64,000 bases of DNA from Candidatus Omnitrophota bacterium (GTDB lineage Bacteria; Omnitrophota; Gorgyraeia; Gygaellales; Profunditerraquicolaceae). The translations under genes and the position numbers were made by a program. Shown one piece after another: positions 1-64,000 of this stretch; within the stretch, counting starts at the first letter, position 1, and each line of letters begins with the position of its first letter. Where the stretch lies: NCBI GenBank assembly GCA_028715785.1, contig JAQURC010000002.1:219393-283392 (forward strand), written 5' to 3'. The notes under the pieces were generated by a model. The model saw nothing but the letters and a program-made list of their open reading frames with translations. It searched no databases and was not told where the DNA came from.

Positions 1-2596
1 TTCCCCGGATAAATTACCCTACTGCATCGTTATCCCGCCGCCCAATGTCACCGGCATCCTGCATATGGGCCATGCCTTAAATAACAGCATCCAGGATATT
101 TTAATCCGTTACAAGAGAATGCGGGGCTTTGAGGCTTTATGGATGCCGGGCACCGACCACGCCGGGATCGCCACGCAAAACGTAGTGGAAAAATCCCTGG
201 CTAAAGAAGGGATAAAACGGCAGGATCTGGGCAGGGAAAAATTCATTGAGCGCGTCTGGCAATGGAAAGAGCAATACGGCTCAACCATAATTCATCAACT
301 AAAAAAATTGGGCTGCTCATGCGATTGGAAACGCCTGCGTTTCACGATGGACCAGGATTATTCGGCGGCAGTCACCGAAGTCTTTGTCAGGCTCTATGAA
401 AAAAAGTTAATTTATCAAGGCAATTATATCATTAACTGGTGCCCCCGCTGCCAGACGGCATTAAGCGACGAAGAGGCAGCGCATGCGGAATTACAAGGAA
501 GCCTTTATTACCTCAAATACCCGCTAAAAGATAATCCGCTTGAATTTATCAGTGTGGCCACAACCCGGCCGGAAACAATGCTTGGCGATACTGCCGTAGC
601 CGTAAACCCGAAAGACAAACGTTATAAGAAATATATCGGTAAAACTTTGCTCCTTCCGCTAATTAAACGGGAGATAAAAATTATTGCCGACTCATCCGTG
701 GACATGGAATTTGGAACAGGAGCCGTAAAGGTCACTCCCGCGCATGACCCCAATGATTACGCTTTAGGCAAAAAACATAACCTGGAATTCATTAATGTAA
801 TGGCCCCCGACGGCTCGATGAATGAGGCGGCCAAAAAATATTCCGGGCTAGACCGCTTTAAAGCCAGGGAAGCGGTATTGGAAGATTTAAAACAACTGGG
901 GCTGCTTGAAAAAATCGCTCCCCATACTCTTTCTGCCGGCCACTGTTACCGCTGCCACACAATAGTTGAGCCGTATTTATCCAAGCAATGGTTCGTAAAA
1001 ATGAAACCGCTGGCTAGGCTGGCGATCGAAGCGGTAAAAAAAGGAAGGATAAAATTTTATCCCGAGCGCTGGACCAAAGTCTATTTAAACTGGATGGAGA
1101 ATATCCAGGACTGGTGCATCTCCCGGCAGATCTGGTGGGGCCACCGCATTCCGGTTTATTACTGTAAAAATTGCCAGGGGAAAAACTCCAAATACGGCAT
1201 CATCGTATCGGCAGCCAAGCCCGCGCAATGCCCCAGGTGCAAATCAACCGGCTTGGTCCAGGAGGAGGATGTCTTAGACACCTGGTTCTCCAGCTGGCTC
1301 TGGCCGTTTGCGACATTCTATTGGCCGCAACAATTATCAAATAACCAGAAACCAGAAACCAGAAACCAGAAAACCGATTTAAACTACTTCTATCCTACTT
1401 CGGCATTAGTAACTGCGCCAGAAATAATTTTCTTCTGGGTAGCCAGGATGATTATGGCTGGATTTGAATTTATGGGAGAGGCGCCGTTTAAAGACGTTTA
1501 TATACACGGCACGGTCCGCGATGTCGAAGGCAAAAAGATGTCCAAATCCCTGGGCAATGTCATTGACCCGCTGGAAATTATCGCCGAATACGGCACCGAC
1601 GCTCTGCGTTTCAGCCTTATCTCGATAACCTCCCAGGGCCAGGATGTTTTCCTTTCCAAAGAAAGGTTCGAACAGGGCAGGAACTTTGCCAACAAGATTT
1701 GGAACGCTTCGCGCTTTGTCTTAACCAACCTTAAACCGGAAGAAGTAAACGTGGATTTATGCGTTTTTTTCAGGAAAGAACAGTTAGATATCGCCAACCG
1801 CTGGATATTAAGCAGGTTCTATTCGACTTTAGATAAAGCGGCCAAAGAACTGGATAGTTATAAATTTAATGAAGCAGCCAATACTCTGTATTCATTTTTC
1901 TGGCATGAATTCTGCGACTGGTACCTGGAACTGATCAAGCCGCAAATAAACCAGAAACAGACCCAGGTAGTCATGTATAAAGTTTTAGAAAAGACCCTAA
2001 GGATAATCCATCCTTTTATGCCCTTCATAACGGAGGAGATCTGGCAGCGCCTGCCGGGGGCAAAAAATTCAATTATGCAGCAGAGTTGGCCGCATCTGCA
2101 GAAAGATTTGATCAATAGCGAAGATGAGAGGCGAATGCAGGCGGCTTTTGATATTATCAATACCGTAAGGAATATGCGCGCGGAGCTAGAGGTCAATCCG
2201 CAAAGCCGTATTAACATCAAATTGGCTTTTGCCAATAAGCTTGCCCAAAATTCGATGGAACCGCTGTTTGACCATATAAAGAATTTAGCAAAAATCAATA
2301 ACTTAAGCGTGAATGAAAAATATACCGTCCAGAATAATGAATACGTGGTCCTGCTAAAGGATATACACATAGCGATGCCGCTTGCCGGAATAGCCGAGGT
2401 TAGCGAACAAATTAAGAAAAACCGCTTAAAAATCGAAAAATTGGAATCAGAGATCAAGAATAAAGAAGCCATGCTTTCCAATAAGAACTTTACTGAGCGG
2501 GCACCTAAAGAAATTGTCGAAGCTGAAAAGAGTAAACTGAATGATATGCGCGCCCAAATCGCCAAGTTAGAGGTAATTATAAATGGCTTACGCTAA
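1..2596 (+). CDS. valS: Valyl-tRNA synthetase, 5' end cut by the window edge
   Basis: Frame is open from base 2 and reads [14 protein letters not shown] (class I HIGH motif). KMSKS is present ([13 protein letters not shown]). CP1 editing region and a C-terminal coiled coil typical of ValRS. Confidence 0.95.
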
Positions 2597-3458
2597 ATAT
2601 TTTTTATCCGAAAATAAACCCCGGATCAATCCTAAAACGTTAAAATCGATAATTGAACAGGCCTTGATTGAAGATACGGGCAAAGGAGACCTTACCACGC
2701 TCCTTATGCTTCCAAAAAATAAAAAAATAAAAGCTAAAATTATCGCTAAAGAAAACTTCCTGCTTTGTGGTATTGATGCTGCCAGGCAAGTTTTTAAAAC
2801 CGTGGACCGGCGTTTAAGCTTTATTCAAAGAATCAAGGAGGGCAGGCAGGTGCGTAACGGAGAGGTTATCGCCGTTATATCCGGAATGGCAAAGAGCATC
2901 CTTGGGGCTGAACGGGTAGCCTTAAATTTGTTGGCGTTACTTTCCGGGATAGCCACAAAAACTAACCAGTTCGTCAAAAAAATAAGGCCTTATAAAACAA
3001 AAATTACCGATACCCGTAAGACCCTGCCCGGCCTAAGAGAATTAGAGAAATACGCGGTCAGGATCGCAGGAGGCTATAACCACAGGATGCGCCTGGATGA
3101 GATGGTTTTGGTTAAGGATAACCACCTCAAAATACTCGCAGGGCTCACTAATCTTCCTGAAATTACCAAAGGCTGTAAAGTTGAAATTGAAACACAGAAT
3201 TTAAAAGAATTCCGGCATGTTTTAAACCTCCAACCGGACATCATTATGCTTGATAATATGCGGATCAAAGATATTAAGGAAGCGGTAAGGATCCGGAATA
3301 ACACCAAATTTAAAAAACATAAAACTCTGCTGGAGGCAAGCGGAGGCATCGATCTTGGCAACATAAAGAAATACGCCGCAACAGGAGTTGAAATCATTTC
3401 AGTAGGAGAGCTTACGGATTCTTTAAAATCCGTTGATGTCAGCTTAGAAGTTATCTAA
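2583..3458 (+). CDS. nadC: Nicotinate-nucleotide pyrophosphorylase (quinolinate phosphoribosyltransferase)
   Basis: 291 aa, NadC/ModD-fold motifs (ENFLLCGID..., LDNM..., C-terminal GxxxIS(V)G). Overlaps the valS stop by 14 bp. Confidence 0.85.
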
Positions 3459-3482
3459 TCATTCGGCTAAAAATTCAAGCCC

Positions 3483-5456
3483 ATGGGTAAATTTAAATTA
3501 GTTTCCGTTTTTAAGCCCTGCGGAGACCAACCCAAAGCGATAGCGGAACTTTCCAAATCCATCCTGGATAAGAAACCTTATTCGACGCTGCTGGGGGTTA
3601 CCGGCAGCGGTAAAACTTTTACCTTAGCCAACGTAATAGCCAAAACCGGCTTACCCACCCTGGTAATCTCGCATAATAAAACATTGGCCGCCCAGCTTTA
3701 TTCGGAATTTAAAGACTTCTTTCCGCATAACGCGGTTGAATATTTTGTAAGTTATTACGATTATTACCAGCCGGAAGCCTACATTCCTTCCACGGATACC
3801 TATATAGAAAAAGATTCATCGATTAATGAGCGGCTGGACCGCTTAAGGCTGTCGGCGACAACCTCGTTAATGAGCCGCAAAGATGTAATTATCGTGGCCT
3901 CGGTTTCCTGTATCTATAACCTGGGTTCTCCCCAGGATTACCAGAAGATGCTGGTAATCTTAAATACGAAGGAAAAAATCCAGAGGGATGAATTGATTAC
4001 CCGGCTCATCCGGATCCAATATGAGCGCAATGATTATGAATTCAAACGCGGAAAATTACGGGTGCGCGGGGACGTAATCGAAATATTCCCTTCCTACAGC
4101 GAAGAAGCGCTGCGCGTAGAAATGCGTGGTGATTTAATCGATAAAATCTCGGTAATTGAACCGGTATCCGCAAAGACAATCAGCGTTATCGACAAAGCCG
4201 CGATTTATCCGGCAAAACATTTTATTGTTTCAGGCGACAGGGTTGATACGGCGATTAAATCCATAAAAGAAGAGCTGGCCATACAGTTAGAAAATCTGAA
4301 GAGAAAAAATAAATTACTGGAAGCCCAGCGCCTCCAGTCCCGCACAAACTACGACCTGGAAATGCTCAAAGAAATAGGCTACTGCCACGGGATCGAAAAC
4401 TATTCCCGGCACCTAAATGCCTTGCCCGCGGGCGGCCGGCCATATTCGATGATTGATTATTTCCAGGGGGATTTCTTGACCATCATCGATGAGTCTCACG
4501 CAACCATCCCGCAGATAAGAGGCATGTATGCCGGGGACAGGGCAAGGAAAGAGACCCTGGTAGATTACGGTTTCCGGCTTCCGTCATGCCTGGATAACCG
4601 GCCGTTAAAATTTGAAGAATTCAACCGGCTGGTAAAACAATTGGTTTTTGTTTCGGCTACGCCTGATGAATATGAATTAAAATTAAGCGGGAACAAAATT
4701 ATCGAGCAGATTATCCGGCCTACCGGTTTAATCGACCCTGAAATAATCGTTAAGCCCTCCCGGGGGCAAATCCAGGATTTAATCCTGGAGATAAAAAAAC
4801 GGGCTAAAAATAACCAAAGAACCCTGGTAACCACCCTGACCAAAAGAAACTCCGAAGACCTGGCTAATTACCTGGCCGAAAACGGAATAAAAGTAAAATA
4901 CCTGCATTCCGAAATACAAACTATCAGCCGTTCGGTAATCCTGAAAGAGCTGCGCCAGAAGAAATTTGATTGCTTAGTGGGGATTAATCTGTTGCGCGAA
5001 GGGCTGGATTTACCGGAGGTCTCATTGGTTGCCATCATCGACGCGGATAAAGAGGGGTTCCTGCGCAGCTCGACCAGCTTAATCCAGGTAGCCGGAAGGG
5101 CCGCGCGTAATATCGACGGGACGGTAATTATGTACGCCGATACGATTACCGGTTCGATGAAAAAAGCAATCCGGGAAAGCAACCGCAGAAGAAAAATCCA
5201 GCTGGAATACAACCGGAAGAATCAAATTACTCCCCGCTCAATCCAAAGGTCAATCAAAGAAGGGATAGAGAGCTTAGAGGATACCTCGGAATTTGTGCGA
5301 GAGCTGACCGGAGAACCAAAAGAGCAATACCAGTTGCATAAATATATATCCGAGTTAGAATATGAAATGGAATTGGCGGCGCGGAATTTGCAATTTGAAA
5401 AAGCGTCCGGGTTTAGGGACAAGATCAAGGAGCTGCGTAATGCTGCTGGCAATTGA
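3483..5456 (+). CDS. uvrB: Excinuclease ABC subunit B
   Basis: 657 aa. N-terminus FKLVS..KPCGDQPKAI, Walker A GVTGSGKTFT, helicase motifs and a C-terminal UvrB/UvrC interaction helix. Confidence 0.95.
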   Translation: MGKFKLVSVFKPCGDQPKAIAELSKSILDKKPYSTLLGVTGSGKTFTLANVIAKTGLPTLVISHNKTLAAQLYSEFKDFFPHNAVEYFVSYYDYYQPEAYIPSTDTYIEKDSSINERLDRLRLSATTSLMSRKDVIIVASVSCIYNLGSPQDYQKMLVILNTKEKIQRDELITRLIRIQYERNDYEFKRGKLRVRGDVIEIFPSYSEEALRVEMRGDLIDKISVIEPVSAKTISVIDKAAIYPAKHFIVSGDRVDTAIKSIKEELAIQLENLKRKNKLLEAQRLQSRTNYDLEMLKEIGYCHGIENYSRHLNALPAGGRPYSMIDYFQGDFLTIIDESHATIPQIRGMYAGDRARKETLVDYGFRLPSCLDNRPLKFEEFNRLVKQLVFVSATPDEYELKLSGNKIIEQIIRPTGLIDPEIIVKPSRGQIQDLILEIKKRAKNNQRTLVTTLTKRNSEDLANYLAENGIKVKYLHSEIQTISRSVILKELRQKKFDCLVGINLLREGLDLPEVSLVAIIDADKEGFLRSSTSLIQVAGRAARNIDGTVIMYADTITGSMKKAIRESNRRRKIQLEYNRKNQITPRSIQRSIKEGIESLEDTSEFVRELTGEPKEQYQLHKYISELEYEMELAARNLQFEKASGFRDKIKELRNAAGN

Positions 5457-6177
5457 TATCGGTAACACCAATATAAAAAGCGCGTTATTTAAAGGCAAAA
5501 AAATTATCAAACGGTTTGATCTCCCCGTAAAAACCTATTCCAAGGGCAGATTTGCAAAAAAACTTGCCAGTAACCAGCCAATATCCGCTGCCGCCATCTG
5601 CAGCGTTGTGCCTAAACTAACCGTAATTCTTAAACATGACCTAAAACTCTTAACCGGCAAAACCCCCTATATAATAGGTAAGGACTTAATTGTTCCTATG
5701 AAAAATCTTTACCGCAACCCCAAACAATTGGGCCAGGACCGGCTGGTCGCAGCTTACGCTGCCTCTAATCTTTACCATGCCCCTTTAATCGTCATGGATT
5801 CCGGCACCGCGATTACTTTTGATATAGTTTCCAAAGAAAAAACCTACCTGGGCGGATTGATCTTGCCCGGAATGGAAATTTCCTTTGAAGCTTTAAAAGC
5901 AAAAACCGCGCTCCTGCCAAAGATAAAATTACAGAAGCCAAAAGCCCTTATTGGGACCGATACCAAAAACAGCATATTAAGCGGAATTGTTTTTGGCACC
6001 GCTTGCCTGGCTAAAGAGCTGGTAAACAAAATCAAACAACGTATCGGTAAAGACACGCTGGTTATCGGCACCGGCGGAAACATCCATTTAATCAAGAAGT
6101 ATGCCGGCATGGGGATTAAAATTGATCCGGATCTGACTTTAAAAGGCATTAATCTTATCTATGGAAATAAAATTTAA
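5440..6177 (+). CDS. coaX: Type III pantothenate kinase
   Basis: Start chosen at the ATG giving MLLAIDIGNTNIKSALF, the canonical CoaX N-terminus. The upstream part of the ORF overlaps uvrB and is not coding here. Has the G(T)GGN C-terminal motif. Confidence 0.85.
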   Translation: MLLAIDIGNTNIKSALFKGKKIIKRFDLPVKTYSKGRFAKKLASNQPISAAAICSVVPKLTVILKHDLKLLTGKTPYIIGKDLIVPMKNLYRNPKQLGQDRLVAAYAASNLYHAPLIVMDSGTAITFDIVSKEKTYLGGLILPGMEISFEALKAKTALLPKIKLQKPKALIGTDTKNSILSGIVFGTACLAKELVNKIKQRIGKDTLVIGTGGNIHLIKKYAGMGIKIDPDLTLKGINLIYGNKI

Positions 6178-6775
6178 AGCCGCGTTCATTTTAACAGCTG
6201 CACTCCTTTGGGCGGGGATTTTTTCCTTTTCTTGTGCCGAAGAAAATAAACCCGCAGATAAAACTGAAACCGGGGTGGTTATCGAACAGGCGCTTAAAAA
6301 TTATGAAACATATAAACAAAAAGAACAGGAGGAATTGGCAAAAAAACTAAACTCCAGTTTAAACCAAATAATCCAAAGCTGGATAGCTTCGGCCAAAGTG
6401 AATAAGGAGAACGCCCTGGGCAGCCGCCTCCAACAAAGCTGGGAGAAACTATCCCCGCTCTATCCGATCTCGCCGGTGCCTTATGAATATTATTTACGGG
6501 GATACAAATACAGCCTGATTAAAAGTGACATAGCTAAAACCGACTCTATTCTTGCTCCTTATAAGGCCGCGGTTGCCATAAAGGAGGACCTTTATGTAGA
6601 AAAAAACCACTCTCCGGATATCAGTGACGCCGATCCTTATTTTTATACGGTTACTACGGCCTACAACTTAAACCTTGAATACCGGCAGGACGGATTTACA
6701 TTGATCAATAGCGACAGTAAAGTCGTAAACATAATAAATGACGCCCCTGTTGAAATAAAGAAATCCCGGCTTTAA
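6161..6775 (+). CDS. Hypothetical secreted protein
   Basis: 204 aa ORF with an N-terminal hydrophobic signal-like segment (FILTAALLWAGIFSFSCAEEN). No motif recognised. Confidence 0.4.
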   Translation: MEIKFKAAFILTAALLWAGIFSFSCAEENKPADKTETGVVIEQALKNYETYKQKEQEELAKKLNSSLNQIIQSWIASAKVNKENALGSRLQQSWEKLSPLYPISPVPYEYYLRGYKYSLIKSDIAKTDSILAPYKAAVAIKEDLYVEKNHSPDISDADPYFYTVTTAYNLNLEYRQDGFTLINSDSKVVNIINDAPVEIKKSRL

Positions 6776-6783
6776 AAAAACTC

Positions 6784-6812
6784 TTGACAAGAAAAATTTT
6801 TTAACTATAATT
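6784..6812 (+). promoter_or_regulatory. Sigma-70-type promoter for groES-groEL
   Basis: TTGACA (6784-6789), 17-nt spacer, TATAAT (6807-6812), preceded by an A-tract. Confidence 0.6.
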
Positions 6813-6838
6813 AGCACTCTAGGAAAAAGAGTGCCAGT
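6812..6838 (+). promoter_or_regulatory. CIRCE element (HrcA operator)
   Basis: TTAGCACTC-N9-GAGTGCCAG, close to the CIRCE consensus TTAGCACTC-N9-GAGTGCTAA. Sits between the promoter and the groES RBS. Confidence 0.75.
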
Positions 6839-6877
6839 TTTAACTAATAACTTCATATTTTTTAGGGAGGTGACAAG

Positions 6878-8849
<1,972 letters not shown>

Positions 8850-8888
8850 ACCCTTAAGAATTTAAGGTTAAACGGAAAATATAAAAAA

Positions 8889-8924
8889 AACGGCTGATCT
8901 CGATTACGGGATCAGCCGTTTTTA
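8889..8924 (+). terminator. Rho-independent terminator after groEL
   Basis: Hairpin AACGGCTGATC...GATCAGCCGTT followed by a T-run. Confidence 0.6.
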
Positions 8925-8973
8925 CTTCTAAAATAAGGGGCCGTCCTTAAGGTTCTTGCAAGAGTAGCTTTTT

Positions 8974-9693
8974 ATGTTAAAATATTTTATGCGCTCTGAC
9001 CGACTCTTACAGGTTACTTTTGCTATTTCTCTGCTTACTCACGGGGCAATCCTGCTACAGGCCCCAAGCCTTAATCCTTTTTCTCCTGTGCAAAAGAAGC
9101 AAAAGATAGAAGTGCATTATATTAAAGAGAATCTGCGGGCTAAATCCTTACCCAAGGCTTCTCCCGGGCCGGATTTACAAACTTCTTTCCCTAAGCCCGA
9201 GCCTTTTCTAAAGCTTGATTCAAAGGTAGTCACCGGAACTAAAACCCCCCCGCCTTATATTGAACAGAATAATGCATCTAAAACAGAAAGGCTCCCGCCC
9301 AACAGGACGTTAGGCTTCCCCAAGCCGACTTTTGCCGCACCCCCGCTAATGGCAATAAAGAAAAAGATCAGTTTGCCTCCCATCGAGATGGCCAAGATCA
9401 ATAACCCAAGTTATATAAATTACTACCAGATTGTCCGGGAAAAGATCCGGCGCAGCGCTTATCAAAATTATACCCATAATGAAACGGGGGAAGTCTATAT
9501 TTCATTTATTATCTCCTGCGACGGCTATATTAAAGATGCGCGTTTAGTCGAAGAGAAAACAACTGCCGGTGAATATCTAAAAGAGATTGCCTTAAGAAGC
9601 GTAAAAAATGCCTCTCCTTTTCCTGATTTTCCCAAGGAGCTGGACTATCTGCAGCTTTCTTTTAATATTATAATCTCTTTTGAGATAGAATAA
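8974..9693 (+). CDS. TonB family protein (N-terminal TM, Pro-rich spacer, TonB C-terminal-like domain)
   Basis: N-terminal hydrophobic helix and a proline-rich middle (PPPYIEQ.., FPKPTFAAPP). C-terminus GEVYISFIISCDGYIKDARLVEE..ASPFPDFP matches the TonB C-terminal pattern. Confidence 0.5.
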   Translation: MLKYFMRSDRLLQVTFAISLLTHGAILLQAPSLNPFSPVQKKQKIEVHYIKENLRAKSLPKASPGPDLQTSFPKPEPFLKLDSKVVTGTKTPPPYIEQNNASKTERLPPNRTLGFPKPTFAAPPLMAIKKKISLPPIEMAKINNPSYINYYQIVREKIRRSAYQNYTHNETGEVYISFIISCDGYIKDARLVEEKTTAGEYLKEIALRSVKNASPFPDFPKELDYLQLSFNIIISFEIE

Positions 9694-9820
9694 GCCGCTA
9701 AATTTAAATTCCTTGAAATAGAATTTGGCGCATGTTAGTATAATATGTAATCTAAAAAGAGCGATTGCCGTTAAAAGCAACCTTACTTGCAACTATAATT
9801 TAAAAAAGGAGACAGATGAT

Positions 9821-10207
9821 ATGGCTGAAAAAAAACGGATATTTATCGCCGATGACGACGAAGTAGTTTTAACCAGCCTGAAGAAATTGCTGCTTATGTC
9901 GGGTTTTGAAGTATACGCGACAACGAATTCCAAGGATGTATCCTCAATGGTCAAGTCCTTTAAACCCGACCTCATCCTTCTTGATTTACTCCTGCCGGAT
10001 TTAGGCGGTTTAGAAATTTGCGATATTTTAAACAAGGATACGGAAACCCAGGGGATACCGATAATTATCCTCTCCGCCGTAGGAAATTATACCGACATAC
10101 GCAAGGCCTACGCATTGGGGGTAATTGGTTACATTACCAAGCCTTATGAATTCCCGCGGTTATTAAAAGAGATCCAGAAGGCAATTGAATCTAAAGAAAG
10201 GATGTAA
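9821..10207 (+). CDS. Single-domain response-regulator receiver (CheY-like)
   Basis: Start at ATG after an AGGAG RBS (MAEKKRIFIADDDE). Acidic pocket DDDE and phospho-acceptor Asp in ILLDLLLPD. No output domain. Confidence 0.8.
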   Translation: MAEKKRIFIADDDEVVLTSLKKLLLMSGFEVYATTNSKDVSSMVKSFKPDLILLDLLLPDLGGLEICDILNKDTETQGIPIIILSAVGNYTDIRKAYALGVIGYITKPYEFPRLLKEIQKAIESKERM

Positions 10208-10238
10208 CCTCTTAATCCTCGGCTAACCGGAGAAATTA

Positions 10239-11504
10239 ATGAAGAAAAAAATAATTATCGGCATAATTATCTTCGGCTTTATGTGTTTTCCTGCCGCTCT
10301 TCTAAGGGCTGGCAATGACGTGGAAGATTTAAAGGAACAGATTAAACAATTGCAGTCAACCATCGAGGCCTTAAAAGTAAAAGTAGAGGACTTAGAGAAA
10401 AAACAAACAAGTGCGTCCAGCCAGGTAGCTAAAATTCCCGAAATCTCAGAATCTGTAAAACAGCTCAAAGAAAATAAGCCAAAAGGCTTCTCTATCGAAG
10501 GCGCCAGGGTTGGCGGGCATCTCAAATTATTCCTGTTTGACCAGGCGCAAGGCAAACGTAATGGCTTAAAACAAAGCTCAAACACCTCAGCCGGAATTTC
10601 CCATTTCTACCTGTTTATTGATAAAGACCTGACCGATAATACAAGCATAAGCGTTCAACCGGATATTACCGTAACCGCTTCGGCCACTCCCGCCCTGGGT
10701 TCCGATATCAGCCGCGCCAAGAGCGCATCAACCACTACTTCTATTTACCAGGCCTTTATTAAAACGCGCCTGAATAACGGTTTAGAAATAAAAGCAGGTG
10801 TATTTAATCCTTATTTTTCCGAAGAGTACGCTTCCGAAGTCTGGTGGGACGAACAATACCATATGAATAAAGGGGTTGCCGATATCGAATCCTGGCATGA
10901 TTCGGGGATTGAGTTTTATAAAAACTTTGATTTTAAAAACTTCTCTGTCCCGGCTTATTTTTATTTACTTAACGGAAATGTTACCAATACCGACGGTAAG
11001 TTCGTGGACAATAATGACGGCAAAAGCATCTTGTTGCATATTGCCCCGGAGGTCTCCAAATTCAGGTTTTTTGGCTCCTTCGGCTACGGTAAATGGGACG
11101 ACGGTAATGATTATGATAGCTGGCGTTATGCCTCGGGGCTTGAGTACAAATATAAAAAATTTACCTTAAGAAGCGAGTATTTGTTTAATAAATTCGAAGA
11201 TACGGCATTAACCGGCGGAGGGAGGGTTGATACCGAAAAGAAAGGTTACTATATCAAAGGCCTCTACCGTTTCAATCCCAAATGGCGCGCTTATATTAAT
11301 TATAGCGACGTGAACCTCCCGTATACCGGCGGCAGCAGCTTGTTAAAAGATACCTATAAAGCGGCAACTTTAGGATTGAATTATTTTTTTACCAACAGCT
11401 CCATAATCATGGGAGAAGTTTCCCGGGTCAACGGGGACAGGTCCGATGGATCCGAAAAGCTTGATTATTACCGCTCCACGATCGGCTGGAGAACCACTTT
11501 TTAA
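10239..11504 (+). CDS. Putative outer-membrane beta-barrel protein (porin-like) with an N-terminal coiled coil
   Basis: Signal peptide, heptad-repeat segment, then alternating amphipathic strands rich in Tyr/Gly/Asn. C-terminal residue is Phe (..RTTF), typical of OM beta-barrels. Confidence 0.45.
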   Translation: MKKKIIIGIIIFGFMCFPAALLRAGNDVEDLKEQIKQLQSTIEALKVKVEDLEKKQTSASSQVAKIPEISESVKQLKENKPKGFSIEGARVGGHLKLFLFDQAQGKRNGLKQSSNTSAGISHFYLFIDKDLTDNTSISVQPDITVTASATPALGSDISRAKSASTTTSIYQAFIKTRLNNGLEIKAGVFNPYFSEEYASEVWWDEQYHMNKGVADIESWHDSGIEFYKNFDFKNFSVPAYFYLLNGNVTNTDGKFVDNNDGKSILLHIAPEVSKFRFFGSFGYGKWDDGNDYDSWRYASGLEYKYKKFTLRSEYLFNKFEDTALTGGGRVDTEKKGYYIKGLYRFNPKWRAYINYSDVNLPYTGGSSLLKDTYKAATLGLNYFFTNSSIIMGEVSRVNGDRSDGSEKLDYYRSTIGWRTTF

Positions 11505-11510
11505 TTTATT

Positions 11511-12512
11511 ATGAGAAAAATATTATTATCGATCCTTATAATCGCAATAATAACCGTCGGTGCCTTCTGGATTATGCGGGGATCCCAAGCTGCTCCAGAG
11601 CAGCAACGCAGGGTAATGATGACTACTTACGTAACCATTTATGCTTACGGCAGCAAACCTGCTGTTTCTAAAGCCATCGACCAAGCTTTCCAGCGAATGC
11701 AGGAGGTTGCGGATAAGTTTAATGCCCATAATCCCGACAGCCCCCTATACGCGTTTAATCAAAATGGCACTCCGATTAAAGACAAGGAGATCCTTAGGGT
11801 CATAAAAATAGCCCAGGATATCAGCAAACAATCAGATGGCGCATTTGATATTACGGTTTACCCTCTGGTAAAACTCTGGGGATTTTATGGCGAGGATTCA
11901 GGCCAAATACCGCCGGCTGATAAAATTACCGAAGCTTTAAGCCGTATCGGCTACAAGCATCTTATTCTTGCTAACGGCCAATTGAAAAGAGATAATGAAA
12001 ACATATTGATTGACCTGGGCGGTATTGCCAAAGGCTATGTGGTAGGCCAGGGCATCCAGGCATTAAAAAAAGCCGGAGTCAATTCGGCAATAATCCAGGC
12101 CGGAGGGGATATCTATGCTCTGGGGCATAAAAAAGAAAAACCCTGGAAAATAGGCATCCGCCATCCGCGTAAAGAAGGGATCCTGGGCTATTTAGAGGTG
12201 GTTGATCAGGCGGTTATGGGCTCAGGGGACTATGAAAGGTTTTTTATCAAAGGCAGTAAAAGATACAATCATATTATCGATCCTAAAACAGGTTATCCTG
12301 CCAAAGAAGCAATAGGGGTAACGGTAATTTATCCTGATCCGGCTGTTGCCGATGCCTGGGGACCGGCACTTTCGATATTGGGCCCTGACGGCCTTAAGAT
12401 CGTCGAAAAGATCCCCGGCATGGAGGCGATAATCGTAACTGGCTCCGGAAAGCTTTTATACACTTCAGGTTTAGCAAGGCTGCTCAATACCTATGATAAA
12501 AATGAAAACTGA
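11511..12512 (+). CDS. apbE: FAD:protein FMN transferase (ApbE family)
   Basis: 333 aa with an N-terminal TM/signal and ApbE motifs (FDITVYPLVKLWGF, DLGGIAKGY, GDYERFF). Confidence 0.85.
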   Translation: MRKILLSILIIAIITVGAFWIMRGSQAAPEQQRRVMMTTYVTIYAYGSKPAVSKAIDQAFQRMQEVADKFNAHNPDSPLYAFNQNGTPIKDKEILRVIKIAQDISKQSDGAFDITVYPLVKLWGFYGEDSGQIPPADKITEALSRIGYKHLILANGQLKRDNENILIDLGGIAKGYVVGQGIQALKKAGVNSAIIQAGGDIYALGHKKEKPWKIGIRHPRKEGILGYLEVVDQAVMGSGDYERFFIKGSKRYNHIIDPKTGYPAKEAIGVTVIYPDPAVADAWGPALSILGPDGLKIVEKIPGMEAIIVTGSGKLLYTSGLARLLNTYDKNEN

Positions 12513-13101
12513 TGTTCTAAAGAAAATTTTGCTGATTATATTCTTTCTCCTTATCTGCGCCGATCTTTGTTTTGCTATCACGCTTTTGACCGAACAAGAA
12601 GCTTTAGACCGGCTCCTGCCGCATGCTTATGGAACAGAAATAACCACTCAAAAAATAACTGCTTCTCAAAAACAGCTGGATATGATTAAAAAGGAATTGG
12701 GGGGCAGGCTAGTTTACGAAATCAGGGATCGAGCCGCTAAAGAATTGAATCAACAAAAAGAATTTATTTTTTATTTTGCCAAAGATCAGAACGGAACAAT
12801 CGGGATAGCCCTTATTTTGGACGAGCCGGGAAAATGGGGGCCGATTAAATTCATTATCTATCTGGGGCCAAAAGGAGAAATTCACTCTACCGCAGTAATG
12901 AAATACAGCGAAACCCGCGGCAGGCCCGTTGCTTCAGGAAGCTTCTTAAGGCAATTTTCCGGCAAGACCCTTAATGATCCGCTAAACTTAGACCAGGACA
13001 TACAAGGGATCTCCGGAGCGACAATTTCTTCCCATGCCGCCTGCTTTACGATGAAAAAGGCAATGGTTTTATATAAAATACTGGTATTGGACCAAAAATA
13101 G
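12493..13101 (+). CDS. Stand-alone FMN-binding domain protein (extracytoplasmic, predicted flavinylation substrate)
   Basis: N-terminal hydrophobic segment. FMN_bind-type motif GISGATISS holds the Thr/Ser acceptor used by ApbE in NqrC/RnfG-type domains. Overlaps apbE by 20 bp. Confidence 0.75.
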   Translation: MIKMKTDVLKKILLIIFFLLICADLCFAITLLTEQEALDRLLPHAYGTEITTQKITASQKQLDMIKKELGGRLVYEIRDRAAKELNQQKEFIFYFAKDQNGTIGIALILDEPGKWGPIKFIIYLGPKGEIHSTAVMKYSETRGRPVASGSFLRQFSGKTLNDPLNLDQDIQGISGATISSHAACFTMKKAMVLYKILVLDQK

Positions 13102-13106
13102 AAAAA

Positions 13107-14726
13107 ATGAAAAGGCTTAAAGACATCACGGTAAGAAATAAAATTTTGCTGGGTTATTTTTGCATCATAGCATTCTTTATCGGGCTGGGGATATATTATG
13201 TCGACGCGACAAGGAAGATAAGCCAGGTAAGCCGCAAGATCGAATTGCATAATTTTACCGGAGTCGAGTTGATCACTGAAATCCAAAGGAACGTATTGAT
13301 CGTAAAAAATTTACAGAGGGGAATTTATTATGTCCAGAGAGACGGGCAGTTGCTGGAAATTAAAAAACACCTGGATATTTATGCTTCCAAAATTGCACAG
13401 CTTATCTCGGAATTAGAGGAATTGGAAAAAAATGGGCCGCCGGATACCTTAAGAATAGTATCCAGAATTAAAGGTTTGTTCCAAGAATACCGCAATTTGG
13501 TTTATAAAGAAATCCGGGATGGAATAAACGAAAAGGTTTATTGGGAGTTTAACGAACCGGCTGCTTTAAGGCAGTTAGAAGAAGAGTTAAACGACCTGCA
13601 CAATGAAGAAGTTTCCATTTTTTCTTTGGCGTTAGGAAATATGGACCATCTGGCAAGAAGAATGCGCGATAGTTATATTTGGACGCTTTTAATATTAATT
13701 CTTCTTTCAATCTGGATTGCCTGCTGGATCGCCGGGATCATTGTTAAGCCCATCATGAATTTAATCATGGGAATGCGTAAACTCGGTAACGGCAACCTTG
13801 ATTATAAAATAGAGGTAAAAAATAACGATGAAATCGGCATATTGCAGAACGGTTTTATGGCCATGGCCAACCGTTTAAAGTTGGCGCATGATGCTTTGCA
13901 GAAAGAAAGGGACAGCCTGGAGATTAAGGTAAAGGACCGGACAAAAGATTTAGAGCAGAGCCAAACGAATTTAATCCAGGCAAATGAAGAGTTAAAACGG
14001 ATTCAGAACCAACTCATCCAATCGGCAAAAATGGCGGCGATCGGATCGCTTGCCGGAGGAGTGGCGCATGAAATAAACAATCCCCTCACCGGGGTATTAA
14101 ATAATGTGGAGTTGATTAAAATGGAAATGGCGGAAAAAAATGATTTTGCCCCGGCGGATTTTAAAGGGCTTCTGGATATTATCGAAGAATCGGCTTTGCG
14201 CTGCAAGCGGATTGTCCAGGGGCTTCTGGAATTTTCTCATATCGGAAAAGAGGAGGTTAAACCCGCCTTGATCAATGAAGTTTTGGAAAAAACCATCGCT
14301 TTAGCCGGCAACGAGATGCGGCTTGAAAATATAAAAATTACCAAGGAATTCGCCAATAGCCGCCCGATGGCCAAGATTGATGTTAACCGCTTCCGGCAGG
14401 TCATTTTAGATATTATAAATAACGCAAGATGGGCCCTGCGTAACAAACCCCCCCATGCGGAATTAAGGATTAAAACTTTACTCTCGGAAGATAAGAAGCT
14501 TGTGATAATAGAAATCTACGATAATGGCTGCGGTATCGAAAAGGATACCCTGCCGCATATCTTTGAGCCGTTTTTTACCACCAAAAAAATCGGTGAGGGG
14601 ACAGGGCTGGGTCTGTCTATTTCTTACCAGATTATTAAAGAACTCAACGGTGTCCTGGAAGCAGAATCTGAAGGTAAGGATAAAGGAGCGACATTCAGGA
14701 TTAAGTTACCGGCAGCAGTAAACTGA
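13107..14726 (+). CDS. Sensor histidine kinase (2 TM, periplasmic helical sensor, HAMP, HisKA, HATPase_c)
   Basis: TM helices near residues 14-34 and 190-212. H-box [11 protein letters not shown]-box, G-boxes (GTGLGLSI). Confidence 0.9.
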
Positions 14727-14756
14727 TCAATAACAATTTAATTAAGGGGGTGTTTA

Positions 14757-15137
14757 ATGGACGGAAAAAAACCGCGCGCTTTAGTTGTGGATGATGAGAA
14801 AATCATCCGTGATTTTTTAAACACCCTGCTATCCCTGCAGGGGCTTGAAGTAGTCAAGGCTGAAGATGGATATAAGGCGATAGAGCTGTCCCGCACAGGG
14901 GGATTCGACCTTTTTTTCATCGACTACAGGCTGCCGGGCTTAAACGGTTTAGAGACTTTCCGCCAAATACGCCAGATTGACCAGGATGCCTCGGTAGTAA
15001 TGATGACCGGCTATGCGGTAGAAGGCATTCTCGAACAGGCAGTGAGCGAAGGGGCGTACGGTTTAATCCGCAAACCGTTTAATATCGGCGAAATAAAATA
15101 CTTAATCGATAAAATCCTGGTAGAAAAGAAAAAATAA
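14757..15137 (+). CDS. Single-domain response-regulator receiver (CheY-like)
   Basis: 126 aa, LVVDDE.., phospho-acceptor Asp in FFIDYRLPG, conserved Lys (IRKP). No output domain. Confidence 0.85.
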
Positions 15138-15174
15138 TGCTATACTGATTTTCCTAATTTTAGAAGGAAAGGAG

Positions 15175-15345
15175 ATGATCATATTGACACAGGTCGAAGT
15201 AAAGAAAGACGAATCTTTTGAATCCGCTTTGCGCCGGTTTAAGAAGAAAATCGAGCAGGAAGGGATTTTGCGTGAGGTCCGTGACCGTAAACATTACGAA
15301 AAACCCAGCGAACGCAAAAGAAAAAAAGCTAAAACCAGAAAATAA
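15175..15345 (+). CDS. rpsU: 30S ribosomal protein S21 (absent from the ORF track, under 60 aa)
   Basis: ..[50 protein letters not shown] matches S21 (..V(R/K)xNExx(D/E)xALRRFKR..EKP..RK..). The true start may be the TTG at 15184, about 9 nt after GGAG, rather than the ATG at 15175. Confidence 0.8.
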
Positions 15346-15347
15346 GC

Positions 15348-16172
15348 ATGGTGCCTCAAATTAGTATCCGTAAACCCGCTGTAGCCGGACAATTTTATCC
15401 TTCAAGCGCAAAAGATATCAATACAATGATTTCTTCTTTTGCCGATAAGGGAGCGCAAAAGAATGATGCTATAGGATGCGTTTTGCCTCATGCCGGGTAT
15501 ATTTATTCCGGAAAAGTAGCCGTAGCCACAGTCTCAAGGATAAATATCAAAGATACCGTGGTCCTTTTGGGCCCCAACCATACGGGCTTAGGGGCTGATT
15601 TTAGCATAATGCCACAAGGAAGCTGGCAAACTCCCCTGGGTAATATAGAAATTAATTCGGAGCTGGCAAATTCATTTTTAAGCAAATCCGGATACCTCAA
15701 GGGCGACACGCTGGCTCATCTGGATGAGCACTCCCTGGAGGTAGAACTTCCCATATTGCAGTATTTCAGGCGCGATTTTAAAATAGTCCCCATCGCTATT
15801 AAAACCGGCAGCCTGGCCGTACTCAATGAAATTGCGCAAAGCTTAGCCGGTGTAATTAACGAAAAACACCTTAAGGGCTCGATTACCTTGATTGCCAGTT
15901 CTGATATGACGCATTATGAGCCGCAGAAAAACGCGGAGAAAAAAGACAGCCTGGCAATTGAGGCAATAACCGCCCTAGACGAGCAAAGATTAGAATCGGC
16001 AATTAGAGAATTCAATATTTCCATGTGCGGTTTTGCCCCGGTTGCTGTATTGATAAAAGCCGCCAAGCTCCTCGGGGCAAAAACAGGAAAATTAATTAAA
16101 TACCAAACCAGCGCTGACGCCACCAGAGATACAGCCAGTGTTGTCGGCTATGCCGGAATTACAATTTATTAA
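15348..16172 (+). CDS. MEMO1 family protein (AmmeMemoRadiSam system protein B-like)
   Basis: Hallmark N-terminus RKPAVAGQFYP and metal-ligand motifs LPHAGYIYSG, GPNHTG and SSDMTHYEP. Confidence 0.8.
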   Translation: MVPQISIRKPAVAGQFYPSSAKDINTMISSFADKGAQKNDAIGCVLPHAGYIYSGKVAVATVSRINIKDTVVLLGPNHTGLGADFSIMPQGSWQTPLGNIEINSELANSFLSKSGYLKGDTLAHLDEHSLEVELPILQYFRRDFKIVPIAIKTGSLAVLNEIAQSLAGVINEKHLKGSITLIASSDMTHYEPQKNAEKKDSLAIEAITALDEQRLESAIREFNISMCGFAPVAVLIKAAKLLGAKTGKLIKYQTSADATRDTASVVGYAGITIY

Positions 16173-16175
16173 GCT

Positions 16176-16472
16176 ATGGATGATATAGAAAAAACCGATA
16201 AAAAGGAATTTGTTCCTCCGAAAGCGGATTTTAAATTTTTTATCACTACCCTTGCCTTACAGGCTTCCATTGCTTTAGGGCACATGGAAAATCCTGCAAC
16301 CGGCAAGGTTCAAAAGGATCCGGCGCAGGCAAAATTCCTTATCGATACGCTGGCTATGCTGCAGGAAAAAACCAAGGGCAACCTTACTAAGGAAGAAACA
16401 GACATATTAGAGAATTTACTTTATGAATTAAGAATAGCCTACCTTGCTAAGGAGGAAGATAAACCAAAATGA
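16176..16472 (+). CDS. Hypothetical protein (about 98 aa, DUF-like)
   Basis: ORF only. Acidic termini and a central hydrophobic helix. Function not recognised. Confidence 0.4.
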   Translation: MDDIEKTDKKEFVPPKADFKFFITTLALQASIALGHMENPATGKVQKDPAQAKFLIDTLAMLQEKTKGNLTKEETDILENLLYELRIAYLAKEEDKPK

Positions 16473-16621
16473 TCGATAAAGAACTGCTTGATATATTGGC
16501 TTGCCCTGTTTGTAAAGCCGATGTGAAATTGACAGGCAATAAAATTGTTTGCAGGAAATGCGGGAAAAAATATCCGGTGCGCGATGGGATCCCGGTAATG
16601 CTGGTAGATGAAGCAGGATAA
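16469..16621 (+). CDS. Trm112/YcaR-like zinc-ribbon protein (absent from the ORF track)
   Basis: 50 aa [21 protein letters not shown]...[20 protein letters not shown] is the classic Trm112 pattern (LLxxLxCPxC...CxxC..YPIxDGIPvml). ATGA overlap with the upstream stop. Confidence 0.7.
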
Positions 16622-16638
16622 AAAGACCGGCCTTAATA

Positions 16639-17082
16639 ATGAAAAAAATATTAGTTATCCACGGCCCTAACCTGGATCTTCTTGGGACAAGAGAGCCGAC
16701 AATCTATGGCCGCCTGACTTTAGCCAAAATTAACCGGATGCTTAAAATCCAGGCAAAAAAAGCTAAAGTGGCCTTAGTTATTAAACAATCCAACCACGAA
16801 GGCGCTATTGTAGATTTAATCGGAAGGGCCAAAAAAAATAAATTCCAAGGTATTTTGATTAATCCGGCAGCCTATACGCATACAAGCGTGGCTGTGCGCG
16901 ATGCCATAGCTGCCTGCGGACTGATTGTGGTCGAAGTCCACCTTTCTAATATCTATTCCCGTGAAGAGTTCAGGCACAAATCGCTGATCAGCCCGGTTGT
17001 TTGCGGCACGATCCTGGGTTTTGGGGCAAATAGCTATACCTTAGGATTGGCTGCCCTCCTTGATTTAATCCGGACAAAATGA
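16639..17082 (+). CDS. aroQ: 3-dehydroquinate dehydratase, type II
   Basis: [33 protein letters not shown]. Confidence 0.9.
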
Positions 17083-18140
17083 ACCGCCGCTTAAGAAACA
17101 TACATTCTGCGCTCAAACAGAGAAGGCTCGATGCCTTGCTTGTTTGTTGGCCGGCCAATATCTCTTATTTGACAGAATCCCAAAGCCGTGATTCCTATCT
17201 CCTGGTTTGCCGGAAAGAGGACATCTACTTCACCGATTCCCGCTATAGTGAAGAGGCAAAAATTTTCTTAAAAGGCAATGCCAAGCTCAAAGAATGCAAC
17301 GGTTCCGTATTTAAGCATATTGCGCAAACAGTTCTTGGATTTAAACTAAAAAAAGTGGGTATCGAAGAAAGATACCTGCCAACTGCCGAATTTGCCAGGA
17401 TTAAGGAATATGCCGGAGGAAAGTTTGATTTAATTCCTACGCACGGTATAATTGAGGATAAAAGGCAGGTTAAAGATAACCGGGAACTTGCGAAACTTAA
17501 GGAGGCCGCCCGGATCACGGCTCTGGCTTTAGAATATATTAAGCAATTCCTTGTCCCGGGGGTAAAAGAAGTAGAAGTTGTAGCCGAGCTTGAGCGCTTT
17601 ATAAGATACCAGGGAGCCAGGGCTTCGGCTTTTGATATAATTGTGGCTTCCGGGCCAAACTCTAGCCGTCCGCACCATCTTTCAGGAGAGAGAAAACTTA
17701 AAGATAATGAACCGGTGCTCATTGATTTGGGAGTTGATTATCAAGGATATAAATCTGACTTGACAAGGGTTTTCTTTTTGGGTAAAATGAACGTTCTTGT
17801 GCGTAAGGTTTATGATATTGTCCTTAAAGCTCAAGAGTTGGCGATCAGAAGAATTCATCCCGGCGCAGAAATGGCTGGAATTGATAGGGTTGCACGGGCT
17901 TACATCGCAAAAAAAGGGTACGCGAAAAATTTTACGCATAATCTCGGCCATGGTTTCGGCCTGGAGGTGCATGAAGACCCGCGGATCTCCGGCAATGAAG
18001 CCAGCGCGCTCAAGCCGGGCATGACTTTTACGGTAGAACCGGGGATATATTTACCGGGTAGATTCGGCATAAGGATCGAAGATATGGTTTTAGTAACCAG
18101 GAAAGGCTGCGAGGTGATCAGTGGCTCTATCAATAAATGA
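17079..18140 (+). CDS. pepP: Xaa-Pro aminopeptidase (M24B family)
   Basis: Creatinase-N-like N-terminal domain. Pita-bread metal ligands [17 protein letters not shown]. Confidence 0.85.
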
Positions 18141-18687
18141 AATTAAATCCGGGGTAACGATTTTAGTTGAAGGCAATGTTTATGTCTGCCTTGACGCCCA
18201 GCACATCAAACCCGGCAAGGGCGCGGCTTTTGTGCGGGCAAGGCTGCGCAACATGAAAAACAATAATATCCAGGAGAAGACTTTCCGCGGCGACGATAAA
18301 ATAGAGCAGGCTTTTATCGAGGAACGTAAATTACAATACCAGTATTCAAGCGGCGGGATATTCCATTTTATGGACACCGAAAACTTCGAAGAAATCGCTA
18401 TCTCCGAAGAAAGTGTCGGGGACTCCGCCAAGCTTTTAAAAGACAACCTGGAGATCCAGGGTTACTTCTTCAAGGGAGAGACCCTGTCCATAACCTTGCC
18501 TAATTTTATTGAATTTAACATTATTGAAACCGAGCCGGGCATAAAAGGCGATTCATCCAAAAGCGGGACTAAACCTGCCACGGTTGATACCGGGGCAATT
18601 ATTCAGGTCCCTCTATTTATTAATGTAGGGGACAAGATAAAAGTTGACACGCGTACCGGCGGCACCTATGTTGAAAGGGTCAACTAA
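18121..18687 (+). CDS. efp: Elongation factor P
   Basis: [15 protein letters not shown].....QHIKPGKGAAFVRARLRN, with the KPGKG loop. Confidence 0.95.
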   Translation: MALSINEIKSGVTILVEGNVYVCLDAQHIKPGKGAAFVRARLRNMKNNNIQEKTFRGDDKIEQAFIEERKLQYQYSSGGIFHFMDTENFEEIAISEESVGDSAKLLKDNLEIQGYFFKGETLSITLPNFIEFNIIETEPGIKGDSSKSGTKPATVDTGAIIQVPLFINVGDKIKVDTRTGGTYVERVN

Positions 18688-18689
18688 GT

Positions 18690-18755
18690 AACACCCCGCG
18701 CTTATAAGGAATTGCGCGCCTGCCTGCCGGCAGGCAGGGGTAGGCCCTTCTGGGC
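18690..18755 (+). repeat. Intergenic GC-rich palindromic element, copy A (efp-accB spacer)
   Basis: AACACCCCGCGCTTATAAGGAATTGCGCG + CCTGCCTGCCGGCAGGCAGG + GGGGTAG + GCCCTTCTGGGC. The first 54 nt are identical to copy B at 45642-45695. Confidence 0.7.
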
Positions 18756-18767
18756 AAGGAGTTTTTT

Positions 18768-19223
18768 ATGAATATCAAAGAAATCAAGGAAATGATTAAC
18801 CTGATGAATGAAAACGGCCTGACTGAACTGGAAGTAGAGAAGGATGATATGCGTATCCGCCTTAAAAAAACAGCCAGCGGCATCGAAGGTTTTGATGGAG
18901 CGGCTGTTTTGCAGGGACAGAACCAAGCAGCTCAACTTAAAGTCCAGAACCTGCAGCAGGCAGAAGAAAAGAACGCAGTTAAAACATTGGAAATTAAGTC
19001 TCCGATGGTCGGGACGTTCTATCGGGCGCCTAATCCCGAAGCCCCTGCTTATGTGGAGGTTGGCCAAACTATTGAACCCGGGCAGGTAATCTGTATCATT
19101 GAAGCGATGAAATTGATGAATGAAATAAAATCAGAAATAAAAGGCAAGATCCTTGAAATATTAGTTGATAACGCTGAACCGGTAGAATTCGGCCAGCCAT
19201 TATTCCTTATTGAGCCGCTCTAA
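18768..19223 (+). CDS. accB: Biotin carboxyl carrier protein of acetyl-CoA carboxylase
   Basis: C-terminal biotinyl domain with the EAMKLMNEI motif. Confidence 0.9.
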   Translation: MNIKEIKEMINLMNENGLTELEVEKDDMRIRLKKTASGIEGFDGAAVLQGQNQAAQLKVQNLQQAEEKNAVKTLEIKSPMVGTFYRAPNPEAPAYVEVGQTIEPGQVICIIEAMKLMNEIKSEIKGKILEILVDNAEPVEFGQPLFLIEPL

Positions 19224-19233
19224 GTAATATAAG

Positions 19234-20595
19234 ATGTTCTCTAAGATCCTTATTGCCAATCGAGGCGAAATCGCCTTAAGAATAATCCGCGCAGCTCATG
19301 AGATGGGCATACGCACCGTGGCCGTTTACTCCCAGGCGGACCGCAACAGCCTGCACGTGCGTTTTGCCGACGAAGCAATCTGCATCGGCCAGGCATCTTC
19401 CAGTAACAGCTACTTAAACATCCCCGCGATTATCAGCGCGGCTGAAATTACCGATGTCGAGGCCATTCATCCGGGTTACGGATTTTTGGCCGAGAACGCG
19501 CATTTTGCCGAAATATGTAAATCCTGTAAAATCACTTTTATCGGCCCTACCCCGGAAAATATGCGCCTTATGGGAGATAAGATGGCTGCCCGCACGACGA
19601 TGCAAAAAGCCGGCCTGCCGATTGTTCCCGGAAGCCGCGCGATTATAAAAAACAAGGAAGAAGCGCTCAAGACCGCCAAGACAATCGGCTATCCTGTAAT
19701 TATCAAAGCGGCTGCCGGAGGCGGCGGCAAAGGAATGCGTATTTGCCATAACGATCTAACTCTTGTATCCAGTTTATTGACCGCCCAGACCGAAGCGGAA
19801 GCAAATTTCGGTAATTCCAGCGTCTACATTGAAAAATATATTGAAAGACCGCGCCATATCGAAGTTCAGATTATCGCCGATTCCTCGGGCCATATCGTGC
19901 AGCTTGGAGAAAGGGACTGCAGTATCCAGAGGAGGCACCAGAAATTACTTGAAGAATCGCCTTCTCCGGTAGTCGACAGCAAGATGCGCCGTAAATTAGG
20001 AGAGATGGTTTTAAAAGGAATGAAATCCATCGGTTATGTCAGCTGCGGCACGATTGAATTTTTGCTTGATGAAAAAACCGGAAATTTCTATTTTATGGAG
20101 ATGAATACCCGGATCCAGGTAGAGCACCCGGTTACCGAAATGGTTACCGGCATTGATTTGATTAAGGAGCAGATCCGGGTGGCTTCCGGTGAAAAACTCA
20201 AGTTCAATCAGGACAATATTCAACTTAAGGGGGCGGCGATTGAATGCCGGATTAACGCCGAAGACCCGGATAATAATTTTATGCCTTGCCCCGGAAAAAT
20301 CGATGCATTAATCCTTCCCGGAGGCCCGAATGTCCGCGTGGATACGCATATTTACGCCGGATATGAAATATCCCCTTATTATGATTCTTTAGTGGCTAAA
20401 CTCATTGTCTACGGTAACAACCGCCAGGAGGCAATCAAAACTATGCGCCGGGCTTTAAGTGAATTTTACATTGCCCCGATTAAGACCACCATACCTTTTC
20501 ATCTTAAGCTGATGGACAATCCGTTATTTAAAAAGAGCGATATCTCCACCCATTTTGTGCAGGACCTTTTGGCAAATGAAGGGAAAGCAGAGTAA
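19234..20595 (+). CDS. accC: Biotin carboxylase
   Basis: 453 aa. [23 protein letters not shown]-grasp, [14 protein letters not shown]. Confidence 0.95.
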
Positions 20596-20949
20596 ATGAA
20601 CCGCGATGAATCAAGGAACGAATTAGGGATAGTCAGGATCCATAAGAATGTAATTTCATCCATATCTTCTATCGCCGCCATGGAGATCGAAGGGGTAAAA
20701 TCGGTCGGCAAAGATCTGAGGTCCGGATTGCTTGAATTTTTCGGGCAAAAATATTTTTCGGCAATAAAAGTAGATATCTCTAAAAATGAAGAGGTAAAGG
20801 TAGAAATTCCCTTGATTATCAAATATGGCTATAATATTCCGGATGTGGCCAGCCGCGTTCAGGAGAATGTACGCCAGGCATTAGAAAAGATGGGCAATCT
20901 TTCCATAAAAGATGTCAATATAAATGTGCGGGGGATAGAAAGGGGTTAA
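20596..20949 (+). CDS. Asp23/Gls24 family envelope stress protein
   Basis: 117 aa. N-terminus VRIHKNVISSISSIAAMEIEGV and a VxVxV repeat, typical of Asp23 (DUF322). Confidence 0.8.
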   Translation: MNRDESRNELGIVRIHKNVISSISSIAAMEIEGVKSVGKDLRSGLLEFFGQKYFSAIKVDISKNEEVKVEIPLIIKYGYNIPDVASRVQENVRQALEKMGNLSIKDVNINVRGIERG

Positions 20950-20951
20950 CT

Positions 20952-21560
20952 ATGAGATTTTTTTCCGTATTGGGGATCGTATTTTACTCGGTGGTCATTA
21001 TCGGGATCGGCCTGGCAATGATTATATTTTCATTGGACCTGTTACAGCCCCAGGATATCAATAATTTGCTTATTTTTTCCCAGAACAGCCAAAATTCCCG
21101 GATAATTATCGGCCTGTCCGGCGCGCTTTTAATCCTGATTAGTTTTTCCTTTGCCCAGGTCATCTTAGGTAAATTCCAGAGGGAAAGGACGATTGCATTC
21201 GCAACAGCCAGCGGCCAGGTCACCATATCGCTATCTGCGGTGGAGGACCTGATCCGCAGGTTGTCCGTAGTGATCCCTGAAGTAAAGGAATTAAGGCCAA
21301 ATGTCGTGGCCAGTAAAAAAGGAATTGTTGTCGATATGCGCGTAGTCTTGCGTTCTGAAGCCAATATCCCCGAACTTACCAGCCGCCTGCAGGATATTAC
21401 AAAAAGTAAAATTCAGGAGGTTTTAGGGGTTGAAGAGCAGATTATCATCAGGATCCATGTAGCCAAGATTGTTCACGATGAAAAGGACAGCCGCAAGAAA
21501 AAAGATTTCGAAAAAGACGATTATTCAACAATACCGTTTAGCGGTTACGGACGGGCTTAA
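20952..21560 (+). CDS. Membrane protein, AmaP-like Asp23 anchor candidate
   Basis: Two N-terminal TM helices, a basic/acidic C-tail, and position directly after Asp23. Confidence 0.45.
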   Translation: MRFFSVLGIVFYSVVIIGIGLAMIIFSLDLLQPQDINNLLIFSQNSQNSRIIIGLSGALLILISFSFAQVILGKFQRERTIAFATASGQVTISLSAVEDLIRRLSVVIPEVKELRPNVVASKKGIVVDMRVVLRSEANIPELTSRLQDITKSKIQEVLGVEEQIIIRIHVAKIVHDEKDSRKKKDFEKDDYSTIPFSGYGRA

Positions 21561-21564
21561 AGGC

Positions 21565-21594
21565 ACCCGGCGCTTATAAGGTATTGCGCGGGTG
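21565..21594 (+). repeat. Intergenic GC-rich palindromic element, copy C (upstream of pfk)
   Basis: CACCCGGCGC-TTATAAGGTATT-GCGCGGGTG, followed by the small hairpin TGTGT-tcgt-ACACA next to the AGGAGG RBS. Confidence 0.65.
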
Positions 21595-21623
21595 TGTGTT
21601 CGTACACAAGGAGGAATGAAGAA

Positions 21624-22652
21624 ATGGCAAGGATTGGTATTCTAACAGGCGGTGGCGATTGCCCGGGATTAAATCCGGTAATTCGGGCGGTTGTGCGTAA
21701 GGCGTTGCTTGAAGGATATGAAATCACGGGCATTAAAAATGGCTGGAAGGGCCTGGTTGAGAACGATACCATGCGTTTAGATATTAATACTGTTTCCGGC
21801 ATCTTACCCAAAGGCGGGACTATTTTAGGGACCAGCCGCACTAACCCGTATAAAAAAGAAGGCGACCTGCAAAAGGTCAAGGACAATTTTAAGAAAATGG
21901 GATTGGACGCCCTAGTTGCCGTGGGCGGCGAAGACACCCTCGGCGTTGCTTCCAAACTGGTTAAAGAAGGACTGCCTATTGTAGGAGTCCCCAAAACCAT
22001 TGACAATGACCTTTCAGCTACCGATTACACCTTTGGCTTCGATACTGCTTTAAACGTGGCAATGGAGTGTATTGACCGTTTACATACTACGGCTGAAAGC
22101 CATCACCGGATTATGGTCGCCGAGGTCATGGGCAGGCACGCGGGCTGGATTGCCCTTGAGGCAGGTATTGCCGGAGGAGCGGATGTGATCCTGATCCCTG
22201 AGATCCCTATCGATTTAGATGAAGTTTGCAATATTATCAAGAAGAGGCACGCAAGAGGAAAAACATTTAGTATTGTGGTAGTTTCCGAGGGCGCTCAATT
22301 TAAAGACGGCTCCATGGTTACCCAGGAAAAAAAGCTTGACGCCTTTGGGCATGTAAGGCTGGGCGGTATCGGCGAAGAATTAGCCGCGCAGATTGAGAAA
22401 AAAACCGGCTATGAAACCAGGGTCAGTGTCTTGGGCCATATACAAAGAGGGGGCTCACCGACCGCCTTTGACCGCGTATTGGGTACGCGCTTAGGGGTAA
22501 AAGCGGTGGAACTGATTAAAAATAAGAAATTCGGAAAAATGGTAGCCTTAGCCGGTATCAAGATTATCGACGTGCCTTTAGAGGAAGCGGTGAAGGCTTT
22601 AAAAACCGTGGATATGGAACTCTATGATATCGCGAAAGTTTTTTTTGGATAA
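21624..22652 (+). CDS. pfk: 6-phosphofructokinase (ATP- or PPi-dependent)
   Basis: Start at MARIGILTGGGDCPGLN, 8 nt after AAGGAGG. MGR and PKTIDND motifs. The ORF-track start at 21594 translates the upstream repeat. Confidence 0.85.
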   Translation: MARIGILTGGGDCPGLNPVIRAVVRKALLEGYEITGIKNGWKGLVENDTMRLDINTVSGILPKGGTILGTSRTNPYKKEGDLQKVKDNFKKMGLDALVAVGGEDTLGVASKLVKEGLPIVGVPKTIDNDLSATDYTFGFDTALNVAMECIDRLHTTAESHHRIMVAEVMGRHAGWIALEAGIAGGADVILIPEIPIDLDEVCNIIKKRHARGKTFSIVVVSEGAQFKDGSMVTQEKKLDAFGHVRLGGIGEELAAQIEKKTGYETRVSVLGHIQRGGSPTAFDRVLGTRLGVKAVELIKNKKFGKMVALAGIKIIDVPLEEAVKALKTVDMELYDIAKVFFG

Positions 22653-22662
22653 TAAGGTAGTG

Positions 22663-22708
22663 ACACCCCGCGCTGAATGGTATTGCGCGGGTGTCCTCCC
22701 CGTGGAGG
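22663..22708 (+). repeat. Intergenic GC-rich palindromic element, copy D, plus an RBS-pairing hairpin (upstream of gmhA)
   Basis: ACACCCCGCGC-TGAATGGTATT-GCGCGGGTGT is a perfect 11-bp stem. Then CCTCC-ccgt-GGAGG, where GGAGG is the gmhA Shine-Dalgarno. Confidence 0.65.
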
Positions 22709-22712
22709 AAAA

Positions 22713-23291
22713 ATGCGCGAAAGAATAAAAGATATACTTTTAGAAAGTATCCAGGTTAAAGAAGAGATCTTGCGCAACCAGGTTGATTCTATTCTCCAGA
22801 TTGCCGTGTTGATGATCGATTGCCTGAAAAAAGACGGCAAGGTCATTGTCTTTGGTAACGGCGGTTCGGCCAGCGACAGCCAGCATATTGCCGCCGAGCT
22901 TGTCGGCCGTTTTAAAAAAGACCGTTCGGCCTTAGCCGGTATTGCCCTGACTACCAATACATCGATACTTACTTCTCTGGCTAATGATTACGGTTATGAT
23001 GTAGTCTTTGCCCGCCAGGTCGAAGCCCTGGGCAAGAAAAATGACGTAGTTTTGGGGATATCTACCAGTGGAAAAGCAAAAAACGTAGCTTTAGGGATCA
23101 AGCAGGCTAAAAAAATGGGGATTAAAACCGTAGCTTTAAGCGGCGGAGACGGAGGAGATATCGTAAAGTTAGCCGATGTCTCTTTAGTCGTCCCTTCTAA
23201 AGTAACCGCCAGGATCCAGGAAGCGCACATTACTATCGCCCACATAATATGCGAAATGATCGAGCAAGAACTCTGCCAGGAACAAAAATAA
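22713..23291 (+). CDS. gmhA: D-sedoheptulose-7-phosphate isomerase (SIS domain)
   Basis: Start at MRERIKDIL after GGAGG. SIS motifs GNGGSASDSQH and ISTSG. Confidence 0.8.
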   Translation: MRERIKDILLESIQVKEEILRNQVDSILQIAVLMIDCLKKDGKVIVFGNGGSASDSQHIAAELVGRFKKDRSALAGIALTTNTSILTSLANDYGYDVVFARQVEALGKKNDVVLGISTSGKAKNVALGIKQAKKMGIKTVALSGGDGGDIVKLADVSLVVPSKVTARIQEAHITIAHIICEMIEQELCQEQK

Positions 23292-23758
23292 TTCCGCTTT
23301 CCAGTCTTATACGTAAAGTTAGGGCTCTTAAGCAAAAAAATAAACGGATAGTCTTTACTAACGGCTGCTTTGACATTTTACATTTCGGCCACGTTAAATA
23401 CCTCCAGGACGCCAAGGCCAAAGGTGATTATTTGATTGTGGCGGTTAACAGCGATTCCTCGATTAAAAAAATCAAGGGAAAAAACCGGCCGTTAATCGGA
23501 CAGCTCGACCGCCTAAAGACAATCGCCGCATTAGCAAGCGTGGATTTTGTGGTTTTATTCAATGAAGATAACCCGCTTAAATTGATCAGGGCCATTAAAC
23601 CGGATGTCCTGATCAAAGGCGCGGATTGGAGCAAAGAAAGAATGGTCGGGGCGGATTTTGTGGAAAGCTACGGCGGGAAGGCCGCGACCGTTAATTTGGT
23701 TAAAGGCCGCTCAACCAGTAAATTAATCGAAAAAATTGTCAAAGATTTCGCAAAATAA
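23249..23758 (+). CDS. D-glycero-beta-D-manno-heptose 1-phosphate adenylyltransferase (HldE domain II / RfaE2-like)
   Basis: Cytidylyltransferase-fold motif FTNGCFDILHFGHVKYL. The start is uncertain because there is no ATG, GTG or TTG between the gmhA stop and the conserved core. The ATG at 23249 overlaps gmhA by 43 bp. Confidence 0.75.
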   Translation: MRNDRARTLPGTKIIPLSSLIRKVRALKQKNKRIVFTNGCFDILHFGHVKYLQDAKAKGDYLIVAVNSDSSIKKIKGKNRPLIGQLDRLKTIAALASVDFVVLFNEDNPLKLIRAIKPDVLIKGADWSKERMVGADFVESYGGKAATVNLVKGRSTSKLIEKIVKDFAK

Positions 23759-24179
23759 TAGTATTTACCGTATAATTGACGCTGATCTAAACCGGGTCAA
23801 GGAAGGCTTGCGCGTTTGTGAAGAGATAACCCGGTTTATTCTGGACAGCCGAAAATTATCGGCGTTATTCAAAAGAATCAGGCATCAAATCGATACCCTG
23901 GCCAGAAAAATTTATCCTGTTTCGTTGCTGCTTAAAGAACGCCAAAGTAACAACGACGTGGGAAGATCCAATTCTTACGGAGAGCTCAAACGCGGTAATT
24001 GTAAAGATATTTTTTGGGCAAATATCCAGAGGGCCAAAGAATCTTTGCGGGTGCTTGAAGAATTCAGTAAATTAGTGGATGCTCAAGCGGCAGCAGGCTT
24101 TAAACAGCTCAGGTATAAAGTTTATGAAATCGAAAAAGAGTCTTTTAAAAAGATCTCGGCTTTACCTGATCCTGGATAG
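23736..24179 (+). CDS. Hypothetical protein, possibly a ThiE-associated N-terminal (ThiD2-like) domain protein
   Basis: The ORF has no internal Met and the listed start is a TTG inside the previous gene. YRIIDADLNRVKEGLRVCEE resembles N-terminal extensions of some thiamine-phosphate synthases. Its 3' end overlaps thiE by about 56 bp. Confidence 0.35.
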   Translation: MSKISQNNSIYRIIDADLNRVKEGLRVCEEITRFILDSRKLSALFKRIRHQIDTLARKIYPVSLLLKERQSNNDVGRSNSYGELKRGNCKDIFWANIQRAKESLRVLEEFSKLVDAQAAAGFKQLRYKVYEIEKESFKKISALPDPG

Positions 24180-24759
24180 GCCGACCCTTGGCGAGCGTTC
24201 TTTAGAAAATATATGTTCTGCGGCATCCGATGGTAAAATTGGCTTGATCCAGTTACGGGATAAAAAGTCCGCTAAAGCGGATGTGTTGGATTTTGCAATC
24301 AGGATTTCCAAAGCTTTGAGCCGCAGCAAAACGCTCTTTATAATTAATGATTATGCCGATGTGGCTGTTGCCTGCGGGGCAGACGGCTTGCATTTGGGCC
24401 AGGATGATTTATCTCTAAAACAGGCCAGAAAGATACTGGGAAAAGACCGGATTATCGGGATTTCCTGCCACAGCCTGGCTCAGGCATTAAGAGCTCAAAA
24501 CCAAGGAGCGGATTATATCGGCATTGGCCCCATATATGCCACGGCCACCAAGCCCGGATATAAACCGATAGGTTTAAAGGTCCTTGGCAAGCTAAAAGAT
24601 AAAATAAAAATCCCTTATTTTGCTATCGGGGATATTCACGCGGGCAATATTAAGAAAATTACCGCCTGCGGGGCCAGACGGGTTGCGGTTTGCCGGGCAA
24701 TTTTAAAAGCTGATAATCCTAAAAATGCAGCGAGACAATTGTATAAAATTTTAGAATAA
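24124..24759 (+). CDS. thiE: Thiamine-phosphate synthase
   Basis: RLYLILD.., GADGLHLGQDD and IGISCH motifs. Start taken at MKSKKS. Confidence 0.85.
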   Translation: MKSKKSLLKRSRLYLILDRPTLGERSLENICSAASDGKIGLIQLRDKKSAKADVLDFAIRISKALSRSKTLFIINDYADVAVACGADGLHLGQDDLSLKQARKILGKDRIIGISCHSLAQALRAQNQGADYIGIGPIYATATKPGYKPIGLKVLGKLKDKIKIPYFAIGDIHAGNIKKITACGARRVAVCRAILKADNPKNAARQLYKILE

Positions 24760-24760
24760 A

Positions 24761-26044
24761 ATGACACAGTTAGAATCCGCCAAAAAAAACATCGTTACAC
24801 CGCTTATGCGCGCAGTAGCCTCCATTGAAAGACTGGATCCTTCTTTGCTGATGCGCCTTATGCGTGAAGGTAAAGTAGTCATACCCCTAAATATAAATCA
24901 TAAAATAAAAAAACCCTGCGCAATAGGCAGCAGCCTGTCTACCAAGGTCAATGCCAATATCGGCACCTCAACGGATGAATCCCGGATCAGCGATGAAATA
25001 GAAAAACTTAAAGTTGCCATAAACCATGGGGCAGACGCTTTAATGGACTTAAGCGTAGGCGGAGATCTTGATAAATTAAGGCGCCGGGTCCTAAAACATT
25101 CAACTGTCCCGGTAGGCACGGTCCCGGTTTATGAGGTGGCAGTCAGGGCCCAGGAAAGAAAAGGCAACTTCCTTAAATTCAGCGCAGATGATGTTTTGGC
25201 GGTATTGGAAAAACAGGCAAGGCAGGGGGTGGATTTTTTTACCGTGCACAGCGGAGTAACATGCAATAGCCTTAAGGTCCTGGAAAAAAATAAAAGGCTG
25301 ATGGGAATTGTTTCGCGCGGCGGAGCAATTATTGCCAGCTGGATGAAATACCATAAGGAAGAAAATCCTTTTTATTCGCATTTTGACCGGATTTTGGATA
25401 TTGCCTATAAATATGATGTTACTTTAAGCCTGGGAGACGGGTTAAGGCCGGGTTCAATTTTAGACGCAACGGACAAGGCCCAGATTGCCGAGCTAAAAAT
25501 ACTCGGCAGTTTGGCCAAGCGCGCCTGGGATAGGAGCGTCCAGGTTATGATCGAAGGCCCAGGGCATGTCCCTATGGATCAAATAGAAAAAAACATTGCT
25601 TTAGAGAAAAAATATTGCTTTGGCGCTCCTTTTTATGTGCTGGGGCCTCTGGTTACCGATGTTGCCCCGGGTTATGACCATATTACATCTGCCATCGGCG
25701 GAGCAATGGCGGCAAGCTTTGGAGCGGATTTTCTCTGTTATGTGACTCCTGCCGAGCATTTGCGCCATCCCAGCGCCAGCGATGTGGCTGAAGGGGTAAT
25801 TGCCAGCCGCATTGCCGCCCACGCCGGAGATTTAGTTAAGCGCAGGAAAGTTGCGCTGGAATGGGACAGGAATATTTCTATTGCCAGGAAGGCGCGGGAC
25901 TGGAAAAAACAAATTCGGCTGGCTATTGACCCTAAAAAAGCAAAACAGTACCGGTTAAGCAGCAAGCCTAAACTTTCTAATGTATGCACGATGTGTGGGA
26001 AATACTGTTCTATCAAATTAATGGAAGATTGCCTGCGGGTGTAA
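24761..26044 (+). CDS. thiC: Phosphomethylpyrimidine synthase
   Basis: 427 aa with a radical-SAM-like C-terminal Cys cluster (CTMCGKYCSIK) and ThiC core motifs. Confidence 0.95.
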   Translation: MTQLESAKKNIVTPLMRAVASIERLDPSLLMRLMREGKVVIPLNINHKIKKPCAIGSSLSTKVNANIGTSTDESRISDEIEKLKVAINHGADALMDLSVGGDLDKLRRRVLKHSTVPVGTVPVYEVAVRAQERKGNFLKFSADDVLAVLEKQARQGVDFFTVHSGVTCNSLKVLEKNKRLMGIVSRGGAIIASWMKYHKEENPFYSHFDRILDIAYKYDVTLSLGDGLRPGSILDATDKAQIAELKILGSLAKRAWDRSVQVMIEGPGHVPMDQIEKNIALEKKYCFGAPFYVLGPLVTDVAPGYDHITSAIGGAMAASFGADFLCYVTPAEHLRHPSASDVAEGVIASRIAAHAGDLVKRRKVALEWDRNISIARKARDWKKQIRLAIDPKKAKQYRLSSKPKLSNVCTMCGKYCSIKLMEDCLRV

Positions 26045-26104
26045 TTCAGTGGTAGAATGGCAGCTTCCCAAGCTGCATATGGCGGTCCGATTCCGCTCAC
26101 CCGC
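26035..26104 (+). tRNA. tRNA-Gly (anticodon CCC)
   Basis: Cloverleaf with acceptor GCGGGTG/CACCCGC, D-arm ATTC-AGTGGTA-GAAT, anticodon stem GCAGC/GCTGC with loop TTCCCAA, and T-arm GGCGG-TCCGATT-CCGCT. No encoded CCA. The 5' end overlaps the thiC stop codon. Confidence 0.8.
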
Positions 26105-26116
26105 TTATAAATTGAT

Positions 26117-26776
26117 ATGAAAAATATTATTTTGATATTTTTAGTTTTGCTGATTACCGGATGTGCCAGCGTCCCTCCATATACGGGGCCGGCTTTACCG
26201 CCTTTAGCTCAAGGATTTGGCGGTATCCGTCACCGTGTAGAAACAGGCCAAACGCTCTGGAGGATATCAAAACTTTATGATGTAGATATAGATGATATCC
26301 TGCGCATAAACCATCTTCCGGAGAATACGGTTATCGAGATAGGCCAGGTGCTTTTAATCCCTAACCGCCCCAGGCCGCAAAATTTCGCGGTTAAATCCGG
26401 CGGAGATGATTTTATTTGGCCGCTTAAAGGCAGGGTAATCGCGGGTTTTGGTTCAAATTATCAGAATTTAATAAATAAAGGTATCAATATCCAGGCCTCA
26501 ATGGGAGAGAATATCCTGGCTACCCGAAGCGGGCGCGTAGTTTTTTATGCCGATCATTTCGGAAATTTCGGCAAGACGATAATTATCGACCACGGAGACG
26601 GTTTGCGTTCTATCTATTCCAGGGTTTTAGAGGCACTGGTGCGGCCGGGGGACAATGTGCACAAAGGCGCTCTCATCGGGCGTATCGGAACAAGCGCAAG
26701 GGACAAAAACACCTATTTACATTTTGAGATCCGCAAAGGGGCGCTGGCGCAAAATCCGCTGTTCTATTTACCATGA
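26117..26776 (+). CDS. LysM-domain M23 family peptidase lipoprotein (NlpD-like)
   Basis: Lipobox LITGC, LysM (ETGQTLWRISKLYDVDIDDILRIN) and an M23 core (HFGN.., IDHGDGLRSIY, HFEIRKG). Confidence 0.85.
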   Translation: MKNIILIFLVLLITGCASVPPYTGPALPPLAQGFGGIRHRVETGQTLWRISKLYDVDIDDILRINHLPENTVIEIGQVLLIPNRPRPQNFAVKSGGDDFIWPLKGRVIAGFGSNYQNLINKGINIQASMGENILATRSGRVVFYADHFGNFGKTIIIDHGDGLRSIYSRVLEALVRPGDNVHKGALIGRIGTSARDKNTYLHFEIRKGALAQNPLFYLP

Positions 26777-28368
26777 TCAAAGAGAAATTTTTTGACCGGA
26801 AAAATTATATCCAGATACTGGAAAAACGCATCGGCAGCCTCAAGGATGGTTACCGGCAGAATATCGCCATTATCGGCGAAGAAAACGTCGGCAAAACCAG
26901 TATTATTTCTAAATTTTTAGCCAACTATTATGACCCCCGGATTATCACGGTATTTCTGGAAGTGCGTCCGGAACCTCTTGAAGGATTTGTCAGGAGATTT
27001 ATCGGCGCGCTGCTTTATAATTTCCTCTTGAATAGCGGGTTGCCCCTGGAAGAAGACCTGGATTATTTAATTAATAAGTCTTCCAAATATATTCCCGGCA
27101 CCACACAAAAGATAAATTCCATACTTAACGATCTTTCAAAAAGAAGGAAGATAAACATTATCACCGAACTTTTCAGCCTGCCGGAATCGATCAACCAGGA
27201 GACGGCAAAGTTCACGGTGCTTTTCTTGGACGAATTCCATAACCTGGAAAGTATCGGCGTTAAGAATTTATACCGGCAATGGAGCAAGCTGCTTATCGTG
27301 CAGAAAAACACGCTCTATTGCCTCACCAGCTCAATGATGTTTAAAACCCGGGTCATCCTTACCAAGCAGCTGTCTTTACTGTTCGGTAATTTCGAGATCG
27401 TTACTGTTGAGCCTTTTGACATACATACAAGCCACCGTTACCTGGATTTGCATCTGCCCGGCCTTAAGGTAAACCCGGGATTAAAAGATTTCATCATCAA
27501 CTTTACCGGCGGTTACCCTCTTTACCTTGAGTTGATCGCCGATGCTTTATCTAAGGTAAATACCGGCGTTGATCTGGCCGACATCTTGGAGGACCTGTTA
27601 TTCAATTCTTCGGGGATCCTTAACCAAAGGTTCTCCAATTATATTAAGCGTTTCCTGGACTTGCCGGCCTGCAATGATTATATTTCCATACTTTATTTGA
27701 TCGCCAGCGGCCGCAACCGCATTAAAGATATCGCCCACATCTTGCACAAGCAGAAAAAAGAACTCACCGCAAGGATCAATTACCTGCTGGAATTAGACGC
27801 CATTACCCGCAGCGCGGATTTTCTTAAGGTAGGGGACCGCTTGTTTGCCTACTGGATGCGTTTTGTTTATCAGGAGAAGATGCGCTCCCTGTCATTCGAC
27901 GCTAAAAATCAAAAGGAAAAATTCCGCGATAATATCCGAGAGCTTATCCAGGAATTTTCCAGCCAATCCGTCAAGCCGCTGGCTAACCGGGTTAGCGAAC
28001 TGCTGCAGCTTTTTGAAGATGACCTTATACAGATCGAACGAAAAAAGATCCGGCTTAATCATTTCCGCGAAGTAAAGCCCCTGGCATTCAACCATCATTT
28101 TTTAAAAGAAGGGTTGTTGGGCCGTTCCAGCGATTCCCTCTGGATCATGGCGATCAAATCCGATGCCCTTACCGAGCAGGATATTGCCGAATTTTCCAAA
28201 GAATGCAAAAGATACCATCATAAATCGCAGCGCAAGATCATGGTTACTTTAAAAGAAGTTGACCCGAACGCGCGCTTAAGGGCGCTGGAAGAGAAAATCT
28301 GGACCTGGGACTTAAACAGCTTAAATCAAATCCTGGATTTATTTTCTAAACCCCGGGTGATCGCATGA
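26773..28368 (+). CDS. P-loop NTPase, Arch_ATPase (PF01637)-like with a C-terminal wHTH/DUF234-like region
   Basis: Walker A GEENVGKTS, Walker B VLFLDEFHNL. Overall architecture is the ATP-binding protein family common in archaea and bacteria. 531 aa. Confidence 0.6.
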   Translation: MIKEKFFDRKNYIQILEKRIGSLKDGYRQNIAIIGEENVGKTSIISKFLANYYDPRIITVFLEVRPEPLEGFVRRFIGALLYNFLLNSGLPLEEDLDYLINKSSKYIPGTTQKINSILNDLSKRRKINIITELFSLPESINQETAKFTVLFLDEFHNLESIGVKNLYRQWSKLLIVQKNTLYCLTSSMMFKTRVILTKQLSLLFGNFEIVTVEPFDIHTSHRYLDLHLPGLKVNPGLKDFIINFTGGYPLYLELIADALSKVNTGVDLADILEDLLFNSSGILNQRFSNYIKRFLDLPACNDYISILYLIASGRNRIKDIAHILHKQKKELTARINYLLELDAITRSADFLKVGDRLFAYWMRFVYQEKMRSLSFDAKNQKEKFRDNIRELIQEFSSQSVKPLANRVSELLQLFEDDLIQIERKKIRLNHFREVKPLAFNHHFLKEGLLGRSSDSLWIMAIKSDALTEQDIAEFSKECKRYHHKSQRKIMVTLKEVDPNARLRALEEKIWTWDLNSLNQILDLFSKPRVIA

Positions 28369-28913
28369 AAATAGGCGTAATCTCAGATACGCATATTCCG
28401 GATAAATGCGAGCATATCCCCGAAACATGCTTAAATGCCTTTAAGCATGTAGATATGATTATGCATGCCGGGGACATCGTAGACCTGGAGGCAATCGATG
28501 AATTAAAATCAGCCTGCCCAAAAGTAGTTGCCGTAGCGGGAAATATGGATTCTGGGAGAATAATGAAAAGTTTTCCGGTAAAACAGATTCTTGAGATTTC
28601 AGGTATTAAGGTCGGCCTTATGCACGGTTACGGGCCGCCGGCGGGCCTTATAAAAATCCTCAAGAATGCTTTTAAAAATATTCATCCCGATATAATTATC
28701 TTCGGCCATTCCCATAAACCCATGAACGAGATTATCGACGGAATATTGTTTTTTAATCCGGGCAGCGCTACCGATCTTTCCCTCGGAGACGCTTCATACG
28801 GGATAATCGAAATAAAAGACAAACCGGAAAGCAGTGCCTTGGCTTCCAATAGCCAAAACCACAAACCAAAGGGCAGCGGCCTGGCTATCGAGGCTAAAAT
28901 AATTAAAATTTAG
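28365..28913 (+). CDS. Metallophosphoesterase (MJ0936/YfcE family)
   Basis: MKIGVISDTHIP, HAGDIVD, GNMD, GHSH calcineurin-like motifs. Confidence 0.8.
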   Translation: MKIGVISDTHIPDKCEHIPETCLNAFKHVDMIMHAGDIVDLEAIDELKSACPKVVAVAGNMDSGRIMKSFPVKQILEISGIKVGLMHGYGPPAGLIKILKNAFKNIHPDIIIFGHSHKPMNEIIDGILFFNPGSATDLSLGDASYGIIEIKDKPESSALASNSQNHKPKGSGLAIEAKIIKI

Positions 28914-28915
28914 AT

Positions 28916-29386
28916 ATGGATACACTTTGGGCGCCATGGAGAATTAATTACGTAGGTAAAAAGAAAAAGCGCAAGGGCTGTATTTTTTGCCATGCAAAAA
29001 AAAGCGCCCTTAATGATCAGGTGATCTTTAAGACGGCAAAATCCATTTGCCTGCTCAATAAGTATCCGTATAATAACGGCCACATAATGATTTGCCCGCT
29101 ACGGCATATTGGCCAGGTATCAAGGCTTAAGGAAGAGGAGGTTCTTGATATTTTTAAATCCTTTAAAAAAGCAAAAGCATTGTTAGAAAAAGTTTTAAAA
29201 CCGCAGGGTTATAATATCGGACTTAACTTAGGGGCGGCTGCCGGCGCCGGAGTCACCGGGCATCTGCATCTGCATATTGTGCCTCGCTGGTTCGGGGATA
29301 CCAATTTCATGCCCTCTGCCTCCGGCACCAAGGTAATTTCCCAGTCTCTGGATGAGCTGGCTAAACGTTTAAGGAAACATGCATAA
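28916..29386 (+). CDS. HIT family protein (histidine triad nucleotide hydrolase/transferase)
   Basis: Histidine triad HLHLHIVPRW. Zn-ribbon-like CIFCH at the N-terminus. Confidence 0.8.
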   Translation: MDTLWAPWRINYVGKKKKRKGCIFCHAKKSALNDQVIFKTAKSICLLNKYPYNNGHIMICPLRHIGQVSRLKEEEVLDIFKSFKKAKALLEKVLKPQGYNIGLNLGAAAGAGVTGHLHLHIVPRWFGDTNFMPSASGTKVISQSLDELAKRLRKHA

Positions 29387-30524
29387 GGTTAACGCATTCG
29401 AAGAAAAATTTCTTGCTCCTTACGCCAGTAAAAGCTTTAATTCTCGGGGCAGGGTGCATAAAGAAGAGGAGCACCCTTACCGCTCATGTTACCAGCGTGA
29501 CCGGGACAGGATTATCCACTCCGCGGCGTTTAGGAGGCTGGAATATAAAACCCAGGTCTTTGTCAACCATGAAGGCGATTATTACCGTACCCGCCTGACT
29601 CACAGCATCGAAGTCTCTCAGATTGCCCGCACGATTGCCTGTTCATTGGGTTTGAATATGGACCTGACCGAAGCTATTGCTTTGGCGCACGATCTGGGGC
29701 ACACTCCTTTCGGGCATTCCGGGGAAGAGGTACTCAATGAATTGATGGCTAAAACCGGAGGTTTTAACCATAACCTCCAGGGCTTAAGAGTAGTGGATTA
29801 TCTTGAGGAGCGCTATCCGGAGTTCCCGGGATTAAATTTAAGCTGGGAGGTAAGAGAGGGAATAATCAAACATTCATCGGTCTTTGATATTGCGGTCAAG
29901 ATCAAAGAGTTTTTGCCCCGCAAGATGCCCTCGCTGGAAACCCAGGTGGTTGACATAGCAGACGAGATAGCCTATGATAACCACGATCTTGATGACGGGC
30001 TGACTTCAGGCTTGATCAAAGAAAACGACCTTGAGAACCTTGAAATTTGGAAGAAAATAAATCGCAAAATCGACCAGAAATATGCTAAAATCAACTCAAC
30101 TTACCGCAAACACCTGATTATCCGCGGCCTGATTGATTTACAGGTTACCGATCTTATCCGGCACACGCAATCAGAGATTATCCGGTTTAAGATCAAAAAA
30201 TATACAGACCCGTATAAGTTAGGTTTTAAAATAGTGGATTTCAGCAAAGAGGTCAAAGAGCTGAGAAAACCTCTCCGGCAGTTCCTCATGCAAAAGCTTT
30301 ATCACCATTACCGGGTAATGCGCATGAGCATAAAAGCCAAACGTTTTATCCGGGAGCTATTCAGTGAATACATTCAACGCCCGCAGCAGATGCCTTCTGA
30401 AATACAGCTTAAGATCCCCAAAGAAGGGGTAAAGCGGGTAGTTTGCGATTATATCGCCGGCATGACCGACCGGTACGCCTTAGATGAATACAAAAAACTA
30501 TTCAACCCCTACGAAAAAGTATAG
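29379..30524 (+). CDS. dgt: dNTP (dGTP) triphosphohydrolase-like HD-domain protein
   Basis: HD motifs RLTHSIEVSQIAR..LAHDLGHTPFGH and DIADEIAYDNHDLDDG, typical of the Dgt/SAMHD1-like family. Confidence 0.85.
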   Translation: MHKVNAFEEKFLAPYASKSFNSRGRVHKEEEHPYRSCYQRDRDRIIHSAAFRRLEYKTQVFVNHEGDYYRTRLTHSIEVSQIARTIACSLGLNMDLTEAIALAHDLGHTPFGHSGEEVLNELMAKTGGFNHNLQGLRVVDYLEERYPEFPGLNLSWEVREGIIKHSSVFDIAVKIKEFLPRKMPSLETQVVDIADEIAYDNHDLDDGLTSGLIKENDLENLEIWKKINRKIDQKYAKINSTYRKHLIIRGLIDLQVTDLIRHTQSEIIRFKIKKYTDPYKLGFKIVDFSKEVKELRKPLRQFLMQKLYHHYRVMRMSIKAKRFIRELFSEYIQRPQQMPSEIQLKIPKEGVKRVVCDYIAGMTDRYALDEYKKLFNPYEKV

Positions 30525-31557
30525 GTTTTTGATTTCGGCGGTACATAGCATTTACCGCCTGCTCAACTCTACTTATACTGTTAATGATTTGATCTGCCGC
30601 ATGGGCCGCCTGTTTTGCCAATTTTTTAACGCCCAATATTGCCAGGTTATCCTGTCGGATTCCGATAAGAAATATTCTATCGTTAAATGCACAATCATTG
30701 ATAACAGGAAATGCGACGTTCTCAAGAAAACAAGGATCCGCGGCAGGGTTGAGGAAAAAATCCTTAAACGCGCCTCCGTAGTCAGGGAGAACAATCTTTT
30801 AGGCATCCCGCTTATCTGCGAAGACCTGATCGGGCTGATTATCATAAAACGCGCCAAAACCAGCCAGCCCTTTGACATCTTTGACCAGGAAATGCTGATG
30901 ACCATGGCCGAACAGGCGGTTGTCGGGATCAAGAACCTGCAGCTTTATGAAGAACAGCAAAGAATAGTCTTTGGCAGTATCAAATCGTTAGTTACGCTCC
31001 TGGATACCCGGGTCTCCAGGGAATACACCCATTCGCCGCATTTTAGCAAGCTGGCTTGCTCTCTAGGCAGCGAGATCCATTTGAATGAAAAACAGCTGGA
31101 AAGCCTTAAATACGCCAGCCTTTTGCACGATGCCGGAAAGGCAGGCATTCCGGCTGAAATTTTAACCAAGACTACCAAGCTTACGGCCGAAGAATACGAT
31201 ATCATTAAAAAACACCCGGTTAAGGGAGCCCAGATCTTAAGGCCTTTGCAAATCTTGCGTCCGGCTATTCCGATTATCATGTATCACCATGAAAAATATA
31301 ACGGGACAGGCTATCCGTCGCACCTTAAAGGAAACCAGATCCCGCTTGGCGCCCGCATCATGGCGGTAGCCGACGCCTTCGAAGCGATGGTTTACGGCCG
31401 GCCTTACCGGCAAAGAATGAATATCCCGTCTGCGATAAGGGAAATAAAGAAAAAGAGCGGGACGCAATTTGACCCTAAAATCGTCGATGCCTTTTTGAAG
31501 GTGATCAAAAGATTTAATAAAAAAATATACTTGAAACAGGATGACCCTAAGTTATAA
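30484..31557 (+). CDS. GAF-domain HD-GYP phosphodiesterase
   Basis: N-terminal GAF-like region, then HD..HDAGK and HHEKYNGTGYP (HD-GYP signature). The start is ambiguous: ATG 30484, TTG 30529 or ATG 30601. Confidence 0.8.
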   Translation: MNTKNYSTPTKKYRFLISAVHSIYRLLNSTYTVNDLICRMGRLFCQFFNAQYCQVILSDSDKKYSIVKCTIIDNRKCDVLKKTRIRGRVEEKILKRASVVRENNLLGIPLICEDLIGLIIIKRAKTSQPFDIFDQEMLMTMAEQAVVGIKNLQLYEEQQRIVFGSIKSLVTLLDTRVSREYTHSPHFSKLACSLGSEIHLNEKQLESLKYASLLHDAGKAGIPAEILTKTTKLTAEEYDIIKKHPVKGAQILRPLQILRPAIPIIMYHHEKYNGTGYPSHLKGNQIPLGARIMAVADAFEAMVYGRPYRQRMNIPSAIREIKKKSGTQFDPKIVDAFLKVIKRFNKKIYLKQDDPKL

Positions 31558-31566
31558 TATAAGTTT

Positions 31567-32010
31567 ATGGCAGAAAGACAGAATTACTCGCAATCAGAAC
31601 TTTTTACCCAGTCTTCAGACAACGGCCATTATAAGCCGCATATTCCCAAGAACCCTTTTTTTTTACGTATCCGGGGGTATGAAAAAATCATGCTTTTGAT
31701 TATGGGGCTGGTTTTAGTAAGCATCGTTTCTTTTTCCATGGGAGTAGAAAACGGTAAAAGGGGCGCTTTTGCTAAAAATAGCGCTGCGGATAAAAACAGC
31801 TATACGATTCAGGTGGCATCTTTTAAAAACAAAGAAATTGCTTTAGCCCATGCCCAATCATTAAAAAATGACGGGCTGGCCCCGATGGTTTTTGCTAAAG
31901 GGAATTATATTATTTTGTGCGTAGGCAAATTTTCTAATCAAGAGAGCGCGCAACCTTTGCTCATTCAGCTGCAGAGGACCTACGCTGGTTGCCGCATAAG
32001 GAGGTTATAA
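31567..32010 (+). CDS. SPOR-domain protein (septal peptidoglycan-binding)
   Basis: TM helix, then a C-terminal SPOR-like fold YTIQVASFKNKEIALAHAQSL...GNYIILCVGKFSNQESAQ. Confidence 0.65.
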   Translation: MAERQNYSQSELFTQSSDNGHYKPHIPKNPFFLRIRGYEKIMLLIMGLVLVSIVSFSMGVENGKRGAFAKNSAADKNSYTIQVASFKNKEIALAHAQSLKNDGLAPMVFAKGNYIILCVGKFSNQESAQPLLIQLQRTYAGCRIRRL

Positions 32011-32014
32011 AAAC

Positions 32015-32314
32015 ATGTCGATACACCCGTCGTTAACCATTTCGGAAAAAGACAAAAAGGTCCGCTCGGTATTATCGCGCACGGAGCGGATAAAACAGAT
32101 GCAGGGGAAGAACAAATGGAAGGAAGGGGATCCGGTTCACGGCTTACCGAAACTTAAAACATTAAGGATAAAAATCAAGAAGGAAAAAGTCGAGAAGGCC
32201 GAGACCGCAACCCCTGAAGCGGGAGCATCAGCGGCACCGGCAGCCGGCGGAGCAAAGGAAGCTCCTAAGGCCGCTGCTCCTAAAGCTGCTGCTAAAGGGC
32301 AGGAGAAAAAATGA
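32015..32314 (+). CDS. Small basic protein with a histone-H1-like Ala/Lys/Pro tail
   Basis: 99 aa with a low-complexity C-terminus AAPAAGGAKEAPKAAAPKAAAKGQEKK. Confidence 0.4.
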   Translation: MSIHPSLTISEKDKKVRSVLSRTERIKQMQGKNKWKEGDPVHGLPKLKTLRIKIKKEKVEKAETATPEAGASAAPAAGGAKEAPKAAAPKAAAKGQEKK

Positions 32315-33090
32315 GGATAGCCAAGCGAATATCCATTTTCTTCATGGTAAGTTCGATTTTCTGCGCGCCTGTTTTTGCGGCAGCTGCCTTTACCGCTTTC
32401 GGCGGGCAAATTAATGCGGACAATATAAACGTCCGGGTAGACGCCACAGTAGGTTCCGATGTGATTTGCGGCATTTCCAAAGGCGAATTAGTAGAAGTCG
32501 TCGCGGAGGCTTATGATTGGTACAAGATCCGCCTGCCGAAAGAAGCGCCATCCTATGTAAAAAAAGACCTTCTCGAATGCGTCGATTCTGATCCTGCAGC
32601 TAACCCGGGGAAATGCCTCAGCGCCAAGGTAATCAAGGACAGGATAAATATCCGCATGGGCCCCAGCGAGTCTGCCTGGGTCTTAGGGAAAGCCGACAAA
32701 TTGACCGTAGTGAATATCCTGGCCCAGAAAAATGGCTGGTATAAAATTCAGCCGATTTATCAAAGTTATGGCTGGGTGAATAAAAAATTTGTCAGCAAAG
32801 AGATCCTGCCGCCAAAGAAGAAAAAAGCCGCGGAATTGCCTGCCAAAGATATTCCATCCGGCGATCTTCTGGTTATCGAAGGAACAATCAGCCCGTACGG
32901 GGTGGTTCTATGGCGTAAGGCGACGCATAAATTGGTTACTGCCGATAACAAGATTTATTTTCTGAAGGGCAACCGCAAAAGCTTAGACAGCCTTAACCAT
33001 CATAAGGTTAAAGTTGCCGGAAAACTGATCAGCCCGGCCGCAAGCGGATACCCCATTATCCAAATCGACATTATCGAGGCATTAAATTGA
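32311..33090 (+). CDS. Secreted protein with bacterial SH3 (SH3b) domains
   Basis: Signal peptide and two SH3b-like segments (NINVRVDATVGSDVICGISKGELVEV..DWYKI, and RINIRMGPSESAWVLGKADKLTVV..NGWYKI). Confidence 0.5.
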   Translation: MRIAKRISIFFMVSSIFCAPVFAAAAFTAFGGQINADNINVRVDATVGSDVICGISKGELVEVVAEAYDWYKIRLPKEAPSYVKKDLLECVDSDPAANPGKCLSAKVIKDRINIRMGPSESAWVLGKADKLTVVNILAQKNGWYKIQPIYQSYGWVNKKFVSKEILPPKKKKAAELPAKDIPSGDLLVIEGTISPYGVVLWRKATHKLVTADNKIYFLKGNRKSLDSLNHHKVKVAGKLISPAASGYPIIQIDIIEALN

Positions 33091-33716
33091 GCTTCTTGAA
33101 CCTAATTGTTTCTTTTTTCATATCATTTGCGCTTTTATTGATTGCCATGACCGTGCATGAATTCGCCCACGGCCTGGTTGCCTATAGGCGCGGTGATTCT
33201 ACGGCCAGGTTAAGCGGACGGCTGACCCTGAACCCGCTGGCCCATATTGATCCGTTCTGGACGCTTCTTTTGCCGCTGATACTTTTCTTATCCACATCCG
33301 GGCGTTTTGTTTTTGGGGCGGCCAAACCTGTCCCCATAAATTACTGGGCCCTGAAGAATCCCAAAAGAGACATTATCTGGATTGGCTTAAGCGGCCCGCT
33401 GGCTAATCTTATCTTGGCCCTGATTATCGCCGGCGTATTAAAATTTATCCCGCTTTCCGGAATTTTAGCCTACCTGCTGTTCCATCTGCTCACCATTAAT
33501 GTTATTCTGGCAATATTCAACCTTATACCGATCCCTCCCCTTGACGGTTCGCGCGTCTTAATGGGCCTGTTACCGGCCGAACTTTCGGAGCAATACGCCA
33601 ATTTAGAGCGTTATGGTTTTATTATCCTTTTTGTATTTATCTGGCTGGGCATCTTTGACCGCATACTCTGGCCGCTGGTCGGCCTGGTGATCAGAATGAT
33701 GGGGGTAGGCTCATAA
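33087..33716 (+). CDS. M50 family (site-2 protease-like) zinc metalloprotease
   Basis: Polytopic membrane protein with HEFAHG (HExxH) in TM1 and a downstream LDG motif. Confidence 0.7.
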   Translation: MSFLNLIVSFFISFALLLIAMTVHEFAHGLVAYRRGDSTARLSGRLTLNPLAHIDPFWTLLLPLILFLSTSGRFVFGAAKPVPINYWALKNPKRDIIWIGLSGPLANLILALIIAGVLKFIPLSGILAYLLFHLLTINVILAIFNLIPIPPLDGSRVLMGLLPAELSEQYANLERYGFIILFVFIWLGIFDRILWPLVGLVIRMMGVGS

Positions 33717-33717
33717 T

Positions 33718-34803
33718 ATGCCGGAAGTAAAGGTTAATTTAGGTAAACGCTCATACGCAATAATTATCGGATGCGGCATTCTCAAGCAGCTTGGCGGTTA
33801 TTTAACTAAATTAAATCTCGGTACAGACGCATTTATCGTTACCAATAATTTCTTAAAAAATAAATACGGGGCGAAATTATCCTGCGCCTTATCCTGCGCC
33901 GGGTTTAATCCGCATTTTAAGGTTGTCGCGGATAGCGAAAAAAGCAAATCTATCCAGACAGCAAGTTCGGTAATTAAAGACCTGGCTAAATTCGACCGAA
34001 AAAGAAAAGTTTTTATTATAGCTTTCGGCGGGGGGGTGGTTGGGGACCTGTCCGGTTTTGTGGCTTCGGTTTATAAACGGGGAATTAACTACATTCAGAT
34101 CCCGACGACCCTGCTGGCTCAGGTGGATTCGGCTATCGGCGGAAAAACAGCGGTTGACCTGGATTCAGGCAAAAATTTAGTCGGCGCCTTTTATCAGCCA
34201 AGACTTGTTTTTAGTGACATTGATTTTTTAAAAAGTTTAGATAGGGAGCAGCTTAGTTCGGGAATGGCCGAGGTCATCAAATACGCGGTAATTAAAGATA
34301 TGCGGCTTTTTAATTTCCTGGAAAACAAACATAAGGAAGTAATCGCAGGCAGGACATCTGTTCTTGAAACGATAATTAACTCCTGCAGTAAGATCAAGGC
34401 CAAGATAACCAGCGGCGATGAAAAAGAAGCTTCAGGGATAAGGACCATTCTTAACTTTGGGCATACGATCGGGCACGCAATCGAAGCCGCAGGCGGCTAT
34501 CGAGGGTATAACCACGGCCGGGCAGTCGGCTTAGGCATGATCGTTGCTGCCGATTTAAGCCGCAGGCTTAACCTGATTGACGCAAAAGGCGCCGCCCGTA
34601 TTGAAAATTTAATTAAACTTTACGGCTTGCCTGCCAAAATTAAGGGCTTGTCTATGGATAGAATTATTCAAGCCCATTATCACGATAAGAAATTTTCGGG
34701 TAAAGAAAATAAATTCGTGCTTATCCGCGGGATTGGTAAACCCAAAATTGTACGCAATATCAGGCTGGATTTAATAAAACAGGCGATCGCAAGGATAGTT
34801 TAG
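33718..34803 (+). CDS. aroB: 3-dehydroquinate synthase
   Basis: GGGVVGDLSGF, IPTTLLAQVDSAIGGKT and HTIGHAIE motifs. Confidence 0.9.
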   Translation: MPEVKVNLGKRSYAIIIGCGILKQLGGYLTKLNLGTDAFIVTNNFLKNKYGAKLSCALSCAGFNPHFKVVADSEKSKSIQTASSVIKDLAKFDRKRKVFIIAFGGGVVGDLSGFVASVYKRGINYIQIPTTLLAQVDSAIGGKTAVDLDSGKNLVGAFYQPRLVFSDIDFLKSLDREQLSSGMAEVIKYAVIKDMRLFNFLENKHKEVIAGRTSVLETIINSCSKIKAKITSGDEKEASGIRTILNFGHTIGHAIEAAGGYRGYNHGRAVGLGMIVAADLSRRLNLIDAKGAARIENLIKLYGLPAKIKGLSMDRIIQAHYHDKKFSGKENKFVLIRGIGKPKIVRNIRLDLIKQAIARIV

Positions 34804-34819
34804 GGCCTAAAACCCTTTT

Positions 34820-35290
34820 TTATCTGCGGGTGGAAAGGGTAACGGGTTTTTCCTGGTTGTTAAGTTCTACGGTATTGGCAGTAATCCTGGTTACTCTGGC
34901 CCCGTCAACCGAATCATTCTCCCGGACAATCTGATTGTTGATCAAAGCGTAGCCGTCGTTATCGGAAAAGAAAATCCCGTTTAAAACAAAAGCGGTTTCC
35001 GGAACATTCTTTTCTTCTTTAACTAAGGCAGGCTCTTCAGGCGGGGGAGGCAAGACAAGAGCGGGCTGCTGGACGGGGATTGCGGTTTTCTTCGCTACTT
35101 GAGCAGTTTTTATTTTACGCCCCAACAGGCTAAAAATAAAGCTGCTCAAAAAAATACCTGTCAGCAGGATTAAAATATACGCCAGCAATATCCGGGGGCC
35201 GGGTAATTTAGCCGGCAGCGGATTATTTTTCGCTTCATTCTGCTGGATGTACTGGCCGGTTTTCTTTAATGCCTCATTGATGATGCTCAT
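34820..35290 (-). CDS. Hypothetical membrane protein (GspB/ExeB-like partner of the ExeA-like ATPase)
   Basis: Single TM helix. Translationally coupled (4-bp overlap) to the upstream ExeA-like gene. No strong motif. Confidence 0.35.
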   Translation of the reverse strand: MSIINEALKKTGQYIQQNEAKNNPLPAKLPGPRILLAYILILLTGIFLSSFIFSLLGRKIKTAQVAKKTAIPVQQPALVLPPPPEEPALVKEEKNVPETAFVLNGIFFSDNDGYALINNQIVRENDSVDGARVTRITANTVELNNQEKPVTLSTRR

Positions 35291-36117
35291 GTATTTTGGG
35301 CTACAGAATAGCTGTCCAATTCTTCAACGCATTTTTTGATTATATTAAAATCTATACGGATGGTTTCGCTGACAAATCCGGCTAAAAGCGCGCGGTCACA
35401 GATCATATTAATTAACCGCGGGGTACCCCCGGAAAAATGGCTGATCATATCCACGGCTTCAGCGCTAAATTCAATTTGCCTGCTGTTCTGTGCGCCGGCA
35501 ATCTCAAGGCGCCAGTTAATATAACTGTTTATCTCATCATTATCCAGGGGGCCGATATGGTACCTGACCATGATCCTCTGGCGCAATTGCCTTAAATCAT
35601 AGAGATTAAGGCGTTCGTTCAACTCGGGCTGGCCCACTAAAATTACCTGCAATAGTTTATCTTTTTCCGTCTCTAGATTTGAAAGCAGGCGGATCTGCTC
35701 AAGCAAACCGGGTTTTAGGTTCTGGGCTTCGTCGATTATCAATACCAGGTTGTTGCCGGCGGCGGATTCTCTCAACAGGAAGTTATTTAGCTCCAGTACC
35801 ATGCCCAGCTTGGTTTTGTCCCTGGTGCTTATTCCGAAATCCCTGATGATTGATTCTAACAGCTGAACTTCGGAGAAGGTGGGGTTTAAAATAAAAGCGG
35901 TTTTAACGTTTTTACCGACCTGGTTCAGGAAAAAACGGCAGATCGTTGTCTTGCCCGTGCCGATCTCCCCGGTTAAAACAATAATCCCTTTTCTCTGGGA
36001 AACTCCGTAGAGCAGGTGGGAGATGGCTTCTTTGTGTTTCTTGCTGGAAAAAAAGAAAGCCGGATCGCTGGTAACGTTAAATGGCCTTTCTTTTAATCCA
36101 TAGTATTTACAATACAT
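35287..36117 (-). CDS. ExeA/GspA-like AAA ATPase (MshM-like)
   Basis: Walker A GEIGTGKTT, Walker B LIIDEAQNL, PF13401-type architecture. 276 aa. Confidence 0.7.
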   Translation of the reverse strand: MYCKYYGLKERPFNVTSDPAFFFSSKKHKEAISHLLYGVSQRKGIIVLTGEIGTGKTTICRFFLNQVGKNVKTAFILNPTFSEVQLLESIIRDFGISTRDKTKLGMVLELNNFLLRESAAGNNLVLIIDEAQNLKPGLLEQIRLLSNLETEKDKLLQVILVGQPELNERLNLYDLRQLRQRIMVRYHIGPLDNDEINSYINWRLEIAGAQNSRQIEFSAEAVDMISHFSGGTPRLINMICDRALLAGFVSETIRIDFNIIKKCVEELDSYSVAQNT

Positions 36118-36142
36118 TTTTCACCTGCCCCTATTATAACAC

Positions 36143-36210
36143 AGAATCAGGGAACATTTCTATTTTTTTTCTATTTTTTTCAAAAAAAATAGAAATGTTC
36201 CCTGATTTCT
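36143..36210. repeat. Long near-perfect palindrome (28-bp arms, 11-nt spacer) in a divergent promoter region
   Basis: AGAATCAGGGAACATTTCTATTTTTTTT ctatttttttc AAAAAAAATAGAAATGTTCCCTGATTTCT. Arms are related to the 59043-59121 element. Confidence 0.7.
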
Positions 36211-36227
36211 CGTTTTTAAAATATTTA

Positions 36228-36256
36228 TTGACAAATTAACAGTATTATTATAGAAT
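36228..36256 (+). promoter_or_regulatory. Candidate sigma-70 promoter for the guaB-like gene
   Basis: TTGACA (36228-36233), 17-nt spacer, TAGAAT (36251-36256). Confidence 0.45.
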
Positions 36257-36348
36257 TTATAATCCTTTCATTAGTTCCCCCAAAAGGGCAAAATATTCAT
36301 AACTTATTACAAAACAACGGGTTAATACTATAATAAGGAGAATTCAAA

Positions 36349-37509
36349 ATGGCGGAGTGGATAGGTATAAACAGGCGCGCAAGAAGGTGTTATGGCTTTG
36401 ATGAGGTTGCCCTGGTTCCCGGAGCCCAAACCGTAAATCCCAATGAAGTCGATACCAGCTTTGAATTTAACGGGAAAAGGTTTAAGATACCTATTCTTGC
36501 GGCGGCTATGGATGGAGTGGTCAACGTTAAGTTTGCCATTGAAATGTCCCGCTTAGGCGGAATTGCGGTCTTAAATCTCGATGGGATACAAACCCGTTAT
36601 GAAGATCCGGATGGAGTGCTGGAAGAAATTGCCAAAGCTACCCCGCAAAAAGCTACCGAATTAATCCAGGCAGTTTACACCACCCCCATAAAAGAAAAAC
36701 TGGTTACCAAGAGGGTGGCCGAAATTAAAAAAGCCAAGGCTATGGCTGTAGTAAGCTGCATCCCGGCGAATGCCGAAAAATTCTCAAAATTAGCGGTTAG
36801 CGCCGGAGCTGATATTTTCATCATCCAATCCACAGTCACTACGATTAAACACGTCTCTACGCAATATAAAACGCTGAACTTAATAAAATTCTGTAAATCC
36901 ATGAAAATCCCCGTAATCCTGGGAAATTGCGTAACCTACGAGACAACTTTAGAACTTATGCAAACCGGGGCCAGCGGTTTACTTATCGGCGTGGGGCCGG
37001 GTGCTGCTTGCACAACGCGCGGGGTATTAGGTATCGGAGTCCCCCAGGTCACCGCTACTGTTGACGCATCAGGGGCGCGCGATTTTCATTATAAACGCAC
37101 GGGAAAATATGTCTCCATTATTACGGACGGCGGGATGAACCGGGGAGGGGATATCTGCAAGGCATTTGCCTGCGGGGCCGACGCCGTTATGATCGGCTCA
37201 AGCTTTGCCCGCGCCCAGGAGGCTCCCGGCAGAGGATTTCACTGGGGGATGGCTACCTCCCATGTTAACCTGCCCCGCGGAACCCGCATTCAGGTCGGCA
37301 CAACCGGCTTATTGAAAGAAATTTTACTCGGGCCGGCAAAAGTGGACGACGGCTCACAAAATCTTTTAGGCGCCTTAAGGACATCCATGGGTTCACTGGG
37401 CGCATCAAACTTAAAAGAAATGCATGACGTAGAAATCATCATCGCCCCTTCGATCCAGACCGAAGGAAAAATATTTCAAGTCGGCCAAAGAGTAGGAATG
37501 GGAAAATGA
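36349..37509 (+). CDS. IMP dehydrogenase/GMP reductase family protein (short form without CBS subdomain)
   Basis: 386 aa TIM barrel with catalytic Cys loop [11 protein letters not shown] and IIADGG-like ITDGG. No CBS insert. Confidence 0.8.
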
Positions 37510-39047
37510 CCAGGCAGACAATTTTAATCTTGGATTTCGGCTCGCAATACACCCAATTGATCGCCCGCAGGGTAAGGGAAAATAAAGTTTTTTCGATAAT
37601 TATTCCCTATAATACTCCGGCAAAAGAGATCGCTGCCCTAAACCCCAAAGGTTTAATTCTTTCAGGAGGACCGGCTTCGGTAGTGAATAAAAAATCGCCC
37701 TATCCCGACCCGGGAATCTTTAAGCTAGGGCTGCCTATTCTGGGTATCTGCTATGGGATGCAGGTTATTTGCGAACTCCTGGGAGGCAAAGTTAAGCATA
37801 CCCGCGAGCGCGAGTATGGAAAAGTAGAATTATTTATCGATGACAACCGTGACCTTTTCAGCCACCTGCCGGGTAATTTTACCTGCTGGGCCAGCCACGG
37901 GGATTATGTAACTAAAATGCCGGCGGGTTTCCACACCTCAAGCCATACCGCCAACACGCCGATTGCCGCAATATCCAACCCAAAAAGAAAAATATACGCG
38001 GTCCAGTTCCACCCCGAGGTAACCCACACGGAAAAAGGCAGCCAGATATTAAGCAATTTTTTATTCAAAATTTGCGGCGCTTCGGGAAGATGGAATATGC
38101 AGTCATTTATCAAAGAATCCGTCGAACATATTAAAAAAACCGTGGGAAAAGATAAGGTGGTGCTGGGCCTAAGCGGCGGAGTGGATTCTTCGGTTGCCGC
38201 CCTGTTAATCCATAAAGCTATCGGCAAGAACCTGCGTTGTATTTTTATCGATAACGGCCTGCTCAGGAAAGGCGAAGCCGAACAGGTTAAAAGCGTTTTC
38301 AAAGATATGTACCACCTTAACCTAAGCTACGTGGACAGGAGCAAAAGGTTCCTTGAGCGCCTGAAAGGGATAACCGACCCGGAAGAAAAAAGAAAAATAA
38401 TCGGCGATGAATTCATCAGGGTATTCGAAGAAGAAGCAAAAAAGACAAAAGGGGCAAAGTTCCTGGGGCAGGGGACGCTCTATCCGGATGTTATCGAATC
38501 TGTTTCGCCCACAGGAGGCCCCAGCAGAAAGATTAAAAGCCACCATAATGTCGGAGGGCTTCCCGCGCAAATGAAGCTTAAACTTATCGAGCCGTTAAGG
38601 GAGCTGTTCAAAGATGAGACGCGCGAAATCGGCAGGCAGTTAGGGTTACCGGAAAATATTATCCAGCGCCAGCCGTTTCCCGGCCCGGGCCTGGCAGTCA
38701 GGATCATCGGAACAATAGATATCGAACGCTTAAATCTTCTGCGCGAAGCGGATAAACGGGTAATCGAAGAAATTTCAAAAGCCGGCCTGTATGAACAGAT
38801 CTGGCAATCCTTTGCCGTATTATTGCCGATAAAAAGCGTGGGGATCATGGGCGATGAGCGCACATATGAAAATGTCGCCGCACTTCGGTGCGTCTCCAGC
38901 TTTGACGGCATGACCGCCGACTGGGTAAAACTTCCTTATGAAGTTATGGAAAAAATCTCCAATCGGATCATTAATGAAGTAAAAGGGATCAACCGGGTTG
39001 TTTACGACATAAGCTCCAAGCCTCCTGCAACCATCGAATGGGAGTAA
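37506..39047 (+). CDS. guaA: GMP synthase (glutamine-hydrolysing)
   Basis: Class I GATase (GICYGMQ), ATP-PPase P-loop SGGVDSSV, C-terminal dimerisation domain. Confidence 0.95.
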
Positions 39048-39052
39048 TACTT

Positions 39053-39178
39053 GCGTAACGTGTAAAGAGTAAAGTGTAATGTAGGTGTAACGCAACTGTG
39101 TGTAACGGAAAGGGGTTTTGCGTTACGCAATTAAACATTACACCAACATTACACGTTACACATTACACGTTACACAAA
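39053..39178. repeat. Symmetric array of GTGTAA / TTACAC hexamer repeats (outer inverted repeat TGCGTAACG/CGTTACGCA) upstream of dnaE
   Basis: Left half has GTGTAA at 39061, 39075, 39085 and 39101. Right half has TTACAC at 39139, 39150, 39157, 39164 and 39171, the last four phased at 7 bp. The axis is near 39110. Both flanking spurious ORFs begin MRY..IT.Y.LHVTQ because they translate the two arms. Confidence 0.6.
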
Positions 39179-39182
39179 ATAG

Positions 39183-42100
39183 ATGTCTCATTCCGAATTC
39201 GTCCACCTGCATTTACACACCCAATACAGCCTTCTTGACGGCGCCTGCCGCATACCTGAAATACTGGCCATCGCCAAAAGTTTCAAAATGGATTCCCTGG
39301 CAATTACCGACCATGGCAGCATGTTCGGGGCAATCGAATTCTACCTGGAAGCGCAGAAAGCAGGGATCAAACCAATTATCGGATGTGAAGTTTACGTTGC
39401 CCCGCAAAGCAGGCTAAACAAAGGGGGAAGCGGTATTGAAGACGCGGCTAACCATTTGATACTTCTGGCCCGTGATGAAGAAGGATACCGCAACTTAATG
39501 AAACTGGTCTCCATCGGTTACCTGGAAGGTTTCTACTACCGCCCGCGTATCGACAAGGAAGTCTTGGCCAGCCACGCCAAAGGATTGATCGCATCAAGCG
39601 CCTGCCTTAAAGGAGAGGTCGCATCCCTCATATTGCAAAAACGTTTCAATGACGCACTCAAAGCCGCCGATACTTATCAGAACATCCTGGGAAAAGAAAA
39701 TTTTTATTTAGAGATCCAGAACAACTCTATTGCCGAGCAACAAACTGTAAATGAGGGGATGTTTAAAATTTCCAGGGAACTGGGGATACCCCTGGTTGCC
39801 ACTAACGACGTGCATTACCCCACCAGGGATAAAGCCGAAGCTCACGAGGCGCTACTTTGCATCCAAACACAATCCACCCTTGATGACCCCAAGCATATGC
39901 GTTTCCAGACGGATGAATTTTATTTCCGTTCCCCCGAAGAAATGAAAAAATTATTTAAGGACTGCCCGCAGGCCATACAAAATACCGTCGAGATTGCCCG
40001 GCGCTGTAACCTGGAGCTGGATTTTGGCAAAATGCACCTGCCTAAATACGTGCCTCCGGAAGGAAAAGATAAAGAAAAATTCCTGCTTGAGCTTTGCGAA
40101 AAAGGGCTGGCTGCTAAAAATTTAAAAAACAACCCCGAAGCGCAAAAACGCCTGGATCATGAATTAAAAATTATCCGGGATATGGGTTTTATCAGTTACT
40201 TCCTGATTGTCTGGGATTTCATCCATCATGCCAAAAGCCAGAATATCCCGGTGGGCCCGGGAAGAGGCTCAGCCGCAGGAAGCCTGGTAAGTTTTCTTTT
40301 GGGGATCACCGACTTAGACCCGTTAAAATACGGGCTGCTTTTCGAAAGGTTCCTTAACCCGCAGCGTTTGGGGCTGCCTGATATCGATATTGATTTTTGT
40401 TACGAACGCAGGCAGGAGGTCATTGATTATGTTACCAATAAATACGGGCAGGAGAATGTCGCTCAAATCATTACCTTTGGGACGATGCAGGCCCGCGCCG
40501 TAACCCGGGACGTCGGCCGAGTCATGAATATCGCTTACGCCGACGTCGACCGGATCGCTAAAATGATCCCGGCTGAACTGGACATGACGCTCAAAAAAGC
40601 CCTGGAGAGTGAACCGGAGTTAAACAACCTTTACAAGAATGACCCGCAGATAACCAAACTGATCAATATCGCTTTATCGCTGGAAGGATTAAACCGCCAC
40701 GCCTCGGTGCATGCCGCCGGCGTAATTATCACGGACAAACCGTTAAATAACTACATGCCCGTATTTAAAACCACCGATGACCAGATCACCACCGGCTATA
40801 GTATGGGAACCCTGGAAAAAATCGGTTTACTTAAAGTTGATTTTCTCGGCTTAAGGACGCTGACCGTAATCGATGAGACCCTCAAACTCATCAAGAAGGA
40901 ACGCCTCATCCAAATCGATATTGAAAAACTGTCACTGGATGACCAAAACACCTATAAACTGTTGTCCTCAAGCCATACTATCGGAATATTCCAGGTAGAA
41001 AGCTCGGGAATGCGCGATTTACTTAAAAAACTTATACCTGAACGCTTCGAGGATTTAATCGCGCTCCTGGCGCTTTACCGGCCCGGGCCGATCGGTTCAG
41101 GGATGCTTGATGACTTTATGAAGCGTAAACACGGGACGACTCCGATTAGATACGAACACGCGAAACTTGAGCCCATTCTCAAAGAAACCTACGGTATTAT
41201 GGTTTATCAGGAGCAGATTATGCAGATTGCCTCCAGCCTTGCCGGATTTTCTCTTGCCCAGGCGGATATCCTGCGTAAAGCTATGGGCAAGAAAATCCCG
41301 GAAGTTATGGAGAAAGAACGGAAGAATTTCATTAACGGCTGCATTAAAAACGGGATAAAAGAGAGCACTGCCAGTAAAATATTCGATTTGATTGAATATT
41401 TTTCCGGATACGGATTCAATAAATCGCATTCAACGGCTTACGCCTTAATTTCATACCGCACCGCTTATTTAAAAGCAAATTATCCGGTGGAATTCATGAC
41501 CGCCCTGCTTACCTCCGAACGCGATAACACGGATAAAATCGTCGAATACGTCAATGAAACGCAGCGCATGGGATTAACCGTCCAACCGCCGGATATAAAT
41601 GAAAGCGGGGTGCTTTTTAAGGTTGAGAATGAAAAGACGATCCGTTTCGGCCTGATCGCCATAAAAAATGTGGGCAGGGGCGCGGCTGAATCTATCGTCA
41701 AGGCCAGGGAAAACTTAAAGTTTAAATCATTGGAAGACCTCTGCCAACGCATAGATTTAAGGCTGGCAAACCGCAAGGTCCTGGAAAGCCTGATCAAATG
41801 CGGAGCCCTGGATTCCTTCGGGGTATCCAGGGCCGCGATGTTTGCCGGCCTGGACATAATTTTAGAGGGGGCGCAAAGAAACCAAAGGGAAAAATCCAGC
41901 GGCCAGCTTTCATTCTTCGACCCAACGCAGGAAGAGAACGGGTTTAAAAAAACCGAAAATAATTTACCCGTGGTAAAAGAATGGCCGGAACCTCAATTGC
42001 TTGCTTTTGAAAAAGACATGCTGGGTTTCTATGTCAGCGGCCATCCTTTGGCCCGCTATGCCAAGCAGCTCAAACGTTTTGTTTCCTGCTCCACCTCCGG

Positions 42101-42638
42101 CCTCCATGAACATAAAGATCAGGATACGGTCAAGATGGTCGGATTAATCGCCAAGATCAAACATACGGTTACCCGGGCAAAACAAGAGAAAATGGCGATA
42201 TTAAAACTGGAGGATCTGGAAGGCGCGGTAGAAATCCTGGTGTTTCCGCGCGCTTTTGCCAGGATAAGCAGCTATATCCAGGCAAATACCATAGTGCATA
42301 TCCGCGGCATACTGGACCTTAAAGAGGAAACGCCTAAAATAATCGCAGAAGACCTTTTTCCGTTTGAGGAAATTTACAAGTTAATCACGGCGATGAATAT
42401 TAACCTGTCCGGAATAAAAGAAAATATCTTTGAATCCTTAAAAACCCTGCTTAGCGATTACCGGGGCAATATTCCCGTTTATTTACGCCTGGATAACGCA
42501 CCCGGCGACAAACAGGCGCAGGCGCGATCCGGCGTGCAGTTAGTTGTCGGCCAGGGGCTCTATGTTTCTCCCAGCGAAAAACTCATCCAGGACTTAGATG
42601 AATTATTGGGCCAGGAACGCCTATCGCTTGTGATTTAG
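39183..42638 (+). CDS. dnaE: DNA polymerase III alpha subunit
   Basis: 1151 aa with an N-terminal PHP domain (HLHLHTQYSLLDG), polymerase core, OB fold and C-terminal tail. Confidence 0.97.
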   Translation: MSHSEFVHLHLHTQYSLLDGACRIPEILAIAKSFKMDSLAITDHGSMFGAIEFYLEAQKAGIKPIIGCEVYVAPQSRLNKGGSGIEDAANHLILLARDEEGYRNLMKLVSIGYLEGFYYRPRIDKEVLASHAKGLIASSACLKGEVASLILQKRFNDALKAADTYQNILGKENFYLEIQNNSIAEQQTVNEGMFKISRELGIPLVATNDVHYPTRDKAEAHEALLCIQTQSTLDDPKHMRFQTDEFYFRSPEEMKKLFKDCPQAIQNTVEIARRCNLELDFGKMHLPKYVPPEGKDKEKFLLELCEKGLAAKNLKNNPEAQKRLDHELKIIRDMGFISYFLIVWDFIHHAKSQNIPVGPGRGSAAGSLVSFLLGITDLDPLKYGLLFERFLNPQRLGLPDIDIDFCYERRQEVIDYVTNKYGQENVAQIITFGTMQARAVTRDVGRVMNIAYADVDRIAKMIPAELDMTLKKALESEPELNNLYKNDPQITKLINIALSLEGLNRHASVHAAGVIITDKPLNNYMPVFKTTDDQITTGYSMGTLEKIGLLKVDFLGLRTLTVIDETLKLIKKERLIQIDIEKLSLDDQNTYKLLSSSHTIGIFQVESSGMRDLLKKLIPERFEDLIALLALYRPGPIGSGMLDDFMKRKHGTTPIRYEHAKLEPILKETYGIMVYQEQIMQIASSLAGFSLAQADILRKAMGKKIPEVMEKERKNFINGCIKNGIKESTASKIFDLIEYFSGYGFNKSHSTAYALISYRTAYLKANYPVEFMTALLTSERDNTDKIVEYVNETQRMGLTVQPPDINESGVLFKVENEKTIRFGLIAIKNVGRGAAESIVKARENLKFKSLEDLCQRIDLRLANRKVLESLIKCGALDSFGVSRAAMFAGLDIILEGAQRNQREKSSGQLSFFDPTQEENGFKKTENNLPVVKEWPEPQLLAFEKDMLGFYVSGHPLARYAKQLKRFVSCSTSGLHEHKDQDTVKMVGLIAKIKHTVTRAKQEKMAILKLEDLEGAVEILVFPRAFARISSYIQANTIVHIRGILDLKEETPKIIAEDLFPFEEIYKLITAMNINLSGIKENIFESLKTLLSDYRGNIPVYLRLDNAPGDKQAQARSGVQLVVGQGLYVSPSEKLIQDLDELLGQERLSLVI

Positions 42639-42736
42639 CATTAAGATTTTCGGCGAATATTATTTTCTTGACACTGTAACATTTTGCTGTTATTATACTT
42701 AGCAAATACATCCTGCGTTTATAAGGAGGCACTAAG

Positions 42737-43009
42737 ATGACCAAAAAAGACATTGTCTTAAAAGTATCCGATGAAAGCAACTTAAAACAAATAGACGTCA
42801 AAAAGGTGGTCCAAAAAACCTTCGATTGCATCATTGACGCCTTAGTCAGGGGCGAAAAGATCGAATTGCGTAATTTTGGTGTTTTTAAAATAAAACAAAG
42901 AAAGAGCCGCACAGGCAGAAATCCGCGCACCAATCAGGTTATCCCTGTCCCGCCAAGAAAAGTTGTCATCTTCAAAGCTGGCTTGGAAATGAAACAGAAA
43001 ATTAAATAA
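42737..43009 (+). CDS. hup: HU/IHF family DNA-binding protein
   Basis: 90 aa with the beta-arm motif RNPRTNQVIPVP..KVVIFKAG. Preceded by TTGACA-17-TATTAT at 42668-42696. Confidence 0.9.
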   Translation: MTKKDIVLKVSDESNLKQIDVKKVVQKTFDCIIDALVRGEKIELRNFGVFKIKQRKSRTGRNPRTNQVIPVPPRKVVIFKAGLEMKQKIK

Positions 43010-43022
43010 GAAAAATTAACTC

Positions 43023-44261
43023 ATGTTCAAAAGAGTAGCGGGTACTAGAGATATCCTGCCTGAAGAAACGCCTTCCTGGCAAAGAATCGAGAAAATAGCA
43101 CATAAGACATTCTCGCTTTATAATTACCGGGAAATACGCACCCCCATAATCGAGGATGCCTCGCTTTTTAGCCGCACCCTGGGGACAACTGCCGAAATCG
43201 TGCAGAAACAGATGTTTCTCATCCGCAACCAGGATGACACCTACGCCCTGCGTCCGGAAGGCACCGCCTCAATCGTGCGCGGCTATTTGGAAAATAATTT
43301 AGACAAGGCCGCCGGTTTTACAAAATTATATTATCTCGGCCCGATGTTCCGCCTTGAGCGGCCGCAAAAAGGAAGACTGCGCCAATTCCATCATGTCGGC
43401 TGCGAAGCAATCGGCTCCCAGGACGCCTCAGTTGACGTAGAAATAATCGCCTTAGCCGATCAACTGCTTAAAAATTTTGGCATCACCGGCTATAAAATCA
43501 AGATCAACAGCCTGGGTTGCTCCAAAGATAAAGAGGCTTTAAGTTTAAGCTTAAAAGAATGTTTGCAGAAAAAAGTAAAGGAACTTTGCGCCGACTGCCA
43601 GCAAAGGTTAAAAAATAACGTATTAAGGGTATTGGACTGTAAAAACGAAACTTGCCAGAAGATCGTTAAAACAGCCTGCCCCGACCAACGGCACCTTTGC
43701 CCGGATTGCCTGGAGCATTTTGAAAAAGTAAAAAACGGGTTAAATAACCTGGATATACCGTTTGAGCTCCAGCCGCTGCTTGTGCGCGGGCTGGATTATT
43801 ACAACCGCACGGTATTTGAAATCACGCATCCGGGTTTAGGCAGCCAGGACGCTATCGGAGCAGGCGGCCGTTATAATAATTTAGTCCGCCAGTTAGGCGG
43901 GCCGGATCTGGGAGGAATAGGCTTTGCTTTCGGCGTGGAAAGGCTGCTTTTGGCATCGGAAAACCTGGATGAAAAACCGCAGAAAAAATTGGTATACTTG
44001 ATTACCCTTGGAGGATCCGCCAAATTAGCCGGACTAAAATTACTAAACCAGTTGCGCAAATCCGATATTGCCTGCGATACGGATTACCTGAACAAATCAT
44101 TAAAAGGGGCAATGCGCGCCGCCAATGACGCGGGGGCAAGCCAGGTTTTGATTTTAGGAGACGACGAATTAAAAAAGAACACTATCACCGTTAAAAACAT
44201 GTCCGAAAGCACTCAAAAAGAAATTACGCTGGATAATTTAATCGGGGAATTAAAATGTTAA
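43023..44261 (+). CDS. hisS: Histidyl-tRNA synthetase
   Basis: Class II motifs (MFRLERPQKGRLRQFHHVGCE, GGRYN..), Cys-rich insertion and anticodon-binding domain. Confidence 0.95.
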   Translation: MFKRVAGTRDILPEETPSWQRIEKIAHKTFSLYNYREIRTPIIEDASLFSRTLGTTAEIVQKQMFLIRNQDDTYALRPEGTASIVRGYLENNLDKAAGFTKLYYLGPMFRLERPQKGRLRQFHHVGCEAIGSQDASVDVEIIALADQLLKNFGITGYKIKINSLGCSKDKEALSLSLKECLQKKVKELCADCQQRLKNNVLRVLDCKNETCQKIVKTACPDQRHLCPDCLEHFEKVKNGLNNLDIPFELQPLLVRGLDYYNRTVFEITHPGLGSQDAIGAGGRYNNLVRQLGGPDLGGIGFAFGVERLLLASENLDEKPQKKLVYLITLGGSAKLAGLKLLNQLRKSDIACDTDYLNKSLKGAMRAANDAGASQVLILGDDELKKNTITVKNMSESTQKEITLDNLIGELKC

Positions 44262-45649
44262 GGACCCATACTTGCGCCCAACTCAATGCCGCGGATACGG
44301 GAAAACCGGTTACGCTTTGCGGCTGGGTTGCCAATAGGCGCGACCACGGCAAGCTAATCTTTATTGACATCCGCGACCGCTACGGCCTGACCCAAGTCGT
44401 CTTCATCCCTAAAGAATCAGGGGAAGCCCATAAATTGGCGCAAGAGCTAAGAAGTGAATTCGTAATCAAATTAAGCGGACTGGTAAATAAGCGTCCGGCC
44501 GGCACGGTTAATCCAAAACTGGTAACCGGAGAAATAGAAATTTTAGCCAAAGAGCTGGAAATATTAAACCCCAGCAGCACCCCTCCGTTTGAAATCCAGG
44601 ATGATATCGAGATAACCGAAGAGATCCGCCTTAAATACCGTTACCTTGATTTGAGAAGGAACAAAGTTTTTAAAAACCTGCTGTTACGAAGCGATCTCTA
44701 TAAAGTTATCCGCTCCTACCTGGGAAACAAAGATTTTATCGAATGCGAAACTCCGATACTGACCAAATCCACTCCTGAAGGCGCCCGCGATTACCTGGTC
44801 CCTGCAAGATTAAACCCGGGCCATTTTTTTGCCCTGCCCCAATCCCCGCAATTATTCAAGCAGATCCTGATGGTCGCCGGAATCGAAAAATACTATCAGA
44901 TCGCCAAATGTTTCCGCGATGAAGACCTGCGCGCCGACCGCCAGCCGGAATTTACCCAGCTGGATATCGAAATGTCCTTTATAAACCAGGAGGATATCTT
45001 TTCTTTAACCGAAGGACTGATGAAGATTATTTTCAAGGAATTAAAAAACATAGAGCTGCCCACTCCGTTTACCCGTATAAGTTATAAAGATGCGCTGGAA
45101 AAATATAAGTCCGATAAACCTGACCTGCGCCCTGAAACAAAAACAGAATTCGCTTTCTGTTGGGTGCTGGATTTCCCGCTTTTTAAATTCAATGCGGAAG
45201 AAAAACGCTGGGAAAGCGAACACCATCCTTTTACCGCGCCGAAAGCCGAAGATATCCAAAACCTGGAAAAATCCCCGGATAAAGTAAAATCCTGCTCATA
45301 TGACCTGGTTTTAAACGGCATGGAACTGGGTTCAGGATCAATAAGGATACACCGCCCGGAGCTCCAAGAGAAAATCTTTAAGATTATCGGCATAGATAAA
45401 GAAGAGGCCTCCAAGCGTTTCGGATTCCTTCTGGATGCTTTTACGTTCGGAGCGCCTCCGCATGGAGGGGTGGCTTTTGGATTAGACAGGCTGCTTGCCA
45501 TACTTTCTGCGGAATCAAGCATACGCGAAGTCATTACCTTTCCTAAAACCTCGGCCGCGTTCTGCCCGTTAACTAACGCGCCTTCGGATGTTGAAGATAA
45601 GCAATTAAAAGAACTGGGTATAACCATTATTAACACCCCGCGCTTATAA
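44255..45649 (+). CDS. aspS: Aspartyl-tRNA synthetase, bacterial type but lacking the GAD insertion domain
   Basis: N-terminal OB (LRTHTCAQL..LCGWV..RRDHG), motif 2 FRDEDLRADRQPEFTQLDIEMSF, then YGSDKPDLR is followed directly by the FPLF/HHPFTAP region. About 120 aa that E. coli AspRS carries here are absent. Confidence 0.9.
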   Translation: MLRTHTCAQLNAADTGKPVTLCGWVANRRDHGKLIFIDIRDRYGLTQVVFIPKESGEAHKLAQELRSEFVIKLSGLVNKRPAGTVNPKLVTGEIEILAKELEILNPSSTPPFEIQDDIEITEEIRLKYRYLDLRRNKVFKNLLLRSDLYKVIRSYLGNKDFIECETPILTKSTPEGARDYLVPARLNPGHFFALPQSPQLFKQILMVAGIEKYYQIAKCFRDEDLRADRQPEFTQLDIEMSFINQEDIFSLTEGLMKIIFKELKNIELPTPFTRISYKDALEKYKSDKPDLRPETKTEFAFCWVLDFPLFKFNAEEKRWESEHHPFTAPKAEDIQNLEKSPDKVKSCSYDLVLNGMELGSGSIRIHRPELQEKIFKIIGIDKEEASKRFGFLLDAFTFGAPPHGGVAFGLDRLLAILSAESSIREVITFPKTSAAFCPLTNAPSDVEDKQLKELGITIINTPRL

Positions 45650-45697
45650 GGAATTGCGCGCCTGCCTGCCGGCAGGCAGGGGTAGCCCTTGTGGGCG
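45642..45697 (+). repeat. Intergenic GC-rich palindromic element, copy B (aspS to LysM-lipoprotein spacer)
   Basis: 54/54 nt identical to copy A: AACACCCCGCGCTTATAAGGAATTGCGCGCCTGCCTGCCGGCAGGCAGGGGTAG. Tail hairpin GCCCTTGTGGGC. Confidence 0.7.
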
Positions 45698-45713
45698 AAA
45701 GGAGGGAAGTAAG

Positions 45714-46247
45714 ATGAATAAATTTAAATTAGCAGGGATCTGCGTATTGGCATCGACAATGGCACTATCAGGATGCGTGACCAGGACCTACAACTTAACC
45801 CGTGATAGAGTGGACCAGGATTTATCATCCACCTCAGGAAACCGCGGTTACCTTACCGGCCAGGCCCCTGAACCAAAAGAAAGAACAACTACCCGCACCG
45901 TCAGGGTCTTTGAGATAGAACTGGGAAAAACTAAATCTAATGTAAGCTGTCCGGCAACCACCCCGCTGGGGACCAGCATCGAAGAACCGGCTGGCGGCTT
46001 TCAGGAGGAAATAAATGAAACCCAGGGTTTTGAAAAATATACGGTAGCTAAAAATGACACCTTACAAAAAATTTCTAAAAAATTTTACGGAACAACCAAA
46101 AGATGGATGAAGATTTATAATGCCAATAAAAATGTTTTATCCGCCCCGGACAAACTTTATCCCGGACAAACTTTAAATATCCCTTCTGCCCCGGCATTAA
46201 AAATTAAGCCTGAGAAAATGGCAGAAACAAAAGAAAACCTCAAGTAA
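45714..46247 (+). CDS. LysM-domain lipoprotein
   Basis: Start at MNKFKLAGICVLASTMALSGC (lipobox) after AGGAGGG. C-terminal LysM (YTVAKNDTLQKISKKFYG...YPGQTLNIP). The ORF-track start at 45654 translates the repeat. Confidence 0.6.
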   Translation: MNKFKLAGICVLASTMALSGCVTRTYNLTRDRVDQDLSSTSGNRGYLTGQAPEPKERTTTRTVRVFEIELGKTKSNVSCPATTPLGTSIEEPAGGFQEEINETQGFEKYTVAKNDTLQKISKKFYGTTKRWMKIYNANKNVLSAPDKLYPGQTLNIPSAPALKIKPEKMAETKENLK

Positions 46248-46249
46248 AC

Positions 46250-47206
46250 TTGAGCATGGATAAAATAATCAGACTGCAGTCCCAGGCAGAAGCGCAGAGC
46301 CTGATGGGGACCCAGGATGCCAATATTAAAATCATCGAGAAAGAGTTCAAGGTCAGGCTTATCCTGCGCGGCGAACACCTGAAATTAAGCGGCTCATCCG
46401 GCAACATCAAGAAGGCAAACCAGCTGATTGAATATCTGCTCAGCGGGATCCGTTCGGCAAACCAAGAGATCGGCCAGAGCGATTTAACCTATTTGATTGC
46501 CAATTTGAAAAAAAGCAAAAAATCATCGCCGATAGCGCAATTGGATACCGGAATCACGCGTTCCTGCGCGGGTAAACAGATCGGGCCAAAAACTGCCGGG
46601 CAAAGAGAATATGTCCAGGCAATCAGAGAACACGACATTGTCTTCGGCATCGGCCCTGCCGGAACAGGAAAAACTTACCTGGCGATGGCCTGCGCGGTGG
46701 AAGAGCTGAAAAAACAGCAGGTGCGCCGGATTATCCTGACCCGGCCGGCAATCGAAGCGGGAGAGTCGCTGGGATTTCTTCCCGGCGATATGCAAGCCAA
46801 AATCTCGCCCTACTTACGGCCGCTTTACGACGCCTTATACGATATGATGGAAGGCCAGCGTATTGAAAAATATATCGAAACCGGGATTATCGAAGTCGCC
46901 CCGCTTGCCTATATGCGCGGCAGGACACTAAACGATGCCTTCATTATCCTTGATGAAGCTCAAAATTGCACCGCCGAACAGATGAAGATGTTTTTGACCC
47001 GTTTGGGTTTTGATTCCAAAGCGGTAATTACCGGCGATATCACTCAAAGCGACCTGCCGGGAGCCAACCCTATCGGACTGCTCCAGGCGCAGGATATACT
47101 TAAAGAGATCCGGGGCATAAAATTTATTTACTTTAGCGGGGCCGATGTCGTCCGGCACTCGCTGGTGCAGAGAATAATCGAAGCGTATGAAAAAACTGTT
47201 CGATAA
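46250..47206 (+). CDS. phoH: PhoH-like ATPase (PhoH/YbeZ) with an N-terminal KH-like domain
   Basis: Walker A GPAGTGKTY, Walker B ILDEAQN. Confidence 0.9.
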   Translation: MSMDKIIRLQSQAEAQSLMGTQDANIKIIEKEFKVRLILRGEHLKLSGSSGNIKKANQLIEYLLSGIRSANQEIGQSDLTYLIANLKKSKKSSPIAQLDTGITRSCAGKQIGPKTAGQREYVQAIREHDIVFGIGPAGTGKTYLAMACAVEELKKQQVRRIILTRPAIEAGESLGFLPGDMQAKISPYLRPLYDALYDMMEGQRIEKYIETGIIEVAPLAYMRGRTLNDAFIILDEAQNCTAEQMKMFLTRLGFDSKAVITGDITQSDLPGANPIGLLQAQDILKEIRGIKFIYFSGADVVRHSLVQRIIEAYEKTVR

Positions 47207-48536
47207 AAATAGGCTTTTTATTATGGGAATAAGTATTTTTATATTTTTGCTTAGTTACATCCTCGGCCTGAACCCGGCCATACCGTTCCTTTTAATCATT
47301 CTTTACCTGTGTTTTTATGAAAATTTTTCTAAGATAAAAAACGCGACCCTGGCCAACCTGAGCTTCCTTTACCTGATCTCTTTCTCTATCGGATATACCC
47401 TGCTGGAAAACGGTATAGCAATTTACTTTATTCCGATTGCGATCATCCCGATGCTGGGTGTCCTTTTATTCAATAACCTTGCGGTGGCTTACTTTCTATC
47501 GCTAAGCACCTGCCTGTCCCTGGCAATTTTAAGCCCGGAACCATTTAAGGCAGGGTTTATTTTAACGGCCTCCTGCGTAGGCGCGATACTCTGGGTAAAC
47601 GGAGCCCGTAAACGCACAAAAGTAATCCAGGCAGGGGCGGTTTCCGGGATCCTGCAGCTGGCCGGCTTAATCCTTCTTGAGCATTTCCGGATCAATCAAT
47701 CACAGCGGTATTTAATAATTTTAACCAATGGCCTGCTTTGCGGAGTGGTTACCTTAGGCATTCTTCCGCTATTTGAATATCTCCTGCAGAAAGTAACCAA
47801 TATCAGCCTGCTGGAGCTGGCTGATTTTAATCAACCGCTCTTACAACGCATGATCCTGGAGGCACCCGGAACTTATCACCACAGCCTGGTTGTCGGTAAT
47901 CTTTCCGATACCGCTTCTGCGGCCATCGGCGCCAACGGCCTGCTGGCCAGGATCGGAGCATATTATCATGATATAGGAAAATTGCAGAAACCGGAATATT
48001 TTATCGAAAACCAGGATATCAGAAAGAACGCCCACGATACTCTTTCTCCTACGATGAGCAAACTGATCATTATGAACCATGTCAAGGAAGGGCTGGAACT
48101 TGCCAAAAAATACTCGCTAAACCCCGTGCTGATGGATTTTATCCAGCAGCATCACGGCAGCAGCCTGGTCTATTATTTTTACCGCCGGGCGCTGGAGGGA
48201 AAAGAAGAGGACCAGGAGGTAACCGAAGAGGGGTTCCGGTATCCGGGCCCAAAACCCGCTACCAAAGAAACGGCAATCGTGCTCTTAGCCGACTCCGTAG
48301 AAGCGGCCACCCGCTCCCTGAAAGACCCCGCTCCGGATAAGATCGAAGAGATGGTGCATAAAATAATAAATAATAAATTTATCGACGGTCAGCTTGATGA
48401 ATGCGAGCTTACCCTGAAAGATATCGAAAAGATATCCAGCGTTTTTACCAAGATATTAAGCGGCATATACCATAGCCGGGTAAATTACCCTCAAGAACCC
48501 AAAGATGAAAATAACCATAAAAAACCTGCAGGATAA
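47187..48536 (+). CDS. 7TM-receptor HD/HDIG phosphohydrolase (PgpH/YqfF-like)
   Basis: Seven N-terminal TM helices, HD domain HHSLVV..YHDIGK..MDFIQQHHG. Conserved phoH-pgpH-ybeY gene order. Confidence 0.75.
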   Translation: MKKLFDKNRLFIMGISIFIFLLSYILGLNPAIPFLLIILYLCFYENFSKIKNATLANLSFLYLISFSIGYTLLENGIAIYFIPIAIIPMLGVLLFNNLAVAYFLSLSTCLSLAILSPEPFKAGFILTASCVGAILWVNGARKRTKVIQAGAVSGILQLAGLILLEHFRINQSQRYLIILTNGLLCGVVTLGILPLFEYLLQKVTNISLLELADFNQPLLQRMILEAPGTYHHSLVVGNLSDTASAAIGANGLLARIGAYYHDIGKLQKPEYFIENQDIRKNAHDTLSPTMSKLIIMNHVKEGLELAKKYSLNPVLMDFIQQHHGSSLVYYFYRRALEGKEEDQEVTEEGFRYPGPKPATKETAIVLLADSVEAATRSLKDPAPDKIEEMVHKIINNKFIDGQLDECELTLKDIEKISSVFTKILSGIYHSRVNYPQEPKDENNHKKPAG

Positions 48537-48918
48537 AATACCTGTTCATCCGCAAAAGATAAAAAATTTAATCCATAAGGTCCTTAAGGGAGAAAAAGTA
48601 AAAGAATCGGGCTGGATAAATATTTGTTTTGTGAACAATTCGCTCATTAAGAAATTCAACGCAAAATTCCTGAAAACCAACAGCGCAACCGATGTTTTGG
48701 CCTTTAACTTAGGGAGGAAGAAAAAAATTATTTTAGCCGATATTATGATCTCTACCGATACCGCAATCAAACAAGCCGGTATTTTTAAAACCACCCCTGA
48801 TTACGAATTATTGCTCTACGTAACCCACGGCATATTGCATATATTAGGTTATAACGACCGCACTAAACCTGAGGTCAGGCTGATGCGCGAAAAGGAAAGC
48901 GAATATGTCGATAGATAA
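48505..48918 (+). CDS. ybeY: rRNA maturation endoribonuclease YbeY
   Basis: Metal-binding motif HGILHILGYND (H-x3-H-x5-H context). About 137 aa. Confidence 0.9.
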   Translation: MKITIKNLQDKIPVHPQKIKNLIHKVLKGEKVKESGWINICFVNNSLIKKFNAKFLKTNSATDVLAFNLGRKKKIILADIMISTDTAIKQAGIFKTTPDYELLLYVTHGILHILGYNDRTKPEVRLMREKESEYVDR

Positions 48919-49660
48919 AGCACAGGGTATCGTGTTAAACAAGCGCGATTTACGGGAGACCTCGATAATTGCCGATTTTTATACCAAAGAATTCGGAAAG
49001 ATAAACGGGATACTCAAAGGGATCCGCACCGAACCGGAAAAATTTGCCTCAAACTTAGAGCCTTTTTCGCTAAATGAGATCATCTTCTACAGAAAAACTA
49101 ATTCCAACTTACACCTGGTAAGCCAGGCGGATAAGCTGGACAACTTCACCCGTATCAGGCAAAGCATCGAAAGGACAAGCACCGCCGGCTTTATGGTCGA
49201 ACTGATCAATTCCATAATGCAGCCTGAGGATAAAAATGAGGAGATCTTTAATTTGGCGCTGGCAAGCCTCAAAGAGCTTGAGACCAACTATAATCCGGAA
49301 AAAATCGCCACTATTTTTAAAATAAAGATGCTCAGCCTTTCCGGATTTAAACCGCATTTTGATTCCTGCGTTTGCTGCATGGATAAAATAATGGGCCAAT
49401 CCAAATTCAGCCTTTCTTTAGGCGGGCTGCTCTGCTTGCGCTGCATGCCCAAGGATCCCGCAAGCCGGGCGATTTTCCGGGGAACTATCGCCACGGTTTT
49501 ACATATCGAAAGGAACAGCTTTACCGGCAGCCTTAGCCTGGGAATGAACCCGCAAATAAAAAAGGAACTGGATTTGATCCTAAACTCATTCTTAAACTTT
49601 CATCTTGGCCGTGAACTAAAATCGCAGAAACTGATTAATAAATTAGAGGTCGCGGTATGA
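48905..49660 (+). CDS. recO: DNA repair protein RecO
   Basis: N-terminal OB fold, C4 zinc finger C..C...C..C (CVCC...CLRC). Confidence 0.85.
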   Translation: MSIDKAQGIVLNKRDLRETSIIADFYTKEFGKINGILKGIRTEPEKFASNLEPFSLNEIIFYRKTNSNLHLVSQADKLDNFTRIRQSIERTSTAGFMVELINSIMQPEDKNEEIFNLALASLKELETNYNPEKIATIFKIKMLSLSGFKPHFDSCVCCMDKIMGQSKFSLSLGGLLCLRCMPKDPASRAIFRGTIATVLHIERNSFTGSLSLGMNPQIKKELDLILNSFLNFHLGRELKSQKLINKLEVAV

Positions 49661-49679
49661 TAAAGAAAGATAGGACTAC

Positions 49680-50606
49680 ATGAAAATTGTCGTTGTCGGT
49701 TCAGGAGCAATGGGCTCGCTCTTTGCCGCCTTTTTAACCAAGTCAAAAGAAGAGATCTGGCTCCTGGATAAAAATAAGGAGAATGCCGCCAAAATTAACG
49801 CCTCCGGGATCTCTGTAGAAGGCGTGTCGGGATCCTGGCAGGCAAAAGTAAAAACCACAGCCGGCATAGAAGATATCGGCAAGGCCGATTTGGCGCTTAT
49901 CTGCGTAAAGGCATTCAATACCAAATCCGCGGTTGAACAGATCAAACCTATCCTTGGCCAAAATACCAAAATCTTGACCCTGCAAAACGGAATTGGAAAC
50001 GTAGAAATTATTTCCGAAATAGCCGGAGAGGATAAGGTAATTGCCGGAGTGACCAGCCAAGGCGTAACTTTAATTGAAACCGGAAAGATCCGCCACGCCG
50101 GCAACGGAGAGACGATCATCGGCTCAATCGACGGCAAAACCCCGGTTGAACTGCGGCAAATCCGCGAAATATTTAATAAGGTGGGCCTGGAGACTAAAAT
50201 GTCCCGCGATATAAAAAGCCTGATCTGGTCGAAATTAATCATTAACGTAGGCATTAATGCCCTGGCGGCGGTTACCCGGCTGCCTAACGGCAGGCTCACC
50301 GAATACGAAGGGACCAAAAGGATCTTAAGGGATGCGGTCACGGAAGCCGCGCGCATCGTCAAAAGAAAACGCGTAAAATTAGTCTTTGACGACCCGCTGG
50401 CAAAAGTTGAAGCTGTCTGCGAGGGCACATCCGATAATCTTTCATCAATGCTCCAGGATGTATTAAGAAAAAAACGCACCGAGATCGACTTTATTAACGG
50501 AGTAATCGTGCGATTAGGGCAAGAGATGGGCATCAGCGTGCCAACCAACAAACTCCTGCTTGATCTGGTAAAAACTATCGAATCAAGCTACGGACATTCA
50601 GTATAG
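49680..50606 (+). CDS. panE: 2-dehydropantoate 2-reductase
   Basis: Rossmann motif MKIVVVGSGAMGS and ApbA/PanE family length. Confidence 0.8.
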   Translation: MKIVVVGSGAMGSLFAAFLTKSKEEIWLLDKNKENAAKINASGISVEGVSGSWQAKVKTTAGIEDIGKADLALICVKAFNTKSAVEQIKPILGQNTKILTLQNGIGNVEIISEIAGEDKVIAGVTSQGVTLIETGKIRHAGNGETIIGSIDGKTPVELRQIREIFNKVGLETKMSRDIKSLIWSKLIINVGINALAAVTRLPNGRLTEYEGTKRILRDAVTEAARIVKRKRVKLVFDDPLAKVEAVCEGTSDNLSSMLQDVLRKKRTEIDFINGVIVRLGQEMGISVPTNKLLLDLVKTIESSYGHSV

Positions 50607-50707
50607 ATTTAAAATGGCTTTTAGCCCAAAGACCCGCAGGTATTTAGTAACTTTTTTGATAACCGGCTGGATAATCAGTTTAATTTATTTCATTTGTAAG
50701 AACAAAT

Positions 50708-51532
50708 ATGGACATTAAAGATATCCTGGAATTAAAAAACAAACGTAAAATTACCATGCTGACCGCCTATGACTATCCTACGGCCAGTTTGGTTGACCGG
50801 GCGGGAATAGATATAATCCTGGTCGGAGACTCCCTGGCCAATGTCGTGCTGGGCCTGGAATCAACCACCCAGGTAGGCATGGCTGAAATGCTGCATCATG
50901 CCAAAGCCGCCAGGCGCGCGGTTAAAGACGCCCTGCTTATCGCGGACATGCCTTTTGACTCTTATCAAACCAACCCGCAAGATGCGGTAAAAAACGCAAA
51001 ACGATTTATTGAAGAAGCCGGGGTTCAGGCGGTTAAATTAGAATGGTTTGGGGGCTGCCCGGAGGTAACCAAACAAATCATCGATGCGGGTATCCCGGTT
51101 ATGGGCCATATCGGCCTGACTCCCCAGACCGCGGATAAAATCGGAGGGTTCAAAGTGCAGGGTAAAGACGCCCAGGACGCGCAAAAGCTTATTGATCAGG
51201 CCCTGGTTTTAGAAAAATTGGGGTGTTTTGCGGTTGTCCTGGAATGCGTGCCTGATAAAATATCCCAATTGATTGCTAAAAAAATTAAAATACCGGCTAT
51301 CGGAATTGGAGCAGGCATCCATTGCGACGGACAGGTCCTGGTTATTAATGACATGCTGGGCCTCTTTGAGCGCTATACCCCGAAATTTGTCAAAAAATAC
51401 GCCCATCTTTCTGAAACCATCCTAAAAGCTGTTGAAGATTTCAAGAATGAAGTTATTCAGGAAAAGTTCCCGGATTTAAAGCATTCTTTCATGATCAAAG
51501 AAGAGGAGTTCAAAAAGTTAAATGGCAGCTAA
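50708..51532 (+). CDS. panB: 3-methyl-2-oxobutanoate hydroxymethyltransferase
   Basis: LTAYDYP, GDSL, KLEGG-like KLEWFGG motifs. Confidence 0.9.
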   Translation: MDIKDILELKNKRKITMLTAYDYPTASLVDRAGIDIILVGDSLANVVLGLESTTQVGMAEMLHHAKAARRAVKDALLIADMPFDSYQTNPQDAVKNAKRFIEEAGVQAVKLEWFGGCPEVTKQIIDAGIPVMGHIGLTPQTADKIGGFKVQGKDAQDAQKLIDQALVLEKLGCFAVVLECVPDKISQLIAKKIKIPAIGIGAGIHCDGQVLVINDMLGLFERYTPKFVKKYAHLSETILKAVEDFKNEVIQEKFPDLKHSFMIKEEEFKKLNGS

Positions 51533-52250
51533 ACGGTTTACCAAATATTTAGTCAGTACCGTCGCGCTGGGTTTAAGCGCGGCCTTTGTAATCAAATTCG
51601 CCGGCCCCAATATCCTAAGACAGTATATCTCTTATGGCATAGGAAATTGTAAAAACATCCCGATACTCTGCATGCAGCCGCAAGATTATTCCTTTAAACC
51701 CGAAATCAATAAAGAATACCTGGACACATTAATTCCGCAGAATTTTCCAAAGATGTCAGTTTCTGTGCCTAAGGGTTTTACCCTGGTTCAGGAATTAATT
51801 AAGCGGGTATACTACAAAAAAAATCATTTTAATAACCATACCAATAATAGAGCGGTGATCTATCTTTTATTCCAGGAACCAGGGGCATTTATCAAACTTT
51901 ACCCGGAGGTGCGCAAACAGGGGATAAGGGATAACGCGGAATTCCTCCGCCGCCTTACGCATGCCAACCTTGACCAATTAAATAATCTCACCGACGCTTT
52001 CTTTGTGATCATGAAGAGCGTATTTACTCCCGATATCGGAAACCAAAGCACCGCCAAAATGATCAAATTCGAATTGGGCAACATCAGAGGGTTTATCAAT
52101 TATTCAATGGCAAAACCGGATAATTACTTCGATTGCGATGTCCTTGATGAAAAAGATAACTTTTTTAAAGTATATATAAAAGATGCCGGAGCACGCCTGG
52201 ACCTAAACAACGTATTTGCGATAATCTCAACGTTAAAGCCGATTAACTAA
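51522..52250 (+). CDS. Hypothetical protein with an N-terminal TM/signal segment
   Basis: ORF only. Overlaps the panB stop by 11 bp. No motif recognised. Confidence 0.35.
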   Translation: MAAKRFTKYLVSTVALGLSAAFVIKFAGPNILRQYISYGIGNCKNIPILCMQPQDYSFKPEINKEYLDTLIPQNFPKMSVSVPKGFTLVQELIKRVYYKKNHFNNHTNNRAVIYLLFQEPGAFIKLYPEVRKQGIRDNAEFLRRLTHANLDQLNNLTDAFFVIMKSVFTPDIGNQSTAKMIKFELGNIRGFINYSMAKPDNYFDCDVLDEKDNFFKVYIKDAGARLDLNNVFAIISTLKPIN

Positions 52251-52283
52251 TTATAAAAATTAAAATAAATAAGGTAATCAAGC

Positions 52284-54869
52284 ATGGATATTTTCAAAAC
52301 AAAAAATAAAGTAATAATCAATACAGGCCCAAAAACCCAAGCATTGGATTTCGACTATCTGGGATGCCCTAAAGAGGTCCTTTTTGATAAATTAGAAACT
52401 TCGCAAAAAGGGATTACGGAACAGGAGGCCAAAAAACGGCTCTTAGAGTACGGGCTTAACGAACCGGCCAAGAAAAAGAAACGCAACATACTCAAAGAGA
52501 TCTTTTCCAAGTTCCTCAACCCTCTGGTTATCGTCCTATTGGTCATCGGCTCTTTTTCATTGTTTTTCGGGGAAAAAATCAGCGCCCTGATCGTTTTCCT
52601 TATGGCGGTGATGAGTGTGATGCTTGCCTTTGTGCAGGAGCACCGCGCAAGTCGCGCCGCCGAGAAGCTCAGCGAAATGGTGCGCACTACCGCCACAGTG
52701 CTGCGTAACGGCAAATCTAAAGAGATAAGCATCAGGGAAATTGTCCCCGGGGATATAGTCGACCTCTTCGCCGGGGATATGATCCCCGCTGACCTAAGGA
52801 TCATATCCTGCAAGGATCTGTTCATTAATCAGGCTTCTTTGACCGGCGAGTCTTTTCCCATCGAAAAAATATGCCTGCCCATTACGCCAAAAAATAATTC
52901 TATATCCGAATTGGCCAATATCGCTTTCATGGGCTCAAGCGTGGTTAGCGGGACCGCCCTGGGGATAGTCATCAAAACCGGTATCGCTACCCAATTCGGA
53001 GAACTTTCCCGAAAACTGGCGACCATGCGCATCGAAACCAGTTTCGATAAAGGCATAAATAAATTTACCATGCTCATGGTCAAAACGATGGTTTGCATGG
53101 TTATGTTTATTTTCGCCATCATTGCCTTTAGGCACGGAAATTTAATCCAAGCCCTGCTTTTTTCATTGGGCGTGGCAGTCGGGCTTGCCCCGGAGATGCT
53201 GCCGATGATCGTAACCTTGAATCTTTCTAAAGGCGCCATCGCCATGTCCAAAAAAGATGTGATCGTCAAGCGCCTGAATTCCATCCAGAATTTCGGGGCT
53301 ATGGATGTCTTATGCACCGATAAGACCGGCACCCTGACCATGGATAAGATCATCCTGGAAAAACATTGCGATGTGGTAAGAAAAGAAGACGCCGATACCT
53401 TGCGTTACGCTTATATCAATAGCTTTTATCAGACCGGCCTGAAAAACCTCTTGGACCGGGCAATCCTTAAGCATGAGAAATTGCTGGTCCAGGAATATAT
53501 AAAAATAGACGAGATACCTTTTGATTTCTCCAGGAAGATCATGTCGGTTGTGGTGGCAGCAGAAGATAAGCACAAGATCATTTCCAAAGGCGCTCCGGAA
53601 GAGATCTTCAAAAGATGCCTGCAATATGAGCTGGACGGAGAAATTTTTGACATCGACCCGCTGATTATCTCGGATCTAAAGGAAGAATTCGATTCTTTAA
53701 GCGCCGACGGTTTCAGGGTTTTAGCCATTGCCTATAAAAATTTCGAAAATAAAAAAGAGGCCTATTCAAAAGACGACGAAAGAGAGTTAATCCTCAAAGG
53801 ATATATCGCTTTTCTTGACCCTCCCAAACCCAGCGCAAAAAGGGCGATCCAAGCGCTTAAAAAGTTGGGGATAGATTTTAAGGTTTTAACCGGAGACAAC
53901 GAACTGGTCACCAAAAAAATATGCAGCGAGGTCGGCCTGGACGTAAAGGGGCTGGTAACCGGTGACAGGGTAGAAAAATCAAATGACCTCCAATTACGGG
54001 AACTGGTAAAAACAACCAATATCTTTGCCCGCCTGTCGCCGATGCAAAAAGAAAGAGTGATCGGAGCCCTGCATGCCAATGGGCATATCGTAGGGTATCT
54101 GGGCGACGGCATAAACGACGCTCCGGCTTTAAAAACTTCGGATGTCGGAATTTCGGTGAATAACGCCGTAGATATCGCCAAAGAATCGGCGGATATCATC
54201 CTGCTTAAAAAGAACCTGATGGTCTTAGAGGACGGGGTGATCGAAGGCAGGAAAACATTCGGAAATATCGTTAAATACATCAAGATGGGCTCAAGCTCCA
54301 ATTTCGGCAATATGTTCAGCATGACCGGAGGCAGCCTGTTTTTACCTTTCCTGCCGATGCTGCCTATCCAGATACTCCTGAATAATTTCCTTTACGATGT
54401 ATCGCAGATAGCCATACCTACGGACAATGTGGACAAAGAATACGTTACCAAGCCCCGGCCCTGGAACATCAAGTATATCCGGAATTTTATGGTGATTATC
54501 GGGCCGATCAGCTCAATATACGATTTTCTTACTTACGGGGTGATGCTATTTATTTTCCATGCCCAAGCCCAGCTTTTTCATACCGGATGGTTCATCGAAT
54601 CATTATGCACCCAGACTCTGGTCATCCATATAATCCGGACGGGAAAAATACCTTTTATCGAAAGCCGGCCAAGCAGGTTCTTAATGTTCATGTCGGTTGT
54701 CATTGTTTCCATAGGCATCGCCATACCGTTTACTCCGCTGGCTAAGCCTTTTGGATTTGTCAAACCGCCTCCGATGTATTTTGCGGCTTTATTCATTATG
54801 GTAGTTACGTATTTATTTTTTGTGCAGGCAGTCAAGAAATGGTTTATCCGGAAGTACGGTTATGAATAA
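52284..54869 (+). CDS. mgtA: Mg2+-importing P-type ATPase
   Basis: P-type motifs CTDKTGTLT, TGDN, GDGINDAPAL. Ten TM helices. MgtA-like N- and C-termini. Confidence 0.9.
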   Translation: MDIFKTKNKVIINTGPKTQALDFDYLGCPKEVLFDKLETSQKGITEQEAKKRLLEYGLNEPAKKKKRNILKEIFSKFLNPLVIVLLVIGSFSLFFGEKISALIVFLMAVMSVMLAFVQEHRASRAAEKLSEMVRTTATVLRNGKSKEISIREIVPGDIVDLFAGDMIPADLRIISCKDLFINQASLTGESFPIEKICLPITPKNNSISELANIAFMGSSVVSGTALGIVIKTGIATQFGELSRKLATMRIETSFDKGINKFTMLMVKTMVCMVMFIFAIIAFRHGNLIQALLFSLGVAVGLAPEMLPMIVTLNLSKGAIAMSKKDVIVKRLNSIQNFGAMDVLCTDKTGTLTMDKIILEKHCDVVRKEDADTLRYAYINSFYQTGLKNLLDRAILKHEKLLVQEYIKIDEIPFDFSRKIMSVVVAAEDKHKIISKGAPEEIFKRCLQYELDGEIFDIDPLIISDLKEEFDSLSADGFRVLAIAYKNFENKKEAYSKDDERELILKGYIAFLDPPKPSAKRAIQALKKLGIDFKVLTGDNELVTKKICSEVGLDVKGLVTGDRVEKSNDLQLRELVKTTNIFARLSPMQKERVIGALHANGHIVGYLGDGINDAPALKTSDVGISVNNAVDIAKESADIILLKKNLMVLEDGVIEGRKTFGNIVKYIKMGSSSNFGNMFSMTGGSLFLPFLPMLPIQILLNNFLYDVSQIAIPTDNVDKEYVTKPRPWNIKYIRNFMVIIGPISSIYDFLTYGVMLFIFHAQAQLFHTGWFIESLCTQTLVIHIIRTGKIPFIESRPSRFLMFMSVVIVSIGIAIPFTPLAKPFGFVKPPPMYFAALFIMVVTYLFFVQAVKKWFIRKYGYE

Positions 54870-54924
54870 GAGCGAGCAAACTCTACTTGACTTTTGACTT
54901 AAATTAAGCTAAAAATAAAAGACT

Positions 54925-56229
54925 ATGGCGGAAAACTTGATGGATAAAGTTACTTCCCTTTGCAAGCGCAGGGGGTTTATTTTCCAGGGAAGCGAAATTT
55001 ACGGCGGCCTGGCCAACACCTGGGATTACGGCCCGTACGGGGTGGAATTAAAAAACAACCTTAAACGCGCCTGGTGGAAGGCTTGCGTCTATGAGAGAAA
55101 CGATATCTTAGGCATGGATGCCTCTATCCTTATGCATCCTAAGGTCTGGGAGGCCAGCGGCCATGTTGAAAATTTCTTTGATTTAAAAAGCGACTGCAAG
55201 GTATGTAAAAAACGTTTTAAGACCGCCGACTTAAAAGATAACTCTGTTTGTCCCGAATGTTCCGGCCAGCTTACCGAATCCCGGCCGTTTAATTTAATGT
55301 TTAAGACCCACCAGGGCCCGGTAGAAGATGCTTCTAACTTAATCCACCTGCGGCCGGAAACCGCCCAGGGTATGTTTGTAAATTTCCTGAATATCCTGGA
55401 TTCAAAACACCCGAAACTTCCTTTTGGCTTAGCGCAGATCGGCAAGGCATTCCGCAATGAAATCACTCCGGGAAATTTTACCTTCCGCACACGGGAATTC
55501 GAACAAATGGAAATCGAATATTTCTGCAGTCCGCTTGATGCGGATAAAACGTATGAATCGTGGATTGAAGAAAGGTTCAATTGGTACTTAAGCCTCGGGA
55601 TAAAAAAAGAAAACCTGCGCAAACGCCGGCATGCCAAAGATGAACTGGCCCATTATGCCAAAGCCTGCACCGACATAGAATATAATTTTCCGTTCGGCTG
55701 GAGCGAACTGGAGGGGATCGCCAACCGCACGGATTTTGACCTAAAACAGCATTCTAAATTCAGCGGCAAGGAACTGCAGTATTTTGATGATCAAAAAAAG
55801 GAAAGATTCTATCCTTATATTATTGAGCCTTCCGGAGGAGTCGATAGGAGTGTTTTGGCAATATTAGTCGATGCCTATCATGAAGAAAAAGTCAAGGAGG
55901 ATACCCGCGTAGTCCTGAAATTAAGTAAAGACTTGTCTCCGGCAAAAGTCGCGGTGCTGCCGCTTCTAAGAAATAGGCCGGAAATTGTGGAGTTGGCAAA
56001 AAATATAGCCGGCGATTTAAAAAAATCTTTAATCGCGGTTTACGATGATACCGGGGCAATCGGCAAGCTCTACCGCCGGCAGGATGAAGTGGGAACGCTA
56101 TTTTGCGTAACCGTAGATGTTCAAAGCTTGGAAGACAAACAGGTAACCGTGCGCGACCGCGATACGATGCAGCAGGTAAGAATTTCAATGGATAAATTAA
56201 AAGAATATTTGATCAATCAACTCAGTTAA
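54925..56229 (+). CDS. glyQS: Glycyl-tRNA synthetase (alpha2 dimeric type)
   Basis: 434 aa with class II motifs (FRNEITPGNFTFRTREF, GGVDRS..) and an anticodon-binding domain. Confidence 0.9.
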   Translation: MAENLMDKVTSLCKRRGFIFQGSEIYGGLANTWDYGPYGVELKNNLKRAWWKACVYERNDILGMDASILMHPKVWEASGHVENFFDLKSDCKVCKKRFKTADLKDNSVCPECSGQLTESRPFNLMFKTHQGPVEDASNLIHLRPETAQGMFVNFLNILDSKHPKLPFGLAQIGKAFRNEITPGNFTFRTREFEQMEIEYFCSPLDADKTYESWIEERFNWYLSLGIKKENLRKRRHAKDELAHYAKACTDIEYNFPFGWSELEGIANRTDFDLKQHSKFSGKELQYFDDQKKERFYPYIIEPSGGVDRSVLAILVDAYHEEKVKEDTRVVLKLSKDLSPAKVAVLPLLRNRPEIVELAKNIAGDLKKSLIAVYDDTGAIGKLYRRQDEVGTLFCVTVDVQSLEDKQVTVRDRDTMQQVRISMDKLKEYLINQLS

Positions 56230-56242
56230 GTTATTAACAATA

Positions 56243-56268
56243 GTAGGGCGGGTTTAAACCCGCCCTAC
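56243..56268. terminator. 26-bp perfect palindrome GTAGGGCGGGTTTAAACCCGCCCTAC (terminator-like hairpin without a U-tract)
   Basis: Directly downstream of the glyQS stop. Shares the GTAG-N6-GTTTAAAC-N6-CTAC format with 59069-59094. Confidence 0.5.
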
Positions 56269-56296
56269 CGTAAAGAAAGGAAGGGTTTAAAAAGTA

Positions 56297-59029
56297 ATGG
56301 CAAAGAAATATGTTTACTCCTTCGGGGGCGGTAAAGCAGACGGCAATGAAAGCATGAAGAACCTCCTGGGCGGCAAAGGCGCCAACCTTGCGGAGATGGC
56401 CGGGAACAAAGATCTGTTGCTGCCGGTGCCTCCGGGTTTTACCTGCACCACCGAAGTCTGCACATATTATTATCAGAATAAAAAGAAATACCCCAAAGAA
56501 TTAAAAGCTCAAGTAGCAGCCGCCCTGGAAAAAGTGGAGAAATTAATGGCTAGGAAATTCGGCGACGCCAATAATCCGCTTTTATTCTCAGTGCGCTCCG
56601 GTGCAAGAAAATCCATGCCCGGAATGATGGAGACGGTTTTAAATGTCGGCTTGACTGAAAAAACTATCCCCGGCCTGGTTAAACAGAGCGGCGGAAACAG
56701 CCGTTTTGTTTATGATGCTTACCGCCGGCTGATTATGATGTACTCTGATGTGGTTATGGAGAAGGCCGCCGGAATCGAACCAAAGGCAGAAGAGGGCATC
56801 CGCAAACAGCTGGAAGGTATTATGGCCCAGCTTAAAAAATCCAAAAACTACGCCAGCGATACCGATTTAAATGTCGATGACCTTAAAAAACTCTGCGGCC
56901 AATTTAAAATTAAAATCAAAGAGGTCTTGGGTAAAGAATTCCCCGATGAACCGATGGAGCAATTATGGGGCGGCATTGGCGCGGTATTTTCTTCCTGGAA
57001 CGGAAAACGCGCGATCAGCTACCGCCGCATCGAAAATATCCCGGATGAATGGGGCACGGCGGTAAACGTGCAAACCATGGTCTTCGGGAATATGGGCAAT
57101 GATTCGGCAACCGGCGTTGCCTTTACGCGTAACCCGGGAAACGGAGAGAATAATTTTTACGGAGAATACCTGATTAACGCCCAGGGGGAAGACGTGGTTG
57201 CCGGTATCCGCACTCCCGCTCCGATCAACGAATATTCAACTTCAAGCCACAATAAAGACCTGCTCACCCTGGAAAAAGCAATGCCCAAAATTTACAAAGA
57301 ACTGCACTCCATCCAGGACCGGCTGGAAAAACATTACCATGATATGCAGGATATCGAGTTTACCATTGAAAAAGGCAGGCTCTTTATGCTGCAGTGCCGC
57401 ATAGGCAAACGCAACGGCCCGGCAGCCGTGCGCATGGCGGTGGATATGGTCAAAGAAAAAATGATTAAAAAAGAACAGGCGGTAATGCGCGTAACGCCGG
57501 CGCAGCTTGATGAATTATTGCATCCGATTATCGATCCTAAAACGGAATTAACCGTCAAGCCTTTTGCTAAAGGACTGCCGGCAGGACCGGGCGGAGCAAG
57601 CGGGCAAATTGTTTTCTCATCCCATGAAGCCGTAGAATGGGCAAAAACAGGCAAAAAAGTAATTCTTGTCCGCGAGGAAACCAACCCGGAAGACGTGGAG
57701 GGTATGCGTGTCGCCCAGGCGATCCTTACTGCCCGCGGCGGCATGACCAGCCACGCGGCATTAGTCGCCCGCGGCTGGGGTAAATGCTGTATCGTCGGCT
57801 GCAGCACTATGCATGTCGATATTGGAAACAAATCCCTGCATGTTGACGGCAAAACGCTCAAAGAGGGGGACTGGATCACCTTAAACGGGACCAAAGGCAA
57901 TGTCTACGAAGGCAAACTCCCGATGATGGATGCCACCGAAGAAAATATGATCCTTTCGGAATTTTTGAAAATTTGCGATGGGATACGCAAGCTGGGTATC
58001 CGCACTAATGCCGATACCCCGGAAGACGCCCAAAAGGCGCTGCAATTCGGAGCAGAGGGTATCGGGCTTTTCCGCACGGAGCATATGTTTTACGGAAAAG
58101 GCTCTGACCAGCCGTTATTCTTATTGCGGAAAATGATCATCTCTAAAACCGTCGAAGAGAGGCAAAAAGCATTGGACGAGCTGTTCCCTTTTGTAAAGAA
58201 AGATATCAAAGGGACGATCGCAGCGATGGACGGATACCCTGTAGTCATCCGCCTGCTTGACCCGCCGCTGCATGAATTCGTGCCGCGCGAACAGGCAAAG
58301 CTTGAACAGCTTGCAAACGATTTAAAAATCGATATGCAGGAATTAGCTAAAAGGGCCGAAGGGCTGCATGAATCCAACCCGATGATGGGCCACCGCGGCG
58401 TGCGTTTAGGAGTTACCTATCCTGAAATCAGCACAATGCAGATCCGCGCGATTTTAGAAGCAGCCGCGGAATTAGTTAAAGAAGGCAAGGACCCTTATCC
58501 GGAAATCATGATCCCGGTTGTCTGCGATGTAAAAGAACTAGAGGATCAGTTTGCGATTGCCGAAAAAATTTATCAAGAAGTGCTGGCAAAATACGGACTG
58601 AAGAAATTAAAATTCCTCCTGGGGACCATGATTGAAATTCCCCGCGCGGCATTTGTCGCCGATAAACTGGCAACGGTGGCCGAATTCTTCTCTTTCGGGA
58701 CCAATGATATGACTCAGATGGGTTTTGGTTTTTCAAGGGACGATATCGGAGGATTTCTGCCGGAATACATCAAAAAAGAGATCCTGCCCGAAGACCCATT
58801 CCAAAGCATCGATCAAGAGGGTATCGGCGAATTGATTAAACTGGGCATCAAACGCGGGCGCTCAACCAATAAAAAGCTGGAAGTTGGGATCTGCGGAGAG
58901 CACGGGGGCGAGCCTAAATCCGTGGAGTTCTGCCATAATATAGGTATGGATTATGTCAGCTGTTCGCCCTTTAGGGTCCCGATCGCGAAATTAGCAGCAG
59001 CGCAAGCTGTATTGAAGAATAAAAAATAA
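56297..59029 (+). CDS. ppdK: Pyruvate, phosphate dikinase
   Basis: 910 aa with an ATP-grasp N-terminus, phospho-His domain (GGMTSHAALVARGWG) and a PEP-utilising TIM barrel. Confidence 0.95.
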   Translation: MAKKYVYSFGGGKADGNESMKNLLGGKGANLAEMAGNKDLLLPVPPGFTCTTEVCTYYYQNKKKYPKELKAQVAAALEKVEKLMARKFGDANNPLLFSVRSGARKSMPGMMETVLNVGLTEKTIPGLVKQSGGNSRFVYDAYRRLIMMYSDVVMEKAAGIEPKAEEGIRKQLEGIMAQLKKSKNYASDTDLNVDDLKKLCGQFKIKIKEVLGKEFPDEPMEQLWGGIGAVFSSWNGKRAISYRRIENIPDEWGTAVNVQTMVFGNMGNDSATGVAFTRNPGNGENNFYGEYLINAQGEDVVAGIRTPAPINEYSTSSHNKDLLTLEKAMPKIYKELHSIQDRLEKHYHDMQDIEFTIEKGRLFMLQCRIGKRNGPAAVRMAVDMVKEKMIKKEQAVMRVTPAQLDELLHPIIDPKTELTVKPFAKGLPAGPGGASGQIVFSSHEAVEWAKTGKKVILVREETNPEDVEGMRVAQAILTARGGMTSHAALVARGWGKCCIVGCSTMHVDIGNKSLHVDGKTLKEGDWITLNGTKGNVYEGKLPMMDATEENMILSEFLKICDGIRKLGIRTNADTPEDAQKALQFGAEGIGLFRTEHMFYGKGSDQPLFLLRKMIISKTVEERQKALDELFPFVKKDIKGTIAAMDGYPVVIRLLDPPLHEFVPREQAKLEQLANDLKIDMQELAKRAEGLHESNPMMGHRGVRLGVTYPEISTMQIRAILEAAAELVKEGKDPYPEIMIPVVCDVKELEDQFAIAEKIYQEVLAKYGLKKLKFLLGTMIEIPRAAFVADKLATVAEFFSFGTNDMTQMGFGFSRDDIGGFLPEYIKKEILPEDPFQSIDQEGIGELIKLGIKRGRSTNKKLEVGICGEHGGEPKSVEFCHNIGMDYVSCSPFRVPIAKLAAAQAVLKNKK

Positions 59030-59042
59030 AGAAAGAAATAAA

Positions 59043-59121
59043 GGGACAGTTTCTATTTTTTGTACTTTGTAGCTGACGTTTAAACGTCAGCTACCCTGTG
59101 GATAAAAATAGAAACGGTCCC
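59043..59121. repeat. Nested palindromic element: 18-bp inverted arms GGGACAGTTTCTATTTTT / AAAAATAGAAACGGTCCC enclosing a 26-bp perfect palindrome GTAGCTGACGTTTAAACGTCAGCTAC
   Basis: Outer arms match the 36143-36210 palindrome arms at 17/20 positions. The inner palindrome (59069-59094) matches the format of 56243-56268. Lies between the ppdK stop and the sigma-factor start. Confidence 0.65.
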
Positions 59122-59132
59122 AAATCAAACCG

Positions 59133-59948
59133 ATGGAAGCGCTAAAAACATATCTTAAAGAAGTCCGGCAGATACCTCTTTTAACCGCCAAACAGGAAAT
59201 CGAGTTAAACAAGAAGATCCGTAAGGGGGATGAAATGGCGCGCAAAGAAATGATCCGCGCCAATCTGCGTTTAGTGATTAATATCGCCAAAAGATACATG
59301 CGCCTGGGGATCCCTTTTCTTGATCTGATCGAAGAAGGAAACCTGGGGTTAATGAAGGCGGTTGAGAGGTTCGATCACCGCAAGGGTTTCCGTTTCTCAA
59401 CTTACGCCGCCTGGTGGATTAAACAGGGGATTACCCGCTCGATCAGCGAGCAGGGGAAGATGATCCGCGTTCCGGTGTATATGAATGACCTGATCACCAA
59501 GTGGAAAAAGAATAAAGAGCGCTTAAGCCAAAAATTAAAACGCATCCCTTCAAACGAAGAGATCGCCAAAAAGTTAAAACTCTCCCCCGAAAAAATGGAA
59601 CAAATTAATTTCTGGATGTCCAGCACCACTTCATCCCTGGAAGCGCCGATCGGAGAGGACGATGAAAATCAGGTATCGGATTTAGTAGAGGATAAAAATG
59701 CCGTGCCGCCGGACGCCGGCATCCAGCGCCTGCTTAACCGGGAAAGGCTGGATAACCTTTTAGAAATTATGTCAGAACGGGAAAAGGGGATTTTAAACCT
59801 GCGTTTTGGCCTGGCTAATGATAAACCCCAGACTTTGGCTGAAGTGGCCAAAAAACTGGGTGTTTCGCGCGAGAGGATCCGCCAGATCGAAGAGACAGCT
59901 TTAAGGAAATTAAGGAAATTCGTCGCCAGCCAGGAAAAGGAGCTTTAG
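59133..59948 (+). CDS. Sigma-70 family RNA polymerase sigma factor (regions 1.2-4, RpoD/RpoS-like short form)
   Basis: Region 2 DLIEEGNLGLMKAVERFD..GFRFSTYAAWWIKQ, plus region 3 and region 4 HTH (LAEVAKKLGVSRERIRQIE). Confidence 0.85.
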   Translation: MEALKTYLKEVRQIPLLTAKQEIELNKKIRKGDEMARKEMIRANLRLVINIAKRYMRLGIPFLDLIEEGNLGLMKAVERFDHRKGFRFSTYAAWWIKQGITRSISEQGKMIRVPVYMNDLITKWKKNKERLSQKLKRIPSNEEIAKKLKLSPEKMEQINFWMSSTTSSLEAPIGEDDENQVSDLVEDKNAVPPDAGIQRLLNRERLDNLLEIMSEREKGILNLRFGLANDKPQTLAEVAKKLGVSRERIRQIEETALRKLRKFVASQEKEL

Positions 59949-60479
59949 ATGAATAATTCCCTATTGGAAAAATCCATAAGGAACATTCCCGATTTCCCTA
60001 AACCGGGGATCCTTTTCCGCGATGTCACTACTTTAATCCAGAACAAAACAGCTTTTAAAAAAGCCGTTGATTTATTGGCCAAAAGGTACAAAGCAAAGGG
60101 GTTTGATAAAGTAGTCGGGGTGGAGGCACGGGGATTTATTTTTGGGGCCGCAGTCGCCTATAAAATCGGCGCCGGGTTTGTGCCGGTGCGCAAAAAAGGG
60201 AAGCTCCCCTTTAAAACAATCTCTGCGACTTACCAGTTGGAATACGGCACGGATACTTTGGAAATCCACCAAGACGCAATTTCTCCCGGTGAAAAAGTTT
60301 TAATTATCGATGACCTTTTGGCTACCGGCGGAACGGTTAAAGCGGTAACTGAACTGGTCGGCCAGCTGGGAGGAAAAATCTCAGGCATCGGCTTTGTCAT
60401 CGAGCTGGTGGATTTAAAAGGAAAAGATAAGCTAAAAGATTACCCTGTGTTTTCGTTAATTAAGTTTGAAGGGGAATAA
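59949..60479 (+). CDS. apt: Adenine phosphoribosyltransferase
   Basis: PRPP-binding motif VLIIDDLLATGGT. About 176 aa. Confidence 0.9.
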   Translation: MNNSLLEKSIRNIPDFPKPGILFRDVTTLIQNKTAFKKAVDLLAKRYKAKGFDKVVGVEARGFIFGAAVAYKIGAGFVPVRKKGKLPFKTISATYQLEYGTDTLEIHQDAISPGEKVLIIDDLLATGGTVKAVTELVGQLGGKISGIGFVIELVDLKGKDKLKDYPVFSLIKFEGE

Positions 60480-60491
60480 GGATTACACCCT

Positions 60492-60565
60492 GCCCCTGTA
60501 GCTCATAAGGATAGAGCAGCAGTTTCCTAAACTGCGTGCGGCAGGTTCGATTCCTGCCAGGGGCA
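60492..60565 (+). tRNA. tRNA-Arg (anticodon CCT)
   Basis: Acceptor GCCCCTG/CAGGGGC, D-arm GCTC-ATAAGGAT-AGAGC, anticodon stem GCAGT/ACTGC with loop TTCCTAA, T-arm GCAGG-TTCGATT-CCTGC, discriminator A, no encoded CCA. Confidence 0.85.
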
Positions 60566-60576
60566 TTTAAATTATT

Positions 60577-61221
60577 ATGTATAACTTACACGCGCACACA
60601 TTTTTAAGTGACGGCGACCTGCTCCCTTCAGAAGTAGCGGTGCGCTATCAGGATAAAGGCTATAAGGTAATCGCCATCACCGACCATGCCGACTACAGCA
60701 ACATCAAACAAACCGCAAAAGCAATCGTGGAATTCTGTAAACGCTGGCCTAAAGATTCCGGAATCAAAGTTTTGCCGGGAATCGAATTAACGCACCTGCC
60801 CCCGGAACAGTTTAAGCCGCTGGCATCCTTAGCCAGAAAAGAGGGGATTAAAATCATTATTGCCCACGGGGAAACCCCGGTTGAGCCGGTTACAAAAAAT
60901 ACCAACCACCTGGCCCTCCTGGCGGATATCGATATCCTGGCGCATCCCGGATTAATTACTGACCAGGATACCAGGCTTGCCAAAGAGCGCGGAATATTCT
61001 TAGAAATTACCAGCCGCCGCGGCCACAAAGAAACAAACACCCATGTGATAAATCAGGCCAGGAAATTCGGGGCAAAATTAATTTTAAATAATGACAGCCA
61101 CGCTCCGGAAGACATCATTACCCCGGAGCAATTAATCAAGGCTGGCTTGGATTCCGGATTAACCCCGGTTGAGATTGATGCAATCTATCAAAACGTAAAA
61201 GAATTTTTAACCAGGAGGTAA
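60577..61221 (+). CDS. PHP-domain metal-dependent phosphoesterase
   Basis: MYNLHAHTFLSDG, ITDHAD, AHG, HAPE histidine and aspartate ligands of the PHP fold. Confidence 0.7.
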   Translation: MYNLHAHTFLSDGDLLPSEVAVRYQDKGYKVIAITDHADYSNIKQTAKAIVEFCKRWPKDSGIKVLPGIELTHLPPEQFKPLASLARKEGIKIIIAHGETPVEPVTKNTNHLALLADIDILAHPGLITDQDTRLAKERGIFLEITSRRGHKETNTHVINQARKFGAKLILNNDSHAPEDIITPEQLIKAGLDSGLTPVEIDAIYQNVKEFLTRR

Positions 61222-61222
61222 G

Positions 61223-61687
61223 ATGAAACTTGCAAAACTGTTCTCCTTTATTTCCCTGGGCTGCCTGACGGCTATTGCCTTCTTAGGCTGCTCGACTCTT
61301 TCCGATAATCCAAAATCCATAAACCCAGGATTACTTGAACCTCAAGCAACTCTAAAATTCAGCGATGTGCCGGTGCCTGTAGGCTTAAAATCCCTGCCCC
61401 AGGAATCATATTCTTTTGAAAGTTCGGGGGTGCGCGTGGGGGTTTTAAAATACCAGGGCAAAGCCAATGCCGACCAGGTAATTAATTTTTACAAGGAACA
61501 GATGGCGATGTACAACTGGAACCTGGTAAACATCGTCGAGTATGGGCAGAGGCTGATCAACTTCGAACGTGAAAATGAAACCTGCATCATTACCCTGGAA
61601 CCAAAGGGGAACAACATAACCTTAACTATTTCTCTGGGCCCAAAATCACAAAATCTGGTTAAAAGATCCAAACCGCCGGTAAAATAG
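61223..61687 (+). CDS. Hypothetical lipoprotein
   Basis: Signal peptide with lipobox (AFLGCS). No motif recognised. Confidence 0.4.
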   Translation: MKLAKLFSFISLGCLTAIAFLGCSTLSDNPKSINPGLLEPQATLKFSDVPVPVGLKSLPQESYSFESSGVRVGVLKYQGKANADQVINFYKEQMAMYNWNLVNIVEYGQRLINFERENETCIITLEPKGNNITLTISLGPKSQNLVKRSKPPVK

Positions 61688-61826
61688 AGGGAAATTTAAA
61701 AAAACTCTTGACAAATAAAGAGTTATGTGCAAAAATTATTCAAATGAAATTATCCTAGGTAATATTATTATTAGCCTAGTTAACCATATATCCATAAACA
61801 GTTAACAAAAAAGGAGGAGTAAAAAA

Positions 61827-63188
61827 ATGGGTAAACGCTTGATCTTAGTATTAGCGCTTGCTTTGATAGTCGGCCTGACATTTAGCGCCGCCTATGCCGA
61901 AGTGCAAAATGTAAAAGTAAGTGGAGACATCTTAGTAAGTGGCGTAAATAGAAACCATTTTAACTTAAATAATGGAAACGCGGCCAAAAGCGACAAGAGC
62001 GTTCTAAAACAGAACTTCTTAATGTCCCAGGTCAGATTACGCGTTGATGCAGATCTTACTGACAATGTCATGGCAACAGTAAGACTGATCAATGAAAGGA
62101 TCTGGAACGGGCAGAACGATTCCGGAGCCGCCAGCACCAATAGCGGAGAGATTGATTTGGATCTGGCTTATGTTACTTTAAAAGAATTCTTGTATTCTCC
62201 TTTAACTTTAACCGTAGGCCGCCAGGAAATCAAATTCGGTAATGGTTTGGTTATTGGCAATGCAAAAGTAGTTGGCACCTCATCAAGCATTCCCACTGAC
62301 TTAACGGAAAGAAAAGCTTTTGATGCCATCCGCGCAACCTTAAACTATGACCCGTTAGTCGTGGACTTAGTTTATGCTCAAACAAAACAAAGCAATTCAG
62401 TTGATAGAAACACAATCAGTTTAACCGGTATTAATGCCGCGTATGCCCTTAACAAAAAAACTGATGTTTCTGTATATTATTGGTTAAAAAAAGATAACAA
62501 CACTAACCTAAGTATCGGTACTAGCAGGCCCGATCAGCTCTCAACAGTTGGCGCTTTAATCTCTAACTCTTCAATTGAGAATTTGACTACTTCTTTAGAA
62601 GCTGCCTACCAGTTTGGAAGGAACACTGAGACAACAAATCAGAAAAAACATAATGCGTGGGCATTACAGGCAATGGCAGATTATACCTTTGCTAAAGTAA
62701 AAACAACTCCGAAGATTGGCGCTTCCTATACCTATCTTTCCGGAGGTACCACATCTCCTAATGACACAAGAAATGCCGGTTGGGATCCTTTATTCTATGA
62801 TCAAAAACTCAACAATATCGTTTACACGCTTCTGCCTTTTTCAAACATGAGTGCTTTTAATTTAAAAGGCAGCATGAAACCGGTTGATGATGTTACCGTA
62901 TCCTTAGTTTATGGATACTATGGCGTAGCGCAAAAAAACAGTGCCGCTTTTACTCTTCCTCACACCTACGATAATGGAACCAATTACTATGGTAGCGGTA
63001 CTCCTAATAGGGGGTCATATACAGGTAAATCATATCTAGGAAGCGCGCTGGATGGAACTATAACCTACGACTACACAGAAGATGTCCAGTTTGGTTTAAC
63101 CGGCGGTTATTTCCTGCCGGGTAACGCATTAACTACAGATGCAGCCAATGCAACCCAGTTAATCGGCTCAATGAAAGTAGTATTCTAA
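61827..63188 (+). CDS. Putative outer-membrane beta-barrel protein (porin-like)
   Basis: Signal peptide ending AYA-EV, alternating amphipathic strands and a C-terminal Phe (..KVVF). Preceded by a strong promoter-like region sharing a 20-mer with the groES promoter. Confidence 0.45.
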   Translation: MGKRLILVLALALIVGLTFSAAYAEVQNVKVSGDILVSGVNRNHFNLNNGNAAKSDKSVLKQNFLMSQVRLRVDADLTDNVMATVRLINERIWNGQNDSGAASTNSGEIDLDLAYVTLKEFLYSPLTLTVGRQEIKFGNGLVIGNAKVVGTSSSIPTDLTERKAFDAIRATLNYDPLVVDLVYAQTKQSNSVDRNTISLTGINAAYALNKKTDVSVYYWLKKDNNTNLSIGTSRPDQLSTVGALISNSSIENLTTSLEAAYQFGRNTETTNQKKHNAWALQAMADYTFAKVKTTPKIGASYTYLSGGTTSPNDTRNAGWDPLFYDQKLNNIVYTLLPFSNMSAFNLKGSMKPVDDVTVSLVYGYYGVAQKNSAAFTLPHTYDNGTNYYGSGTPNRGSYTGKSYLGSALDGTITYDYTEDVQFGLTGGYFLPGNALTTDAANATQLIGSMKVVF

Positions 63189-63214
63189 TAATATAACTTA
63201 TGTAGAAACACTTG

Positions 63215-63249
63215 AAACCCTCGGAGGAGCAATCCTCCGAGGGTTTTTT
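63215..63249 (+). terminator. Rho-independent terminator
   Basis: AAACCCTCGGAGGA-gcaa-TCCTCCGAGGGTTT followed by TTTT. Confidence 0.7.
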
Positions 63250-63266
63250 AATACTTTAAATCCCCC

Positions 63267-64000
63267 ATGTTAAATCTTGCCTTTATCTTCCATATGCACC
63301 AGCCGTATTATAAGGACCTCTTGACACAGGAGAGCGGCCTGCCTTGGGTCAGGCTGCACGGCGTCAAAGATTACCTGGATATGGTGCAGATCCTGGAAAA
63401 ATTCCCTAAAATAAAACAGACCTTCAACGTTGTGCCGTCTTTATTTGAACAGGTCGAAGATTATAATAACGGTAAAGTAAAGGATAAATACCTTGAGTTA
63501 AGCAGGAAACCGGCGGCGGAATTATCCAAACACGAGCAGGAATTTATCCTGCGGAATTTCTTTTCCATAAACAACGAGAAGGTGATCTCGACCTTTCCGC
63601 GCTATTACCAGCTCCACTTTAAAAAACACCATCACCTGGAATTCTTGACCCAGGATTACCTGGATTTACAGCTCCTGTTTAACCTGGCCTGGATCGATCC
63701 GTCTTTCAGGCAGAATATCCCTGAACTGAAAAAAATAGTCTTAAAAGAAAGGTTCTTTAACGAACAGGATAAAGCCATTGTCCTGGATAAACAGCTAAGC
63801 ATCTTAAAAGAGATCATCCCGGCCTATTGCCTCTTTAGACAAAATAACCAGATCGAAATCACTGTTACTCCTTATTATCATCCCATTCTGCCGCTGCTTT
63901 GCTCGACGAACACCGCCAAAGAAGCAAACCCTAAAACCGCCCTGCCCAAAGAAGAATTTCGTTATCCGCAAGATGCAAAAGATCAGATTGACAGCGCGGT
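63267..64000 (+). CDS. Glycoside hydrolase family 57 protein (alpha-amylase / 4-alpha-glucanotransferase-like), 3' end cut by the window edge
   Basis: MLNLAFIFHMHQPYY.., GVKDYLDM, TPYYHPILPLL are GH57 signature regions. The frame stays open to the window end. Not in the ORF track because no stop lies in the window. Confidence 0.8.
   Translation, partial: MLNLAFIFHMHQPYYKDLLTQESGLPWVRLHGVKDYLDMVQILEKFPKIKQTFNVVPSLFEQVEDYNNGKVKDKYLELSRKPAAELSKHEQEFILRNFFSINNEKVISTFPRYYQLHFKKHHHLEFLTQDYLDLQLLFNLAWIDPSFRQNIPELKKIVLKERFFNEQDKAIVLDKQLSILKEIIPAYCLFRQNNQIEITVTPYYHPILPLLCSTNTAKEANPKTALPKEEFRYPQDAKDQIDSA

What the first reader, a model, noticed from the sequence alone, without database searches (positions are those of the whole stretch)
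59043..59121. Nested palindromic element after ppdK / before the sigma-factor gene whose outer arms match the 36.1-kb palindrome
GGGACAGTTTCTATTTTT ... AAAAATAGAAACGGTCCC has one mismatch between the arms. It matches the 36143-36210 arms at 17/20 positions (AGGGA(A/-)C(A/G)TTTCTATTTTTT). The interior differs completely and is a 26-bp perfect palindrome. Shared arms with unrelated interiors argue that the arms are the functional units: protein-binding half-sites or the terminal inverted repeats of a decayed miniature mobile element. The position just upstream of a sigma-70 family gene makes a regulatory role plausible. It may also serve as a bidirectional or readthrough terminator for ppdK.
Basis: seen in the sequence. 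Interest (0 to 1): 0.55.

Follow-up and report, generated by a model that had tools for sequence, protein, structure and literature searches.

The report
Miniature hairpin transposon between ppdK and sigma gene
The 79-base nested palindrome is a small non-coding copy of a mobile element found in one group of uncultured Omnitrophota bacteria, whose full-length form carries a RAYT-like tyrosine transposase gene between the same two arms; it is a new example of a known kind of bacterial repeat, not a control element of the sigma-factor gene.

Summary
At 59043-59121, two 18-nt arms (one mismatch) enclose a perfect 26-bp palindrome, and the arms recur at 36150-36202.

The arms define a dispersed hairpin family (here "OA", consensus GGGACCGTTTCTATTTTT-loop-AAAAATAGAAACGGTCCC). 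A pattern scan of species-representative genomes found it only in Omnitrophota-type MAGs: 36 loci in 7 genomes. I counted 49 paired copies and 10 single arms.

Every arm change is compensatory. Copies are intergenic and mostly lie just after stop codons.

In nine loci from independent assemblies (five gene contexts), the same or co-varying arms bracket a ~0.8-kb unit. That unit encodes a 223-225-aa Y1/HUH transposase whose only solved relative is E. coli RAYT (4ER8). This is the published "TIRtron/TIRYT" architecture, so the short hairpins are non-autonomous derivatives.

The inner palindrome is not unique. It belongs to a second dispersed family (GTAG-N6-TTTAAA-N6-CTAC), which also stands alone at 56243-56268.

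Two close relatives lack the element between ppdK and the sigma gene: one has a 21-nt spacer, the other an unrelated hairpin. A dedicated role in sigma regulation is therefore not supported. This copy has no U-tract after the hairpin in the ppdK direction, so efficient termination is doubtful.

Verdict: a new member of a known kind, of moderate interest.

The parts
59043..59060 (+). Left arm of the OA hairpin element (GGGACAGTTTCTATTTTT). It has one mismatch to the family consensus GGGACCGTTTCTATTTTT.
   Evidence: matched by covariance model R1 (35.2 bits, E 3e-6).
59104..59121 (+). Right arm (AAAAATAGAAACGGTCCC), identical to the family consensus. In full-length units this arm contains the transposase stop codon TAG.
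59069..59094 (.). Nested 26-bp perfect palindrome GTAG-CTGACG-TTTAAA-CGTCAG-CTAC, a member of the second dispersed family (IP).
   Evidence: A near-identical inner unit is nested in an OA copy at L014:7171-7196.
59061..59068 (+). Left linker between arm and inner palindrome (TGTACTTT). Linkers differ between compound copies.
59095..59103 (+). Right linker (CCTGTGGAT).
36145..36207 (.). Second OA copy in the window. Core is 36150-36202, and the perfect stem extends to 26 nt per arm. Both arms carry the same two changes (GGGAACA / TGTTCCC). It lies 32 nt upstream of the AAA_22 ATPase start on the - strand and 146 nt upstream of the IMPDH-family (guaB-like) gene. It is orthologous to the copy upstream of that gene in L013.
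   Evidence: (72.4 bits).
56243..56268 (.). Stand-alone IP palindrome GTAGGGCGGGTTTAAACCCGCCCTAC, 13 nt after the stop of the class-II aminoacyl-tRNA synthetase gene and 28 nt before the ppdK start.

Best explanation
The 79-bp element is a non-autonomous, hairpin-forming derivative of a "TIRtron". A TIRtron here is a ~0.8-kb unit, found in a clade of Omnitrophota, in which a RAYT-like Y1/HUH tyrosine transposase gene (a "TIRYT") is bracketed by the same 18-nt arms in inverted orientation.

The short form keeps the two arms and little or none of the interior, so either DNA strand, or a transcript, folds into a stem of 18-28 bp. In this copy the loop carries a second repeat, a 26-bp GTAG...CTAC palindrome from a separate dispersed family.

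Shown:
- Family membership and restriction to this clade.
- Compensatory evolution of the stems.
- The arms bracket the transposase gene.
- The ppdK-sigma site is empty in one relative and holds an unrelated hairpin in another.
- Identical copies occur at non-homologous sites.
- An in-frame insertion occurred in a conserved gene.

Inferred:
- The element was placed between ppdK and the sigma gene by the transposase acting in trans on single-stranded hairpin DNA, as proposed for REPIN/RAYT systems.
- At this site it is transcribed as part of a ppdK-sigma message. There it can at most act as a stable RNA hairpin, as a barrier to 3' exonucleases or as a partial terminator, rather than as a dedicated regulator.
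For: Family and clade restriction. A scan of one genome per species (185,579 species) with the arm-gap-arm pattern gave 36 loci. All are in 7 MAGs titled Candidatus Omnitrophota or "uncultured Planctomycetales". With 3 mismatches allowed there are 49 paired copies and 10 single arms in 315 kb.

The hairpin is the selected unit. In 39 aligned copies the 18-bp core shows no one-sided change, 14 double-sided changes and 1 unpaired cell in 702. The four bases outside each arm also covary, and 0 of 500 shuffles reach the observed score.

Full-length unit. In L121, L122, L123 and L124-126 the left arm lies about 85 nt upstream of the ATG of a 223-225-aa Y1_Tnp gene, and the right arm overlaps its TAG stop. 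More distant homologues (62-63% identical) keep the layout with co-varying arms (L128, L129). L036 has a full short copy 66 nt from the gene start.

The protein. Pfam Y1_Tnp scores 56-64 bits against a cutoff of 23. The best NCBIfam model is REP_Tyr_transpos. The only PDB hit is 4ER8 TnpA_REP. The HUH motif and the catalytic Tyr are invariant.

Derivation of short copies. The sequence just inside the left arm of L121 (TTACTATTTTTTT) starts the loops of L003, L019 and L023, and resembles the loop of the window's 36150 copy.

Gain, loss and mobility.
- L037 (sigma protein 86% identical) has a 21-nt ppdK-sigma spacer without the element. L038 has an unrelated hairpin there.
- L012 and L013 share 83 nt at 95% identity, including the loop, at non-homologous sites in two species.
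- L014:5121 and L020:1359 are near-identical compound copies at different loci.
- A 57-nt in-frame insertion in purSL of L007 is absent from the closest orthologue, which is 80% identical.

Published architecture. Di Nocera et al. 2013 (PMC3733652, section 16) describe RAYT-like genes flanked by long TIRs, some overlapping the 3' end, with moderately abundant TIR families occurring as dimers.
Against: - No transposition event has been observed, and no target-site duplication of 4 nt or more exists.
- Most loops are unrelated to the full-length unit.
- Near-perfect arm identity across seven species could also reflect host-level selection or recent horizontal spread.
- The proteins score below NCBIfam's curated cutoff for RAYT (55-64 bits against 80).
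- The papers read here report no biochemistry for TIRYT proteins.
- The window contains no Y1 transposase gene, and the rest of its genome could not be retrieved. Whether this organism still has the enzyme is unknown.
- This copy has an arm mismatch and is the only one of 47 with 0 of 6 complementary flank bases. It may no longer be mobile.
- All comparisons rest on metagenome assemblies.
Confidence: 0.78

Rival explanations
1. It is mainly an intrinsic, possibly bidirectional, transcription terminator for ppdK. The shared stem sequence reflects a common origin of terminators in this clade, and there is no mobile element.
For: 33 of 47 family copies have an ORF 3' end within 50 nt. Seven copies lie between convergent genes. 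The flanks are A-rich on the left and T-rich on the right, with positions -6/-5 = AA and +5/+6 = TT in about 43 of 47 copies. The hairpin is very stable. The two readings are compatible, because a mobile hairpin can also terminate transcription.
Against: In this copy the hairpin is followed on the ppdK strand by AAATCAAACCG, with no T-tract, and the scan calls no + strand terminator there. The T-rich tract lies on the opposite strand, where no gene is downstream. In L037 ppdK and the sigma gene are 21 nt apart, which suggests one operon. The window uses ordinary GC-stem plus T-tract terminators elsewhere, at 8886-8923 and 63215-63246. This reading does not explain why the arms bracket a transposase gene, nor the in-frame coding insertion.
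Confidence: 0.2
2. The arms are half-sites for a dimeric DNA-binding regulator that controls the sigma-factor gene, and also the IMPDH-family (guaB-like) gene at 36.1 kb.
For: The sequence is palindromic and lies just upstream of the sigma gene. The second copy lies in a divergent promoter region near a good sigma-70-like promoter at 36228-36256.
Against: Arm spacing varies from 8 to 50 nt across copies. All arm substitutions are compensatory, which a protein reading each half-site would not require. Copies follow dozens of unrelated genes. Close relatives with the same sigma gene lack the element.
Confidence: 0.03
3. It is a classical MITE derived from a DDE-transposase insertion sequence. 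In that case the terminal inverted repeats are bound as double-stranded DNA and insertion creates target-site duplications.
For: It has terminal inverted repeats, is small, is non-coding, and shows gain and loss between relatives.
Against: There are no direct repeats of 4 nt or more at the ends (0 observed). The flanks are inverse-complementary instead. The only gene found between the arms encodes an HUH Y1 enzyme, not a DDE transposase. TIRs of DDE elements tolerate one-sided changes, and none is seen here.
Confidence: 0.04
4. The arm is a DNA-uptake-type signal that accumulates by biased uptake. Like Neisseria DUS pairs (recalled from my own knowledge, not checked here), inverted pairs would double as terminators.
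For: The motif is conserved across species of one clade. It occurs as inverted pairs after genes.
Against: Single arms are rare: 10 against 49 pairs, and several of the singles lie in clusters. None lies inside ordinary coding sequence in the window. The arms are tied to a transposase gene.
Confidence: 0.02

Closest known systems
TIRtrons and TIRYTs (TIR-associated tyrosine transposases), with their dispersed TIR families (Di Nocera, De Gregorio & Rocco 2013, PMC3733652; subclass 2.1 of Quentin et al. 2018, PMC6006769)
   Same: A RAYT-like Y1/HUH gene is flanked by long terminal inverted repeats that are not GTAG REPs, and one TIR overlaps the 3' end of the gene. The same TIRs occur as moderately abundant dimers and clusters elsewhere in the genome. 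TIRs start with a G-run, and some variants here fit the published GGGGWSAS motif (GGGGACAG in L007).
   Different: The host phylum (Omnitrophota) is not among those reported in the papers read. The main arm (GGGACCGT...) does not fit GGGGWSAS exactly. No C-terminal HTH domain was detected by Pfam, whereas subclass 2.1 is said to carry one. The stop codon sits inside the arm, and GTAG palindromes are nested in the loops.
REPIN/RAYT systems (Bertels & Rainey 2011, PMC3116915; Bertels et al. 2017, PMC5581495)
   Same: Two inverted repeat units form a hairpin, and this is the dispersed, non-autonomous unit. The cognate Y1 transposase gene is flanked by the same repeats. Copies are extragenic. At least one site (upstream of the guaB-like gene) has persisted across species.
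   Different: The arms are not themselves short palindromes and carry no GTAG tag. The transposase gene sits in different gene contexts in different genomes and mostly on short contigs, so it looks more IS-like than the single-copy, vertically inherited RAYTs. It scores below the curated RAYT cutoff.
GTAG-tagged REPs (E. coli REP/BIME, Stenotrophomonas SMAG; Di Nocera 2013)
   Same: This applies to the inner palindrome. It is 26 bp, has a GC-rich stem, a GTAG at the 5' end, is intergenic, is dispersed at about 1 per 12 kb in the sampled loci, and its stems covary.
   Different: Here GTAG is paired with CTAC, so the unit is a perfect palindrome without an unpaired tag. No transposase gene was found next to it. 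It lies between co-directional genes (20 of the 21 copies whose two flanking genes could be called) and never between convergent ones.
Rickettsia palindromic elements (RPE) and other REPs inside genes (RPE recalled from my own knowledge; REPs inside genes are in the abstract of PMC3733652)
   Same: One OA copy is inserted in frame in purSL and read through as 19 extra residues.
   Different: This was seen once. Most OA copies are intergenic.
Correia/NEMIS elements of Neisseria (from my own knowledge, not checked here)
   Same: Small elements bounded by TIRs that are co-transcribed with neighbouring genes and form long RNA hairpins.
   Different: Correia elements have TA target duplications and a conserved interior, and are not linked to a Y1 transposase.

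Membership tests
TIRtron / TIRYT-derived TIR repeat | A tyrosine (Y1/HUH) transposase gene homologous to RAYT is flanked by long terminal inverted repeats. | tested here: met
   Arms in inverted orientation bracket the gene in L121, L122, L123, L124, L125 and L126. Variant arms do so in L128 and L129. Pfam Y1_Tnp is above its cutoff.
TIRtron / TIRYT-derived TIR repeat | The same TIR sequence forms a repeated family elsewhere in the genome, as singles, dimers or clusters. | tested here: met
   49 paired copies and 10 single arms in 315 kb from 7 MAGs plus the window. Clusters occur in L030 and L014.
TIRtron / TIRYT-derived TIR repeat | The window's own genome encodes the cognate TIRYT. | not testable with these tools
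   No Y1 gene lies in the 64-kb window. The genome is not in the collections searched.
TIRtron / TIRYT-derived TIR repeat | The TIR motif fits GGGGWSAS, and the protein has a C-terminal HTH domain (subclass 2.1). | tested here: inconclusive
   The main arm GGGACCGT and the variant GGGGACGG are near-fits only. GGGGACAG in L007 fits exactly. No HTH domain was detected by Pfam at E <= 1.
REP/RAYT (REPIN) | The protein is a RAYT: HUH motif, catalytic Tyr and RAYT-specific signature. | tested here: inconclusive
   HUH and Tyr are invariant. The best NCBIfam model is REP_Tyr_transpos, but at 55-64 bits against a cutoff of 80. The only PDB hit is 4ER8 TnpA_REP, at E 0.0025.
REP/RAYT (REPIN) | The repeat unit is a short imperfect palindrome with an unpaired 5' GTAG (or similar) tag. 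| tested here: not met
   The OA arms are not self-complementary and have no GTAG. The inner IP unit has GTAG, but it is paired with CTAC.
REP/RAYT (REPIN) | Two inverted units form a hairpin, and that doublet is the dispersed unit. | tested here: met
   There are 49 pairs against 10 singles. Covariation supports pairing.
GTAG REP family (inner palindrome) | A RAYT gene is flanked by the repeat. | tested here: not met
   No IP unit lies next to any of the 15 Y1-gene loci examined (L016, L036, L117-L126, L128, L129). The nearest is about 1 kb away in L016.
Classical (DDE) MITE | Target-site duplication as direct repeats at both ends. | tested here: not met
   0 of 47 copies have a direct repeat of 4 nt or more. 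The excess of 2-3-nt repeats is within what A/T-rich flanks give.
Intrinsic terminator | A GC-rich stem is immediately followed by a U-tract on the transcribed strand. | tested here: not met
   This holds for the 59-kb copy on the ppdK strand, where AAATCAAACC follows the stem and the scan finds no + strand terminator. Most other family copies do have a T-rich right flank.
Rfam RNA families | A match to a curated covariance model. | tested here: not met
   Only two tRNAs reach the gathering score in the window. The best local hits are E >= 0.03 and far below gathering scores.

The most novel reading that the evidence does not exclude
The OA hairpins, and the nested GTAG palindromes, may not be mere parasites. 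They could form a long-lived, vertically inherited sequence population kept by its Y1 enzyme and co-opted by the host as operon punctuation, acting as insulators, mRNA-end protectors or recombination sites.

Observations consistent with this:
- The copy upstream of the guaB-like gene is retained at the orthologous site across species that are about 79% identical in DNA, with four compensatory substitutions.
- Arms are perfectly conserved in seven species.
- Arm variants pair with transposase lineages.
- One copy lies exactly at a synteny breakpoint.
- One copy is tolerated in frame inside purSL.
Probability: 0.2. Interest if true: 0.55.

Novelty: new member of a known kind. Interest (0 to 1): 0.36.

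Why it matters
It explains two conspicuous palindromes in this window, plus a third at 56243, as members of two repeat families rather than gene-specific regulators. That prevents them from being annotated as operators or riboswitch-like elements.

It extends the little-studied TIRtron/TIRYT class of Y1-transposase elements to Omnitrophota. The case is unusually clean. The arms are 18 nt and essentially invariant. The transposase stop codon lies inside one arm. Arm variants track transposase lineages. Full-length and miniature forms coexist.

That makes a compact system for testing how RAYT-like enzymes recognise and move hairpin DNA. The repeats are also practical markers for binning and strain typing in this uncultured clade, and they are a likely cause of contig breaks there.

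Tried and rejected
- **Core 11-mer enrichment.** TTTCTATTTTT alone is not enriched in the window (14 hits against 8.8 expected). Only the full arm is informative.
- **Source genome.** An exact-protein look-up of the window's sigma factor found no record. The window's own sites were not among the 36 genome hits, so genome-wide counts for this organism were impossible.
- **Rfam.** Nothing was found beyond two tRNAs.
- **More copies in the window.** A covariance model of the family (R1), run over the whole window with filters off, found no further copies. The weaker hits are generic hairpins.
- **Target-site duplications.** None was found.
- **The 228-aa Y1 paralogue (L016 type).** I tested whether it is the cognate enzyme. 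It sits in conserved synteny (tyrS - Y1 - brnT) in four genomes and is not flanked by either repeat, so it is rejected as the partner of OA.
- **Transposase for the inner GTAG palindrome.** None was found.
- **The 27-kb segment.** I checked whether the 27 kb separating groEL from the guaB-like gene in the window is a mobile island. It holds ordinary housekeeping and two-component genes, so it is a rearrangement and not an island.
- **Literature.** Searches for palindromic or REP repeats in Omnitrophota/Omnitrophica returned nothing relevant.
- **Probe sequences.** The RAYT probes used were written from memory and served only as bait. The hits were verified independently with Pfam, NCBIfam and PDB searches.

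Full report
**1. The observation**

The sequence is as described. GGGACAGTTTCTATTTTT (59043-59060) pairs with AAAAATAGAAACGGTCCC (59104-59121) with one mismatch. Between them, GTAGCTGACGTTTAAACGTCAGCTAC (59069-59094) is a perfect 26-bp palindrome.

With up to three mismatches, the arm occurs four times in the 64-kb window: the two arms here and the two at 36150-36167 and 36185-36202. Shuffles give 0.11 expected. Either strand folds into one long nested hairpin, at -43.3 and -40.3 kcal/mol, with z of about -8.

The element lies 13 nt after the stop of a 910-aa pyruvate phosphate dikinase gene and 11 nt before the start of a 271-aa sigma-70-family gene. The 36.1-kb copy lies in a divergent spacer between an AAA_22 ATPase gene on the - strand and an IMPDH-family (guaB-like) gene followed by guaA.

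**2. The arms define a clade-restricted hairpin family (OA)**

I scanned one genome per bacterial and archaeal species with the pattern GGGANNNTTTCTATTTT-N17-47-AAAATAGAAANNNTCCC. It returned 36 loci, all in seven MAGs titled Candidatus Omnitrophota or "uncultured Planctomycetales". One MAG (JAHIKK01) holds most of them. The window's own sites were not among the hits, so its genome is not in that collection.

Allowing mismatches and shorter loops, the 36 loci plus the window (315 kb) hold 49 paired copies and only 10 single arms.

- **Arms.** The consensus is GGGACCGTTTCTATTTTT, and it is identical in almost every copy across species.
- **Loops.** They range from 8 to 50 nt, most often about 17, and are mostly unrelated to one another.
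- **Variant arm.** GGGGACGGTTCTATTTTT also occurs, always with its exact complement.

In an alignment of 39 copies, the 18-bp core shows no one-sided substitution, 14 double-sided ones and a single unpaired cell among 702. The four bases outside each arm also covary (for example taat/atta, taaa/ttta, tcca/tgga). Positions -6/-5 are AA and +5/+6 are TT in about 43 of 47 copies. None of 500 shuffles reaches the observed covariation.

The window's 36150 copy shows this directly. Both arms carry the same two changes (GGGAACA / TGTTCCC).

The selected unit is therefore a base-paired hairpin, not two independent protein half-sites. No direct-repeat target duplication of 4 nt or more exists. A covariance model of the family finds only the two known copies in the window. 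Rfam has nothing.

**3. Where copies sit**

Almost all copies are intergenic. 33 of 47 have the 3' end of an ORF of at least 90 aa within 50 nt, and 16 of 47 have an ORF start within 50 nt. For the 38 copies that match the strict scan pattern, the flanking-gene arrangements are co-directional 24, convergent 7, divergent 2 (one being the window's 36.1-kb copy), with 5 undetermined.

**4. The interior is a second family (IP)**

The pattern GTAG-N6-TTTAAA-N6-CTAC occurs 23 times in the 36 loci, which were not selected for it, and twice in the window. That is about 1 per 12 kb. The second window copy stands alone at 56243-56268 (GTAGGGCGGGTTTAAACCCGCCCTAC), between the aminoacyl-tRNA synthetase gene and ppdK.

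GTAG, TTTAAA and CTAC are invariant. The N6 blocks covary (GGGAGG, GGTGGG, GGGGCG, CTGACG, GGCGGG and others). There are 21 double-sided changes at five stem positions, and 0 of 500 shuffles reach the score.

IP units lie between co-directional genes: 20 of the 21 copies whose two flanking genes could be called, and never between convergent genes.

Compound OA(IP) elements like the one in the finding recur at L014:5121, L014:7141, L020:1359 and L029:2355, and in a broken form in L030.

- The L014:7141 inner unit (GTAGCTGACGTTTAAACATCAGCTAC) differs from the window's by one base, although the linkers differ.
- L014:5121 and L020:1359 are near-identical compound copies at different loci. Compound units are therefore copied whole.

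**5. What the arms belong to**

I used RAYT-like probe sequences written from memory as bait only. tblastn found two Y1-transposase genes in the JAHIKK01 loci, and Pfam confirmed both (Y1_Tnp, 56-64 bits against a cutoff of 23). They are 36% identical paralogues.

- **The 228-aa type (L016).** It is single-copy and in conserved synteny (tyrS - Y1 - brnT ... rmlA) in four other genomes. It is not flanked by OA or IP.
- **The 223-225-aa type (L036).** It lies 66 nt from an OA copy and is cut by a contig end. Its homologues are mostly on short contigs.

In all six further loci fetched for the second type, covering three gene contexts, the gene is bracketed by OA arms in inverted orientation. The left arm lies about 85 nt upstream of the ATG. 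The right arm overlaps the stop codon, which is the TAG inside AAAAATAGAAACGGTCCC. The unit is about 780-790 nt.

Homologues only 62-63% identical keep the layout with changed arms.

- L128 uses GGGGACGGTTCTAATTTT / AAAAATAGAACCGTCCCC. That is close to the variant arm seen as short hairpins in L020, L027, L035 and L127, differing at one base of the left arm.
- L129 uses GAAACTAGGGGACGCTTC / GAAACGTCCCCTAGTTTC.

The sequence just inside the left arm of L121 (TTACTATTTTTTT) begins the loops of short copies L003, L019 and L023. It resembles the loop of the window's 36150 copy (TTTCTATTTTTTT). At least some short copies are therefore internal-deletion derivatives.

The protein's only solved relative is E. 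coli TnpA_REP (4ER8). The HUH motif (NHPHLLV) and the tyrosine (GKYIELNPVRAG) are invariant. NCBIfam's RAYT model is the best hit but scores below its cutoff.

**6. Evidence for gain, loss and copying**

- **Empty site.** A metagenome contig whose sigma factor is 86% identical (L037) has only 21 nt between the ppdK stop and the sigma start, with no element. A second contig (L038) has an unrelated GC-rich hairpin there. The A-rich leader just before the ATG is shared by all three, so the element sits between the stop codon and an ancestral leader.
- **Same copy at non-homologous sites.** L012 (JAHIKK01, upstream of gatC) and L013 (JAZDEW01, between groEL and the guaB-like gene) share 83 nt at 95% identity. 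The shared stretch includes the loop and 22 nt beyond the right arm.
- **Orthologous persistence.** The window's 36150 copy is orthologous to L013's, with about 79% DNA identity in the flanking genes. It has a different loop and compensated arm changes.
- **In-frame coding insertion.** In L007 an OA copy lies in frame inside a 992-aa purSL gene. It adds 19 residues (57 nt) that are absent from the closest orthologue, which is 80% identical. The insertion point in that orthologue is A-rich.
- **Nested and partly duplicated copies.** These occur in L030 and L014.

**7. Comparison with what is known**

Di Nocera et al. 2013 (PMC3733652, section 16) describe RAYT-like genes flanked not by GTAG REPs but by long TIRs, some overlapping the gene's 3' end. 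They name them TIRtrons, encoding TIRYTs, and report moderately abundant TIR families organised as dimers or clusters. They also report REPs inside genes. Quentin et al. 2018 (PMC6006769) place most TIRYTs in their subclass 2.1.

The architecture found here matches. The differences are:

- the host phylum, for which I found no report;
- an arm that only approximates the published GGGGWSAS motif;
- no detectable C-terminal HTH domain;
- the nested GTAG palindromes.

REPIN/RAYT systems (PMC3116915, PMC5581495) are the functional analogue. The membership features that fail are the short self-palindromic REP unit with an unpaired GTAG tag, and the curated RAYT score.

**8. How it most likely works, and what it does at this site**

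- **Shown.** It is a member of a hairpin repeat family whose arms are the terminal inverted repeats of a Y1-transposase unit. It is absent from the orthologous spacer in two close relatives.
- **Inferred about origin.** It was inserted by the transposase acting in trans on folded single-stranded DNA, as proposed for RAYTs and IS200/IS605 enzymes.
- **Inferred about local function.** ppdK and the sigma gene are only 21 nt apart in L037. In the window no T-tract follows the hairpin on the + strand, and the scan calls no + strand terminator there. The element is therefore probably transcribed within a ppdK-sigma message. There a hairpin of -43 kcal/mol could protect the upstream ppdK segment from 3' exonucleases or attenuate read-through, as shown for REPs elsewhere (established knowledge, not tested here).

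A specific regulatory role for the sigma gene is not supported. This copy has one arm mismatch and is the only one of 47 with no complementary flank bases, so it may be an ageing copy.

**9. Limits**

All comparisons use metagenome-assembled sequence. The window's genome outside these 64 kb was not available. No transposition or RNA data exist. The partner enzyme of the inner palindrome family is unknown.

**10. Verdict**

The sigma-regulator and half-site readings are not. This is a new member of a known kind, of moderate interest.

Noticed in passing
window 56243-56268: A stand-alone 26-bp perfect palindrome GTAGGGCGGGTTTAAACCCGCCCTAC lies between the aminoacyl-tRNA synthetase gene and ppdK. 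It belongs to the same GTAG-N6-TTTAAA-N6-CTAC family as the interior of the finding, so ppdK is flanked by two members.
   Followed up: yes
window 8850 and 36149, compared with L013 (JAZDEW010000075.1) 6681-6727: In L013, groEL is followed after 47 nt by the OA copy and then the guaB-like gene. In the window, 27 kb of ordinary housekeeping and two-component genes separate groEL from that same OA copy. Homology resumes exactly at the left edge of the OA element, which therefore sits at a rearrangement breakpoint.
   Followed up: partly
L007 5104-5156 and about 4790-4865 (JAUSED010000003.1): An OA copy lies in frame inside a purSL gene and adds 19 residues (GTVSIFPEPSTRKIETVPF) that are absent from the closest orthologue (P0242/L127, 80% identical). 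A second, degenerate copy lies in the PurS-PurL linker and also reads ...RKIETVPFF. The orthologue seems to hold a decayed remnant of it (GTVLSNINDKTEPSLF).
   Followed up: yes
L016 945-1631; L117-L120 5001-5687: A second Y1_Tnp paralogue (228 aa, 75-91% identical between genomes) is single-copy. It always lies between tyrS and a brnT-toxin/rmlA region and has no flanking repeats. It shares a conserved 5' leader with the arm-flanked paralogue and looks like a domesticated or immobilised transposase.
   Followed up: partly
L121 2880-2900 and 3689-3710; L123 3689-3720; L124 2860-2898 and 3689-3720: Just outside both arms of the full-length units lie short tandem partial duplications of the arm foot plus flank. 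Examples are GGGAATAAT-GGGACC on the left and GTCCCATTGTT-GTCCCATTGTT on the right, and GTCCCTTATTTTT repeated three times in L123. They may be footprints of repeated cleavage or joining at the element ends.
   Followed up: no
L121 2950-3000, L123, L124, L016 895-944: A conserved leader lies before the transposase ATG. It contains an imperfect inverted repeat CCCCTCTTTCTAC...GTAGGAAGGGGG that would sequester the Shine-Dalgarno-like GGAAGGGGG. It shares the CTAC/GTAG and G-rich/C-rich blocks with the IP palindromes, in the reverse arrangement.
   Followed up: no
L038 237-267: In a close relative, the ppdK-sigma spacer holds an unrelated hairpin, TTGGGGTCGGATC-AAATA-GATCCGACCCCAA. It also has no T-tract on the ppdK strand. 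This spacer seems to acquire hairpins repeatedly.
   Followed up: no
L119 8405-8446: A 42-nt perfect hairpin, GGGACGCTCCTATTTGTTTT-CT-AAAACAAATAGGAGCGTCCC, is an OA-like variant with different arms in a genome that lacks the consensus arm. It lies near the start of a called epimerase gene.
   Followed up: no
window 8886-8923 and 63215-63246: Ordinary bidirectional intrinsic-terminator-like hairpins (A-tract, GC stem, T-tract) follow groEL and the 453-aa gene. The organism therefore has conventional terminators besides the repeat hairpins.
   Followed up: no
window 36133-36162 (- strand) and 36228-36256 (+ strand): Two consensus promoter matches. On the - strand, TAGAAA-18-TATAAT with an upstream TG uses the left arm of the 36.1-kb OA copy as its -35-like hexamer and faces the AAA_22 ATPase gene. 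On the + strand, TTGACA-17-TAGAAT (11/12) lies 26 nt past the element and faces the guaB-like gene, and is conserved in L013.
   Followed up: no
L030 6960-7200; L014 7085-7224: Clusters in which OA copies, half copies and an IP unit are nested or tandemly duplicated, for example a 52-nt left-half duplication in L014. These are likely products of slippage or repeated insertion at hairpins.
   Followed up: partly
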